Shown here one piece after another: positions 1 to 64,000 of a stretch of DNA of 64,000 bases (position 1 is the first letter of the stretch; every line of letters starts with the position of its first letter). The stretch lies in NCBI RefSeq assembly GCF_963921235.1, contig NC_086097.1:6820001-6884000 (forward strand), given 5' to 3'. This DNA is from Mobula hypostoma. Its lineage: Eukaryota. Under the pieces are notes generated by a model. The model ran no database searches. It was not told where the DNA came from and saw nothing but the letters and a program-made list of their open reading frames with translations. Made by a program: the position numbers and the translations under genes.

Positions 1-605
1 GGAGGCATGACAGAAGCTATATCTCTTTAGGAGATTGAGGAGACCTGGTAGGTCACCAAAGAAACTCACAAATTACTACAGATGTACTGTGGAGAGCATT
101 TTAACTGGCTACATCACCTGGTATTTTGGGGGCGCTGGGGGGGGGGGGTGCGGTGAGGTCGGTGCTACTGCACAGGATTGTAGTAAGCGGCAGGGAGTTG
201 TAAACTTAGTCAGCTCCATCATGGGCACTAGCCCCCATAGTATCCAAAACATCTTCAAGGAACAATGCCTCAAAAAGGCATCATCAGTCGTTAAGTATCC
301 CCATCACCCAGGACATGCCTTGTTCTCATTGCTACCAACAGGAAGGAGGTACAGAAGCCTGAAGAATTCGGGAACTGCTTCTTCCCCTCTGCCATCCAAT
401 TTCTGAATGGATATTGAACCCATAAACACTACCTCACTACTTTTTCATTTCTATTTTTGCATTACTGATTTAATTTAACTATTTTATTTATACTTACTGT
501 AATTCAGGTTTTTCTATTATTATGTGTTGCAATGTACGGCTGCTGCAAAGACAACAAATTTTATGACATACACCAGTGATATTAAACCTGAGTCTGATTC
601 TGACC
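1..605 (+). mobile_element. Rex1/Babar-type LINE 3' fragment (degenerate)
   Basis: ORF 35-406 has the C-terminal motif NYYRCTVESILTG...HHPGHALFSLLPTGRRYRSLK, followed by a 3'UTR ending in an ATTCTG-like tail at ~590-603. Confidence 0.8.
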
Positions 606-959
606 TAACACCGAGTCCAACAATTTGAAATCATTTTTAGCAGATCTCCACAATTCACTGCATTCTCTTGCAGTGGGTTTGAACAAAATATTCTGCTTCT
701 CCCTTTTATTTCACTGTTGTGTCACCTTGTACATGTTATAGAGTCATAGAAAACCACAGCACAGAAACAGGCCCTTCAACCCATCTAGTCCATGCTGAAC
801 CATTTAGGTCCTTAGTCATTTAATTTCTACAGCCTATCAGTGCATTCTGTTTTGTTCTCAAAGTTCAACGTTCAAAGTAAATTTATTATCGAAGTACATA
901 TGTGTCACCATATACCACCCTGAGATTCATTTACTTGTGGACATTCACAGTAAATCCAT

Positions 960-3930
960 TAAGACCATAAGACAAAGGAGCAGAAGTCAACCATTCGGCC
1001 CATCGAGTCTACTCCGCAATTTAATCATGTGCTGATCCATTCTCATATTTAGTCCCACTCCGCTGCCTTCTCACCATAACCTTTGGCTACTCAGATACCT
1101 ATCAATCTCTGCCTTAAATACATCCAATGACTTGGCCTCCACTGCTGCCCATGGCAACAAATTCCATAGATTCACCACCCTCTGACTAAAAAAATTCCTT
1201 CGCATTTCTGTGCTGAATGGGTGCCTTTCAATCCCTAACTCATGCCCTCTTGTACTAGACTCCCCCATCATGGGAAACAACTTTGCCACATCCACTCTGT
1301 CCATGCCTTTCAATATTCAAAATGTTTCTATGAGGTCTCCCCTCATTCTTCTAAACTCCAAAGAATACAGTCCAAGAGCGGACAAACGTACCTCATATGT
1401 TAACCCTCTCATTCCCGAAATCATTCTCATGAATCTTCTCTGTACCCTCTCCAACGTCAGCACATCCTTTCTTAAATAAGGAGACCAACACTGCCCACAG
1501 TTCTCCAAGTGAGGTCTCACCAGTGCCTTATAGAGCCTTAACATCACATCCTTGCTCCTATACTCTATTCTTCTAGAAATGAATGCCAACATTGCATTCG
1601 CCTTCTTCACCACCCACTCAACCTGGAGGTTAACCTTAAGGGTATCCTGTACGAGGACTCCCAAGTCCCGTTGCATCTCAGAACTTTGAATTCTTTCCCC
1701 ATTTAAATAATAGTCTGCCTGTTTCTTTCTTCTGCCAAAGTGCATAACCATACACTTTCCAACATTGTATTTCATTTGCCACTTCTTTGCCCATTCTTCC
1801 AATCTAGCCAAGTCTCTCTGCAGACTCTCCGTTTCCTCAGCACTACCGGCCCCTCCACCTATCTTCGTATCATCAGCAAACTTAGCCACAAAGCCATCTA
1901 TTCCATAATCCAAATCGTTGATGTACAATGTAAAAAGAAGCGGCCCCATCACTGATCCCTGTGAAACACCACTGGTAACCGGCAGCCAACCAGAATATTC
2001 CCACTCTCTGTTTCCTGCCAATCAGCCAACGCTCTATCCACGTATGTAACTTCACTGTAATTCCATGAACTCTCATCTTGTTAAGTAGCCTCATGTGTGG
2101 CACCTTGTCAAAGGCCTTCTGAAAATCCAAATATATAACATCCACTGCATCTCCCTTGTCTAGCCTACTTGTAATTTCCTCAAAAAATTGTAATAGGTTT
2201 GTCAGGCAGGATTTTCCTTTAAGGAATCCATGCTGAGTTCTGCCTATCTTGTCATATGCCTCCAGATACTCTGTAACCTCGTCCTTGACAATCGACTCCA
2301 ACGACTTCCCAACCACCGATGTCAAGCTTACAGGTCTATAATTTCCTTTTTGCTTCCTTGCCCCCTTCCTAAATAGTGGAGTGACATTTACAATCTTCCA
2401 GTCTTCCGGAACCATGCCAGAATCTATCAACTTTTGAAAGATCATCACTAATGCCTCCGCAATCTCCACAGCTACTTCCTTCAGAACACACTGGTGCATT
2501 CTATCTGGTCCGGAAGATTTATCTACTTTTAAACTATTCAGCTTCCTGAGTATTTTCTCTGCCGTAATTGTGACTGCGTACACTTCTCTTCCCTGCCACC
2601 CTTGAGTGTCCGGTATACTGCTGATGTCTTCCTCAGTGAAGATTGATGCAAAATACTCATTCAGTTCCTCCGCCATCTCCTTATCTCCCATTACAATTTC
2701 TCCAGCATCATTTTCTATCGGTCCTATATCTACTCTCACCTGTCTTTTACTCTTTATATACTTGAAAAAGCTTTTAGTATCCTCCTTGATATTATTTGCT
2801 AGTTTCCTTTCATAGTTAATCTTTTCTCTCTTAATGACCTTCTTAGTTTCCTTTTGTAAGCTTTTAAAAACTTCCCAGTCCTCTGTCTTCCCACTAATTT
2901 TTGCTTCCTTGTATGCACTCTCCTTTGCTTTAACTTTGGCTTTGACTTCTCTTGTCAACCACGGTTGCATCCTTTTTCCATTCAAAAATTTCTTTTTTTT
3001 TGGAGTACAGTATACCTGTCTTGCACCTTCCTCACTTCTCGCATAAACTCCAGTCACTGCTGCTCTGCTGTCTTTCCTGCCAGTGTCCCTTTCCAGTCAA
3101 TTTTGGCCAGTTCCTCTCTCATGCCACTGTAATTTCCTTTACTCCACTGAAATACTGACACATCAGATTTCGGCCTCTCTTTCTCAAATTTCACGGAGAA
3201 CTCAATTATGTTATGATCACTGCCTCCTATGGGTTCCTTCACCTCAATCTCTCTAATCACCTCTGGTTCATTACACAATATCCAATCCAGTACAGCTGCT
3301 CCCTTAGTGGGCTCAACAACAAGCTGTTCTAAAAAGCCATCTCGCAGACATTCTACAAATTCTCTCTCTTGAGATCCAGTGCTGACCTAATTTTCCCAAT
3401 CCACTGGCATGTTAAAATCCCCCACAATTATCATAACACTGCCCTTCTGACAAGCCTTTTCTATTTCCAGTTGTAATTTGTAGTCCACATCACTGCAGCT
3501 GTTTGGAGGCCTATAAATAACTGCCATCAGGGTCCTTCTACCCCTGCGATTTCTTAGTTCAACGCATAAAGATTCTGCACCTTCTGATCCTCTTTCTAAT
3601 GATCTAATATCATTTCTTACCAATAAAGCCACACCTCCCCCTCTGCCTACCTTCCTATCCTTCCGATACACCGTGTATCCTTGGACGTTCAGCTCCCAGA
3701 GACATGCATCCTTTAGCCATGTCTCAGTGATGGCCACAATATCATACCTGCCAATCTGTAGCTGTACGACAAGATCATCCACTTTATTCTTTATGCTGCG
3801 TGCATTTAAGTACAACAGCTTAAGACCAGTATTAGGTACTTTTCGCTTTGATTTCACTGCAACTCATCCCAATGGCTACAAGTTTGCCCCATCACCTGCC
3901 TGTCTTTCCTGACATCTTTACTGCTCTGCT
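960..3930 (-). mobile_element. CR1 LINE, near-complete ORF2 (APE endonuclease + RT), frameshifted, inserted in a Rex-type 3' tail
   Basis: ORF 3387-3857 has LNARSI, ITETWL and GDFN (APE). ORFs 3054-3278 and 1882-3057 include NYRPVSLTS, QHGF and YLDFQKAFDKVPH. ORF 1317-2021 has QGSV and FADDTK; ORF 1071-1313 has FFSQRVVNLWN. A GGTCTTAT-like tail lies at ~960-975. Rex tail sequence flanks it at 865-960 and 3945-4030. Confidence 0.95.
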
Positions 3931-4339
3931 TTACAGCTTTACTGCAAAGAACAGAACAAAGGTGGACAAACAACCAATGTGCAAAAGACAACAAATGGTG
4001 TGAATACAAGAGAAGTAATAATAATAATAATTTTAAAAAATGGAACCCTTCACAAATTAGTGTGCCATGCATCCATTTTTTTGATGATGTTCTGCTGGCT
4101 CATTAACAAAAACAATTTTTCTCTTCATAGATACGGTCTCACTTCCAGAATATTTTCAGTGTATTCTGAAGATCATCTATTCTTTATTACAATAGGATGA
4201 CATTTCTCTTAGCTCTGCAGTTCATGCACAGTCTGACAGAATTGAAATCTGATCTTAATGCTTGCATGTCAGAGTGATCCGTCACTAGCAGGTATGGACT
4301 GTCATTCCCAACGTGTGGAGAACAGTTTCAGCAGCACAC

Positions 4340-4680
4340 AGCAAACTTCTCCTTCACCCTGTCCCTCCACTTCTTTAATCTCTCTGACTTCTTACCTCTT
4401 CTCTTCACCTAGTCATTACTTCCTCCTACCCTTTCTCCCATGGTCCACTCTCCTCTTCTATCAGATTCCTTCTTCTTCAGCTTCCCCTTCCCACTTGGCT
4501 TTACCTTTCATTTTCCAGCTAGTCCTCCTTCCACTCTCCCCTCCTTATTTTATTCTGGAGTCTTCTCCCTTCCTTTCCAGTCTTGAAACAGTTTATTCCT
4601 CTCCATAGATGCTGCCTGACCTGCTGAATTCCTCCAGCATTTTGTGTCTGTTGCTCTGAATTTCTAGCATCCGATGAACT
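4340..4680 (+). mobile_element. Penelope-like element 3' terminus remnant
   Basis: Pyrimidine-rich pLTR followed by atagatgctgcctgacctgctgaattcctccagcattttgtg and the tail; it matches the PLE ends at 54034 and 59680. Confidence 0.7.
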
Positions 4681-4774
4681 CTTGCATTGAAGAGGTGCTG
4701 CAATAACTTGAGGCATTGCCTTCAATGTAGAAATCATTTAGTTTTAGGAGATCTGTCACTGGAGTAGGTGTTGC

Positions 4775-5010
4775 ATTTATTTATTTGTTTTAGAGATACA
4801 GCATAGTAACAGGCCCTTCTGGTCCGATGAGCCCTCTCCACCCAATTACAGCTATGTAACCGAACAAATGCATCATTGGAATGTGGGAAGAGACTTCCAG
4901 TGGACATCCCAGTGGAGATCCATGTGATTATGTGGAGAACTTGCAGAGAGCTGTGGATTTGACTCTGGTCACTGGAGCTGTCAGAGCATTGTGCTAACTG
5001 TTGTGCCACC
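4775..5010 (-). mobile_element. tRNA-derived V-SINE-like element
   Basis: The minus-strand head is gtggcacaacagttagcacaatgct and the 3' end is gggcctgttactatgctgtatctctaaa-(taaa)n, shared with many copies in the window. Confidence 0.65.
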
Positions 5011-5239
5011 CAGCAGTATTTAATCTGTACTGAGCTGTGTCATCTCATCTGTAATCAGTACAGTTAATGTGTACTAAACTGTGGTGTTGTGTTCTGTTCA
5101 CATGAACACACTGGTTAGGAGGAGGGATGAGCCATTTGACACCTGGAGTTTTCTGGTTAATCTGGCTATAACCACAATTCATTATTCCTATCTACCCATT
5201 TCGCTCCATCATTTCCCAGTGTCTTTTTATAATAATCAT

Positions 5240-5650
5240 TATTTTTGTTATTATATTATGACCAGTCCATTATTACAGCTGGACAATCCATAATAACCAA
5301 TCGGATATAATATTACAGGATAAACAAGCAGGAACAGCTTACTTTATAGATATAGCCATTCCAAACACAGATAGCATAAAGAAGTCAATAAGTGAAGAAA
5401 CATCAGAAGCATGCTGAATTAAAAGAGGAAATTGAAAGACTATGGTACATGAACAGGATATTGTAATATCTACGACTGTTACCATTCAAAAGTCACTACA
5501 AATTGGCCTACACAGCAGTATTTATGTAAATCTCCAAAAAGCCACCGCTAGAATAGTCTGAAAGTTCCTAGTAATTGAGACCTGATGTGCTAGGCTATGC
5601 CCATACCTCAGGTTTTACCAGCTTGAGCTGAGAAAAAAATATAATAATAA
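5240..5650 (+). mobile_element. R4/Dong-type (restriction-like endonuclease) non-LTR element 3' remnant
   Basis: Manual translation with frameshifts gives ...IHNNQSDIILQDKQAGTAYFIDIAIPNT...KHAELKEEIERLW, a degenerate RPD..LIDIAIP..K..KY..L RLE motif. It ends in A-rich/(TAA)n sequence. Confidence 0.7.
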
Positions 5651-5849
5651 CTTATTTCTAGAGCATTTTCCATATAAATGATGCAACTTGAAGTGTTCAC
5701 AGTGGGATAAAGTGTAAACATGAAAATAAAAGACAAAAAAATGTTCATAAAAAACAAGTTTAAATTAATAGGTTTGACCTGGCACAGGAATATAGGTATT
5801 TATGCTTGCTTTAAAAATATTCAAAAGCTCTGCTTCCACTATCTTTGAG

Positions 5850-6735
5850 GAAGCACATTCCAAATACAGATAATCCTCTGTGAGAAAAAAAGTCTCATTG
5901 CTGTCTTAACTGGCCAAAAGTATATGTTGAAATTGTGAGCCCTGGTTCAAGATTCTCTATTAAGAGGAATTATCCTCTCAACATTCACTCCGTCAAGACT
6001 CCTCACTGCCTTATATCCTTCAGTGAGATCACTCTTCAAAGCTTCAGTGGATATAACCATAGCCAACTCAACGTTTCCACATAAGCCAATGAGTCCATTC
6101 CAGGAATTATTCTAATAAAGACACACGAGACTACAGATGCTGGAACCTGGAGCAACAAATGATTAACAGGAGGAAATCTAGTCTGATAAATTAGTCTAAT
6201 AAATCTTCTCTAAGCCTCTTCCAATATGTTAACATCCCTCCTTAAGAAAGGTCACAGCAGACAGCACTTTTGGTGTTGTATAAATGATACATAACCTGGC
6301 TACTTTTGAATTTGTTTCCTTCACTGTAAATGTTAACAATTTGTTAGCCTTCCTAGTTATTTCATATTTGTTTTTCTTCACAAATTATGCACTAGAACAC
6401 CCAGATCAGTCTTCATCTACAACCTCTCACCACTTAGGTAAAACACTTATTTTTTTCCCCACCAAAATAAACAATTTATAATTATGTTCCAATTATGCCT
6501 GATCTTTTTCCACACTTAATCTACAGTATCTCTATCCTTTAGCCCTTTACACCATTTACTCTTTTCTACCTACCTGTGTGTCATCAACAAATGAAGGAGC
6601 CATACATTTAGCTTTTTCATCTAAATTATTTATGTATGCATATGGTAAAGATTTGAGATTGCAGCACTGATCACTGCAGCATTTTACTTGCCATCCAGAA
6701 AAAATGAAATGTACTTACACCAACTCTGTTATCAA
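5850..6735 (-). mobile_element. Old, highly diverged CR1 fragment
   Basis: Residual similarity to the reverse complement of the CR1 RT C-terminal region (e.g. tcatcaacaaat, tcactcttc, ccattccaggaattattct). Confidence 0.55.
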
Positions 6736-6739
6736 TATC

Positions 6740-7040
6740 AACATACACAATATGCTGAAAGAACACAGCAGATCAAACAGCATCTATTGAAGTGAAAATG
6801 CAGTCGACTTTTCTGGCCAAGATCCTTCATCAGGACTGTAAAGGAAGGGGGAAAATACCGGAATTAAAAGGTGAGGGGAGGGGAAGGGGGATAGCTGGAA
6901 TGTGACAGGTGAAGCCAGGTTAGTGGGAAAGGTCAAGGGCTGGAGAGGAAGGAATCTGACAGGAGAGGAGAGTAGACCAATAGGAGAAAGAGAAGGAGAA
7001 GGGAACTGGGGGGAAGTGAAAGGAGAGGTGAAAGGCCTAT
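6740..7040 (-). mobile_element. PLE terminus remnant with degenerate hammerhead motif
   Basis: The reverse complement of 6801-6838 is cagtcCTGATGAaggatcttggccaGAAAagtcgactg, followed by a purine-rich pLTR. Confidence 0.7.
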
Positions 7041-7104
7041 CAGTATGTTACCTTCTATCCATGCCAATACTATGAACGTTTATTTTCTTTGTAATCTCTG
7101 ATCA

Positions 7105-7600
7105 TGTTCAAGTACAGTTCATTGTCATTCAACCGTACACATTGTACCGCCAACCAAAACAAAATACAAAAATGTTCCTCTGGACCAAGGTGCACAACGT
7201 AGTACATATAACTCACACACACAAAACATAAAGTAATATTGACACAGAAAAACTAACAAATAAAAAGATCTATTTAGGACACAAGTAAAAATGCAGACAG
7301 TATGCTTTGTACTGTATCTGACGAGACCTGGGTGGTGACAGGGAGGTCAGTAGTCTCACAGGCAGTGGGAAGAAGCTGTGTCCCATTCTCCTAATGCCAT
7401 GATACCTCCTGCTTGATGGTAGGGGGTCAAAGAGATTGTTGGACAGATGGGAGGGATCAGTGACAATTCTTAAGGCTGGCTCCTGATAAATATCTGTGAT
7501 GGGTGGAAGAGAGATCCCAATGGTTCTCTCAGCAGTCCTTGCATGTTTGTAGAGACTTGCAGTCAGATGCATTGCAATTCCCATATCAGCTGGTCAGTAG
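7105..7600 (-). mobile_element. Rex-type LINE 3' fragment
   Basis: ORF 7270-7584 has TAERTIG..LP.I.DIY...DPSH.S..LFDPLPS.RRY. Confidence 0.7.
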
Positions 7601-8114
7601 TCACTTGATGTAAAATGGCTTTTTAATGAGAGACACAGCATGGTAACAGGCCCTTCCGGCTCCATGAGCTATGCCTTCAACTACACCCATGTGCTCAATT
7701 AACCTGTGAACGCATATGTCTATGAGCAGCACTGAACTTGCTGTTAGGTGTTGCCTGAGTGAGGTTGAGTGAAGTTATCCCATCTAGTTCAAGAGCCTGA
7801 TGATTGTGTCTTATAAATGGAGGCATCAAATTTATTTTAAAAAGGCCAAGTTTTGAAACATAAGGAGCATTCTGAGGGTCAAGACCTTGGAGAGAGTGCA
7901 GAGGAGACTTGCCAGAATTATTGCAGAGAAAAGGTACTTTAGGTTTTCTGAGAGACAAGAAAGAACAAAACAGACTAGAGTAAGGGGAGACTTAGTACTG
8001 GTGACTTCCAAAAACTGAAGTCTTGTAAAAGAGCAAGAAGTTTACAGTTGGGTTCATCTCTCATTAAAATAAATCAAACTGGCTACCTTATCTTGGTATT
8101 TATGTCATTTTTAC

Positions 8115-8945
8115 GTTCATGTTCAAATTCCAGTTTATACCTGTGTATACTTCTAAATGAAACAATATTCCTCCAGACCAAAGTGCACAAAACAGTATGT
8201 ATATCACATGCAGCACATAAAATAATAATATTAACAAATAAATCTGTAGATGTACAAGTTGACATAAAGAGCATATATAACATATAACTAAACATAGAGC
8301 AGTATAATGCTACTGGCACTGTTATACTGTAAATACTGTGGACTGAGTGGCACCACAGCCTGGGAAGAGCTGTTACCCCAGCCTAACAGTCCTTTATCTT
8401 ATACCATGGTACCTTCTGCCTGATGGTAGGAGATCAAGGAGATTGTGGGGCGGATGGGCGGGGTCCTTGACAATGCTGAGGGCTCCGCAAATCCAGTGCT
8501 TCTGGTATATACCCTGGATGATGGGGAGAGGAGAGGGAGAGAGACCACAATGATTCCCTCAGCAGTCCTTGCACTACGCTGTAGGATCTTATGGTCAGAT
8601 GCCTTGTAATTTCCATACCAGATGGTGATACAGCTGGACAGGACACTGTCAACCGTGCTCTGATAGAGTAGGGTTTAAATAGGGGTGCAAAGCCTTGCTT
8701 ACCTCAATCTCCTCAGGAAGTGGAGACACTACAGTGCTTTTTTGACTAAAGAGATGGTATTGAGAGACATGGATGAGATACTCCGTGAGGTGTACTCCAA
8801 GAAACATGGTGCTCCTGTCTCTCCCAATGGAGAAGCTGTTGATATGCAGTAGGGAGTGGTCAGCCTACTGTACATACACCTTACTAAAGTCCACAATCTT
8901 CTTTTTAGTCTTGTCCAAGTTGTTGTTTTCACACAACTCCACAAA
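8115..8945 (-). mobile_element. Rex-type LINE 3' fragment
   Basis: Degenerate [14 protein letters not shown] and DPAHPPHNL.DLLPSGRRY segments, with a TTTGAA-type tail. Confidence 0.7.
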
Positions 8946-8954
8946 CCACTCTAC

Positions 8955-9935
8955 CTGAAAGCAGCATCCATCATCAAGGACCCCCACCATCCAAGCCATG
9001 TTATCAGGAAGGAAGTACAGGAGCCTCAGCACTGGTGAGACCTCACCTTGAGTATTGTGAACAATTTTGGGTTCCTCATCTAAGAAAAGATGTGCTGGCA
9101 CTGGAGAGGGTTCAAAGGAGGTTCACAAGGACAATTCTGGGAATGAAAGGGTTATCATCTGGGCCTGTACTCACTGGAATTCAAAAGGATGAGGGGGAAT
9201 CTCACTGAAACCTTCCGAATGTTGAAATGCCTAGACAGAGTAGATGTGGAAAGGATGTTTCCTGTAGTAGGGGAGTCTAGGACAAGAGGGCACAGACTCA
9301 GGATAGAAGGGTGTCCACTTAAAACAGTTGCGGAGAGATTTCTTTAGCCAGAGGGTAGTGAATTTGTGAAAATTATGACCACAGGCAGCTGTGGAAGCCA
9401 GGTTGTTGGGTGTATTTAAGGCAGAACTTGATAGGTTCTTGATTGGACACAGCATCAAAGGTTATGGAGAGAAGTCCGGAGAGTGGGGTTGAGGAGGGGA
9501 GAAAAAAGAATCAGGCATGATTGAATGGTGAATCAGACTCAATGGGCCCAAATGGTCAAGCTCTGTGATTATGGTCTTATAGTTGTACATCACCAGGTTC
9601 AGGAACTGTTATTAACCCTCAGCCATCAGGCTCTTGAACCAGAGGGGATATTTTCACTCAATTTCGCTCACCCAGTACTAAACTCTATCTATAACCTATG
9701 GACTCACTTTCAAGGTCTCTTCATCTCATGTATGTGTATTGTTTGTTTATTTATTGTTATTATTATTTTGTTTTTTTTCTTAGACAGTTTGATGCCTTTG
9801 CATATTGGTGTTGGACTGTCTTGTTGGCTATGGTCTTTCACTGATTCTATTATGTTTCTTGGATTTACTGTGAATGCCCAAAAGAAAATGAATCTCAGGG
9901 TTATATACTTTGATAATAAATTTGATTTGAACTTT
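8955..9935 (+). mobile_element. Rex-type 3' fragment split by a CR1 3' fragment (CR1 at ~9030-9580)
   Basis: [12 protein letters not shown] precedes the CR1 segment (LVRPHLEYC...FFSQRVVNL, ggtcttat tail). Rex resumes at caccaggttcaggaac and ends in a ttgaacttt tail. Confidence 0.75.
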
Positions 9936-10139
9936 GGTTCATCATTGTTGCTGATGAGGCCAACCATTTCTGTCAAGTTAAAAAGCAATTGTTGGCTGGC
10001 TCTCTTATAGGAGTCAAACTGGACACACTGGAAGCTGAGGTAGAACAAAGGACCCAGTGGAAAATCCTGGCAATTCTGGACAATGTTTCTCACTCTCTAC
10101 ATGCCACCTTGGCTGAAGTAATAGACTAAGACAACTGTG

Positions 10140-10370
10140 CTGTTTCAAAGAGCACTATATGAGGTCATTCTTACTCTCAGTCATTAGGCTCTATAATGAG
10201 TCAACCTATAGCCGGGGGAGTGATGGCCCCCTTCTGTTAGACAGTATGTGGTAACTTATTTTTTATTCTTTCTACTTCTCTTCTAATATTTATATCTGTG
10301 CACTTGCAATGCTACTATGACACTGTGTAATTTCCTTTGGGATCAATAAAGTATCTATTTATCTACCTAA
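10140..10370 (+). mobile_element. Rex1-type 3' tail
   Basis: Ends tttcctttgggatcaataaagtatctatttatct. Confidence 0.6.
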
Positions 10371-10374
10371 ACTC

Positions 10375-10700
10375 AGATGGCAGGGTGGAGATATGTCTCT
10401 ACCAAAGGGAATGTAAGGCGTTCCTTCTCTCTGCGATGTGTAGAACCTGCTTACCACCACCCCCCACCAATCAGGGTCATGTGAAGCCATGGTAGCAGGT
10501 GGTGGATGGTCTTATGAGCAGCTGGTACATATCACAGTGCTGGCTATGTGACCGTTGATGCCAGGCGGACAATCTCTGAGGAGTATTGATAATGGCTGGG
10601 GTCAACCAATTTGTAAAGATACCACCCAGAAGAAAGCAATGGCAAACCATTTCTGTAGAATTTGCCAAGAACTATCACGGTCATGTGACCATGATCATCC
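10375..10700 (+). mobile_element. RTE-derived non-autonomous element
   Basis: Contains the BovA/RTE-like motif gaagaaagcaatggcaaaccatttctgtagaatttgccaagaa. Confidence 0.55.
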
Positions 10701-11610
10701 TCATCATATGACATGGTACATAGCGATATTGATGATAGATTTACAAAACAGTTCAAAGGACCAAACAGGGAAAGACCACAACTTATGAGCAACAGTTACC
10801 TTGTGTCTGAAATATTTGTCTCTGTTCTTTCAATAGGATTAATTATTTTGCTGAAATAGCTCAGATAGAAACGTCAAACAGAAAACCCATTCATGTTTCA
10901 GTGGTGAGGCAATTTTTAGAACCACTGCCCTTGACTAATTCCTGAGAATTGTGTTAAAGTTCAAAATCATTTTTTTTCTCTCATCTACCACTTACAACAA
11001 AAACATTACATGACGTTGCAATCCAACTTAACAATTGAGGATAACATTCGGTGATGGCAAAACATCAAGGTGAGGGTAATATCTCAGAAATAATCCACAG
11101 TAAGTTAGAACTGCAAATCTTTCACAGCTTTGCTTACTGGAAAATATATTGAATCTGGATTTCAACAAAAGCTGTGTTTGAAACTTCTGGTACAGTTATT
11201 TCCTGTGGACATCATTCTCATTCAGTATCAAGTAAAAACTCACATGAAGAAATATTCACTGGAACACTGAGAAAATAATCAGAAAGGCATTTAGAAATTT
11301 TTATTTTGAGGCTGAACATTTTTGCAGGGATGTCCCTGTGGTGAATGACCTCAAATCAGTGAGATAATTGCAACGACTATGTCAGAGGTGATCAGCTTTC
11401 AGCAGCAGCGAACCCTGTCCTGTGATTCATTCGTGCCCTTCCTGGTCAGGTTTTGTCTGAGGCTTTAGCATTTTCTCAGTTAACCACATACAGCACTTCA
11501 CATCATTGTGAAAAAAAAATTCTTTTAAACTGACACAAAGAGACAAACTTAGAGGAATGATTACTGAATTTTGTACTTGATGCAGAGCAGCAAGCTTGTT
11601 TATTTGTTCG

Positions 11611-11737
11611 CCAACACAAGGAAATCTGCAGATGCCGGAAATTCAAGCTGACTAAGGGTCTCGGCCCGAAACGTCGACTGTACCTCTTCCTATAGATGCA
11701 GCCTGACCTGCATTCACCAGCATTTTTTGTGTGTGTT
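11611..11737 (+). mobile_element. Mini-PLE (inverted tail + hammerhead + pLTR end) with ~17-bp TSD
   Basis: Flanks are gcttgtttatttgttcg (11594-11610) and gcttatttatttgttcg (11738-11754). The core is ctgactaagggtctcggcccgaaacgtcgactg. Confidence 0.8.
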
Positions 11738-11764
11738 GCTTATTTATTTGTTCGTTTGTTTGTT

Positions 11765-11998
11765 TATTTATTTATTTAGCAATACAGAGTGGAATAGGCC
11801 CTTCCTGTCCTTCAAGCCACGCCGTCCAGCAACCTCTGACAAACCCAATTTTAGCCTAATATAATTACGGGACAATTTACAATGACAGCTTAACAATGAC
11901 AATGACAATCTACAATGATGGACAACTGGTACGTCTTTGGACTGTGGAGGAAACCAAAGCACCTGGACAAAACCCACATATTCTATGGGGAGAACGTT
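11765..11998 (-). mobile_element. V-SINE-like 3' part
   Basis: The reverse complement contains the V-domain motif gggttttgtccaggtgctttggtttcctccacagtccaaagacg. Confidence 0.7.
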
Positions 11999-12132
11999 CA
12001 AAATAAATTTTATTTTCAGAGTACATATATGTCACCATATACATCCCTGAGATTTATTTTCCATACTCAGCATATCTATTGAATAGTAACGATAACAGGA
12101 TCAATGAAAGAGCAATCAGAGTGCAGAAGACA

Positions 12133-13257
12133 TATAGGAGATTAGTGGACAAAATGAGAGCACACGGTATTGGGGGTAGGGTACCGACATGGATAGAAAA
12201 TTGGTTGGCAGACAGGAAGCAAAGAGTAGGGATTAACGGGTCCCTTTCAGAATGGCAGGCAGTGACTACTGGGGTACCACAAGGCTCGGTGCTGGGACTG
12301 CAGCTACTTACAATATATATTAATGATTTAGATGAAGGGATTAAAAGTAACATTAGCAAATTTGCAGATGATACAAAGCTAGGTGGCAGTGTGAAATGTG
12401 AGAAGGATGTTATGAGAATACAGGGTGACTTGGACAGGTTGGGTGAGTGGGCAGATGCAGTTTAATGTGAGGTTATCCACTTTGGTGGCAAGAACAAGAA
12501 GGCAGATTACTATCTGAATGGTGTCAAGTTAGGAAAAGGGGAAGTACAACGAGATCTAGGTGTCCTCGTTCATCAGTCACTGAAAGTAAGCATGCAAGTA
12601 CAGCAGGCAGTGAAGAAAGCTAATGGTATGTTGGTCTTCATAACAAGGGGAGTTGAGAATAGGAGCAAAGGGGTCCTTCTGCAGTTGTACAGGGCCCTGG
12701 TGAGATCACATTTAGAGTATTGTATGCAGTTTTAGTCTCCAAGTTTGAGGAAGGACATTCTTGCTATTGACGGAGAGCAGTGTAGGTTCACGAGGTTAAT
12801 TCCCAGGATGGCGGGTCTGTCGTATGTTGAAAGATTGGAGCGACCGGGCTTGTATGCACTGGAATTTAGAAGGATGAGAGGGGATCTGATTGAAACATAT
12901 AAGATTATTAAGGGATTGACAGGAAACATGTTCCTGATGTTTGGGGAGTCCAGAACCAGAGGTCACAGTTTAAGAATAAGGGGTAGGCCATTTAGAACGG
13001 AGTTGAGGAAAAACTTTTTCACCCAGAGAGTTGTGGATCTATGGAATGCTCTGCCTCAGAAGGCAGTGGAGGCTAATCCTCTGGATGCTTTCAAGAAAAA
13101 GTTAGAAAGAACTCTTAAAGATAACGGAGTCAAGGGATATGGGGAGAAGGCAGGAGCGGAGTATTGATTGTGGATGATCAGCCATGATCACAGTGAATGG
13201 TGGTGCTGGCTCGAAGGGCTGAATGGCCTACTCCTGCACCTATTGTCTATTGTCTAT
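12133..13257 (+). mobile_element. 5'-truncated CR1 inserted into a Rex fragment
   Basis: ORFs 12079-12465 (GVPQGSVLG, FADDTK) and 12745-13167; (CTATTGT)n tail; possible TSD aagaca at 12127-12132 and 13258-13263. Confidence 0.9.
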
Positions 13258-13264
13258 AAGACAA

Positions 13265-14065
13265 AATATCTGTGCAGCAGCAAGAAAAGAGCATGGCCTC
13301 AGTGATGGAGGACTCTGATGATAAATTCTGCTTTCCTCCAACAGCATCTTGTGTAGATTCACTCAATGGTTGGGAAGGCTTTATTTATGATGCACTTGGC
13401 TGTATCCACTACTTTTTGTAGGACTCTCCATTCATGGGCATTGGTGTTTCCATACCAGGCTGCGATACACTCTCCAACACACTGTAGAAGTTTGTCGAAG
13501 TTTTAGATGTCATGTCAAACCTCCACAGACACCTAAGCAAGTATGGGGACTGCCATGCTTTCTTCGCAATTGAACTTACATGCCAGGTCCAGGACAGATC
13601 CTCTGAAATCGTGGCATGCAGGAATTTAAAGTTGTTGACCCTCTCCACCTCCGATCCTCCCATAAGGACTGGCTCATGGGCTTTATGTTTCTCCCTCCTG
13701 AAGTCTGCAATCAGTTCCTTGGTCTTACTGACACTGAGTGAGAGTTTGTTCTTGTTACACCACTCAGCCAAGTTTTCAGTCTCCCTCCTGCATGCTGATT
13801 CATCACCCCCTTTGGTTCGGCCCACAAAAGTGGTGTCTTCAGCAAACTTGAATACGGCATTGGAGTTGTGCATAGCCATATAGTCACAGGTGTTAAGTGA
13901 GCAGAGCAGAGACCTGAGCACACAGCCTGTGGTGCACCTGTGCTGACGGAGATCATGGAGGAGATGCTTTCGCCAATCTGAACTGAATGGGATTGCAAAT
14001 CCGAACAAACTGACAAGTGAGGAAATCCAGGATCCAATTGCATAAGGAGGTATTGAGGCCAAGAT
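13265..14065 (-). mobile_element. Rex1/Babar-type RT fragment
   Basis: ORF 13409-14062 has FKFAEDTT, WCNKNKLSLSVSKTKELIADFRR and FKFL; ORF 13711-14070 has STGAPQ. Confidence 0.85.
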
Positions 14066-14419
14066 ATCAATACTTCCTTGATTCCTTACAGAATGACACC
14101 AGCATTGAATTCCGATCTCCAGAATACCCTGAGCTGTAATGTTGTTGCACTAACCCCTACATTACCATGCTCTCCATAATTAAGAACTTGCACATAATTA
14201 AGAATTAGAACAGGATTAAGCCATTTTGCACTTCCCAGCTGATGTTCTAGCTTAGCATCATTTTTCTACACTATATATTATTTGATTTGCTTAATATTCT
14301 GGAACCTACTGTTTTCTGTATTTTAAGTACATTATTTATTCGTCTTTCACTTGTGAGGCAATTTGCTGAGGATTATCCTTGACTAATTGCTGAAAATTGT
14401 GATAAAGTTCAAAATAAAT

Positions 14420-14846
14420 ATCCACTTGGTGGCCGGTATACAGGTACCTCCTGCACTTAATAAAGTGGCCTCTGAGTGTATGTTCATGGTCTTCTGCTGC
14501 TGTAGCCCAGCCACTTCAATGTTCAATGTGTTCTGCCTTCAGAGACGCTCTTCTGCACACCACTGTAATGCGTAGTTATTTGAGTTACTATCATCTTCCT
14601 GTCAGCTTGAACCAGTAACCCAGTGAAGGGCAGTTCTGTGGGTGAAAATGCCTTGTTAATGAGAGAGGTCAGAGGAAAATGGCCTGACTGCTTCAAACTG
14701 ACAGAAAGGTGAGAGTAACCCAAATAACTGTTCAACAGAACAGTGGTGTGCAGAAGAGCATCTCTGAATGCACAATGCACTGAATATTGAAGAGGCTGGG
14801 CTACAGCAGCAGAAGACCTTGAACATACATTACACTCAGTGGCCAC
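14420..14846. mobile_element. Tc1-derived non-autonomous element(s) in fold-back arrangement
   Basis: TIR-like ends taataaagtggcctctgagtgta and tacactcagtggccac. Arms 14465-14616 and 14687-14846 are imperfect reverse complements. Confidence 0.75.
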
Positions 14847-15134
14847 AGGAGAAGTGAATATATTGTGTTTCTATCCACCTTACCATCTTCTCAACAAGAC
14901 TTTAGGATAATCTATATTTCCCAATTAACCTGTCTTTGGAATATTTCAGAGCATCCATGGAAGCCCTCATGTTCACAGGAGAACTTGCAAACTCCTGAAA
15001 GACACCATCAGAGTTGTGGAACAGCAGCTTCACTAACTTGCTCCTCTGTACTTCCCCACCACATCACTGCATCTCCTCAGTGCCAATGGAATTCCACAAT
15101 GTTGGAAGGGTAGATAAAGCATTCAGTGAAGGGG

Positions 15135-15470
15135 AAGAAGGGATAAATGCCATTCCTTAGGACATCCATTAGTCTTGCCAGACCATGGATCTGCACCTGG
15201 AAAGTCTTCACTCTCCAGGGCGCAGGCCTGGGCAAGGTTGTATGGAAGACCAGCAGTTGCCCATGCTGCAATCTTCCCTCTCCATGACACCAATTTTGTC
15301 CATGGGAAGGACATTAGGGCCCATACAGCTTGGCACCGGTGTCGTCGCACAGCACTGTGTGATTAAGTGCCTTGCTCAAAGACACAACACGTTGCTTTGG
15401 CTGGGGCTCGAACTCACAACCTTCAAGTCCCTTGTCCAATGCCTTAACCACTTGACCATGTGCCCACTGA
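15135..15470 (-). mobile_element. tRNA-head SINE with RTE-derived 3' half
   Basis: The minus strand has A box tggtcaagtgg and B box gagttcgagcc, then tgtgtctttgagcaaggcacttaa, then sequence homologous to 31960-32070. Confidence 0.7.
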
Positions 15471-15599
15471 ATGCCATGGGTTTGTTTAAAACTGAATAAA
15501 CTAAGTATGTGAAGTTTATTAGGCAGTGATAAACCAAGAATTGTTGCTCATGTGAAGCATAACATCTGCCACAGACAAGCAGGGTGTGGTACCACAACG

Positions 15600-15740
15600 T
15601 GGGGTGACACAGCAGCACGGCTGTTAGTGCAGTTCCTAGACAGACTGGAGTTCATATCCCACTGCCGTCTGTAAGGAGGCAATACATTCCCCCATGACCA
15701 CATGGGTTTTCCTTGGCTGCTCCCACTCACATCCCAAAGG
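15600..15740 (+). mobile_element. V-SINE-like 5' part
   Basis: ggagttcatatcccactgccgtctgtaaggag...catgggttttccttggctgctcccact. Confidence 0.6.
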
Positions 15741-15774
15741 CATTAGTGCTTGCATGCATGCTAGAAGCATGATG

Positions 15775-16265
15775 AAACTTCAACGTTCAAAGTTTAAAGT
15801 ACTTTTATTATCAAAGTAACTATACTTTACACAACCTTGAGATTCGTCTCCTTACAGGTAGCCACAAAACAGAGAAACCCAGTAGAACCCGCTCAAGGAA
15901 AAGAAGACCATCAAATACCCAATGCGCAGAGAGAGAAAAAAAACAAATCATGCAAGCAATAAAAATAAGCAAACAACCTCGGAATTGAAGTTCATTAGCT
16001 GCAGGCCACAGACCCAGCTCAGTGCAGAGGCAAGTAAGCCTTGCGGAACAGCAAGCAGAGCCAGTTTGACCCTCACCTTCGGCCCCTGACCTCTCGATCT
16101 GGCCCGGCACTTAAATCATCCAAACCTCCCATCATTCCTTGCTCTCGGACCCAGGGCCTTCCGCTTTGATACGCTCTTGGACCCAAGTCGACAGCCCTGA
16201 CTAGGCCCATACCCAACCTTGCACTTACCGTCTGCCCCAGCGCATCCCCGATGCAAACAACACAT
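15775..16265 (-). mobile_element. Non-autonomous Rex-tail element
   Basis: Rex-type 3' tail joined to a GC-richer non-coding body; same family as 24745-25600 and 50870-51235. Confidence 0.55.
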
Positions 16266-17196
16266 TTCACATGATGTTTTGATGCTTTGGTGCATATGTG
16301 ACAGACAGATAAAGCTAATCTTTAATCTTTAGGGCTGAACAGTTCGCATTTTTAATATTTACTATCAATTTGTAATCCAGGGACCGGGAAGCGCAGAATC
16401 AAATATCACTATGATGATTGTACGTTCTAGTATCAATTGTTTGGCGACAATAAAGTATAAAGCATCTGTAGATTCAACGTAATTGGGATAAGGGAATGCA
16501 TCTCTTAATGGCAAATTCCTGGTGCTGCTCAATATTCAAGTGTAGACAGCATTGTGTTACCTCAAACATACATGTTCAACCACAATAGCTGGGGGCTTTG
16601 CTTTCCAATGTTGAGCGCTTTATGCAGGCAAATTAGACACTTAATTGCTGCATGAGATTGGATAAGAAATGTGATTCAGTGAGAGGAAGAAACTGCTGCT
16701 CCTTACTGAATTGAGTGGAAATGATTGCAGTGGAACGTAAGTGAAACCTGCCTCGGTTTTCAGCTCTGTAGCAGGCGATTGGGAGCAAATGAATTGATTT
16801 TGAAAGGCAGCACGGCAGTAAAGATATCTCTGATTGCTCTGTTGGTGGTGATGAGCCAGCCTGAGGGGTGTGGAAATTAATGATCTGATATCAAGACCAT
16901 TGTCTGGAATGCATTCAGCCTTAACATTTAAGTAGGTTCTTCAGACTGTTTTGCCGCAATGAATGTCTCCAATGAATCTTCAGACTACAATCAGATTGAG
17001 ACTTGTAAAATATCATTGTCACTCCAGAAATGGTGTTATGATATTGTTTGTTGTCTTTTGCACCCTAGTTGGTGCAGTCTTTCATTAATTCTATCATGAT
17101 TATTGGATTTATTGAGTAAGCCTGCAAGAAAATTAACCTCAGGGTTTTTCATGGTGAGATATATGGACTTTGATAATAAATTTGCTTTGAACTTTG

Positions 17197-18155
17197 TTGC
17201 AACACACACACAAAATGCTGGAAGAACTCAATAATGAATAAACAGTCAATGTTTCGGGCTGAGACCCTTCTTCAGGACTGGAAAGGAAGGGAGAAGGCGC
17301 ACAAATAAAAAGGTGGAGGGAGGGGAAGGAAGATAGCTAGAAGGTGAAGCCATATGGGTGGGAACGGTAAAGGGCTGGAGAAGAAGGAACTTGATAGGAG
17401 AGGAGAATGGACCATAGGAGAAAGGGAAGGAGGTGGGGACCCAGAGGGAGGTGATAGGCAAGTGAAGAGTGGAACAAGCCAGAGAAGGGATTAGAAAACA
17501 AGAGAAGAGGGAGGAAGAAAAGATTTTACCAGAAGAAGAAATCGATATCCATGCCATCAGGTTGGAGGCTACCCAGACAGAATATAAAGTGTCTGGTAAA
17601 GTGGGTAGCCTCCTCTTGGAAGAAAAGGAAGCCATGGATGAACATGTTGGAATGGGATTGGGGATCAGAATAAAAATGTTTGGCCACAGGAATATTCTGC
17701 TTTTGGCAGATGGAGTGGAGGTGCTCAACGAAGAGGTCCCCCCAGCATGAATATCGATTTCTCCTTCAGATAAAAGAAATCCTCCCTCTCCTTTCTTCTT
17801 TTATTTCCATTCTAGCCTCATATCATCTCCGCTGCCAGTCACCTCCACCTAGGTCCCCTCCTCCTTCCATGTTATGGACCACTGTCCCCTCCTATCAGAT
17901 TCCTTCCTCTCAAGCCCTTTACCTTTCCTACCCACCTGGATTCACCTATCATCTTCTAGCTTGTCCCCTTCTCCTGCCCCACCTTTTTATTCTGACATCT
18001 TCCACCTTCCTTTTCAGTCCTGATGAAGAGCCATGGCCCAGAACATGGATGGTTTACTCTATTCCATAGATGCTGCCTTTCCATAGATCCTCCAGCATTT
18101 TGTGTGTGTTGCCCTTTGTGTGGGTTTCCCTACATCTGCAAAATCTCTTGTATTT
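17197..18155. mobile_element. PLE remnant with inverted pLTR pair
   Basis: A minus-oriented pLTR and GIY-YIG end (17197-17742) is followed by a plus-oriented pLTR and tail (17743-18155). Degenerate hammerhead motifs lie at 17244-17280 (-) and 18016-18052 (+). Confidence 0.8.
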
Positions 18156-18184
18156 ATTATTTTAACTTTGTTAATTAACTTTGT

Positions 18185-20555
18185 AAAGACATGAGAGAAT
18201 AGGACCAATCAAGTGTGACAGTGGAAAAGTGTGTAGGGAACCGGAGGAGATAGCAGAGGTAATTAATGAATACTTTGTTTCAGTATCCTCTACGGAAAAG
18301 GACTTTGGCGATTATAGGGATGACTTACAGCGGACTGCATATAATGAAGAAAGAGGATGTGCTGGAACTTTTAGAAAGCATCAAGTTGGATGAGTCACCA
18401 GGACTGGACGAGATATACCCCAGGCTACTGTGGGAGGCAAGGGAGGAGATTGTTGAGCCTCTGGCGATGATCTTTGCATCACTAATGAGGATGGGAGAGG
18501 TTCCAGAGGATTGGAAGACTGCAGATGTCGTTCCCTTATTCAAGAAAGGGAGTAGAGTATCCCAGGAAATTATAGGCCAGTGAGTCTTACTTAGTATGTT
18601 GATGGAGAAGATCCTGAGAGGCAGGATTTATGAACATTTGGAGAGGCATAATATGATTATAAGTAGTCAGCATGGCTTTGTCAAAGGCTGGTCATGCCTT
18701 ATGAGCCTCATTGAATATTTTGAGGATGTGACTGAACACATTGATGAAGGAAGAGCAGTAGATGTAGTGTATGTAGATTTCAGCAAGGCTTTTGATAAGG
18801 AACCCCATGCAAAGCTTATTGAGAAAGTAAGGAGGCATGGGATCCAAAGGGACCTTGCTTTGTGGATCCAGAATTAGCTTGTCCACAGAAGACAAAGAAT
18901 GGTTGTAGATGGGTCATATTCTGCATGGAGGTCGGTGACCAGTGGTGTGCCTCAAGGATCTATTCTGGGAACCCTTCTCTTCATGATTTTTATAAACAAA
19001 CTGGATGAGGAAGTGGGGGGATGGTCAGTAAATTTGCTGATGACACAAAGGTTGGGGGATGTTCTGGATAGTGTGGTGGGCTGTCAGGGGTTACAGCGGG
19101 ACATCGATAGGATGCAAACCTGGGCTGAGAAGTGGCAGATGGAGTTCAACCCAGATAAGTGTGAGGTGGTTTATTTTGGTAGGTCAAATATGATGGCAGA
19201 ATATAGTATTAATGATAAGATTCTTGACATGGAATTGAATTTAGGAGCCGAGAGGTAATGTTGCAGCTATATAGAACCCTGGTCAGACCCCATTCGGAGT
19301 ACTGTGCTCAGTTCTGGTCACCTCACTACAAGAAGGGATGTGGAAACTATAGAAAGGGTGCAGAGGAGATTTACAAGGATGTTTCCTGGATTGGGGAGCA
19401 TGCCTTATGAGAATAGTTTGAGTGAAGTTGGCGTTTTCTCCTTGGAGTAATGGAGGATGAGAGGTCACCTGATAGGGGTGTATAAAATGATGAGAGGCAT
19501 TGATCGTGTGGTTAGTCAGAGGCTTTTCACCAGGGCTGAAATGGCTGCCACAAGAAGGCACAGGTTTAAAGTGCTTGGGAGAAGGTACAGAGGAGATATC
19601 AGGGGTAAGTTTTTTACGCAGAGAGTGGTGAGTGTGTGGAATGGGCTGCCAACAATGATGGTGGAGGTGGATACGATAGGGTCTTTTAAGAGACTTTTGG
19701 ATAAGTACATGGAGCTTAGAAAAATAGAGGGCTATGGGTAACCCTAGTAATTTCTAAGGTAGGGACATGTCCGGCATAACTTTGTGGGCTGAAGGGCCTG
19801 TATTGTGCTGTAGGTTTTCTATGTTTCTATGTTTCTATGACAGTGTAGAGGATCAGAGGGATCTTGGGGTCTGTGTCCATAGGACACTCAAAGCTGCTGC
19901 GCAGGTTGACTCTGTGGTTAAGAAAGCATGCAGTGCATTGGTCTTCATCAACCATGGGATTGAGTTCAAGAGTCATGATGTAATGTTACAGTCATATAGG
20001 ACCCTGGTCAGACCTCACTTGGAGCACTGTTCTCAGTTCTGGTCACCTCACTACAAGAAGGGATGTAGAAACTGTAGAAAGGGTGCAGAGGAGATATACA
20101 GGGAAGTTGCCTGGATTGGGGAGCATGCCTTATGAGAATAGTTTGAGTGAAGTTGGCCTTTTCTCCTTGGAGCGACCGAGGATGAGAGGTGACCTGAGAG
20201 AGGTGTATAAGATGATGAGAGGCATTGATCATGTGAGTAGTCAAAGGCTTTTTCCCAGGGCTGAAATGGCTAGCATGAGAGGGCACAGTTTTAAGGTGCT
20301 TGGAAGTAGGTACAGATGAGATGTCAGGGGTAAGCTTTTTACGCAGAGAGTGGCGAGTGTGTGGAATGGACAGCTGGTGACTGTGGTGGAGGCGGATTAA
20401 GAGACTTTCAGATAGGTACATGGAGCTTAGAAAGATAGAAGGCTCTGTGTAACCCTGCGTAATTTCTAAGGTAAGGACATGTTGGCACAGCATTGTGGGC
20501 CAAATGGCCCGTATTGTGCTGTAGGCTTTCTATGTTTCTATATTTCTATGTTTCT
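18185..20555 (+). mobile_element. CR1 RT fragment with a second same-orientation CR1 3' fragment nested at 19230-19837
   Basis: ORFs 18266-19258 are RT. The host breaks at gataagattcttgaca and resumes at tgacagtgtagaggatcag. Two (TATGTTTC)n tails are present. Confidence 0.9.
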
Positions 20556-20889
20556 AATTTTGTTGCGCTGTATACGGGACTACACCCCACAATGTAAATG
20601 TTGTGCAGTAGGTACATTTTAATACTTATCTTCAAAATAATTTTCATGTTAGACTGATATCTCACACAATTAAGTAATATGAACAATACAAGATCTAGAA
20701 TTAGGCACGGGTTGAAGTAGGAGAATGGGGTTGAGTGGGATAGATCTTGTATTGTTCATATTACTTAATTGTGTGAGATATCAGTCTAACATGAAAATTA
20801 TTTTGAAGATAAGTATTAAAATGTACCTACTGCACAACATTTACATTGTGGGGTGTAGTCCCGTATACAGCGCAACAAAATTAGAAACA
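20549..20889. repeat. Perfect inverted repeat: 149-bp arms, 43-bp spacer
   Basis: 20549-20697 is the exact reverse complement of 20741-20889, checked base by base by eye. Confidence 0.95.
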
Positions 20890-20969
20890 AATTCCTCTGG
20901 TCAGCCATGAGGAATGGTGGAGCAGACATGATGGGCTGCACCATCATGTGGAATAGTCTAAATCTGCTC

Positions 20970-21100
20970 AAAATGCTGGAGGAATGCCCAGTCCGGGCTT
21001 TATTGACAGAAAAAAAGTACAGTCAATGTTTCGGGCTGAAACCCTTTGGCAGGACCCTTTGCTCAGATTTCCAGCATCTGCAGATTTTCTCTTGTTTGCG
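20970..21100 (-). mobile_element. Mini-PLE with 14-bp TSD inside a CR1 3'UTR remnant
   Basis: gtctaaatctgctc occurs at 20956-20969 and 21101-21114. A degenerate hammerhead motif lies at ~21020-21056 (-), with the tail in the opposite orientation. Confidence 0.8.
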
Positions 21101-21784
21101 GTCTAAATCTGCTCCTATGTCTTATGGTTCTGTATCGGCCAGCTCCTGAGGTTTAAATACATGACTGACATCAATGCTTCTACATCCCCAGTGTGAAGCA
21201 TAGATCTTACCATCCAGTCAATCCTGTATTTAATGATATTGAATAATCACAGCAAAATTTTAACTAAAATTTAAATAGCAGCTGTGGTAAACATTCCAGT
21301 TAAGTTACTGAACTAATATCACCATGGGAATCTAATACTGAGTAAGAAAATGAACTTTTATATTTACTCCACATCTAAGAGGACAAGTGGTCCATCAAAT
21401 CTGTACCAGCTTCAGAGCTATCCCATCAGTACAAATGCCCAGTGCATAGTTCGAATGACATTGATTACATCAACGTTTCCTATGAGTTATATATCTACAG
21501 TAGCACAGCTTTATAAGAGTATCCCTGCACTGAATACACAGTTCAGGACAGGTCTGTATTGTTGCTTAAACTTTTGGTCAGTGGTATATTCATAGAACCA
21601 TCCTTCAAAATTAGAACCAAATGGGCATAATTTGGATGTCAGCAGTTTATACTCAGAAGCTCCTTGATAGACATCAGTATTGAAGTCAGGGGATGTGCTA
21701 CCATCATAAATATTTATTTCTGTAGGTTTACCAGACTCTATTCAAAATGTTAAAGCTAGATAGTTGATTACAGCAAGTGAAACT

Positions 21785-23100
21785 GAAAACATGAGAAAAT
21801 CTGCTGACGTTAGAAATCCTAACCAACGCATACAAAATGCTGGTGGAACTCAGCAGGTTAAGCAGCATCTATGGAAATAAAAGGCCGAGACCCTTCATCA
21901 GGACAGGAAAGGAAAGGAGAAGCTGCCAGAATAAAAAGGTTGGGAGAGGGCAAGAAGGTGATAGGTGAACAAACAAAAGAAAATCTGCAGATGCTGGAAA
22001 TCCAAGCAACATACGCAAAATGCTGGAGGAACTCAGCAGACTAGGTAGCATCTATGGAAAAGAGTACAGTCAACATTTTGGGCAAAGTCCCTTAGGCAGG
22101 ACCAGAGAAAAGATGAGGAGTAGATTTAGAAGGTGGGGGAGGGGAGAGAGCAACACAAGGTGATAGCTGAAACTGGGAGGGGGATGGCTGAAGTAAAGAG
22201 CTGGCAAGTTGGTGAAAGAGATACAGGCTGGAGAAGAGGACTTTCAATAGCAGAGGACATAGAAACATAGGAGCATAGAAAACCTACAGCACACTACAGG
22301 CCCTTCGGCCCACAAAGTTGTGCCGAACATGTCCCTACTTTAGAAAATACTAGTGTTACCCATAACCCTCTATTTTTCTAAGCCCCATGTACATATCCAA
22401 AAGTCTCTTAAAAGACCCTATCGTATCTGCCTCCACCACTGTTGCCGGCAGCCCATTCCACGCACTCACCACTCTGCGTAAAAAACTTACTCCTGACATC
22501 TCCTCTGTCCCCCTACTCCCCAGTACCTTAAACCTGTGCCCTCTTGTGGCAGCCACTTCAACCCTGGGAAAAAGTCTCTTACTATTCACACAATCAATGC
22601 CTCTCATCATCTTATACACCTCTATCAGGTCACTTCTCATCCTCCGTCGCTCCAAGGAAAAAAGGTCGAGTTCACTCAACCTGTTTTCATAAGGCATGCT
22701 CCCCAATCCAGGCAACATCCTTGTAAATCTCCTCTGCACCCTTTCTATGGTTTCCACATCCTTCCTGTAGTGAGGCGATCAGAACTGAGCACAGTACTCC
22801 AAGGGGGGTCTGACCAGGGTCCTACATAGCTGCAACATTACCTCTCAGCTCCTAAATTCAGTTCCACAATTGATGAAGGCCAATAAACCGTATGCCTTCT
22901 TAACCACAGAGTCAACCAGTGCAGCTGCTTTGACAGAAGGCCATGAAAGTAAGAAAAGAGGGGAGGAGCTCCAGAGGGAGGTGATGAGCAGGCAAGGAAA
23001 TAAGGTGAGAGAGGGAAATGGGGATGGTGAATATTGAAGGGGAGGGGAGGTTGTGGCCATCACCAGAAGTTCAAGAGATCAATGTTCATGCCATCACTGA
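21785..23100 (-). mobile_element. Tandem PLE terminus remnants; the second is interrupted by a CR1
   Basis: Two tail+pLTR starts at ~21785 and ~21968. The PLE resumes at 22932 (gacagaaggccatg) and ends at caatgttcatgccatca. Confidence 0.7.
22260..22931 (-). mobile_element. CR1 3' fragment
   Basis: ORF 22356-22757 ([14 protein letters not shown]...GSFKRLLD); (GAAACATA)n tail; possible gaca TSD. Confidence 0.9.
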
Positions 23101-23264
23101 GTGAATTCTTAATCATAATTCCAACAGAAACATTCAATAAGTACTGTTGGAAGCAGCAATCCCATTCACTCTTATAAAATAATGTCACTTCCCTGAGGGA
23201 TTCTCCCAATTCTTCTGCCTTTAATGCAATAAACATCCTTTCAAAGTTGGAGCCCTCCTCTGGT

Positions 23265-23490
23265 CAGAGTGAACCAGGGATGTTGCATCCTTTTTGTCTA
23301 CATAGTCCATACGCAAACCAGGACAGTACGATATGGAGAGCAAGCTGCCTCCCATGCAGCAGTCTGCCCCTCTGATGAGTCCAAAGGACAGCAGAGACCG
23401 ATACAGTTTGGTACCAGTGGCATCGCAGGAATTGCCAGTCAGCGTTGAACTCAGTGTAGGACTGCTTTTGGGACTCTAGCTCTGGCTTTA
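23265..23490 (-). mobile_element. RTE-derived element 3' part
   Basis: Reverse-complement homology to 31900-32120. Confidence 0.6.
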
Positions 23491-23527
23491 TGGGCTAGAA
23501 GTCTCATTTCTGAGCTACATCCCTTGA

Positions 23528-24635
23528 TCAGAATCGAGTTTCATATCACTGGCATATTGTGGTAAATCATATGTTGTAACTGGGTTACCTGTCTGGGCAC
23601 GTCCCTCTGCTGACTGCCTCTGTGGCTCCTCCCACAGACCCCTGAATAAAGGTGTTTCGCCTTGCCCCTCCCTCTCAGTCCGGGGGCAGACACTCACCAT
23701 GGAGGTCGTATTGTACAGCAAATAAAAGCCTTTCAGTATTTACCCTACTTCAGTCTTTTGGAGTTACTGAAGGTGCATCACATACGTCATGAGATTTGCT
23801 GTTTGTCAGCAGCAGTACATTGCGATACATAATAATAAAAACTATAAATTACAATAACAAGTACATATAAAAAAGAACATTAAATTGAATAAGTAGTGCA
23901 AAGTGAGAAGGAAAAGTATTGAGGTAATGCCCATTCAGAAGTCTGATGGGGGAGTGGAAGAAGCTGTTCTTGAAGTACTGAGTGTGTACCTTCAGGCTCC
24001 TCGACCTTCTCCTTGATGATACAATGAGAAAAGGGCACATCCTGTATGATGGGAGTCATTAATGACGGATACAGCCCTTCTGAGGCATCGCCTTTCGAAG
24101 ATGTGCTCAATGCTGGGGAAGCTGGTAACCGTGATGGAGCTGGCTGAGTTTACAACTTTCTGCAGTTTTCTCCTATCCTGTACATTGACCCCTCCATGCC
24201 ATTCAGTGATGCAACCAGTTAGAATGCTCTCCATGGTACATCTGTAGAAATTTGCTAGAGTCTTTGGTGACATACCAAATCCCCTTAAACTCCTGACGAA
24301 ATACAGCCACTGCCGTGCCTTCTTTGTAATTGCATCGATATGTTGGGCCCAGGATAAATCCTCAGAGATGTTGACACCCGGGAACTTGAAACCACTCACT
24401 CTTTTCACTCCGGAACCCTCAATGAGGACCGGTGTGTGTTCTGTCGACTGCCCCTTCCTGAAGTCTACAGTCAGTTCCTAGGTCGTACTGGTATTGAGTG
24501 TAAGTATGTTGTTACGACACCACTCAACCAGCAGATCTAACTCCTGAACACCTCCTCGTCACCATCCGAAATTTTGCCAACAGTAGTTGTGGCATCGTCA
24601 AATTGAAAGATTGGGCTTGCCTAGCCACACAGAAA
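23528..24635 (-). mobile_element. Rex1/Babar-type LINE 3' fragment
   Basis: ORF 23992-24408 (FKFPGVNISEDLSW, NFYRCTMESILTGCIT); ATTCTG-type tail at the left end. Confidence 0.9.
23558..23780 (+). mobile_element. Solo LTR (223 bp) inserted in a Rex tail
   Basis: TG...CA termini (tgtggtaa...tgcatca); TSD catat (23553-23557) and catac (23781-23785); internal AATAAA. The host tail ggcatatgtcatga is restored on excision. Confidence 0.8.
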
Positions 24636-24737
24636 CTCCATTCTAATGGTTGTTTAAGATAAAGAAAGACTGTGCATCAGATGAGACGAAAGGCAGATCA
24701 GTTTGCAACCTAAATGCTGAGTTTCACCTATTTCACA

Positions 24738-25600
24738 AAGTTCAAAAGTTTGAAGTACACTTATTTTCAAAGTATGTACAAATAATACAAGCTTGAAATT
24801 TGTCTCCTTAGACACAACCACAAAAAAACTAACCTGAAAGAATCAATTTAAAAAAAGACTAACAAGCACCCAATGCACGGAGAGAGAGAAAAAAAGCAAA
24901 ATCGTGCAAACAATAAAAGCAAGCAACAGCATTCAGAATGAAAGTGAGTCCATGGACACGAAGCCTGGAGCAGCCAGAACAGGCCCATAGCTCAGCCTCA
25001 GCCTCAGTTCATCACACAGCAGGACACATCAGCATGAAGCTTGGAGCAGTCTCACAGCCTCAGTGCCACAGAGAAAGGAAAACATCACGGAAATGCAAGT
25101 AGAATCAGTCCAACCCTCGCCCCTGCCTTTTCAGTCCATCCAGTCTGGCATTTAAATTGTCCAAACACTGGCTCATCCAGTACCACTTTGATACGTTCTG
25201 GGCCTGGACCCCGCCGCCATGTTCCGTCCTGTACCCAACCCTTTCAAATTGGCCCGGCACATAGATCGATCCACTCTCACGCCCAATTTTGCTGGACAGG
25301 TTCCAAAACTCCTCTGGTCTGACTTTCCTCTGCTTTGCACTTCCCAACTCAGTCTCGACCGTGTCCTGACCTCATTCCGACCAGTTCTCAAACATCTCAA
25401 CTTCACTCCAACTTTGCATCGTGCACGCATACCTCGACCCTCAGGTCGGCCTCGTCATCATTCACCCCTTCATTGTTTGCAGTGATCGTATACCACAATT
25501 TTCCACAGAAAAAGTGATATTAATGAAGTATTTAGTTTTATTTCATGCTTTATGAATCACCAGTAAGCTGTTGCCTGTCTTCTGTAGTGTCATCTTAAAC
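24738..25600 (-). mobile_element. Non-autonomous element with Rex-type tail and AAGATG(G)C-like 5' end
   Basis: The minus 5' end is gtttaagatgacact and the 3' tail is (TTTGAAC)-like; there is no coding remnant between them. Confidence 0.55.
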
Positions 25601-25792
25601 CTCACTGCTACTAAGTTCAACTACTTGGGAGTGCTTAGCAAACACCTCTTACAGTTCCGAGTGTCCAGATTATGCCGAGCTTTGCCTGTTGCTCTGCAGT
25701 GATTGCATAATATCTATCAGTGGATCATAGATTTATGAAACCATCATATTTTATCACTCTAATCCAATTCAATTTAAAAGCAAAACAATATA

Positions 25793-26364
25793 TGTTCAGT
25801 TCCACTTTATTAGATACCTCCTGGAACTAATTAGGTGGCTACTGAGTGAATATTCATGCTCTTCTGCTGCTGTAGCCCAGCCATTTCAAGGTTCAATATG
25901 TTGTGTTCAGAGATGCTCTTCTGTACACCACTGTTGTAATGCGTGGTTATTTGAGTTCCTGTCACTTTCTGTCAGCTTGAACCAGTCTTGTCATTTTTCT
26001 CTGACCTCTCTCATTAACATGGTGCTGTTATCCACAGATCTGTTACTCACTGGATTTTTTTTTTTTTGTTTTTTGCACCATTCTCTGCAAACACTAGAGG
26101 CTGTTGTACATGAAAATCTCAGGAGATTGGCGGTTTCAGAGATAATCAAATCCACCCTGTCCGGCACCAACAATCATTCCATGTTTAATGTCACTTAGAT
26201 CACATTTCTTCTCCATTCTGATTCTCCATAATGACACCTGATCCTCTTGACCACGTCTGCATGCTTTTATGCGTTGAATTGCTGCCACATGATTGTCTGA
26301 TTAGATATTTGAATTAATGAGCTGGTATACATGTGTACCAAATATGGTGGCTACTCAATGCATA
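25793..26364 (-). mobile_element. Tc1-derived non-autonomous element
   Basis: Degenerate TIRs of cagtggccactttattagg type at both ends plus an internal mini-hairpin; internal sequence is homologous to 43570-44020. Confidence 0.7.
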
Positions 26365-26570
26365 TTCCTTTGGCAAATCTGACAAAGGAGGAGCTCAGTA
26401 ATTTCAATGCAAAAAGAACGATGATTTACATTATTTTCAAGTTATTTGATTTTTATTAATTAAAATGTTTTGGGCAACTATATTTTTAATTGGCTTTACA
26501 ACATTGTTTGTTTTTCCTGATTATCTTCAGCAATTGGGTTTCCCGTAAGTGTGGGTAACCAAGTTAGTGC

Positions 26571-29465
26571 TGTTACGTACCCCGTAACGGTTTAAAGAAC
26601 CAGCAGAAATGGAACACACCTGGAGTCTGGTTTTGCTGTTTACTAACACTATTTTTTTTAGTAACTACGCAACACGGTATTATAAAATTAGATTAAAGAA
26701 GAGGAAGTACTGGCACTTTTAAGTAATATAAAAGTGGATAAGTCTCTGGGTCTGGACAAGATATTCCCTAGGACCTTGAGGGAAGTTAGTGTGGAAATAG
26801 CAGGGGCTTTGACAGAAATATTTCAAATGTCATTAGAAATGGGGATGGTGCCGGAGGATTGGCGTATTGTTCATGTGGTTCCATTGTTTAAAAAGGGATC
26901 TAAGAGTAAACCTAGCAATTATCGGCCTGTGAGTCTGACGTCAGTGGTGGGTAAATTGATGGAAAGTATTCTTAGAGATGGTATACATAATTATCTGGAT
27001 AGACGTGGTCTGATTAGGAACAGTCAACATGGATTGTGCGTGGAAGGTCATATTTGACAAATCTTATTGAATTTATTGATGAGGTTACCAGGAAAGTTGA
27101 TGACGGTAAAGCGGTGGATGCTGTCCATATGGACTTCAGTAAGGCCTCTGACAAGGTTCCACACGGAAGGTTAGTTAGGAAGGTTCAATCGTTAGGCATT
27201 AATATGGAAGTAGTAAAATGGATTCAGCAGTGGCTGGATGGGAGACGCCAGAGAGTAGTGGTAGATAACTGTGTGTCAGATTGGAGGACGGTGTCTAGTG
27301 GTGTGCCTCAGGGATCTGTACTGGGTCCAATATTGTTTGTCATATATATTAATGATCTGGATGATGGGGTGGTAAATTGGATTAGTAAACATGCAGATGA
27401 TACTAAGATAGGTGGTGTTGCAGATAATGATGTAGGTTTTCAAAGCTTGCAGAGAGATTTTGGCCAGTTAGAAGAGTGGGCTGAAAGATGGCAGATGGAG
27501 TTTAATGCTGAAAAAATGTGAGGTGCTACATTTTGGTAGGACTAATCAAAATAGGACATAAATGGTAAATGGTAGGGCATTGAAGAATGCAGTAGAACAG
27601 AGGGATTTAGGAATAATGGTGTATAGTTCACTGAAGGTGGATAGGGTGGTGAAGAAAGCTTTTGGTATGCTGGCCTCTATTAATCAGAGCATTGAGTATA
27701 GGAGTTGGGATGTAATGTTGAAACTGTATAAGGCATTGGTAAGGCCAAATTTGGAGTATTGTATACAGTTCTGGTCACCGAATTATAGGAAAGATGTCAA
27801 TAAAATAGAGAGAGTACAGAGGAGGTTTACTAAAATGTTACCTGGGTTTCATCTCCTAAGTTACAGAGAAAGGTTGAACAAGTCTTTATTCTTTGGAGCG
27901 TAGAAGGTTGAGAGGGAACTTGACAGAGGTTTTTAAAATTATGAGGGGGGATTGATAGAGTTGACGTGGATAGGCTTTTTCCATTGAGAGTGGAGGAGAT
28001 TCAAACAAGAGGACATGAGTGGAGAGTTAAAGGGCAAAAGTTTAGGGGTAACATGAAGGGGAACTTCTTTACTCAGAGAGTGGTAGCTGTGTGGAACGAG
28101 CTTCCAGCAGAAGTAGTTGAGGCAGGTTCGATGTTGTCGTTTAAAGTTAAATTGGACAGCTATATGGACAGGAAGAGAATGGAGGGTTATGGACCGAGTG
28201 CAGGTCGGTGGGACTAGGTGAGAGTAGGAGTTTGGCATGGACTAGAAGGGCTGAGATGGCCTGTTTCCGTGCTGTAATTGTTATATGGTTAAATGGTTAT
28301 ATAGGTAAATTGAACAAGTTAGCAAAGTTTATGCATATGTAGGTGTGGAAATATAAAACCCGAACTTCTTCAAACTTAGGTGGTAATTGATACAGTTTTA
28401 CGATGGTATGTAAGAAATGTTCAGTTCAGATGCACAGGTTGGTTAATGCGAGATGTTTGTAATCCAAAGGCAAATGTTGTGAGAAGTAATTACATCGATA
28501 TTCCATAGATTCCATGACAGCAATACAAGATAACAATAGTAGTAGGTTTCATCTCCGAAGTTGTTCCACTTCACACAAGAAATATCACCGACAGTGATCT
28601 TCAACAAATATCCTTTTAACACAAGTGGTACCATATCCGAATTCAGCTACGGGACATCTGAAAATGGTGGCCACAGGATACGCCGACAGAATCCATGTAT
28701 GGATTATCACCAACAGTAGCTTATCACAAAGGGGACCCTCTTCAAGGGAACCACCACCCAGGCAAGGGTCGACATACCGGTAGGTTCCACTAGGAATCCA
28801 TACAACGTGGTAGCCACTTATCCAGTTCCACGACATACAAAGTAACTCCAACAGTGATTTGCCACAGGAGTGCCTTTCTTCAGTGAACTACCACACCCAG
28901 ACAAAGGGTAAATACACATGTGGTATTCACAAAGGTTTTCCCCTCACCAGAGAACCCACTCCTGTGGATTAACTATGTGACAATCACACTTTCATAGTCG
29001 AATGGAAACAAACTCACCCTCACGGGCTACTTAGAGAGAGAGTCTGAACAGTGACCTCCGTGTCACTAGGTTTCTTCTGTTTCAAACCTATCTCTCCTCT
29101 CTTCTCTTCCTGCAAACTTGTTCTAGCTGCAGAAAACTTGTGAGAGTCATTTATCAATACTCAGGATTGATCTCAACTCACCCTTTTTGGGCTACTGAAT
29201 GTTTAAACCAGCGACTGACTTACTGGTGTCTTCCATTGACCGAATCCATCTTGACTCTAACTGTGTGTGTCTATGTGCCCTTGTATATTCAAAACAAGCT
29301 GCAGAGAAACCATAACATCGATTGTCCATCAAATAACTCCACCTCTCGCTCTCTCTCTCTCTCTCTCACAGGAGCAGCTCAAACAGTGTCCAAAAGTCAG
29401 TCTCATTCTCCTGGCATTTTAAAGTGACAGTCCACAGAAATTATGAACCCCAGGGCTACATAACA
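26571..29465. mobile_element. Long solo LTR (~1.3 kb net) interrupted by CR1
   Basis: Termini tgttacgtacccc and gggctacataaca form an imperfect inverted pair (TG...CA). A 4-bp TSD gtgc lies at 26567-26570 and 29466-29469. Confidence 0.75.
26690..28302 (+). mobile_element. 5'-truncated CR1 (RT), frameshifted
   Basis: ORFs 26734-27057, 27036-27521, 27562-27903 and 27966-28217; (ATATGGTT)-like tail. Confidence 0.92.
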
Positions 29466-29934
29466 GTGCTAATTTTTAAATGGAGGTAATTATGTGACCT
29501 CTGTATCTTCATATTTGACCGGCTGCCACTTAGATTATCATGGGATTACTGACAGGAATTTCAATCGTACAACTTTGCAAGTTGATGTGGTTTGGAAATG
29601 ATAGATCCAATATTTATTTTGAAATGAAAATTGTGTGTTTACTTCAAAATGAAACACTTGGAGGACAGGTGGAAACATCTTGGGAGTGTGAAGAACCCCA
29701 CAGGTGATGTGGGCCATATAGTTTCCAGTTCTCTATAATCATCAAACACAAAGCCACTCTAACTGGTGCAACATTTGTTTGAAATAGCTTCGTCTGGAAT
29801 ATCACATACAAAGTGCTGCCTGACCTGCTGAGTTCCTCCAGCATTCTGTATGTGTTACTCTGGATTTCCAGCTTCTGCAGAATCTTTTGGGTTATAGACT
29901 ATCACACTGGACTTCTGTTTACCTGTGCATTAAA

Positions 29935-30415
29935 CAGGGGTGCCATGCTAGCGGTAAGCGTAATGCTGTTACCGCTATGGATGTCACAGTTTGGAGTTCA
30001 ATTCTGGCGTCCATAAGAAAGTTTGTATGTTCTTCCTGTGCATGCAAGGGTTTCCTCCAGGTGCTCCAGTTTCCTCCCACACACCAAAGACATTAATGTA
30101 GTAGGTCATTGTAAATTGTATTGTGGTTAGACTAGGGTTGAGTTGCCATGGTAACACAGTGGTTTGCACGATGCTATTAAAGCTAGAAGTGTTGAGATTT
30201 CGGAGTTTAATTCTGACGCCATCTACAAGGAGTCGGTATGTCCTCCACGTGGAATGCGTGGGTTTTCTCTGGGTGCACCGGTTTCTACCCTGGTCCAAAG
30301 ACATACCAGGTAGTAGGTTAATTAGTTATTGTAAATTTTCCTGGTGGGTTGCTGGGTGATGCAGCGCATTGGGCTAGAAAGGCCTGTTCCACACTGTATC
30401 TCTAAATAAAATAAA
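29935..30415 (+). mobile_element. Two adjacent V-SINE-like copies
   Basis: Heads at ~29940 and ~30150. The V-domain gggtttctccaggtgctccagtttcctcccac and a variant occur once each; the end is ctgtatctctaaataaa. Confidence 0.75.
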
Positions 30416-30859
30416 GAAATACACAAACAAGTGATTGAACGTAATTTTAGAAAGGAAAACCCCTTCACCACTATCCTGAGGAAAAGGTAAGGTAATTTAC
30501 AGCAGTATTCATTAAAGAGACATTTAGCCAACAAATGGAATTTTTGGCCCCATTAATATTAATGTCAATGTCTATTTGAGTCAAAGACTCTATTGAAATC
30601 ATGTACTTGCATATGGGATATCCTATTGTGATTTATGAAACATATTGCATGACTCTGCAGTCCTGTTCTATTTTTAAAAAGTAATAGATATTCCCACAGT
30701 CGTTTGAAAGAAAAATGGCATGGCAAAGAAGATGTACAGTAAATCTCCTAAAGTCTCAAGCCACTGACTCATCCATTACAGAAACACCCCCTTTGGCCCA
30801 GTGAATCTGCACTGACCACCAAATATTCACTTGGTAGACATGATGACAGTACAGTGAGT

Positions 30860-31382
30860 ATACTCCCCACCACTGAGCACTTCTACATGGAGCGCTGTCA
30901 CAGGAAAGCAGCATCCGTCATCAAGGACACGCACCACCCAGGACATACTCTCTTCTCACTACTGCCATCAAGAAGATGATACAGGAACCTTAGGACCAAC
31001 ACCACCAAGTTCAGGAACAGTTATTACCCTTCAACTATCAGGCTCTTGAACCAAACGAGATAACTCCACTCAATTTCACTCACCCCATCACTAAGATGTC
31101 CCCACAGCCTATGTATTCATTTTCAAGTACTCTTAATCTCATCTTCTTGATATTTATTGCTTATTTATTTATTATTATTGCTTTCTTTATTATTTGTACA
31201 GATTGCTCTCTTCTGCACTCTCATTGAATGGCCGAGTTGAGTGGTCTGTCATTGATTTTGCTATGGTTATTATTCTATAGATTTATTGAGTACGCCTGCA
31301 AGACAATAAATCTCAGGGTTGTGTATAGTGACATACAGTATATGTAGTTTGATAATAAAATTACCTTGAACTTTGAACTTTG
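30860..31382 (+). mobile_element. Rex-type 3' fragment
   Basis: KAASVIKDTHHPGHTLFSLLPSRR; (TTGAACT)n tail. Confidence 0.75.
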
Positions 31383-31551
31383 CACATAGCAGCAGTTCAA
31401 ACCATCACATCAAAACCATCATCATCACTTGCCACCAGTCTTCCAAAGTCCCACCCCTGTGTTCAGCTAATTTACACGTTACAACAGCTGTTCCCACAGT
31501 AGCATTGCATTCTTATGGTTGTATTTCCATAGTGGTAATCAGAGTTCTGGT

Positions 31552-32120
31552 TCCTTAAGGTTTTTATAGCCAGGGGTTGTAATGGGGACAAGCTCCCACT
31601 GCCTATTAAATGCTCCCAATGGCATGTGCCTCAAATAGCCTCTGACAACCAAGTCTAGCTCCCGGCTTTCACGTGTGGCTTAGCTACTAAGCGTAGTGGA
31701 AGTGTTTCTACAAACAGGAGAAGGGGTAAATATAGGTTACTGGTTCCTTAAGACCAGTTGCCTGGGACAGATGGGGCTTATCAGCTGTTGCTGGCAGACC
31801 ATATAGGAGAAGGGAAATTCTGATATCAAACCTCCGCTGCCTTGTGGCTATACCTATTCATGAGGAAGGCTTCAAGAGTAAACCCAAGGGAATATGGAGC
31901 TGGAGTCCTTAAGGCAGTCTTACTTTGAGTTCAATGGTGACTGGCAACTCTGTAATGTTGCTGGTACCAAACTGTATTGGTCTCTGCTGTTCCTTTGGCT
32001 TCATTAGATGTGTGGAGAGGGAGATCTTGCTGCATGGGCAACAGCTCACTCTCCATATCGTACTGCCCAGGCTTGTGTATCTAGACAGCTAGCATGCAAT
32101 ATCCAAGGTCAACTCTGATT
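31552..32120 (+). mobile_element. RTE-derived non-autonomous element
   Basis: RTE 5'UTR-like ggagaagggaaattctgatatcaaacctccgctgccttg...; an inverted homolog lies at 33290-33862. Confidence 0.6.
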
Positions 32121-32654
32121 GATAGAGGCCTTCACCTCAGTTAGAGTTCAGTTATATTCAAGGCAAGTGGTGGAGAGACATTCAACAGGCACAATGATTA
32201 ATCCTTTAGGATACTGCCCTCACCCAATCAAGTATTCTCTTTGCAACTCCTGCCAAATTCTGACAATTCTGAATTCTGCCAAATTCTCTTACTCACTTGT
32301 GAACTAGGGAACAGTTTACAGTAGCCAAATAACCTGCACATCCTTGGATTGTGTGATGTGGGCTTAAACATGCCCGGTTGCAAGGAAACCATGGGAACTC
32401 CACAAAGATAGCAACACTGATGTGAATCAAACCAGGAAGAGGCTCCACTACAGCACCACTTTGTTGTCCATAATTCCCCATCCTGAAGGAGAATTTGAAT
32501 ATTTTTAAAGCTGTTGTGGATATATTCTAGATAAGCAAGCCTACAGCTCATGGAGTTGGACTTTACCATCAGTTCAGCCATGATTGTATCGAATGATGGA
32601 GCAAGCTCAAGGGAGAGACTGAAAAACTCTTGCTTTGAATTCATACGTCCATAA

Positions 32655-33040
32655 TTTTAAAGATGAGAAATTCTGCAGATGCTGGAAATCCAAAGCATCT
32701 CTGGAGGAACTCAGCAGGTCAGGCAGTATCAATGGAAATAAATAAACAGTCAAAGTTTCGGGCAGAGACGCTTCTTCAGGACTGGAAAGGAAGGGGAAAG
32801 ATGACAGAATCAAAAGAGGGGAGGGGGAAGAAGGCTAGCTGGAAGGAGATAGGTGAAGCCATGTGGGTAGGGAAGGTCAAGGGCTGGAGAGGAAGGTAGC
32901 TGATAGGAGAGGAGAGTGGACCATCAGAAGAAAGGGAAGGAGGAGGGTAATCAAGGGGAAGTAATAGGCAGATGAGAAGAGGTAAAAGGCCAGAGAGGGG
33001 AAGAGAGGAAGGGGAGGGGCGGGGGGAATTTGCTTACCAG
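32655..33040 (-). mobile_element. PLE terminus remnant
   Basis: Tail gagaaattctgcagatgctggaaatcc, a degenerate hammerhead motif at ~32747-32783 and a purine-rich pLTR. Confidence 0.75.
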
Positions 33041-33289
33041 ATTCAAAGATACTTTTTCCAGCCACAGCAGACAATACTAACCTGAACAGTGGTAGATTAA
33101 AGGATAGTCAAATTGCTTCTTCAATGCACAATATAATGGAAGATGGCATTAACATTGCTCAAACATACTGTAAGTTCTATTCTTTGAAGGACAAATCTCT
33201 GCATCAAGCCCTTCACAAAGTCTCAAGTTCATAGGCAGGGGATCCATAATGCTCAACATTGCTGTTCAGTGGGTAGATTGAGGCCTTCA

Positions 33290-33862
33290 GTAGATGGAAA
33301 TTGTATCCTAGCTGTCTACATGATAAGAAAGCCAGGGCAGTATGATGTGGAGAGCAAGCTGTTGTCTATGCAGCAGGCTCCCTCTCTCCACGCAGTTGAT
33401 GAATCGAAAGGAACGGCAGCAACCAATACAGTTTGACACCAGCAGCATCACAGGGGTTGCCAGTCTGTGTTGAGCTCAACATAGGACTGGCTTCGGGATT
33501 CCAGCTCTGGATTTTTCCTCAGAGTTTGGTCCCAAAGCCTTCCCCGTGAACCATGAATGGGCATAGTCACAAGGCAGCGGAGGCTTTAGATTGGAGTTTT
33601 CCTTCTCCTCAAAGACCTGCCAATTTTGGTTGACAGGCTCCATGTGAGTGAAACAATTCGTTTTAAGGTGGCAGTAACCCGCATTTGTCCCTTCTCCTGT
33701 CAGTAGGAATGGATCAACTAGGCTTAGCAGCTAAGCCACATGTAAAGGTCAGGAGGTGGACTTGGTCGTCAGAGGCTATCTGAGATGCACACCATTGGGA
33801 GCATTTAACTGTTAGTGGGAGCTTACCTTCATTATCACCCCCAGTTATGACAACCTTAAGGA
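33290..33862 (-). mobile_element. RTE-derived non-autonomous element
   Basis: Diverged reverse complement of 31552-32120. Confidence 0.6.
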
Positions 33863-34039
33863 GCCCAGTTGGTAGATTTTAATTCTTAATTGGATAATCA
33901 GATTGCACATCATTTGCAAAACTGGAGTCAGTTATCTGCCAAGAAATGGGGCATAACTCAATACTATTAACAGTTATAATTCCTCCTATCCATCCTTGGT
34001 ATTGCAGATCAGATATATAATAAACACACTTATACCAAT

Positions 34040-34795
34040 TAACTACAACCTACAGACTCCCTATCAAGGACTCTTCATCTCATGTTCTCAATATTTATTG
34101 TTTATTTATTTATTAATATTTTTAATTTGTTTTTTTTCTTCTTGTATTTGCACATTGTTGACTTATGCATTTTGGTTGTTTGTCCGTTTCAGTTGTGTAC
34201 TGTTTTTCATTGATTCTATTGTGTTTCTTTGTATTTACTGTGAATGCCTGCAAGAAAATGAATCTCAGTGTAGTATATGGTGACATATACAGTACCGTGC
34301 AAAAGTCTTAGGCACGTATACAGTACATAGCTAGGATGCCAAAGAGTTTTGCATAGTTCTGTGGTAATTTTATGTATTGCACTGTACTGCTTCAACAAAA
34401 GTACACAAATTTCATGACATCTGTGAGTGATGATAAACCTGATTTTGATATGGTTCTCTATTGTGGACTAAGAGTTCAAAGGGGTAGGGAAACATTATCA
34501 TGGTTGGGAAAAGGAGAAGGGAGAGGGGAGGGAGTGGGAAGCACCAGAGAGGCATTATGTAATGATTAATAAACCAATTGTTTGGAATCAAATGACCTTG
34601 CCTGGTATCTCAGGGGTGGGTGTGTCTGCACCAGTGCCACCCCTTCCCCCCACCCCCGGCACCCCTCTGTCCCATACCCTTCCTGCGGCACTCCACCCTC
34701 GCCATTCCCAACATCCTCTGCTCCAGACATTTGCAAAATTCGGGCTCCACTCCACATTGACACAATACTGTCTTAGGCACCCTAGCTATGTATAT
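34040..34795 (+). mobile_element. Composite of Rex tails and Tc1-like mini-hairpins
   Basis: Rex 3'UTR text; mini inverted element cagtaccgtgcaaaagtcttaggcac...gccaaagagttttgcatagttctg at ~34290-34350, with a partial copy at ~34765. Confidence 0.55.
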
Positions 34796-35006
34796 ATGGA
34801 TAAAATAACTTCACAACATAGAACAATATGTAAATTCAAAGTATTTGATTAATTTATGGACAACTATCCTGCCCTGTTCATGATTTAATTTAAATTTACT
34901 TCTCACTAATTTTGTCCTTGCATTGGTTTTGAACATCAAATTAAAATGTGCTTGGAAGCAAGCGACTTTGAAATTTCCACATGTTTTTCTGTCAGATTCT
35001 TTCCAG

Positions 35007-35047
35007 GCAGCGGCAGTGTTGTAATTGACATGCAAGTGGAATTTGAG
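35007..35047 (+). other. Candidate micro-exon encoding a SEA-like GSVV segment
   Basis: Acceptor ttctttccag and donor GAG|gtgaga flank 41 nt encoding SGSVVIDMQVEFE in non-repetitive sequence. No partner exons were found. Confidence 0.25.
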
Positions 35048-35109
35048 GTGAGAAAAGATCTAAATGTAAATGCTTGTAGTGAAGATTTGTGTATTTCTAA
35101 GGTATTGGT

Positions 35110-35515
35110 GGTCTCTGCTCCAAGTGGACCACAACCTTGTTGTTGGGTTTGGAGGCTTGTGAGTCTCAATGACCCGGAGAGCTGGAGTCAGGGCCTTGAG
35201 CTTTGGCTCTGGGTAGGGTCACCCATGCCAAATAGGTCAAAGGGTAGAGGCCAGGTTTGGGGGTTCAGCTTAATGCTAACAACTCTGACTGATAAAACAA
35301 AATTGTTACGGAAACAGCAATGAAGATTCCTTCTACATCCGAGTGTGACGGTATTCCTGAGTCTCCACCTGGGACTTACATAGCTGACAGTAGTGAAAAC
35401 CAAGATGAAACTACTGACGTGATGAAGGAACCCCTGACGCTGCCAGAGATGGAGAACCTTCATTGCTGCCCTAAACATCTGCAACATAATGGGCGATAAG
35501 AAAGTAAGTAAGTAT
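35110..35515 (+). mobile_element. Bipartite RTE (Rex3/Expander-like) non-autonomous element
   Basis: A 5'UTR-like ggtagggtcacccatgccaaa..ggtcaaagg is joined to a 3' end gatggagaaccttcattgctgcccta with a (TAAG)n tail. A second copy lies at 53150-53555. Confidence 0.65.
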
Positions 35516-36343
35516 TCATGGTCTTTAATGGACCAGTTCTTGGTGATCACATTTCAGACCACATTAAGAACTGCCGATCTTTTAAAGCATTTCCTGTATT
35601 TAATCATACCTAATTATCAGTAGAGTTATGCAGTCTTATCTATTTAGAGATAAAGAGAAAACAGTCACTTCCGGACCACAGAGCTGTGCCGCCCAGTAAC
35701 CCACCTATCTAACCTTATTTAATCACAGGACAATTGACAAAGAACAATTAACTTACTAACCGGTACATCTTTGTACTGTGGGATGAAACTGCAGTGCCTG
35801 AAGAAAACCATTGCGCTAACTACTCCCAACAATTTAAGAGAATTTGTTCAATGTGTTTGACGTGCATATGGAAGTGCATGATACAAACTTCACAGTAAGA
35901 TTATATAAGTATGATATCAGATGACAGGTAAATTATTCTTTCAATTACTAGATTCTGCAGCCTCAGGGAGGAAATCTGAGTCACATCCCCAAATCTGTGA
36001 ATTGATTCTCAGGAACGGTCTGTAATTTCTCTGAGGTTTACAGCGAGCAATATATTTTTGATCCATCTTCTGCGTTCTGATTTACACTTCACGATCATTG
36101 AGATCATGGTCATGTTTGCAGACTTTAAATTATTCTGTCTTTCAATCATTTCAGCCCTTGCCTTGGAATGGTCATGAGTTGATTGCAAAGCTGCTTTGGG
36201 AAAAAAAAAGCCTCTTTATTTTCTACAGTCGGTGATTGGTATACAAAGGGTTCCACCTTGTTGAAACATGGCTGCCGGTATTATTTATCACCTCTCATTT
36301 CACTGCATTTATCCCCATCAGTACCGTAGCAGCACACCTGCAG

Positions 36344-36356
36344 AGGTCAAAGGTCA
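36344..36356 (+). promoter_or_regulatory. Perfect DR1 nuclear-receptor motif (candidate)
   Basis: AGGTCA-A-AGGTCA with E-box CACCTG at 36335-36340, in non-repetitive sequence. Confidence 0.35.
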
Positions 36357-36639
36357 ATAGTGCACTTGCATCGTAAAGGTGGGCAAATTTATTGAAAATC
36401 AACAAACATCTGATTTGATGGAATAGATTTCATTTGGCAACATAACGAAACTGGTGAAGTTGAAAATAATATACAACAGGTTTGGAATTAATTATTCTTA
36501 GTTGACTCTGCTAACTTGTTAAAATGGCTCACTGAGCAAGACCTTGAGTGAGTTCTGGACTCTAATTCCAACAGTAGTGTCAGAACAGAATCAGAATCAG
36601 GTTCAGTCTCTGGCCTATTTTTCTACAAGTCATAGATCA

Positions 36640-36895
36640 GCATAACTCCACCACAGACGGTCCCAAGCCCAGCTGCTAAAAGAGGCAGGTTGGGCAAGGG
36701 ATTAGCAACCCCATCCCACGGAAAACCAGAGCTACAGAGATGACAACAGAAGCTCCAAAAGACCTCATCCCTGTGAGAGGAAGGATCTCTGAAGGTGGGC
36801 TCCTCCTGGCGACAACTTCAGAGAATGGCCCGCAATAAAGTACCCCAATGAGCTGCTGCCAAAGGTCTCTGCCCCAGGAGGGATGATGAGTTTAA
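36640..36895 (+). mobile_element. RTE-derived element
   Basis: RTE 5'UTR-like ggtcccaagccc...ggttgggcaagggattagcaaccccatccc. Confidence 0.5.
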
Positions 36896-36897
36896 GC

Positions 36898-37265
36898 AGA
36901 CCATAATACCATAAGATACACAAGCAGAGTTAGGCCATTTGTCCCTTCTACTCTGCCGTTTTATCATGGCTGATCCAATTTTCACTCAGCCCCAATTTTC
37001 TGCCTTCTTCCCGTATCTCTACATGCAGTCAAGAATCTTTCAACCTCTGCCTTAAATATACATAAAGGTTTGGCCTCCACAGCTGCCTGTGGCAACAAAC
37101 TCCACAGATTTACCACTCTCGGCTGAAGAAATTCCTCTTCATCTCTGTTCTAAAAGGATGCCCCTCTATTCTGAGGCTATGTCCTCTGGTTTTCAACTCT
37201 TCCATCATAGGAAACATCCTATCTACATCCACTCTATCAAGGTCAGTCACCATTTGATAGGTTAC
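36898..37265 (-). mobile_element. CR1 3' end
   Basis: Homologous to 960-1330, with a ccataag-type tail. Confidence 0.75.
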
Positions 37266-37579
37266 TATCAAAGAAGAGGAAATCAGCATCTTTGTTCCAG
37301 TCGCTTTTCGAGAGCTTGGTCAATTTCAAATAATTCATTTGACAAACTGTGTGATTGGCTTAGCACATCTTTATCAGTTTTAAACCGAGATAAGTGTGTT
37401 ATGGATATTGCACATACATTAAAAGACCAGGTTGAAACCTTTGGGATTATCAAGCTTTTATGGGTTTGGAACTTTGGGTCATGTTAGTTCTCAGGTGGAC
37501 CACAAAATGGAAAAGTCACATATTGAATAAAAACCAAAAACCTCCAACCATGGAAATCTGAAATAGAAACAAACACAGT

Positions 37580-37860
37580 CTCACAGTGATGTAGCGGTTA
37601 GCGTGATGCTCTTACAGCTTGGGGCAATGGAGTTTGGAGTTCATTTTCAGCACTGTCTGCAAGGAGTTTGTATGTTCTACGCATGACCACTAGGGTTTCG
37701 TCCTATTTCTTCAGTTTCCTCCCACATTCCAAAGACATCCCAGTTAGAAAGTTAATTGTTAGTTTAAGTTGTCCTGCAATTTGGCTAGAGTTCAATAGGT
37801 GGATCGTTGGGCTGAAACAGCCAGTTTCACACTGTATCTCTAAATAAATAAATACAATAA
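37580..37860 (+). mobile_element. V-SINE-like element
   Basis: gtagcggttagcgtgatgc...ggtttcgtcc...tttcctcccacattccaaagac...tatctctaaataaa. Confidence 0.7.
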
Positions 37861-38254
37861 AACAAAAAATACTCAGTTGAGAGATCACCAACTTGAAGTG
37901 TTAAACTGTTTCTCTCTCCATCAGACAGAATGAGTTCCCTTTTATTGGACATATTACAATATTACATAGTTTCATATCAGAATCAGAATCACTTTATTGC
38001 CAATACGTGAAACATACCAGAATTGATTGTGGTTCGATGCCAAGCATAAAACATAGGACAAGACCAAAACTCAGTATCAACCAACAACTTACAAGGCAAT
38101 ACTGGATACAGTCATGAGCAATCAACAATTAACAGAACAGTCACACGCACAAACGTCAATAATCAAACTTAAATAAAAGTGAACATATAAACAGACTCAA
38201 TAATTATCAACAGAACAAGGAGAGCACGAAAGGACATTTAACGGATTAGAATTA

Positions 38255-39010
38255 TAATTTAGAATTAGAATTAGAATTAGAATTTATTTAAAATCTTACA
38301 TCCATCCCACAACATGAGGGAGTAAAAATCTTTGACTTTGTTGCAATGTACAGATATGTGAATTTAAAAGTTTGTCGAAAGAAGCTGTCCTGTAGCCTAT
38401 TGGTCCTAGCTTTAATGCTGTGGTACTGTTTGCCAGGCAGAAGCAGCTGAAACAGTTTATGGTTGGGATGACTGATGTCGCTAATGATCTTCCAGGACTT
38501 CTTTCTGCACCTGCTGCTATAGATATCCTCAATGGAGGGAAGCTGACATCCACCGATGCACTGGGCTGTCTGTACCACTCTCTGAAGCGCCCAGTGATCA
38601 AGGTTGATGTAGTTCCTGTACCAGTCAGTGAGACAGCCAGTCAGTATGCTCTCAGTGGTGACCCTGTAGAAGATCTTGAGGATTTGGGGGCCCATGCCAA
38701 ACTTCTTCAGTCACCTGAGGGGGAAAAGACACAGTTGTGCTTTTTTTTGCCACACAGCCGGTGTGTATAGTCCAGGTGAGATTGTCGGTGATGTGTACAC
38801 CGAGGAACTTGAAACTACTCACCTTCTCAACTGCAGACCCCTTGATGTTGATCAGGTCGAGCCTGTCTCCGTTCCTCCTGTAGTCCACAATCAGCTCACT
38901 TGTCTTTCTGACATTGAGGGAGAGGTTGTTATCCTGGCACCACTGTGTCAGGGTGTCAACCTCTGCTCTGTGGGCTGTCTCATTACCACTAGAAATAAGT
39001 CCGACCAAAG
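38255..39010 (-). mobile_element. Rex1/Babar-type LINE 3' fragment
   Basis: ORFs 38652-39008 (WCQDNNLSLNV, FKFLGVHIT) and 38288-38695 (FYRVTTESILTGCLT); (AATTCT)n tail. Confidence 0.9.
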
Positions 39011-39289
39011 TTGTGCGGGGGCTGGTAAACCTGAGTGAGTTTTGTTGAGAAGCTGGATAGCTATGGGAAAGAAGCTTTGGAACTGGTAGAATGGAGTGTG
39101 TCAGCCGTCTCGTATTTCTGCAAGTACTTGGTTTTATGCAGAAATCATGAAGTAGTTGTCAGTGATTGAAGTATTGTTTGAAGCCTCTACAACTACAATC
39201 AAAACAAATCACTTGAACTGAATGAATGTCAGGTTATTATGAGTTAATCTCACCATGAAACATTGAGAAGATTTTAATCCTGTTTACAG

Positions 39290-39842
39290 CAGCATCTCCC
39301 CGTGGCCAACCATTTTAGTTCCAGATTCCCATTCCCATACCGGCACGTCAGTCCATGACCTGCTCTACTGCAAATGATGAGGTCGCTCTCAGGATGGAGT
39401 AGCAGCTCCTCTTATTCTGTCTGGGTAGACTTCAACATGATGGCATGCATATCTATTTCTCCAACTTTTACCCCCATCCCCTTCCCTCTTCTTCTATTCC
39501 CCACTCTTACCTCTTCTCCTCACCTGCTATTCACCAGCCTCAGTGCCCCTCCTCCTTCCCCTTCTCCCATGATCCACTCTCTTCTCCTATCAGATTCCTT
39601 CTTCTACAGCCCTTTGCCTTTTCCACCTATCACCTTCCAGCTTCTTATTTCATTCCCCCTGTCCCACCCATCAGGCTTCTAGATTGTATTCCTTCCTCTC
39701 CCCCAAACCTTCACGTTCTGGCTCCTTCCCCCTTTCATTTCAGTCCTGAAGAAGAGTCTCGGCCCAAAACTTCGAATGCTTATTCATTTTCATAGATGCT
39801 GCATGACCTGCTGAGTTCCTCCAGTATTTTGTGTATGTTACT
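39290..39842 (+). mobile_element. PLE 3' remnant (GIY-YIG end + pLTR)
   Basis: Degenerate PVANHF..RLEEQ.L...LG coding remnant; hammerhead remnant cagtcctgaagaagagtctcggcccaaaacttcga at 39741-39775. Confidence 0.75.
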
Positions 39843-40084
39843 GGAGGTGTAAGTGATGTCTACTGAGATAATAGTTACTGCTCAGTAAACTAACCACTAT
39901 AAAAAAAGTGTTTTATTATAATTTCTTCACTTAACATAACTGATATTTTCATTGATACTTGTGCCAGTACTCCCATTTTTATTTATGCTCTGTACACGTT
40001 TAAAGGAATGCAGTTTACGTCAGTTAGTTAAGGTGATTCGTCACTCAACCAGGCAATGGAAATTTTAGATTCAGGTTTGAAGAT

Positions 40085-40370
40085 TGCTTAGTGTTGTTCC
40101 CTGTACACAAGTATAAAGGAGAATGAAGTAATTGTTACTCTGCATCTGATGCAGCACAATAAAAAAGCACAGTAAGATAAAGAACACAAACATAATAAAA
40201 TATATGTACATAAGATAGCTATATTCGTAGATTTATTGTGTGTCCATAAATTGACACAAAGTGCAGGAGTGTCTGTACATAAGATATCTCTGACAGGAAA
40301 TGTTAAAACAGAGGTGAGGAGGAGTGGGTTAGTGGGTGGAAGTGTTGATCACTCTTACTGCTTGGGGAAA
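40085..40370 (-). mobile_element. Rex-type 3' tail
   Basis: Homologous to 52160-52440 and to the reverse complement of 45300-45600. Confidence 0.6.
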
Positions 40371-40439
40371 TACAGATGTGCCTTCTGCATTAATTGTTAG
40401 AAGTCTATAAGGATTCTCCACCTTTCAACATAACTGTAT

Positions 40440-43370
40440 AAGGGCTAAGAGAGTTGTAAAAGAGCGCCTGAAGGCTTTGTGTGTCAATGCCAGCAGCAGT
40501 CATAACAAGGTGGAGGAATTGAAAGTGCAGATTGTTATTAATGATTATGATATAGTTGGGATCACAGAGACATGGCTCCAGGGTGACCAAGGATGGGAGC
40601 TCAACGTTCAGGGATATTCAATATTCAGGAGGGATAGACATGAAAGAAAAGGAGGTGGGGTGGCGTTGCTGGTTAAAGAGGAGATTAACGCAATAGAAAG
40701 GAAGGACATAAGCCGGGAAGATGTGGAATCGATAGGGGTAGAGCTGCATAACGCTAAGGGGCAGAAAACGCTGGTGGGAGTTGTGTACCGGTCACCTAAC
40801 AGTAGTAGTGAGGTCGGAGATGGTATTAAACAGGAAATTAGAAATGTGTGCAATAAAGGAACAGCAGTTATAATGGGTGACTTCAATCTACATGTAGACT
40901 GGGTGAACCAAATTGGTAAAGGTGCTGAGGAAGAGGATTTCTTGGAATGTATGCGGGATGGTTTTTTGAACCAACATGTCGAGGAACCAACTAGAGAGCA
41001 GGCTATTCTGGACTGGGTTTTGAGCAATGGGGAAGGGTTAATTAGCAATCTTGTCGTGAGAGGCCCCTTGGGTAAGAGTGACCATAATATGGTGGAATTC
41101 TTCATTAAGATGGAGAGTGACATAGTTAATTCAGAAACAAAGGTTCTGAACTTAAAGAGGGGTAACTTTGAAGGTATGAGACGTGAATTTGCTAAGATAG
41201 ACTGACAAATGACACTTAAAGGATTGACGGTGGATATGCAATGGCAAACATTTAAAGATTGCATGGATGAACTACAACAATTGTTCATCCCAGTTTGGCA
41301 AAAGAATAAATCAAGGAAGGTAGTGCACCCGTGGCTGACAAGAGAAATTAGGGATAGTATCAATTCCAAAGAAGAAGCATACAAATTAGCCAGAGAAAGT
41401 GGCTCACCTGAGGACTGGGAGAAATTCAGAGTTCAGCAGAGGAGGACAAAGGGCTTAATTAGGAAGGGGAAAAAAGATTATGAGAGAAAACTGGCAGAGA
41501 ACATAAAAACTGACTGTAAAAGCTTCTATAGATATGTAAAAAGGAAAAGACTGGTAAAGACAAATGTAGGTCCCCTACAGACAGAAACAGGTGAATTGAT
41601 TATGAGGAGCAAGGACATGGCAGACCAATTGAATAATTACTTTGGTTCTGTCTTCACGAAGGAGGACATAAATAATCTTCCCGAAATAGTAGGGAACAGA
41701 GGGTCCAGTGAGATGGAGGAACTGAGGGAAATACATGTTAGTAGGGAAGTGGTGTCAGGCAAATTGAAGGGATTAAAGGCAGATAAATCCCCAGGGCCAG
41801 ATGATCTGCATCTCAGAGTGCTTAAGGAAGTAGCCCAAGAAATAGTGGATGAATTAGTGATAATTTTTCAAAACTCTTTAGATTCTGGACTAGTTCCTGA
41901 GGATTGGAGGGTGGCTAATGTAACCCCACTTTTTAAAAAAGGAGGGAGAGAGAAACCGGGGAATTATAGACCGGTTAGCCTAATGTCGGTGGTGGGGAAA
42001 CTGCTGGAGTCAGTTATCAAAGATGTGATAACAGCATATTTGGAAAGCAGTGAAATCATCGGACAAAGTCAGCATGGATTTGTGAAAGGAAAATCATGTC
42101 TGACGAATCTCATAGAATTTTTTGAGGATGTAACTAGTAGAGTGGATAGGGGAGAACCAGTGGATGTGGTATATTTGGATTTTCAAAAGGCTTTTGACAA
42201 GGTCCCACACAGGAGATTAGTGTGCAAACTTAAAACACACGGTATTGGGGGTAAGGTATTGATGTGGATAGAGAATTGTTTAGCAGACAGGAAGCAAAGA
42301 GTGGGAATAAATGGGACCTTTTCAGAATGGCAGGCAGTGACTAGTGGGGTACCGCAAGGCTCAGTGCTGGGACCCCAGTTGTTTACAATATATATTAATG
42401 ACTTGGATGAGGGAATTAAATGCAGCATCTCCAAGTCTGCGGATGACACGAAGCTGGGTGGCAGTGTTAGCTGTGAGGAGGATGCTAAGAGGATGCAGGG
42501 TGACTTGGATAGGTTGGGTGAGTGGGCAAATTCATGGCAGATGCAATTTAATGTGGATAAATGTGAAGTTATCCACTTTGGTGGCAAAAATAGGAAAACA
42601 GATTATTATCTGAATGGTGGCTGATTAGGAAAAGGGGAGGTGCAACGAGACCTGGGTGTCATTATACACCAGTCATTGAAAGTGGGCATGCAGGTACAGC
42701 AGGCGGTGAAAAAGGCGAATGGTATGCTGGCATTTATAGCGAGAGGATTCGAGTACAGGAGCAGGGAGGTACTACGGCAGTTGTACAAGGCCTTGGTGAG
42801 ACCACACCTGGAGTATTGTGCGCAGTTTTGGTCCCCTAATCTGAGGAAAGACATCCTTGCCATAGAGGGAGTACAAAGAAGGTTCACCAGATTGATTCCT
42901 GGGATGGCAGGACTTTCATATGAAGAAAAACTGGATGAACTAGGCTTGTACTCTTTGGAATTTAGAAGATTGAAGGGGGATCTGATTGAAACGTATAAAA
43001 TTCTAAAGGGATTGGACAGGCTAGATGCAGGAAGATTGTTCCCGATGTTGGGGAAGTCCAGAACGAGGGGTCACGGTTTGAGGATAAAGTCGAAGCCTTT
43101 TAGGACCGAGATTAGGAAAAACTTCTTCACACAGAGAGTGGTGAATCTGTGGAATTCTCTGCTACAGGAAACAGTTGAGGCCAGTTCATTGGCTATATTT
43201 AAGAGGGAGTTAGATATGGCCCTTGTGGCTAGGGGGATCAGAGGGTATGGAGGGAAGGCTGGTGCAGGGTTCTGAGTTGGATGATCAGCCATGATCATAA
43301 TAAATGGCGGTGCAGGCTTGAAGGGCCGAATGGCCTACTCCTGCACCTATTTTCTATGTTTCTATGTTTC
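40440..43370 (+). pseudogene. CR1 LINE ORF2 (APE endonuclease-reverse transcriptase), single frame with two premature TGA stops
   Basis: ORFs 40477-41205, 41209-42624 and 42640-43275 are all in one frame. APE motifs are ITETWL, GDFN and SDH; RT motifs are QHGF, YLDFQKAFDKVPH, GVPQGSVLGP and SADD. It ends in a (TATGTTTC)n tail. Confidence 0.96.
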
Positions 43371-43567
43371 CAATGTCATCTTTCTTGAAAAATTGAAGGA
43401 TTGTGTTCTTAACAAGAAGCCGTTTCCATTTTATCAATAACATCTGAGCGTACTCAGGAGAGAATAAAATTTAGCTGCAAGAGAAAATCATTTAAAGTAT
43501 AGGCAAGTACATCTAGTTGTACCAATTACAAGAAGATGGTTGCAGTCCCTTTGATTAAATACTATAT

Positions 43568-44155
43568 ACAGTCAGTGGTCACTTTATTAGGTACTCCTGT
43601 ACATCAGCTTGTTAATGCAAATATTTAATCAGCTAACTCAATGCATAAACACATGCAGACTTGATCAAGAGGTTCAGTTGTTTTTCAGACCAAACATCAG
43701 AATGGGGAAGAAATGTGATCTAAGTGAATTGACGATGGGATAATTGTTGGTGTCAGATGGGGTGGTTTGAGTATCTCAGAAAATGCTGATCTCCTGGGAT
43801 TTTTATGCACAACAGTCTCTAGAATTTACAGAGAATGGTGTGAAACATAAAAATAGCATCCAGAGAGCTGCAGTTCCTTGGGCAAAAATGCTTTGTCAAT
43901 GAGAGAGCTCAGAAGAGAATGATGAAAGTAACTCAAATAACCCCACATTACAACAGTGGTGTGCAGAAAAGCATCTCTGAATGCACAATGTGTCGGACCT
44001 TGAAGTGGATGGGCTACAACAGTGGAACAACATGTGGAGTTCCACTCCCATCAGCTAAGAAAAGGAAACTAAGGCTACAGTAGGAACAGGATCATTAAAA
44101 CTGGCAAGTTAAAAATTGGAAGAGCATCGTCTGGTGTAACAAATTTCAATTTCCA
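43568..44155 (+). mobile_element. Tc1/mariner transposon 5' remnant
   Basis: TA followed by TIR cagtcagtggtcactttattaggtac; degenerate transposase N-terminus MGKKCDLS...IVGVRWGGLSISENADLLGF...TVSRIYREW. Confidence 0.8.
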
Positions 44156-45190
44156 GATGATATGAAGGTAGGTGGAGTGGTAGGTAGTGTTGAGGAAGCA
44201 ATGAGCTTGACAAATTGAAAGAATGGGAAAAAAGTGGCAGATGGAATACAGTGTTTAAAATGTATGAAAATTCATTTTGGTAAAAGGAACAATAGTACAG
44301 ACTATTATCTAAATGGGGAGAAAATTCAAACTTCAAAGGTGCCAAGGGACTTAAAAGTCCTTGTGCAAGACTCCCAGAAGGTTAATTTACAAGTTGAGTC
44401 TGTGGTAAAGAAGGCAAATGAGATGTTGGCATTTTCTTTCAAGGAGAATAGAATATAAAAGCAAGGAGATAATGCTGAGGCTTTACAAGACACTAGTCAG
44501 GCTGCGCTTGGAGTATTGTCAACAGGTTTGGGCCCCATATCTCAGAAAGGATGTGTTAGCATTGGAGAGAGTCCAGAGGAAGTTCACGAGGATGATTCTG
44601 GGAATGAAGGGGTTAATTAGATAGGGTGGGTGTGGAGAGGATGTTTCCTACGGTGGGAGTATATAGAACTAGAGGGCACAGCCTCAAAGTTGAGGGGTAA
44701 CCTTTTAAAACAGAGGTAAGGAGGAATTTTTTTTAGCCAGAAAGAATCAGAAATAAGGTTTATCATCACCGGCATGTGACATGAAATTTGTTAACTTAGC
44801 AGCAACAGTTCAATGCAATACGTAATCTAGCAAAAAGAAAAAAATAAAAATAATAAATACAATAAAAACACATTAATAAATAAACAAGTAAATCAATTTG
44901 GGTGCTCTTTCAATCCCTCCCACCACCGCAAGGTCCCACGGCCCCATCTCCCAGCCATACACCTAAGCCTAACACCTGTGGAATACTCTGTCACAGACTG
45001 CGGTGGAGGCCAAGTCCGTGGGTATATTTAAAGTGGAAGTTGACGGTCTCCTGATTGGTCAGGGCACTAAAGGATCGGGTGAGAAGGCAGGTGTGTGGGG
45101 TTCAGTGGAATGCAGGATCAGCAATGGGGGAATGGCAGAGCAGACTCAATGGGCTGAATGGCCTAGTTCTGCTCCTATGTCTTATAGTCT
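44155..45190 (+). mobile_element. CR1 3' fragment interrupted by a Rex tail (44745-44900)
   Basis: ORFs 44234-44458 and 44418-44624; the CR1 resumes at ~44977 (ctgtggaatactctg). Confidence 0.8.
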
Positions 45191-45194
45191 AAGG

Positions 45195-46115
45195 ATCTCA
45201 CCCCGCCCTGCTCATAGACTGTTTGACCCACTTCCATCAGGGAGGAGGCTCTGTGGTATCCACACCAGGACCAACAGACTCAAAAACAATTATTCTCCCC
45301 AAGCAGTAAGGCTGATCAATATCTTCTCCACTAATCAGCCCACCACCACCACTACTTTATCACTTCCTGTCAGAGTAACCTTATAAACAGACACACTCCT
45401 GTGCCTGGCATCACTTTATGGACATATAATCAATCTATGTACATAAGCTATCTCATGCATTTATATTTTTTGTGCTTTTTATTATTGTGTTCCTTATCTT
45501 TGTGCTGCATTGGATCCGGAGTACCAATTATTTATTCTCCTTTACACATGAGTTCTGTTCTGGACACGGTATTAAACAATCTTGAGTCTTGAATCTTGAA
45601 TAACAAATCTTGGAAATAAGCAACTTCATAAAAATACAACAATTCAAAATAACAACTTCTTTTCTCTTAATATCTTTTTCTTTACTAGAGGGAAAGTAAA
45701 ATACTTCAGCCACTTATTGCTTTCCTGCTAGAGTGAAAGAATTTGCAACAGCTGTACATTGCAATACATAAAAATAAAAATTATAAATTACAGTAAGAGT
45801 ATACATATATATATAGATACATATAATGTTTCTGTGTATATATACACACATATATGCAGTTTATATATAAATAAACAAATAGTGCATAAAGAAAGAAAAA
45901 ATAATGAGGTAGTGTACATGGGTTTATTGTCCATTCAGAAATCTGATGCTAGAGGGGTAAAAGCTGTTCCTAATACACTGATTGTGTGTCTTCAGACTCC
46001 TGTACCTCCTCCTTGATGGTAGTAATGAAAACTGAGCATGTCTTGGGTGATGGGGGCCCTTAATAATGGATGCCACCTTTCTGAAGTATTGCTTTTTAAA
46101 TATATCTTTGATGCA
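45195..46115. mobile_element. Two Rex-type 3' fragments (+ 45195-45600; - 45755-46115)
   Basis: HRLFDPLPSGRR motif with a (TCTTGAA)n tail; the second is the reverse complement of the 3'UTR family. Confidence 0.65.
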
Positions 46116-46267
46116 ACAACTGCTTGAAAGTTTTAGATTTTTAGTAACATTTTTAATCAGTTATTGTAGCAAATAGAACAGACCGAAGAGGAGAGTCTTG
46201 TAACAATGAGCCGCCTTCTTAGTCAATCATCTCATTTTCCTTTATACTTGTGCACTGAAAATATGAG

Positions 46268-47585
46268 CAAGATTTACGAGCACTTGGAAAGACATAATCT
46301 GATTAGGGATAGTCAACATGGCTTTATCAAGGGCAGATGTACCTTACGAGCCTGATTGAATTCTTTGAGGATGCAGCAAAATGCATTGCTAGAACAGGGG
46401 ATGTAGTGTATATAGATTTCATTAAGGTATTTGATACAGTTCCCCATGCCAGGCTCATTCAGAATGTAAGGAGTCATGGGATCCAAGGAGACCTTGCTTG
46501 GCGTTTCCAGATTTGGCTTGGCCACAGAAGGCAAAGGGTGGTTGTAGATGGCCCATATTCTGCATGGAGGTCAGTGATCAATGCTGTTCCGTAGGGATCT
46601 GGTCTGGGACCCCTCCTCTTTGTGATTTTTATACATGACCTGGATGAAGAAGTAGAAGGGTGGTTTAGTAAGTTTGCTGACAGCACAAAAGTTGGGGGTA
46701 TTGTGGATAGTGTGAAGGGTTATCAAAGGTTACAGCAGGACAGTGAGAGGATGCAGAACTGGGCCGAGAAGTGACAGATGGAGTTCAACCCAGATAAGTG
46801 TGAAGTGGTTCATTTTGGAGGGTCAAATTTGAAGGCAAAATATAATATTAATGGTAAGACTCCTGGCAGTGTGGAGGAACAGAGAGGTTTTGGGGTCTGT
46901 GTCCATAGAACACTCAAAACTGCTGTGCAGGTCAACGGTGTTGTTAAGAAGGCGTACAGTGTGTTGGCTTTCATCAGTTGTGGGGCTGAGTTTAGGAGCC
47001 GAGAGGAAATGTTACAGTTATATAGGACCCTGGTCAGACCCCACTTGGAGTACTGTGCTCAGTTCTGGTCACCTCACTACAGGAAGGATGTGGAAACCAT
47101 AGAAAGGGTGCAGAGGAGATTTACAAGGATGTTGCCTGGATTGGGGAGCATGCCTTATGAGAACAGGTTGACTGAACTTGGCCTTTTCTCTTTGGAGCAA
47201 TGGAGGATGAGCGGTGACCAGATAGAGGTGTATAAGATGATGAGAGGCATTGATCGTGTGGATAGCCAGAGGCTTTTTCCCAGGGCTGAAATGACTAACA
47301 CAAGAGGGCATAGTTTTAAGGTGCTTGGAAGTAGATACAGAGGGAATGTCAGAGGTAGGTTTTCCACACGGAGAGTGGTGGGTACGTGGAACGCATTGCC
47401 AGCGCCAGTGGTAGAGGGAGATACAATAGTGTATTTTACAAGACTCTTAGATAGGTACATGGAGCTTAGAAAAATATGGTAATTCTATGCAGTTTCTAGA
47501 GTAGGTTACATGGTTGGCACAACATTGTGGGCTGAAGGGCCTGTAATGTGCTGTAGATTTCTATGTTCTGTGTTCTATGTTCTAT
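46268..47585 (+). mobile_element. 5'-truncated CR1
   Basis: ORFs 46337-46594 and 46778-47482; (TCTATGT)n tail. Confidence 0.92.
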
Positions 47586-47877
47586 AAATGACATTAAGTA
47601 ATCTTGAATCTTGAACCTAGACAAAGGATCTTAAACGTACAACATTATTCTGTTTGCCTTTCCACAGATGCTGTGTGACCTGTTAAATGTTTCCAATATT
47701 TTCAGATTTGAAGTTATATTTGACAAAGTGGCTGTTTTACTCTGGGAATTCTGCTCAGGGGACTGAAAGGAAAACCCTCTCCTGACATTCTCTGTGTATT
47801 GACATTTGGAGTATTGTTGCTGATTATGCACATCGAGGAGAGGAATGATGCCTCTGTACACTGCTATAACGCCGACA

Positions 47878-48158
47878 GAGGCCCAGTGGTTAATGTGATG
47901 TTCCTACAGCTGAGGGCGTCAGAGTTTGTAGTTCAGTTCTGAATGAAGTTTGTATGTTGTCCCTGTGAGCATGCGGGTTTCCTCTTGGTGCTCTGGTTTC
48001 CTCCCACAGTCCAAAGATGTACTGGTTAGCAGGTTAATTGTTCATTGTGAATTGTTCTATGATTAGGCTAGGGTTAAATAGGTGGGTAGCTGGGCAGTGC
48101 GAGTCATGGGGCCGGAAGAGCCTGTTCCGTGTTGTATCTCTAAATAAATAAATAAACA
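47878..48158 (+). mobile_element. V-SINE-like element
   Basis: gggtttcctcttggtgctctggtttcctcccacagtccaaagatg; (TAAA)n end. Confidence 0.75.
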
Positions 48159-48617
48159 GTGTATTAGCTTAGTGAAGATTTTCCTTAGCTGCCAGAACAA
48201 ATTGAATGCAAATGAGTTATTTTCTATTGACAAGTGTAAAAGACTGATTTATAGCCTTCAGCACTTTTTTTGACAAAATTGTTGATTCTGCTGAATAAAC
48301 AAGGACTAGACCTCTTTCTGCCTCGGCATTGTACAATCTACTGAACTGAGGAAGTCCCTCACCACCCAGCTGCTTGGTGTAAATGGGCCCATTGTCTGAC
48401 TGTCCCGACTTGATCTGTGCCTCCTCATGCGGGCCCGTCAAGGAAATACATTGATTGGGCTCAGGGAAATACTTGCAGCCTGGACGTTCCCGCTTTCACA
48501 GCTGGGCAAGGGTGTCTGCGAGCAGGCAGAAGTGAAACATTACGGAGAAAGATGAGATTATGAATCAGAATTAAAAACCAGCTCATAATCTTATGTGTTA
48601 ATTAACTGATAGAAATC

Positions 48618-49130
48618 TAGAATCAGAATCAGGTTTAATATCATTGGCATATGTCATGGAATTTGTTATTTTGTGGCAGCAGTGCATTGAAATATCTAAC
48701 AACATAAAACTATGAATTACAACTATATATAGATAATCAAATAAGAAGTGCAAAATAGAACAAAAAAAGAGAAAAATATTGAGGTAGTGTACATGGGTTC
48801 ATTGTTGATTCAGAAATCTGATGGCGGAGGGGAAGAAACTATTCCTGAAATGTTGAGTGGGTGCCCTCAAGCACCTGTATCTTCTCCTTGATGGTAGCAA
48901 TAAGAAGAGGGCATGTCCTGGGTGACAGGGGTCCTTTATGATGGATGCCACCTTTCTGAGGTATCGCCTTTTGAAGGTGCCCTCAATTCTCATGCCAAAT
49001 GATGGAGCTGGCTGAGCTCGTAACTTTCTGCCACTCTTTTCCAATCCTGTGCAGTGACCCCTCCATACCAGATGGTGATGATACCCATTAAAATGCTCTC
49101 TATGGTACATCTGTAGAAGTTTGCATGAGT
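48618..49130 (-). mobile_element. Rex-type 3' fragment
   Basis: ORF 48799-49110 (SIIKDPCHPGHALF.LLPSRRRY...FRNSFFPSAIRFLN). Confidence 0.85.
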
Positions 49131-49227
49131 CTTAGGTTACTTTGCGTTACATGACTGTTACTTTCTGGCCAGTGATGCTTATTATCTTTCGCAGCTAAAT
49201 TTCATCAGAAGTTTTGAGGAGATTTGG

Positions 49228-50575
49228 TATAGAAACATAGAAGCATAGAAAACCTACAGCACATCACAGGCCCTTCGGTCCAGAAAGCTGTGCCGAACAT
49301 GTCCTTACCTGAGAAATTACCTAGGGTTTACCCATAGCCCTCTATTTTTCTGAGCTCCATATACCTCTCCAGGAGTCTCTTAAAAGACCCTGTTGTATCC
49401 GCCTCCACCACCATCACTGGCAGCCCATTCCACATACTCACCACTCGCTGCGTAAAAAACTTATCCCTAATATTTCCTCTGTACCTACTTCCAGGCACCT
49501 TAAAACTGTGCCCTCTCATGCTAGCCATTTCAGCCCTGGGATAAAGCCTCTGACTATCCACACAATCAATGCCTCTCATCATCTTATGCCCCTCTATCAG
49601 GTCACCTCTCATCGTCCGATCCTCCAAGGAAAAAAGGCCAAGTTCACTTAACCTATTCTCATAAGGCACACTCCCCAATCCAGGCAACATCCTTGTAAAT
49701 CTCCTCTGCATGCTTTCTATGGTTTCCATATCCTTCCTATAGTGAGGCAACCAGAACTGAGCACAATACTCCAAGTGGAGTCTGACCAGGGTCCTATGTA
49801 GCTGTAACATTACCTCTCAGCTCCGAAACTGAATCCCATGATTAATGACGACCGATGCACCGTATGCTTTCTTAACCATAGAGTCAAACTACGCAGCAGC
49901 TTTGAGAGCCCTATAGACTCAGACCCCAAGATCCCTCTGATCCTTCACACTGCCAAGAGTCTTACCATTAATACTATATTCTGTCATCATATTTGACCTA
50001 CCAAAATGAACCACCTCACACTTATCTGGGTTGAACTCCATCTGCCACTTTTCAACACAGTTTTGCATCCTATCGATGTCCCGTTGTAACCACTGACAGA
50101 CGTCCACACTATCCACAACACCCCCAACCTTTGTGTCATCAGCAAATTTACTAACCCATCCCTCCACTTCTTCATCCAGGTCATTTATAAAGATCACAAA
50201 AAGTAGGGGTCCCAGAACAGATCCCTGAGGCACACCACTGGTCACCGACCTCCATGCAGAATATGACCCATCTACAACCACTCTTTGCCTTCTGTGGGCA
50301 AGCCAATTCTGGATTCACAAAGCAATGTCCCCTTGGATCTCATGCCTCCTTACTTTCTCGATAAGCCTTGCATGGGGTACCTTATCAAATAACTTGCTGA
50401 AATCCATATACACTACATCTACTGCTCTACTTTCATCATTGTGTTCAGTCACATCCTCAAGAAATTCAATCAGGCTCATAAGGTACTACCTGCTTTTCAC
50501 AAAGCTATGCTGACCATTCCTAATCATATTATGCCTCTCCAAATGTTCATAAATCCCGCCTCTCAGGATCTTCCC
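49228..50575 (-). mobile_element. 5'-truncated CR1
   Basis: ORFs 49919-50281 (GVPQGSVLGP, FADDTK) and 49328-49810; (GAAACATA)n tail. Confidence 0.92.
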
Positions 50576-50869
50576 TTACAGAGGATTCTGGGATTGAACT
50601 CCGAAATTCTTACGCACCATGCTGTACAAGTGTCACGCTATCTGCTGTGCTACTGTGGCACATCACATCTATAGATTGCATTGTCTCAATTGCAAGCTAA
50701 TATCTCTGAAAGTTACAGGAGTGACTTATCAAGGAGATGGCCATCATCGATAGTGAGTGTGCAACAATGCAGCTAATGTTAGTACAGGATGTTACCAACA
50801 ACTACAGTTTCATTCACAATTTGAGTCTGCACTACTGTTTAATCACTTATTAACTCAAAGTACAATTTA

Positions 50870-51500
50870 TAATAACATACATCTATTATCAAAGTGTGTA
50901 TGCATTATACAACATTGAGGTTCAACTCCTTACAGACAGCTATGAAACAAAGAAACCCAATAGTGCCCGTTAAAAAAAGACAGTCAAACACCTAATGAGC
51001 ATAGAGACAGAAAAAAAACACATTGTGCAAACAGCAAAAGTAAGAAAATAGCATTCAGACCTACAGTTTATGAAAGATATGCATGACTGTACCTGGAGCA
51101 GGCCACAACCTCAGCTCAGTGCAGAGCCAAGTAAACATCACGGGACCACAGACACGAAGCCAGGCATCACTGCCTCGGAGCAGGCCACAACCTTAGTTCA
51201 GTTGAAAGATGAGTAAACGTCACGAGACCACAGACATTTATTTTTAGTTTGAGATTCAGCAGGGCTACAGGCCCTTCAGCCCAATGAATCCACGCAATCC
51301 AAATACACCCATGTGATCAATTAGCCTCCTAACCGTTACGTTTTTGGAATATGGGAAGGAACCGGAGCACCCAGAGGAAACTCACGTGGTCATAGGTTGA
51401 ATGTGCAAACTCCTTGCAGGCAGTAGCAGGATTTGAAGCCTGCTTGCTGATCACTAGCTAGCACTGTACAGCAACGCCTTAACCACTATGCTGCCATGCC
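50870..51500 (-). mobile_element. Rex-tail non-autonomous element followed by a V-SINE-like copy (51240-51500)
   Basis: Homology to 15775-16050 and to other SINE copies (ggaaggaaccggagcacccagaggaaact). Confidence 0.6.
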
Positions 51501-52579
51501 AGCCACTAATAATTGCTGAATTCCAAAGAAATAGTGAAATGAGTTTCAGCTGTCTACTTTCTGCAGCCCCACAACAACAGGGTGGAATTAATCAATCTCC
51601 AATGCCTTTTTCATGAACTGCGGGTTATTTATATTACCAGTTCCATGAGCTCGAGTAGAAGACAACAGTCTCTTCTTGGGCCTAGATAGTAATTGTACAG
51701 CACTTCAACAGCACTCACATGTTTGGTTGAGGTCACAGTGGCACAAATGATTATGTACTTATAAGACAGCCCTTGTGCCAGTAAATCAATAAAAGACTTT
51801 TGAAAATGCCTTTAGTCCTTGACACAAAATAGGAGCCAAGATGAGGAATTTAAATGCAATGTATGGCTCGTATTCCAACCTTACTGAGCTGTTGCTATAG
51901 CAATTTAGAGTGCCGAATCACTAAAATAAAGATGATTGTATTTATGACAGGAGCCCCCTTGTGCTTAATCTAGGAAATGTGTTATATGTTCACACTGACT
52001 GGAATTCTGTGTCTGAGTTGAATCATACAGGTTCCCTTTTGAAATTCAGTACATGAAATATGACTTAAAGTAGTCATACATTGTGAGAGATTCAGCTCCA
52101 ATAAGCTAATAGTGCTGCTAGAACAGAAAATTGCCTTGCCGACCTCAAGACTGAAAGAGTCAAAATTGTTTAATGTCATTTCCAGTACACAAGTGAAAAG
52201 GAGAGTGAAATGTTACTCTGGATCTGATGCAGCACAAAACAACAATACAGTAAGATAAAGAACACAATAATTTAAAAAACACAATAAATATAAATACATA
52301 AGATAGCTCATATACATAGATGGATTGTATGTCCATAAAGTGTCGCTGGAGTGTCTGTACATAAGGTGACTGACAGGAAATGATAAAATAGTGTGTTTGG
52401 GGGTGTGGAGGGGAGGGTAGTGGGTGGAGGTGCTAATCAAATAAACTGATATATTGAGCATCATAATTTACACCTTCTCTATAATTTTCTCAGTTGTTGT
52501 CTCAGAAAGTTACAACTGCACAAGTCATTAGTAAGATCACTGTTGGGGTATTGTGTGCAGTTTTGGTTGCCCAGCTATT

Positions 52580-53030
52580 GTGAACACAGCCCAGCACATC
52601 ACACAAACCAATCTTCTCTCCTTAGACTCACTTTACACCGCACGCTGTTGGCGCAGTGCTGCCAGGATAATCAAGGACATAACACACCCAGCCAACACAC
52701 TTCTCGTCCCTCTTCCCTCCAGGAGAAGGCTCAGGAGCTTAAAGACTCATACGGCCAGATTTGGGAACAGCTTCTTTCCAACTGTGATAAGACTGCTGAA
52801 CGGATCCTGACCCAGATCTGGGCCGTACCCTTCAAATATCCATACCTGCCTCTTGGTTTTTTTGCACTACCTTACTTTCCATTTTCTATTTTCTATTTAT
52901 GATTTATAATTTAAATTTTTAATATTTACTATCAATTTGTACTCCAGGGAGCGGGAAGCGTAGAATCAAATATCGCTGTGATGATTGTACATTCTAGTAT
53001 CGTTTGGCGACAATAAAGTATAAAGTATAG
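52580..53030 (+). mobile_element. Rex-type 3' fragment inside a CR1 remnant
   Basis: ORF 52553-52810 (AARIIKDITHPANTL..PLPSRRR...NSFFPTVIRLLN) with a (TATAAAG)n tail. CR1 text flanks it: gggtattgtgtgcagttttgg on the left and ataggaaagctg on the right. Confidence 0.8.
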
Positions 53031-53149
53031 GAAAGCTGTTACTAAGTTGAAAAGTGTCCAGAAAGGATTAATGAGGATACTATTGGAATGGGAGGACTTG
53101 AGTTATGAGGAGAGGAGGATTCTTCCCATGTAATTCGGAAGACTTCTCC

Positions 53150-53555
53150 ATGTGGACTGCAACCTTGTCATCGCGTGGCTCAATGACCCTGAGAGCTACG
53201 TTGGCTGGAGTCAGGGCTCTATGCTTTAACCCTAGCTAGGGTCAGTCATGCCAAACAGGTTAAAAGGTTTAGACCAGACTGAGTGGTCCACCAGTCCTCC
53301 AGCTTCAGGGTTCAGCTCGGGTCTAAAAACCCCGGCTGTTAAAAACAAAATGATTATGGAACAGCAATGAAGAATCCTTCTACATCTGAGTGTGGCAGTA
53401 TTCTGAGTCTCCATTTGGGACCTGCGTGACTGACAGTGGTAAATACCAAGAGGAAGCTACTGACATGATGTGGGAACACCTGAAAACCAGATGGAGATGG
53501 AAGACCTTCATTGCTGCCCGAAGTGCCAGTGCCGCGAAGGGCAGTAAGTAAGTCA
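53150..53555 (+). mobile_element. Bipartite RTE non-autonomous element
   Basis: Homolog of 35110-35515; ends gggcagtaagtaag. Confidence 0.65.
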
Positions 53556-54033
53556 GTAATGCAGAAGACCAAGGGTGACCTTGCACAGGCAGATAAAATT
53601 ATCAGACATGGATGGTTATAGCCATTTTTCCAGAGTAGAAGATTTGAAATCCAGAGGAAAGAGATTTAACTTGTGATGGGCAAGATTTATAATGGATCTG
53701 AGGGGCAACTTTTCACAAAGAGGGTGATAGGGGCATGAAATAAGCTGTCAGAGGTCGTTACAGTGATGAATAGGAAAGGTTTAATTGGCAGTTGGACCAG
53801 AGAGGAAACTTTTTTATGAATGCAGAGGCCGGTGGGTATATGGAATGAGATGCCAGCGGAAGCTGTTATAAAAATGCTTAAAGGATATTTCAGCAGACGC
53901 ATGGGGGTACAAGATTTAGAGGAATATAAATCAAATCATGGACAAATGATGAACCAATTAGTTTCTTCTCTTTCACATTTGTGTCCTGAAAATGACATTG
54001 AACAATCCTGAAAGCTGAACCTTGAATAAGAAT

Positions 54034-55902
54034 TTAAACGCAAACAACAGGAATTCTGCAGATGCTGGAACTTCAAGCAACACACATCAAAGTTGCGGTG
54101 AACGCAGCAGGCCAGGCAGCATCTGTAGGAAGAGGTGCAGTCGACGTTTCAGGCCGAGGCCCTTCGTCTGGACTAAATGAAGGAAGAGTGAGTAAGGGAT
54201 TTGAAAGCTGGAGGGGGAGGGGGAGATCCAAAATGATAGGAGAAGACTGGAGGGGGAGGGATGGAGCCAAGAGCTGAACAGGTGATAGGCAAAAGGGATA
54301 AGAGAGGATCATGGGACAGGAGGTCCGGGAAGAAAGACAAGGGGTGGGGGGGGGAACCAGAGGATGGGCAAGAGGTATATTCAAAGGGACAGAGGGAGAA
54401 AAAGGAGAGTGAGAGAAAGAATGTGTGCATAAAAATAAGTAACAGATGGGGTACGAGGGAGAGGTGGGGCCTTAGCAGAAGTTAGAGAAGTCGATGTTCA
54501 TGCCATCAGGTTGAAGGCTACCCAGACGGAATATAAGGTGTTGTTCCTCCAACCTGAGTGTGGCTTCATCTTTACAGTAGAGGAGGCCGTGGATAGACAT
54601 GTCAGAATGGGAATGGGATGTGGAATTAAAATGTGTGGCCACTGGGAGATCCTGCTTTCTCTGGCGGACAGAGAATAGATGTTCAGCAAAGCGGTCTCCC
54701 AGTCTGCGTCGGGTCTCGCCAATATATAAAAGGCCACATCGGGAGCACCGGATGCAGTATATCACCCCAGTCGACTCACAGGTGAAGTGTTGCCTCACCT
54801 GGAAGGACTGTTTGGGGCCCTGAATGGTGGTAAGGGAGGAAGTGTAAGGGCATGTGTAGCACCTGTTCCGCTTACATGGATAAGTGCCAGGAGGGAGATC
54901 AGTGGGGAGGGATGGGGGGGACGAATGGACAAGGGAGTTGCGTAGGGAGCGATCCCTGCGGAATGCAGAGAGAGGGGGGGAAGGAAAGATGTGCTTAGTG
55001 GTGGGATCCCGTTGGAGGTGGCGGAAGTTACGGAGAATAGTATGTTGGACCCGGAGGCTGGTGAGGTGGTAGCTGAGGACCAGGGGAACCCTATTCCTAT
55101 TTGGGTGGCGGGAGAATGGAGTGAGAGCAGATGTACGTGAAATGCGGGAGATGCGTTTAAGAGCAGAGTTGATAGTGGAGGAAGGGAAGCCCCTTTCTTT
55201 AAAAAAGGAAGACATCTCCCTCGTCCTAGAATGAAAAGCCTCATCCTGAGAGCAGATGCGGCGGAGACAGAGGAATTGCGAGAAGGGGATGGCGTTTTTG
55301 CAAGAGACAGGGTGAGAAGAGGAATAGTCCAGATAGCTGTGAGAGTCAGTAGGCTTACAGTAGACATCAGTGGATAAGCTGTCTCCAGAGACAGAGACAG
55401 AAAGATCTAGAAAGGGGAGGCAGGTGTCGGAAATGGACCAGGTAAACTTGAGGGCAGGGTGAAAGTTGGAGGCAAAGTTAATAAGTCAACAAGTTCTGCA
55501 TGCGTGCAGGAAGCAGCGCCAATGCCGTCGTCGATGTAGCGAAGGAAAAGTGGGGGACAGATACCAGAATAGGCACGGAACATAGATTGTTCCACAAAGC
55601 CAACAAAAAGGCAGGCATAGCTAGGACCCATACGGGTGCCCATAGCTACACCTTTGGTTTGGAGGACGTGGGAGGAGCCAAAGGAGAAATTATTAAGAGT
55701 AAGGACTAATTCCGCTAGACGGAGCAGAGTGGTGGTAGAGGGGAACTGATTAGGTCTGGAATCCAAAAAGAAGCGTAGAGCTTTGAGACCTTCCTGATGG
55801 GGGATGGAAGTATATAAGGGTCTTGGCCTGAAACGTTGACTGCACCTCTTCCTGCAAATGCTGCCTGGCCTGCTGCGTTCACCAGCAACTTTGATGTGTG
55901 TT
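54034..55902 (-). mobile_element. Penelope-like retroelement, 5'-truncated RT + GIY-YIG endonuclease, with inverted partial pLTR
   Basis: ORF 54472-55215 has VIYCIRCSRCGLLYIGETRRRLGDRFAEH (GIY-YIG). ORF 55407-55766 has GVAMGTRMGPSYA and FLRYIDD (RT). The inverted pLTR is 55817-55902. The TSD is ccttgaataagaat (54020-54033) and ccttgaataggaat (55903-55916). Confidence 0.95.
54472..55215 (-). pseudogene. PLE ORF C-terminal part (RT thumb/linker + GIY-YIG endonuclease)
   Basis: 247-aa open stretch with a CxxxxCxxC linker and GIY-YIG motifs; the upstream RT is frameshifted. Confidence 0.85.
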
Positions 55903-56004
55903 CCTTGAATAGGAATAGTTGGATAGCAGTTTGGTCAGAGTTGCTGAGATGGGTCAAAGGGCCTGTTCCTGTGTTGGATAGCTCTCTGATTCTATGATTC
56001 GAAA

Positions 56005-58332
56005 CCTACATGCCTGCAAAACCATTTTACCTGCCGTGGGAGATTTCAGCCATCATTTTGGTAACAGCGTGCATTCCACCTCAGGCCAATGGCACATGGG
56101 CTCTGGATAATCTGAGCAATGTGATCAACAGACATGAAACAAGAAATCCTGATGCCTTCCCCATCATTTTCATGGACTTTAATTGGGCCAGTCTGAGAAA
56201 AATCACTGGATAATTATCAGCAACAGATCGGGTGTAGAACCAGAGGAAGCAACACACTGGACCACTGTTACAGCACCATCAAGAGAGCTTACTGTGCTAT
56301 TCCATTCCCACACTTAGGAAAGTCTGATCACCTGGCTGTACTTCTACTCCCTGAGTATAGGCAGAGACTGAAGACTGCAGCACCAGTAGTGAGGACCAAG
56401 AGGTATGGACAAGGGAAACACAGGAGCGCCAACAGGACTGCTTTGAATCAGTGGACTGGACTGTATTGAGGGATTCATCTTCAAATCTAGATGAGTATGC
56501 TGCTGTTGTCACTGACTTCATTAAAACCTGTGTGGATGAGTGTGTGCCTTCGAAAACTTGCTGTACATACCCAAACCAAAAGCCCTGGATGAATCAGGAG
56601 GTTCTCAGTCCGCTGAGGGCTAGATCTGTGGCATTTAAGTCTGGTGACCCAGGTCAATGCAAGAAAACCAGGTATGACTTGCAGAGGGCTATTTCAAGAG
56701 CTAAGGAGCAACTCCAAGAGAGGTTGGAGGCCACACTGGATGCATATCAACTCTGGCAAGGTTTGCAGGCCATTACTTCTTACAAAGCGAATCCCAACAT
56801 CAGGAATGGCAGTCATGCTTCACTCCCAGACAAGTTCAATGTCTTTTATACTCACTTTGAAAGGGATTATAAAACTACAGTTACGAGGATCCCTGCTTCA
56901 CCTGGCAACCCTGTGAGGCCTGTCCCGAAAGCCGATGTCAGGCTGTCTTTCAGGAGGTTGAACCCTTGAAAGGCTGTAGGCTGCGATGGAGTACCTGGTA
57001 AGGCTCCGAAACCTTGTGCCAACCAACTGGCAAGAGTATTCAAGAACATTTTCAACCTCTCACTGCTATGGTCGGATGTTCCCACCTGCTTCAGAAGGGA
57101 AACAATTATACCACTGCCTCGAAGATTAATGTGGGCTGTCTTAACGACGATCATCCAGTAGCACTCTTATCTATGGTGATGAAATGCTTTTAGAAGTTGG
57201 TCATGACTGGAATCAACTCCTGCCTCAGCAAGGACCTGGACCCAGTGCAATTTGCCTAGGTCTACGGTGGACACAATCCCAATGACTTGGATCACTTGGA
57301 CAAGATGTTAGGTTGCTGTTCATATATTATAACTCAGTATTTAACACCATCATTCCCACAGCCCTCACTGAGAAGCTGCAGAACCTGGGCCTCTGTACCT
57401 CCCTCTGCAATTGGATCCTCGACTTCGCAAACGGAAGACCACAATCTGTGCAGAATGGTTATAACTTCTCCACCCTGTTGGCGATCAACACTAGCGCTTC
57501 ACAAGGAAGTGTGCTTAGCCCACTGTTCTCCTCTCTCTACACCCATGACTGTGTGGCTAGGTATAGCTCAAATGCCATCTATAAATTTGCAGATGATAAA
57601 TTTTTGGCAGAATCTCAGATGGTGATGAGAGGGCATACAGGAGTGAGATATACCAGCAAGTTTAGTGGTATCACAGCAACAATCTTGCACTTAACATCAG
57701 TAAGATCAACGAGCTGATTGTGGAATTCAGAAAGGGCAAGATGAGGGAACACAAACTATAGAGAAGGCAAGGCAGCAGCTATATTTCTTTAGAAGTTTGA
57801 GGAGATTTGATTATCAATGGAGACCATTCTGACTGGTTGCATCTCTGTCTCATATGTGGGGGAGGGGTCCACTGCACGGTATCAAAGTGAACTGCAGAGA
57901 GATGTGAAATTACTCAGCTCCATCTTGGGTACTAGCCTCCATAGTATCTGAGACACCTTCAAAGAGTGGTACCTCCGAAAGGTGATGTCCATCATTAAGG
58001 ACCCCAGCAGTCAGGACATGCCCTCTTCTCATTGTTATCATCAAGGAAGAGGTACAAAAGCCTGAAGGCAGACATTCAGCAATTCAGGAACAGCTTCTTC
58101 CCCTCTGCAATCTGATTTCTAAATGGACATTGTACCCATGAAAACAACCTCACAACTTTTTTGAAATTTCTGTTTTTGCACTACTTGTTTCAATTTAACT
58201 ATTTAGTATACACATATATACTGTAATTCAGCTTTTTTCTATATTTATTGTGTATTGAATTGTACTACTGCCACAAAGTTAACACATGTCATGACATATC
58301 AACATGATATGAAACCTGATTCTAATTCTGAT
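56005..58332 (+). mobile_element. Rex1/Babar-type LINE, degenerate endonuclease-RT
   Basis: ORFs 56010-56213 (PFYLP.E.S, DFN), 56451-56969 (YPNQKPWMN) and 57313-57717 (LCNWILDF, QGSVLSP, KFADD); ATTCTG tail. Confidence 0.9.
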
Positions 58333-59043
58333 TTATATTCTTCTGAATTCCACAGAATGCAGAACCATCCAACTTAATAAGAATATATGAAAAAGAACAG
58401 GAGAAGGCTATTTGGCTTTCATGTCTACTACAACTACAGAAATTTGTAAACTCAGTTAACTCTATCATGGTCACTCACCTCCCCAGCATTAGCCATGATG
58501 GAAAGGCGGAGCAGACTCGCAGGGCTGAATGGCCTAATTCTGCTTCTATGTCTTATGGTCTTGTGACCCTATGGAAATCTTCAAAGAGCGGTGCCTCATA
58601 AAGGTGACATCTATCATTAAGGACTCCCTTCACTCAGGATATGCCATCTTCTCATTGCTACCATCAGGGAGGAATTATGGGAGCCTGAAAACACTCACTC
58701 AATGATTCAGGAATATCTTCTTTTATTACTCATTTCCATCCTGGGAAGAAGTATCTGGCTGTCCACTCGAACTATGCTTCTTATCATCCTGTACATCTCC
58801 ATCACCTCTCATCCTTTTTCACTCCATCCCAGCTGGCTCAACCTTTTCTCATAAGACATGCTCTCTAATCCAGGCAGCATCTCTTCTGCACCCCCTCTAA
58901 AGCTTCCACATCCTTCCTATAACGAGGGGACCAGAATATTCCAAATCGTAAACACAAAATAATCTGCAGATGCTGTTGTCAAAGGAACACTCACAATGCG
59001 CTGGAGGAACTCAGCAGGTCAGTCAGCATCAGTTGAAAAAATT

Positions 59044-59079
59044 AGTCGACGTTTCGGGCTGAAACCCTTCGTCAGGACT
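59044..59079 (-). ncRNA. Minimal type I hammerhead ribozyme motif (PLE-associated)
   Basis: The reverse complement reads AGUC-CUGACGA-A-GGG-uuucag-CCC-GAAA-CGUC-GACU, with all core nucleotides present. Confidence 0.8.
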
Positions 59080-59585
59080 GAAGGAAGAACTTTGGGGAGG
59101 ATTTGAAGAATGCTGGTAGTCGAAAAAATCATTAATTTGAAAGACAACGTGAAACCCGATGCAGATTGGGGGACCGCTTCGTCGAGCACCTCCACTCCGT
59201 CCGCCACAACAGACAGGATCTCCCGGTAGCCACCCACTTCAACTCTGCTTCCCATTCCCATTCAGATATGTCCATACATGGCCTCCTCTACTGCCATGAT
59301 GACGCCAAACTGAGGTTGGAGGAACAGCACCTCATATACGGTCTAGGTAGTCTCCAGCCCTCTGGTATGAACATAGAATTCTCCAACTTCCGGTAATTCC
59401 CTCCCCCTCCCTTCCTCTATCCCTATTTCACATCAGCTCCCTCATAGTTCCGCCTCCTTCTACTACTGCGCATTGTTCTCCTGCCAATCACCTCCCTGCT
59501 TCCCCTCCCCCACCCCTTTGTCTTTCAAATTACTGTTTTTATCAACTACCAGCATTCTTCAAACCCTCCCCAAAGTTCATCCTTC

Positions 59586-59621
59586 AGTCCTGACGAAGGG
59601 TTTCGGCCCGAAACGTCGACT
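59586..59621 (+). ncRNA. Minimal type I hammerhead ribozyme motif (PLE-associated)
   Basis: AGUC-CUGACGA-A-GGG-uuucgg-CCC-GAAA-CGUC-GACU; predicted cleavage 3' of C59617. Confidence 0.8.
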
Positions 59622-60464
59622 AATCTTTTCAACTGATGCTGACTGACCTGCTGAGTTCCTCCAGCGCATTGTGAGTGTTCAATATTCCAAGTGTGATCCA
59701 TTAAAAGTTTCATACAGCTGCGATATTATCTCATGGTTCTTGAATTTAATCACCCAACTAATGAAGACCAATGCACTGTATGCTTTCTTATCTACCCTAT
59801 CAACTTGCGTAGCAACTTTTTGGGATCTGTGGATCACTCTGTTCTTCCGTACTGCTAAGAATTTTACCGTTATCCCCCGTCTTCAAATTCAACCACTTGA
59901 GCGAATCACTTCACACTTTTCTGCATTGAACTCTATCTTCCACATGTCAGCACAGCTCTGCATCTTAACAATGTCCAAGTGTAATATACAACAAACAGCT
60001 ACTCAATCCATCACACCATCAAACTTCCTGGCATTTGCAAAATTACTAATGCACCCTTCCACTTCATCATCCAAATCACTTATGAAAATCACAAAGAATA
60101 GGGGTCCCAGACCTCTGCAGACTACATTCCATCTACTACAACACTCTGGGTTCAGTGGGCAAGCCAATTCTGAATCTATGCAGCCAAGTTTCCTTGAATC
60201 CCATGTCTCCTGACTTTTTGACTGAGTCAATCATGGGGAACTTTGTCAAAAGTTTACTAAAATCCATATACACCACTTTCACTTCTCTTCCTTCAGCAAC
60301 TTCTTTGTCACATCCTCAAAGAACTCAATCAATGAGGCAACCTGTGCGTCACAAAGCCATGCTGAGTATCCCTGATCAGACTATGCTTCTCCAAATACTC
60401 ATAAATCATGTTTCTAAGAATCTTCTTCAATTGTTTGCCCATCACTGATATAAAACTCACTAGA

Positions 60465-60905
60465 CCATAAAACAGAAAATATAGGAGCAGAATTAGGTCA
60501 TTCAGCCCATCGAGTCTGCTCTGTCATTTCACCATGGCTGATTTATTAGCCCTCTCTTCCTTCTCCCCATAACCTTTGAAGCCCTGACTAATCAGGAATA
60601 TATTAACCTCCACTTTAACTATACCCATTGACTTGACCTCCACAACCATCTATGACAATGAATTCCACAAGTTCACCACTCTTCAGTTAAAGAAGTCCTT
60701 CCTTGTCTCCATTATAAATGGACATTCCTCTATTCTGAGACTGTGCCCTCTGGTACTAGACCCCCCTCACTATAGGAAACATCCTCTGCACATCCACTCT
60801 ATCTTGGGCTTTCAATTATCCTTATTACCTTCCTTAAAATGTCCAATTCCCATGATTATTTTTTTGAATAAAGGAATTGTACTTGCAACCCTCCAATCAT
60901 CTTCT
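60465..60905 (-). mobile_element. CR1 3' end plus RT fragment
   Basis: Homologous to 960-1300. Confidence 0.7.
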
Positions 60906-61049
60906 ACTGCTTCTGAGACCTTTGTTTCTCAATCCCAGAGCTCTCGGGGCTGGAGCATTCCAAACAGCCACTGTCCTCTATCTGGTCAAATTCTCCAGTG
61001 ATGAAGTCTGTTCTGATGACGATTCCATAACTGAAGAATGTGACCACCA

Positions 61050-61680
61050 ATTATTTATTTGTTTATTTATTTAGAGATACAGCGCAGACCAGGCGTTCTG
61101 GCCCAATGAGCTGCACCACCCAGCAACCTACCTATTAAACCCGAGCCTAATTACATGACAATTTACATTGACCAATTAACCTACCAACCAGTATGTCTTT
61201 GGACTGTTGGGGGGGAAACCGGGGCACCCGGAGGAAACCCATTTGATTCACAGGAAGGTGGCACAAACTTCTTGCATATGGCAGCAGAACTGAGCTCGGA
61301 ACTCCGATGCCTCAAGTTGTAATAGCACCATGCTAACTGATGCGTTACCGCGGATCCCCAAATTTTTTGTCAAATTTTATTCATTTAGTGCTACAGTGCA
61401 GAGTAGGCCTTCCTACTCGTTCAATCCGTGTCACTTCAACAACCCCACAACCCCAATTAACCCAAACCTAATCATGGGGCAGCTTACAATGATCAGTCAG
61501 CCTACCCCGTACATCCTTGGAATGCTGGTGAAAACTGGAAAATCCAAGGCAAACCCACACATTCCGTGAGGAGGACCACAGAGGCTCCTTACAGAATGGT
61601 ACAGAAATTGAACTCCAAGATCCAGAACACCCCAAGCTGTAACAGATTTTGCTAACTGCTGTGCTACTGTGGTGCCTAAT
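61050..61680 (-). mobile_element. Two V-SINE-like copies
   Basis: ggaaaccggggcacccggaggaaaccc and related V-domain text; (TTTA)n ends. Confidence 0.7.
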
Positions 61681-62324
61681 GCTTGCTGAAAGACAATGTA
61701 GACCAATTGGAAATAGACACATCTGGCATAAGACAGCAATAAATTGCAAACTTTATTGTTAGTCCTCTTCTGATGCAGAAATTCAAGACTGGCCTTCAAG
61801 GAAACATCCCACACAGATTTATTGAACTTTCTGGAATGAAGGCAGGTAGTATGGACAAGCCACCAGCACGTCATTCTGCCCAAGCACACCTCCCTGTTCG
61901 TTGTAAGGCTCATTTCCACTACGGGTGCTGTCGCCAATATCCAAACTTTGATCTGCAGGATCAGAAACCAACCACTGGACAGTCTCTGAGCAGACACACT
62001 GCATGCGCCACCCACCCTTGAATAGATACCCAAGTCAGAGAAAACATCAACTCAATATCTGTTCTGTCAAGTTCTATAAGTTTCAATGAGACCTAATGCT
62101 TATAAACTCAAATATATGTTTAATATGTAATCCCAGTCTTGTTAATTTCTCTAAGATAGCAAAACTCTGCCCCAGAAATCAATATGATAAACCTTCGCTG
62201 CTCCACCTTGACAAAACTGCCATTGAACCGAATTACTGAATACTTTTTCTGTGCAGTTTCTGTAAGTGATGACCAACAGAATAGTTCAGAAGGGGGAAGA
62301 ATAAAAAAAGCAAAGCAAACTACA

Positions 62325-62570
62325 ACTATAACTCATGTTCTCAATATTTGTTGCTTATCTATTTATTATTATTACTCCTTTTTTTCTCTTTTTGTATTTG
62401 CACAGTCAGTAGTCTTTTGCACACTGATGTTCATCAGTCTTTGTCGTGTGTGGTTTTTCATTGGTTCTGTAGTCTTCCCTTGCAGTTACTGTGAATGCCC
62501 ACAGGAAAATAAATCTCAGAGTTGTACATGTATGTATTTGATGGTAAATTTACTTTGAACGTTGATCTTT
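62325..62570 (+). mobile_element. Rex-type 3' tail
   Basis: gtgaatgcccacaggaaaataaatctcag...tttactttgaac. Confidence 0.6.
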
Positions 62571-62882
62571 CAAGCTGTGTAAGCTGAAGGCTAAGGCTGG
62601 TGGGGAGGTGGGATTATTTTGTTTGATATCGCTGTTAAATTAATTACCAATAGCTTCCCAAATGTGATTTTCTTAGCATTTCTCTATTTTGTTAGTGCTG
62701 TTAATAAATAAATTTTGAAACTTTCATTCATAGCAAAAAAGGGCACAGGTACCTCTACTCACTGAGGAATCTAAAGAAATTCAGCATAGTTCCAGGTTGA
62801 TTCAGAATTAGAAACAGGTTTAATATCACCAGCATAGGTCGTGAAAGTTATTGTTATATGGCAACAGTACAAAGCAAACAAA

Positions 62883-64000
62883 ATAGAAACCATAGAAAAA
62901 CTACAGCACAGAAACAGGACTTTCGGCCCTTCTTGGCTGTGCTGAACCATTTTCTGCCTAGTCCCACTGACCTGCACACGGACCATATCCCTCCATACAC
63001 CTCCCATCCATGTATCTGGTCCAATTTATTCTTAAATGTTAAAAAAGAACCCACATTTACCACCTCGCCTGGCAGCTCATTCTATACTCCCACCACTCTC
63101 TGTGTGAAGAAGCCCCCCCCCAATGTTCCCTTTAAACTTTTCCCCCCTCACCCTTAACCCATGTCCTCTGGTTTTTCTCTCCCCTTGCCTCAGTGGAAAA
63201 AGCCTGCTTGCATTCACTCTAATAATTTTATATACCTCTATCAAATCTCCCCTCATTCTTCTACGCTCCAGGGAATAAAGTCCTAACCTATTCAACCTTT
63301 CTCTGTAACTGAGTTTCTCAAGTCTCGGCAACATCCTTGTAAACTTTCTCTGCACTCTTTCAACCTTATTTATATCCTTCCTTTAATTTGGTGACCAAAA
63401 CTGAACACAATACTCCAGATTCGGCCTCACCAATGCCTTATACAACCTCATCATAACATTCCAGCTCTTATACTCAATACTTTGATTAATAAAGGCAATG
63501 TACCAAAAGCTCTCTTTACGACCCAATCTCCCTGTGACGCCACTTTTAGGGAATTTTGTATCTGTATTCCCAGATCCCTCTGTTCCACTGCACTCCTCAG
63601 TGCCTTACCATTAACCCTGTATGTTCTACGTTGGTTTGTCCTTCCAACGTGCAATACCTCACACTTGTCTGTATTAATCTCCATCTGCCATTTTTCAGCC
63701 CATTTTTCCAGCTGGTCCAAGTCCCTCTGCAGGCTCTGAAAACCTTCCTCACTGTCTACTACACCTCCAATCTTTGTATCATCAGCAAATTTGCTGATCC
63801 AATTTACCACATTATCATCCAGATCATTGATATAGATGACAAATAACAATGGACCCAGCACTGATCCCTGTGGCACACCACTAGTCACAGGCCTCCACTC
63901 AGAGAAGCAATTCTCTACCACCACTCTTTGGCTTCTTCCATTGAGCCAATGTCTAATCCAATTTACCACCTCTCCATGTATACCTAGCCACTGAATTTTC
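62883..64000 (-). mobile_element. CR1 (RT and 3' end), continuing past the window edge
   Basis: ORFs 63451-63969 (GVPQGSVLGP, FADDTK) and 63077-63355; tail at ~62883. Confidence 0.92.

What the first reader, a model, noticed from the sequence alone, without database searches (positions are those of the whole stretch)
58945..59680. Penelope element with two intact hammerhead ribozyme motifs in inverted termini
Seen: a 736-bp insertion with a 10-bp TSD and ~160-bp inverted arms. Each arm has a complete hammerhead core: CUGACGA, a 3-bp helix II, GAAA, a GUC site and an AGUC/GACU helix I. Helix III is reduced to the loopless palindrome ACGU. Established: PLE pLTRs carry minimal type I hammerheads that are thought to cleave as dimers through a palindromic helix III. 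Inference: because the copies are inverted, a transcript from either strand has one sense ribozyme plus its antisense. The RNA could fold into a long hairpin that masks the ribozyme, or cleave only by pairing with another molecule. That would make it a strand-symmetric, conditionally self-cleaving or dsRNA-forming cassette.
Basis: partly seen in the sequence, partly recalled or inferred. Interest (0 to 1): 0.75.

Follow-up and report, generated by a model that had tools for sequence, protein, structure and literature searches.

The report
Dead Penelope retroelement copy with hammerheads
This is an ordinary, inactive tail-end copy of a Penelope-like jumping gene, laid down as two head-to-head pieces that each carry the small hammerhead self-cutting RNA motif already known from such elements.

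Summary
There is a 736-bp insertion (58945-59680) between 10-bp direct repeats, with 163-nt inverted arms that are 95% complementary. Each arm carries a complete minimal type I hammerhead core with a loopless ACGU helix III.

It is a Penelope-like element (PLE). Longer copies of the same family encode a reverse transcriptase and a GIY-YIG-like endonuclease.

The inverted arms are not a designed cassette. They are two 5'-truncated 3' ends laid head to head in one insertion event. One ends with the 40-nt PLE "tail" and the other does not. In 30 related loci, 11 of 11 complete composites show the same one-tail asymmetry and have flanking repeats. Two-strand target-primed reverse transcription from two start sites, reported for a lizard PLE (PMC11167929), explains this.

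The motif pattern occurs 89,486 times in this 3.48-Gb genome. Same-family copies decay neutrally.

A transcript of the whole element is predicted to fold into one long hairpin that buries the ribozyme. Expression and cleavage could not be tested.

Verdict: real, but of a known kind, with low interest. The scan found similar copies before on other DNA.

The parts
58935..58944 (.). Left copy of the 10-bp target-site duplication AATATTCCAA
   Evidence: family D4, 100% identical, spacing 746
58945..58984 (-). 40-nt PLE 'tail': the extreme 3' end of the minus-oriented copy. The plus-oriented copy lacks it.
   Evidence: Other genomic copies run 40 nt past the window's right-arm end. 24 of 38 same-family ends stop at q193-203 and 14 of 38 at q157-174. 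0 of 40 tail positions differ from the family majority.
58985..59147 (-). Left inverted arm: pLTR 3' region of a 203-nt, 5'-truncated PLE copy on the minus strand (58945-59147 in all)
   Evidence: 6 differences from the family majority
59044..59079 (-). Minimal type I hammerhead motif, minus strand. Core CUGACGA 59075-59069; predicted cleavage 3' of C59048.
59148..59148 (.). Junction of the two 5'-truncated copies: one ambiguous base, at most 2 nt of microhomology
   Evidence: Inverted repeat ends at 59147. Matches of other copies to the right-hand copy begin at query 203-208, mostly 205 = 59149. Read against the L002 unit.
59149..59680 (+). Plus-oriented, 5'-truncated PLE copy (532 nt) that ends at the proximal 3' end, without the tail
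   Evidence: 91-97% identity to many genomic copies over query 205-736
59149..59396 (+). Remnant of the C-terminal end of the PLE ORF (end of the GIY-YIG endonuclease region); stop codon at 59394-59396
   Evidence: Open frame 59136-59396. The same residues end the RT-EN ORFs of L008, L009 and L061. No Pfam hit for the 86-aa piece alone.
59518..59680 (+). Right inverted arm: pLTR 3' region of the plus-oriented copy
   Evidence: 2 differences from the family majority
59586..59621 (+). Minimal type I hammerhead motif, plus strand. Core CUGACGA 59590-59596; predicted cleavage 3' of C59617.
59681..59690 (.). Right copy of the 10-bp target-site duplication

Best explanation
The 736 bp are one dead-on-arrival insertion of an endonuclease-bearing Penelope-like retroelement into a TE-rich stretch.

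How it most likely arose (inferred): the element's endonuclease cut both strands of the target about 10 bp apart, which gives the duplication. Each free 3'-OH then primed reverse transcription near the 3' end of element RNA. The top-strand primer started at the distal start site and made 203 nt, including the 40-nt tail. The bottom-strand primer started at the proximal site and made 532 nt without the tail. The two cDNAs grew towards each other and were joined at 59147-59149. The result is a head-to-head pair whose shared 163 nt look like terminal inverted repeats.

Each arm carries the PLE minimal type I hammerhead because that motif lies 63 nt upstream of the proximal start site in the element RNA. 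In the master element the motif probably acts on tandem or paired transcripts as a dimer and with protein help, as published for other PLEs. In this copy it is a passenger. The copy has no RT, and the family's copies decay neutrally. Any read-through RNA is predicted to fold into a 163-bp hairpin that hides the ribozyme.

Shown here: the anatomy, the family identity, the recurrence of the layout and the predicted folds. Inferred: the priming model, and everything about cleavage.
For: Anatomy:
- Duplication and arms; two intact cores with none expected by chance.
- Other copies extend 40 nt beyond the right arm.

PLE identity from longer same-family copies:
- RVT_1 scores 31.5 bits against a cut-off of 29.6 in L026. 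GIY-YIG scores 18.6 against 22.6 in L008.
- The nearest Atlas cluster carries GIY-YIG, HTH_animal and RVT_1, score 0.98.
- An upstream partial unit runs through hammerhead and tail straight into the 5' coding region in L067 and L071. Element RNA therefore continues past the tail, and insertion 3' ends are internal start sites.

Two start sites: 38 same-family ends fall in two groups, 14 at q157-174 and 24 at q193-203, with none between.

One event per composite: 11 of 11 complete head-to-head pairs in L001-L030 have the tail at exactly one end, and flanking direct repeats of 7-16 bp. If ends were independent at 24/38, about 0.47 per pair would be expected.

Orientation bias: among the first 100 genomic motif hits, close pairs under 1 kb are 8 head-to-head, 2 on the same strand and 0 tail-to-tail (hand count).

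Literature:
- A purified PLE protein cleaves and extends both target strands and starts RT at two internal sites that bound the tail. Its hammerhead is protein-assisted and not needed for insertion in vitro (PMC11167929, main text read).
- An inverted 5'-truncated copy and a 30-40-bp tail at one end are typical (PMC8557442, passages).
- Dual minimal hammerheads 100-700 bp apart on opposite strands have been noted (PMC4209133).

Passenger status:
- The family's copies decay neutrally at non-CpG sites: divergence 0.0132 in the motif against 0.0164 in the rest of the arm. Only 25 of 38 keep an intact core.
- The hairpin fold is -357.5 kcal/mol, z -33.
Against: - Rfam's hammerhead models give no hit even at E<=10, so the ribozyme call rests on a motif descriptor and published features, not on a scored model.
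- No compensatory base changes were seen in helices I or II among the copies examined.
- The nearest-neighbour model puts the active double-hammerhead conformer at -16.3 kcal/mol, against -34.0 for the best dimer fold and -12.7 per monomer. Activity is therefore doubtful without help.
- The GIY-YIG match is below Pfam's cut-off.
- The two-strand priming model comes from a different PLE (Poseidon of Anolis) in vitro. It is inferred here from fossils only.
- The 30 loci were picked as the best matches to this element, so they are one young family and not independent lineages.
- L026 has a lone direct tail upstream as well as a 3' tail, so 'one tail per insertion' is not universal.
Confidence: 0.85

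Rival explanations
1. One reading: the inverted pair is a working unit. It would be a strand-symmetric RNA cassette that either self-cleaves conditionally by pairing with a second molecule, or serves as a dsRNA / small-RNA source.
For: Both cores are intact. The only motif change is in loop 2. The whole-element fold is a long perfect-enough hairpin. The loopless ACGU helix III cannot close within one molecule, so any cleavage must be bimolecular (sequence).
Against: The layout is produced routinely by integration and is described in print. The family's copies decay neutrally and 13 of 38 have lost the core. The 163-bp hairpin would outcompete a 12-bp double-hammerhead assembly: -357.5 kcal/mol against -16.3. 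No promoter was looked for.
Confidence: 0.06
2. Two independent PLE insertions that happen to abut in opposite orientation, one landing next to or inside the other.
For: PLEs are reported to insert into or next to earlier copies (PMC6765202 passages). The genome carries at least 89,486 motif copies, so neighbours are common.
Against: A single 10-bp duplication flanks the composite and none flanks either arm alone. The two pieces abut to the base. 11 of 11 such composites share the one-tail asymmetry and have outer flanking repeats. Close pairs are 8 head-to-head against 0 tail-to-tail.
Confidence: 0.04
3. A fold-back or MITE-like DNA transposon with terminal inverted repeats that merely captured PLE sequence.
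For: It has terminal inverted repeats, a short target-site duplication and a small size.
Against: The ends are unequal, with a 40-nt tail on one side only. The interior is the contiguous 3' part of a PLE ORF and UTR in one orientation. Arm lengths and spans differ from copy to copy, spans 736-1642 bp. That fits random 5' truncation, not a transposase-defined unit.
Confidence: 0.01

Closest known systems
Insertion units of endonuclease-bearing Penelope-like elements: pLTR, adjacent inverted 5'-truncated copy, 30-40-bp tail at one end (PMC8557442 passages)
   Same: 5' truncation, an inverted 5'-truncated partner forming inverted repeats, a 40-nt tail at one end only, a target-site duplication, and a hammerhead in the pLTR.
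   Different: Nothing in kind. This copy keeps no RT and only 86 codons of the ORF. The family's clade was not placed by phylogeny. A CKRKCYTC-type motif in the RT-EN linker suggests the Neptune/Nematis side.
[quoted passage not shown]
   Same: Type I topology, the CUGANGA...GAAA core, an unpaired nucleotide between A9 and G10.1, G10.1-C11.1, a palindromic C15.2-G16.2 with no loop 3, and a short 4-bp helix I. The paper also notes occurrence on opposite strands 100-700 bp apart.
   Different: Helix II is 4 bp with a UUCG loop, against 7-8 bp in the Schistosoma families described there. The most abundant family in this genome has U at 11.1 (about 70 of the first 100 hits, hand count). The intact-pattern count of 89,486 is about ten times the roughly 9,000 quoted there for Xenopus, though with a different descriptor.
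PAc, Poseidon PLE of Anolis carolinensis, characterised in vitro (Frangieh et al. 2024, PMC11167929, main text read)
   Same: RNA continues beyond the insertion's 3' end, so initiation is internal. There are two alternative 3' ends about 40 nt apart bounding the tail. The hammerhead lies just upstream, at the start of the next unit's reading frame. The target is A/T-rich and contains ATT.
   Different: It is a different host and probably a different clade. Nothing was tested biochemically here. In this family N7 is C, so the core holds no AUG. One copy, L071, has CUGAUGA in frame with the downstream ORF but separated from it by a stop.
Twin-priming inversions of LINE-1
   Same: Both target strands prime cDNA, and the products join to give an inverted, 5'-truncated insertion inside one target-site duplication.
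   Different: In L1 the inverted part is an upstream segment of the same RNA. Here both pieces start at the RNA's 3' region, so they repeat each other and form inverted arms.
Non-LTR retrozymes: tandem hammerhead repeats giving circular RNAs (PMC7229834 abstract; bioRxiv 10.64898/2026.07.22.740005, abstract and results read)
   Same: Type I hammerhead derived from PLE pLTR sequence; non-autonomous.
   Different: Retrozymes are head-to-tail tandem repeats. This is a single inverted composite with no tandem hammerhead pair.

Membership tests
Penelope-like element (EN+), insertion unit | Reverse transcriptase ORF in full or longer copies of the same family | tested here: met
   RVT_1 31.5 bits (cut-off 29.6) in L026:66-1508. 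KIHK...PGRPIV and YIDD motifs are visible in the translations. The window copy itself has lost this part.
Penelope-like element (EN+), insertion unit | C-terminal GIY-YIG endonuclease fused to the RT | tested here: inconclusive
   GIY-YIG 18.6 bits, below the 22.6 cut-off, E 0.0024, at residues 384-452 of L008:303-1745. The Atlas top cluster carries GIY-YIG (47% of members), HTH_animal and RVT_1, score 0.98. The 86-aa remnant in the window gives no Pfam hit.
Penelope-like element (EN+), insertion unit | pLTR formed by partial tandem: an upstream partial unit running into the next unit | tested here: met
   In L067 and L071 the 3' part, with hammerhead and tail, continues without a break into about 230 nt and then the 5' coding region. 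This was seen in related loci, not in the window copy.
Penelope-like element (EN+), insertion unit | Inverted 5'-truncated copy at the 5' side, and a 30-40-bp tail at one end only | tested here: met
   Window. Related loci: 11 of 11 complete composites.
Penelope-like element (EN+), insertion unit | Target-site duplication | tested here: met
   10 bp in the window; 7-16 bp in 10 other composites.
Minimal hammerhead of PLE pLTRs (min-HHR) | Conserved core C3 U4 G5 A6 N7 G8 A9, G12 A13 A14, A15.1-U16.1, H17 | tested here: met
   Both arms, read from the sequence. 2 matches against 0 expected.
Minimal hammerhead of PLE pLTRs (min-HHR) | Unpaired nucleotide between 9 and 10.1; G10.1-C11.1; palindromic 15.2-16.2 with no loop 3 (the list in PMC4209133) | tested here: met
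   A59597; G59598-C59609; C59614-G59615. The mirror positions in the left arm match.
Minimal hammerhead of PLE pLTRs (min-HHR) | Helices I and II supported by compensatory changes | tested here: inconclusive
   Only one-sided or disruptive changes were seen among 38 same-family copies, 100 listed genomic hits and 30 aligned loci. Between families, position 2.5 is C or U opposite G or A at 1.5.
Minimal hammerhead of PLE pLTRs (min-HHR) | The motif is kept by selection in master elements | tested here: met
   Between families, motif positions not fixed by the search pattern are 83% identical to the window. Upstream is 30%, downstream 63% and the tail 43% (30 loci; most belong to one other family). 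10 of the arm's 12 CpG positions lie in the 36-nt motif. Within the young family the dead copies show no extra conservation.
Minimal hammerhead of PLE pLTRs (min-HHR) | Self-cleavage at the predicted site | not testable with these tools
   No wet test is possible. No run on record as RNA.
Rfam hammerhead families (type I and others) | Score at or above the family's gathering threshold | tested here: not met
   0 hits at gathering score on the window and 0 at E<=10 on 58900-59750. The likely reason, which is my inference, is the missing helix III stem-loop.
Non-LTR retrozyme | Head-to-tail tandem repeats, each with a hammerhead | tested here: not met
   The two motifs are on opposite strands, and no direct repeat of the arm is present.

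The most novel reading that the evidence does not exclude
Every head-to-head composite carries the tail at exactly one end (11 of 11). This could mean that the two halves of a dimeric PLE particle act in a fixed, coordinated way: one RT starts at the distal site on one target strand and the other at the proximal site on the other strand. The hammerhead's palindromic helix III might then be what pairs the two template RNAs in that particle. If so, the thousands of such composites in this genome would be a natural record of that step. By rough extrapolation, 8 pairs per 100 of 89,486 motif hits gives about 7,000. They could also be a large source of hairpin RNA against PLEs.
Probability: 0.15. 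Interest if true: 0.5.

Novelty: new member of a known kind. Interest (0 to 1): 0.15.

Why it matters
It matters little as a single locus, because it is a correctly recognised but routine fossil of PLE integration. Its modest value is as an in vivo illustration of features measured in vitro for one lizard PLE: cleavage and extension of both target strands, and two internal RT start sites bounding the tail. This genome also holds a very large set of such fossils, 89,486 intact motif patterns, and a specialist could mine them to test how PLE integration is resolved. The case also shows that conservation among dead copies is the wrong test for a transposon-borne ribozyme. CpG decay makes the motif look less conserved than its flanks, while comparison between families shows it is the best-kept block.

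Tried and rejected
- Rfam scan at gathering score and at E<=10 on the region: no hit.
- Pfam on the window's 86-aa ORF remnant: no family.
- Sequencing runs: no RNA holder listed, and all shares are 0.26 or lower.
- Laying four runs: only short contigs of the repeat family, of unknown library kind. None spanned the stretch, so they say nothing about expression, ends or editing at this locus.
- Lunse, Weinberg and Breaker (RNA Biol, PMC5785218) is not held. It was seen only as a citation and through the review PMC6765202 (passages).
- Paper search for Penelope with siRNA, inverted repeat and hairpin: the ten listed titles held nothing specific to PLE hairpins, and none was opened.
- Search for Penelope-like, shark and hammerhead ribozyme: one review listed, not opened.
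- L002, L028, L062 and L065 first looked like a defined short unit with a sharp 5' end. This was rejected, because each boundary was that reference copy's own truncation and other copies continue upstream. The true 5' end of the element was not reached.
- A cDNA snap-back origin of the inverted repeat was rejected. It would duplicate the region around the 5' truncation point at the centre, whereas here the repeated parts are the outer 3' ends.
- No compensatory covariation was found.
- A possible splice donor (GTGAGT at 59670-59675 and its mirror) and an in-frame link between the hammerhead AUG and the ORF were looked at in L067 and L071 and left open.
- Earlier-findings look-up by place: nothing.

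Full report
**What is there.**
- The stretch 58945-59680 is bounded by a perfect 10-bp direct repeat, AATATTCCAA, at 58935-58944 and 59681-59690.
- It contains inverted arms of 163 nt at 58985-59147 and 59518-59680. They are 95% complementary and 370 nt apart.
- The pattern CTGANGAN{11,15}GAAACGTC matches exactly twice in the 64-kb window, once in each arm on opposite strands. None is expected in 100 shuffles.
- The right arm reads: helix I AGUC/GACU (59586-89 / 59618-21); core CUGACGA (59590-96); an extra A (59597); helix II of three G-C pairs plus U.G closed by UUCG (59598-59609); GAAA (59610-13); then C-G-U-C (59614-17).
- Helix III is therefore only the self-complementary ACGU with no loop, and the predicted cut is 3' of C59617.
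- The left arm mirrors this on the minus strand, with C17 at 59048. Its one difference in the motif is in loop 2.
Helix II is 4 bp plus a bulged A. The left-most 40 nt lie outside the inverted repeat.
- Rfam's models do not find the motif, at gathering score or at E<=10.

**What it belongs to.**
- The window lies in a 3.48-Gb, 200-contig genome. The 736 bp have thousands of first-look candidates there (6,160, of which 40 were scored), and the scored matches are 91-97% identical.
- Almost all matches cover query 205-736, the right-hand copy, and continue upstream for variable lengths. This is random 5' truncation.
- Longer copies encode an RT. RVT_1 scores 31.5 bits against a cut-off of 29.6, and KIHK..PGRPIV and YIDD motifs are visible. 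A cysteine-rich linker and a GIY-YIG-like domain follow, at 18.6 bits, below the 22.6 cut-off.
- The nearest Atlas cluster combines GIY-YIG, HTH_animal and RVT_1 at score 0.98, commonest in Chordata.
- The window's open frame 59136-59396 is the last 86 codons of that ORF.
- In L067 and L071 an upstream partial unit runs through the hammerhead and the tail straight into about 230 nt and then the 5' coding region. This is the pLTR-ORF tandem layout of Penelope-like elements.

**The inverted arms are two 3' ends, not terminal repeats.**
- Other copies extend 40 nt beyond the point where the window's right arm stops, and those 40 nt equal the reverse complement of 58945-58984.
- The insertion is therefore a 203-nt minus-strand copy ending with this tail, abutting a 532-nt plus-strand copy that ends without it.
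- Among 38 same-family ends in L002-L030, 14 stop at q157-174 and 24 at q193-203, with none between.
- In L001-L030 there are 11 complete head-to-head composites. All 11 have the tail at exactly one end, and flanking direct repeats of 7-16 bp lie at the outer borders. A twelfth, in L008, runs off the locus and was left out.
- If the two ends were independent at 24/38, one-tail pairs would be about 47% of pairs.
- Among the first 100 genomic hits of the motif pattern, neighbours closer than 1 kb are 8 head-to-head, 2 on the same strand and 0 tail-to-tail (my hand count).

**How this most likely arose.**
- The literature describes this anatomy. PLE insertions often carry an inverted 5'-truncated copy and a 30-40-bp tail at one end only (PMC8557442, passages).
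- Dual minimal hammerheads 100-700 bp apart on opposite strands were noted in 2014 (PMC4209133, whole text).
- A purified lizard PLE protein cleaves and extends both target strands. It starts reverse transcription at two internal sites that bound the tail, and it prefers ATT-containing A/T-rich targets (PMC11167929, main text).
- I therefore read this locus as one integration event. Staggered cuts 10 bp apart were followed by priming from both 3'-OH ends, one at the distal site and one at the proximal site. The two cDNAs were joined at 59147-59149 with at most 2 nt of ambiguity.
- The priming model is inferred from fossils and from another element's biochemistry. It was not shown here.

**The ribozyme.**
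- The motif meets every feature that Cervera and De la Pena list for metazoan PLE minimal hammerheads: the core, the extra nucleotide after A9, G10.1-C11.1, and a palindromic 15.2-16.2 without loop 3.
- A loopless ACGU cannot pair within one molecule, so a monomer cannot form helix III.
- In a nearest-neighbour model the 53-nt monomer prefers a rod in which GACG of the core pairs with CGUC at the cut site (-12.7 kcal/mol). The strand-swapped double-hammerhead scores -16.3, against -34.0 for the best dimer.
- This fits the published low activity and protein assistance. The energy model ignores tertiary contacts.
- The whole element as RNA folds into one long hairpin with the arms paired: -357.5 kcal/mol, against a shuffle mean of -178, z -33. 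In a read-through transcript the ribozyme would be buried.

**Conservation.**
Among the 38 young copies that condition is formally met: divergence from the majority is 0.0365 in the 36-nt motif against 0.0172 in the rest of the arm.
- The excess is entirely CpG decay. 10 of the arm's 12 CpG positions lie in the motif. Non-CpG sites give 0.0132 against 0.0164, and only 25 of 38 keep the core.
- Dead copies evolve neutrally, so this test says nothing about the master element.
- Between families the picture reverses. In 30 loci taken in genome order from the pattern search, motif positions not fixed by the pattern are 83% identical to the window. Upstream is 30%, downstream 63% and the tail 43%.
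- Caveats: those loci were chosen for an intact core, and most belong to one other family. No compensatory pair changes were seen.

**This copy.**
- The arms differ at 8 of 163 positions. The left has 6 differences from the family majority and the right has 2, so the insertion is not recent.
- The neighbourhood is TE-rich. It holds another PLE RT fragment at 55407-55934 (-) and LINE-like ORFs at 56361-57717 (+), plus nine decayed pLTR fragments elsewhere in the window.
- No run on record as RNA holds the stretch, and the contigs laid were uninformative. Expression, cleavage, small RNAs and editing remain untested.

**Comparison and verdict.**
- The object is a member of a known kind: a 5'-truncated, head-to-head PLE insertion with the known minimal hammerhead.
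- Earlier notes of this scan reached the same view for similar copies on other DNA (e1-7788964 and e1-7788970). I read them after forming mine.
- The points of some interest lie outside the locus. The motif count is very large: 44,629 + 44,857 hits against 73 + 73 for the reversed control. The one-tail rule in composites is clean.

Noticed in passing
whole genome G000: The pattern CTGANGAN{11,15}GAAACGTC occurs 44,629 times on the forward strand and 44,857 on the reverse, against 73 + 73 for the reversed control. That is about one intact minimal-hammerhead core per 39 kb, roughly ten times the counts quoted for Xenopus in PMC4209133, which used a different descriptor.
   Followed up: partly
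first 100 hits on G000:C1; L031-L060: The most abundant family differs from the window's. Its helix II reads GGGUCUCGGCCU, which puts U at 11.1 (a G.U in place of the usually conserved G10.1-C11.1) in about 70 of the first 100 hits (hand count). It also has proximal and tail-bearing 3' ends.
   Followed up: partly
L061:2895-3035: A mini-copy of about 130 bp. An inverted piece of the tail (ctgcagatgctgg...) is joined directly to the hammerhead and the proximal end, and the whole is flanked by TAGTTTAAATAACA-like repeats. Window copies at about 11648 and 21055 look alike. L034/L035 is a near-perfect palindrome with two hammerheads 71 bp apart.
   Followed up: no
window 59632-59638 with the tail (sense of 58962-58968); L031-L060: GAUGCUG downstream of the hammerhead and CAGCAUC in the tail are complementary, and both are kept in both families. 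They bracket the proximal 3' end and could form a stem around the RT start site. The sequence is invariant, so there is no covariation.
   Followed up: no
L067 and L071: The long ORF's frame is open from just after the hammerhead through the tail into the N-terminal region. In L071 the core is CUGAUGA, and its AUG is in that frame but is cut off by a TGA 18 codons on. A GTGAGT lies at the proximal end. The start codon and a possible intron were not resolved.
   Followed up: partly
window 55407-55934 (-), 56361-56969 (+), 57286-57717 (+): There is another PLE RT fragment (YIDD motif) and LINE-like RT ORFs just upstream. The insertion sits in a TE-rich stretch.
   Followed up: no
window about 4608, 11648, 17289, 21055, 22102, 29814, 32793, 39739, 54182: Nine older pLTR fragments at 72-84% identity to the arm. 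Most have the hammerhead broken at its CpG sites, for example CGAAACGUC changed to CAAAACAUU.
   Followed up: partly
L024:2406-2940: About six head-to-tail repeats, spaced 88 nt apart, of a roughly 95-nt piece of the PLE coding region (L028 1130-1224) lie next to a truncated copy.
   Followed up: no
L026:102-141: A lone tail segment in direct orientation is joined to the 5' end of a truncated copy that also has a tail at its 3' end. This is an exception to one tail per insertion.
   Followed up: no
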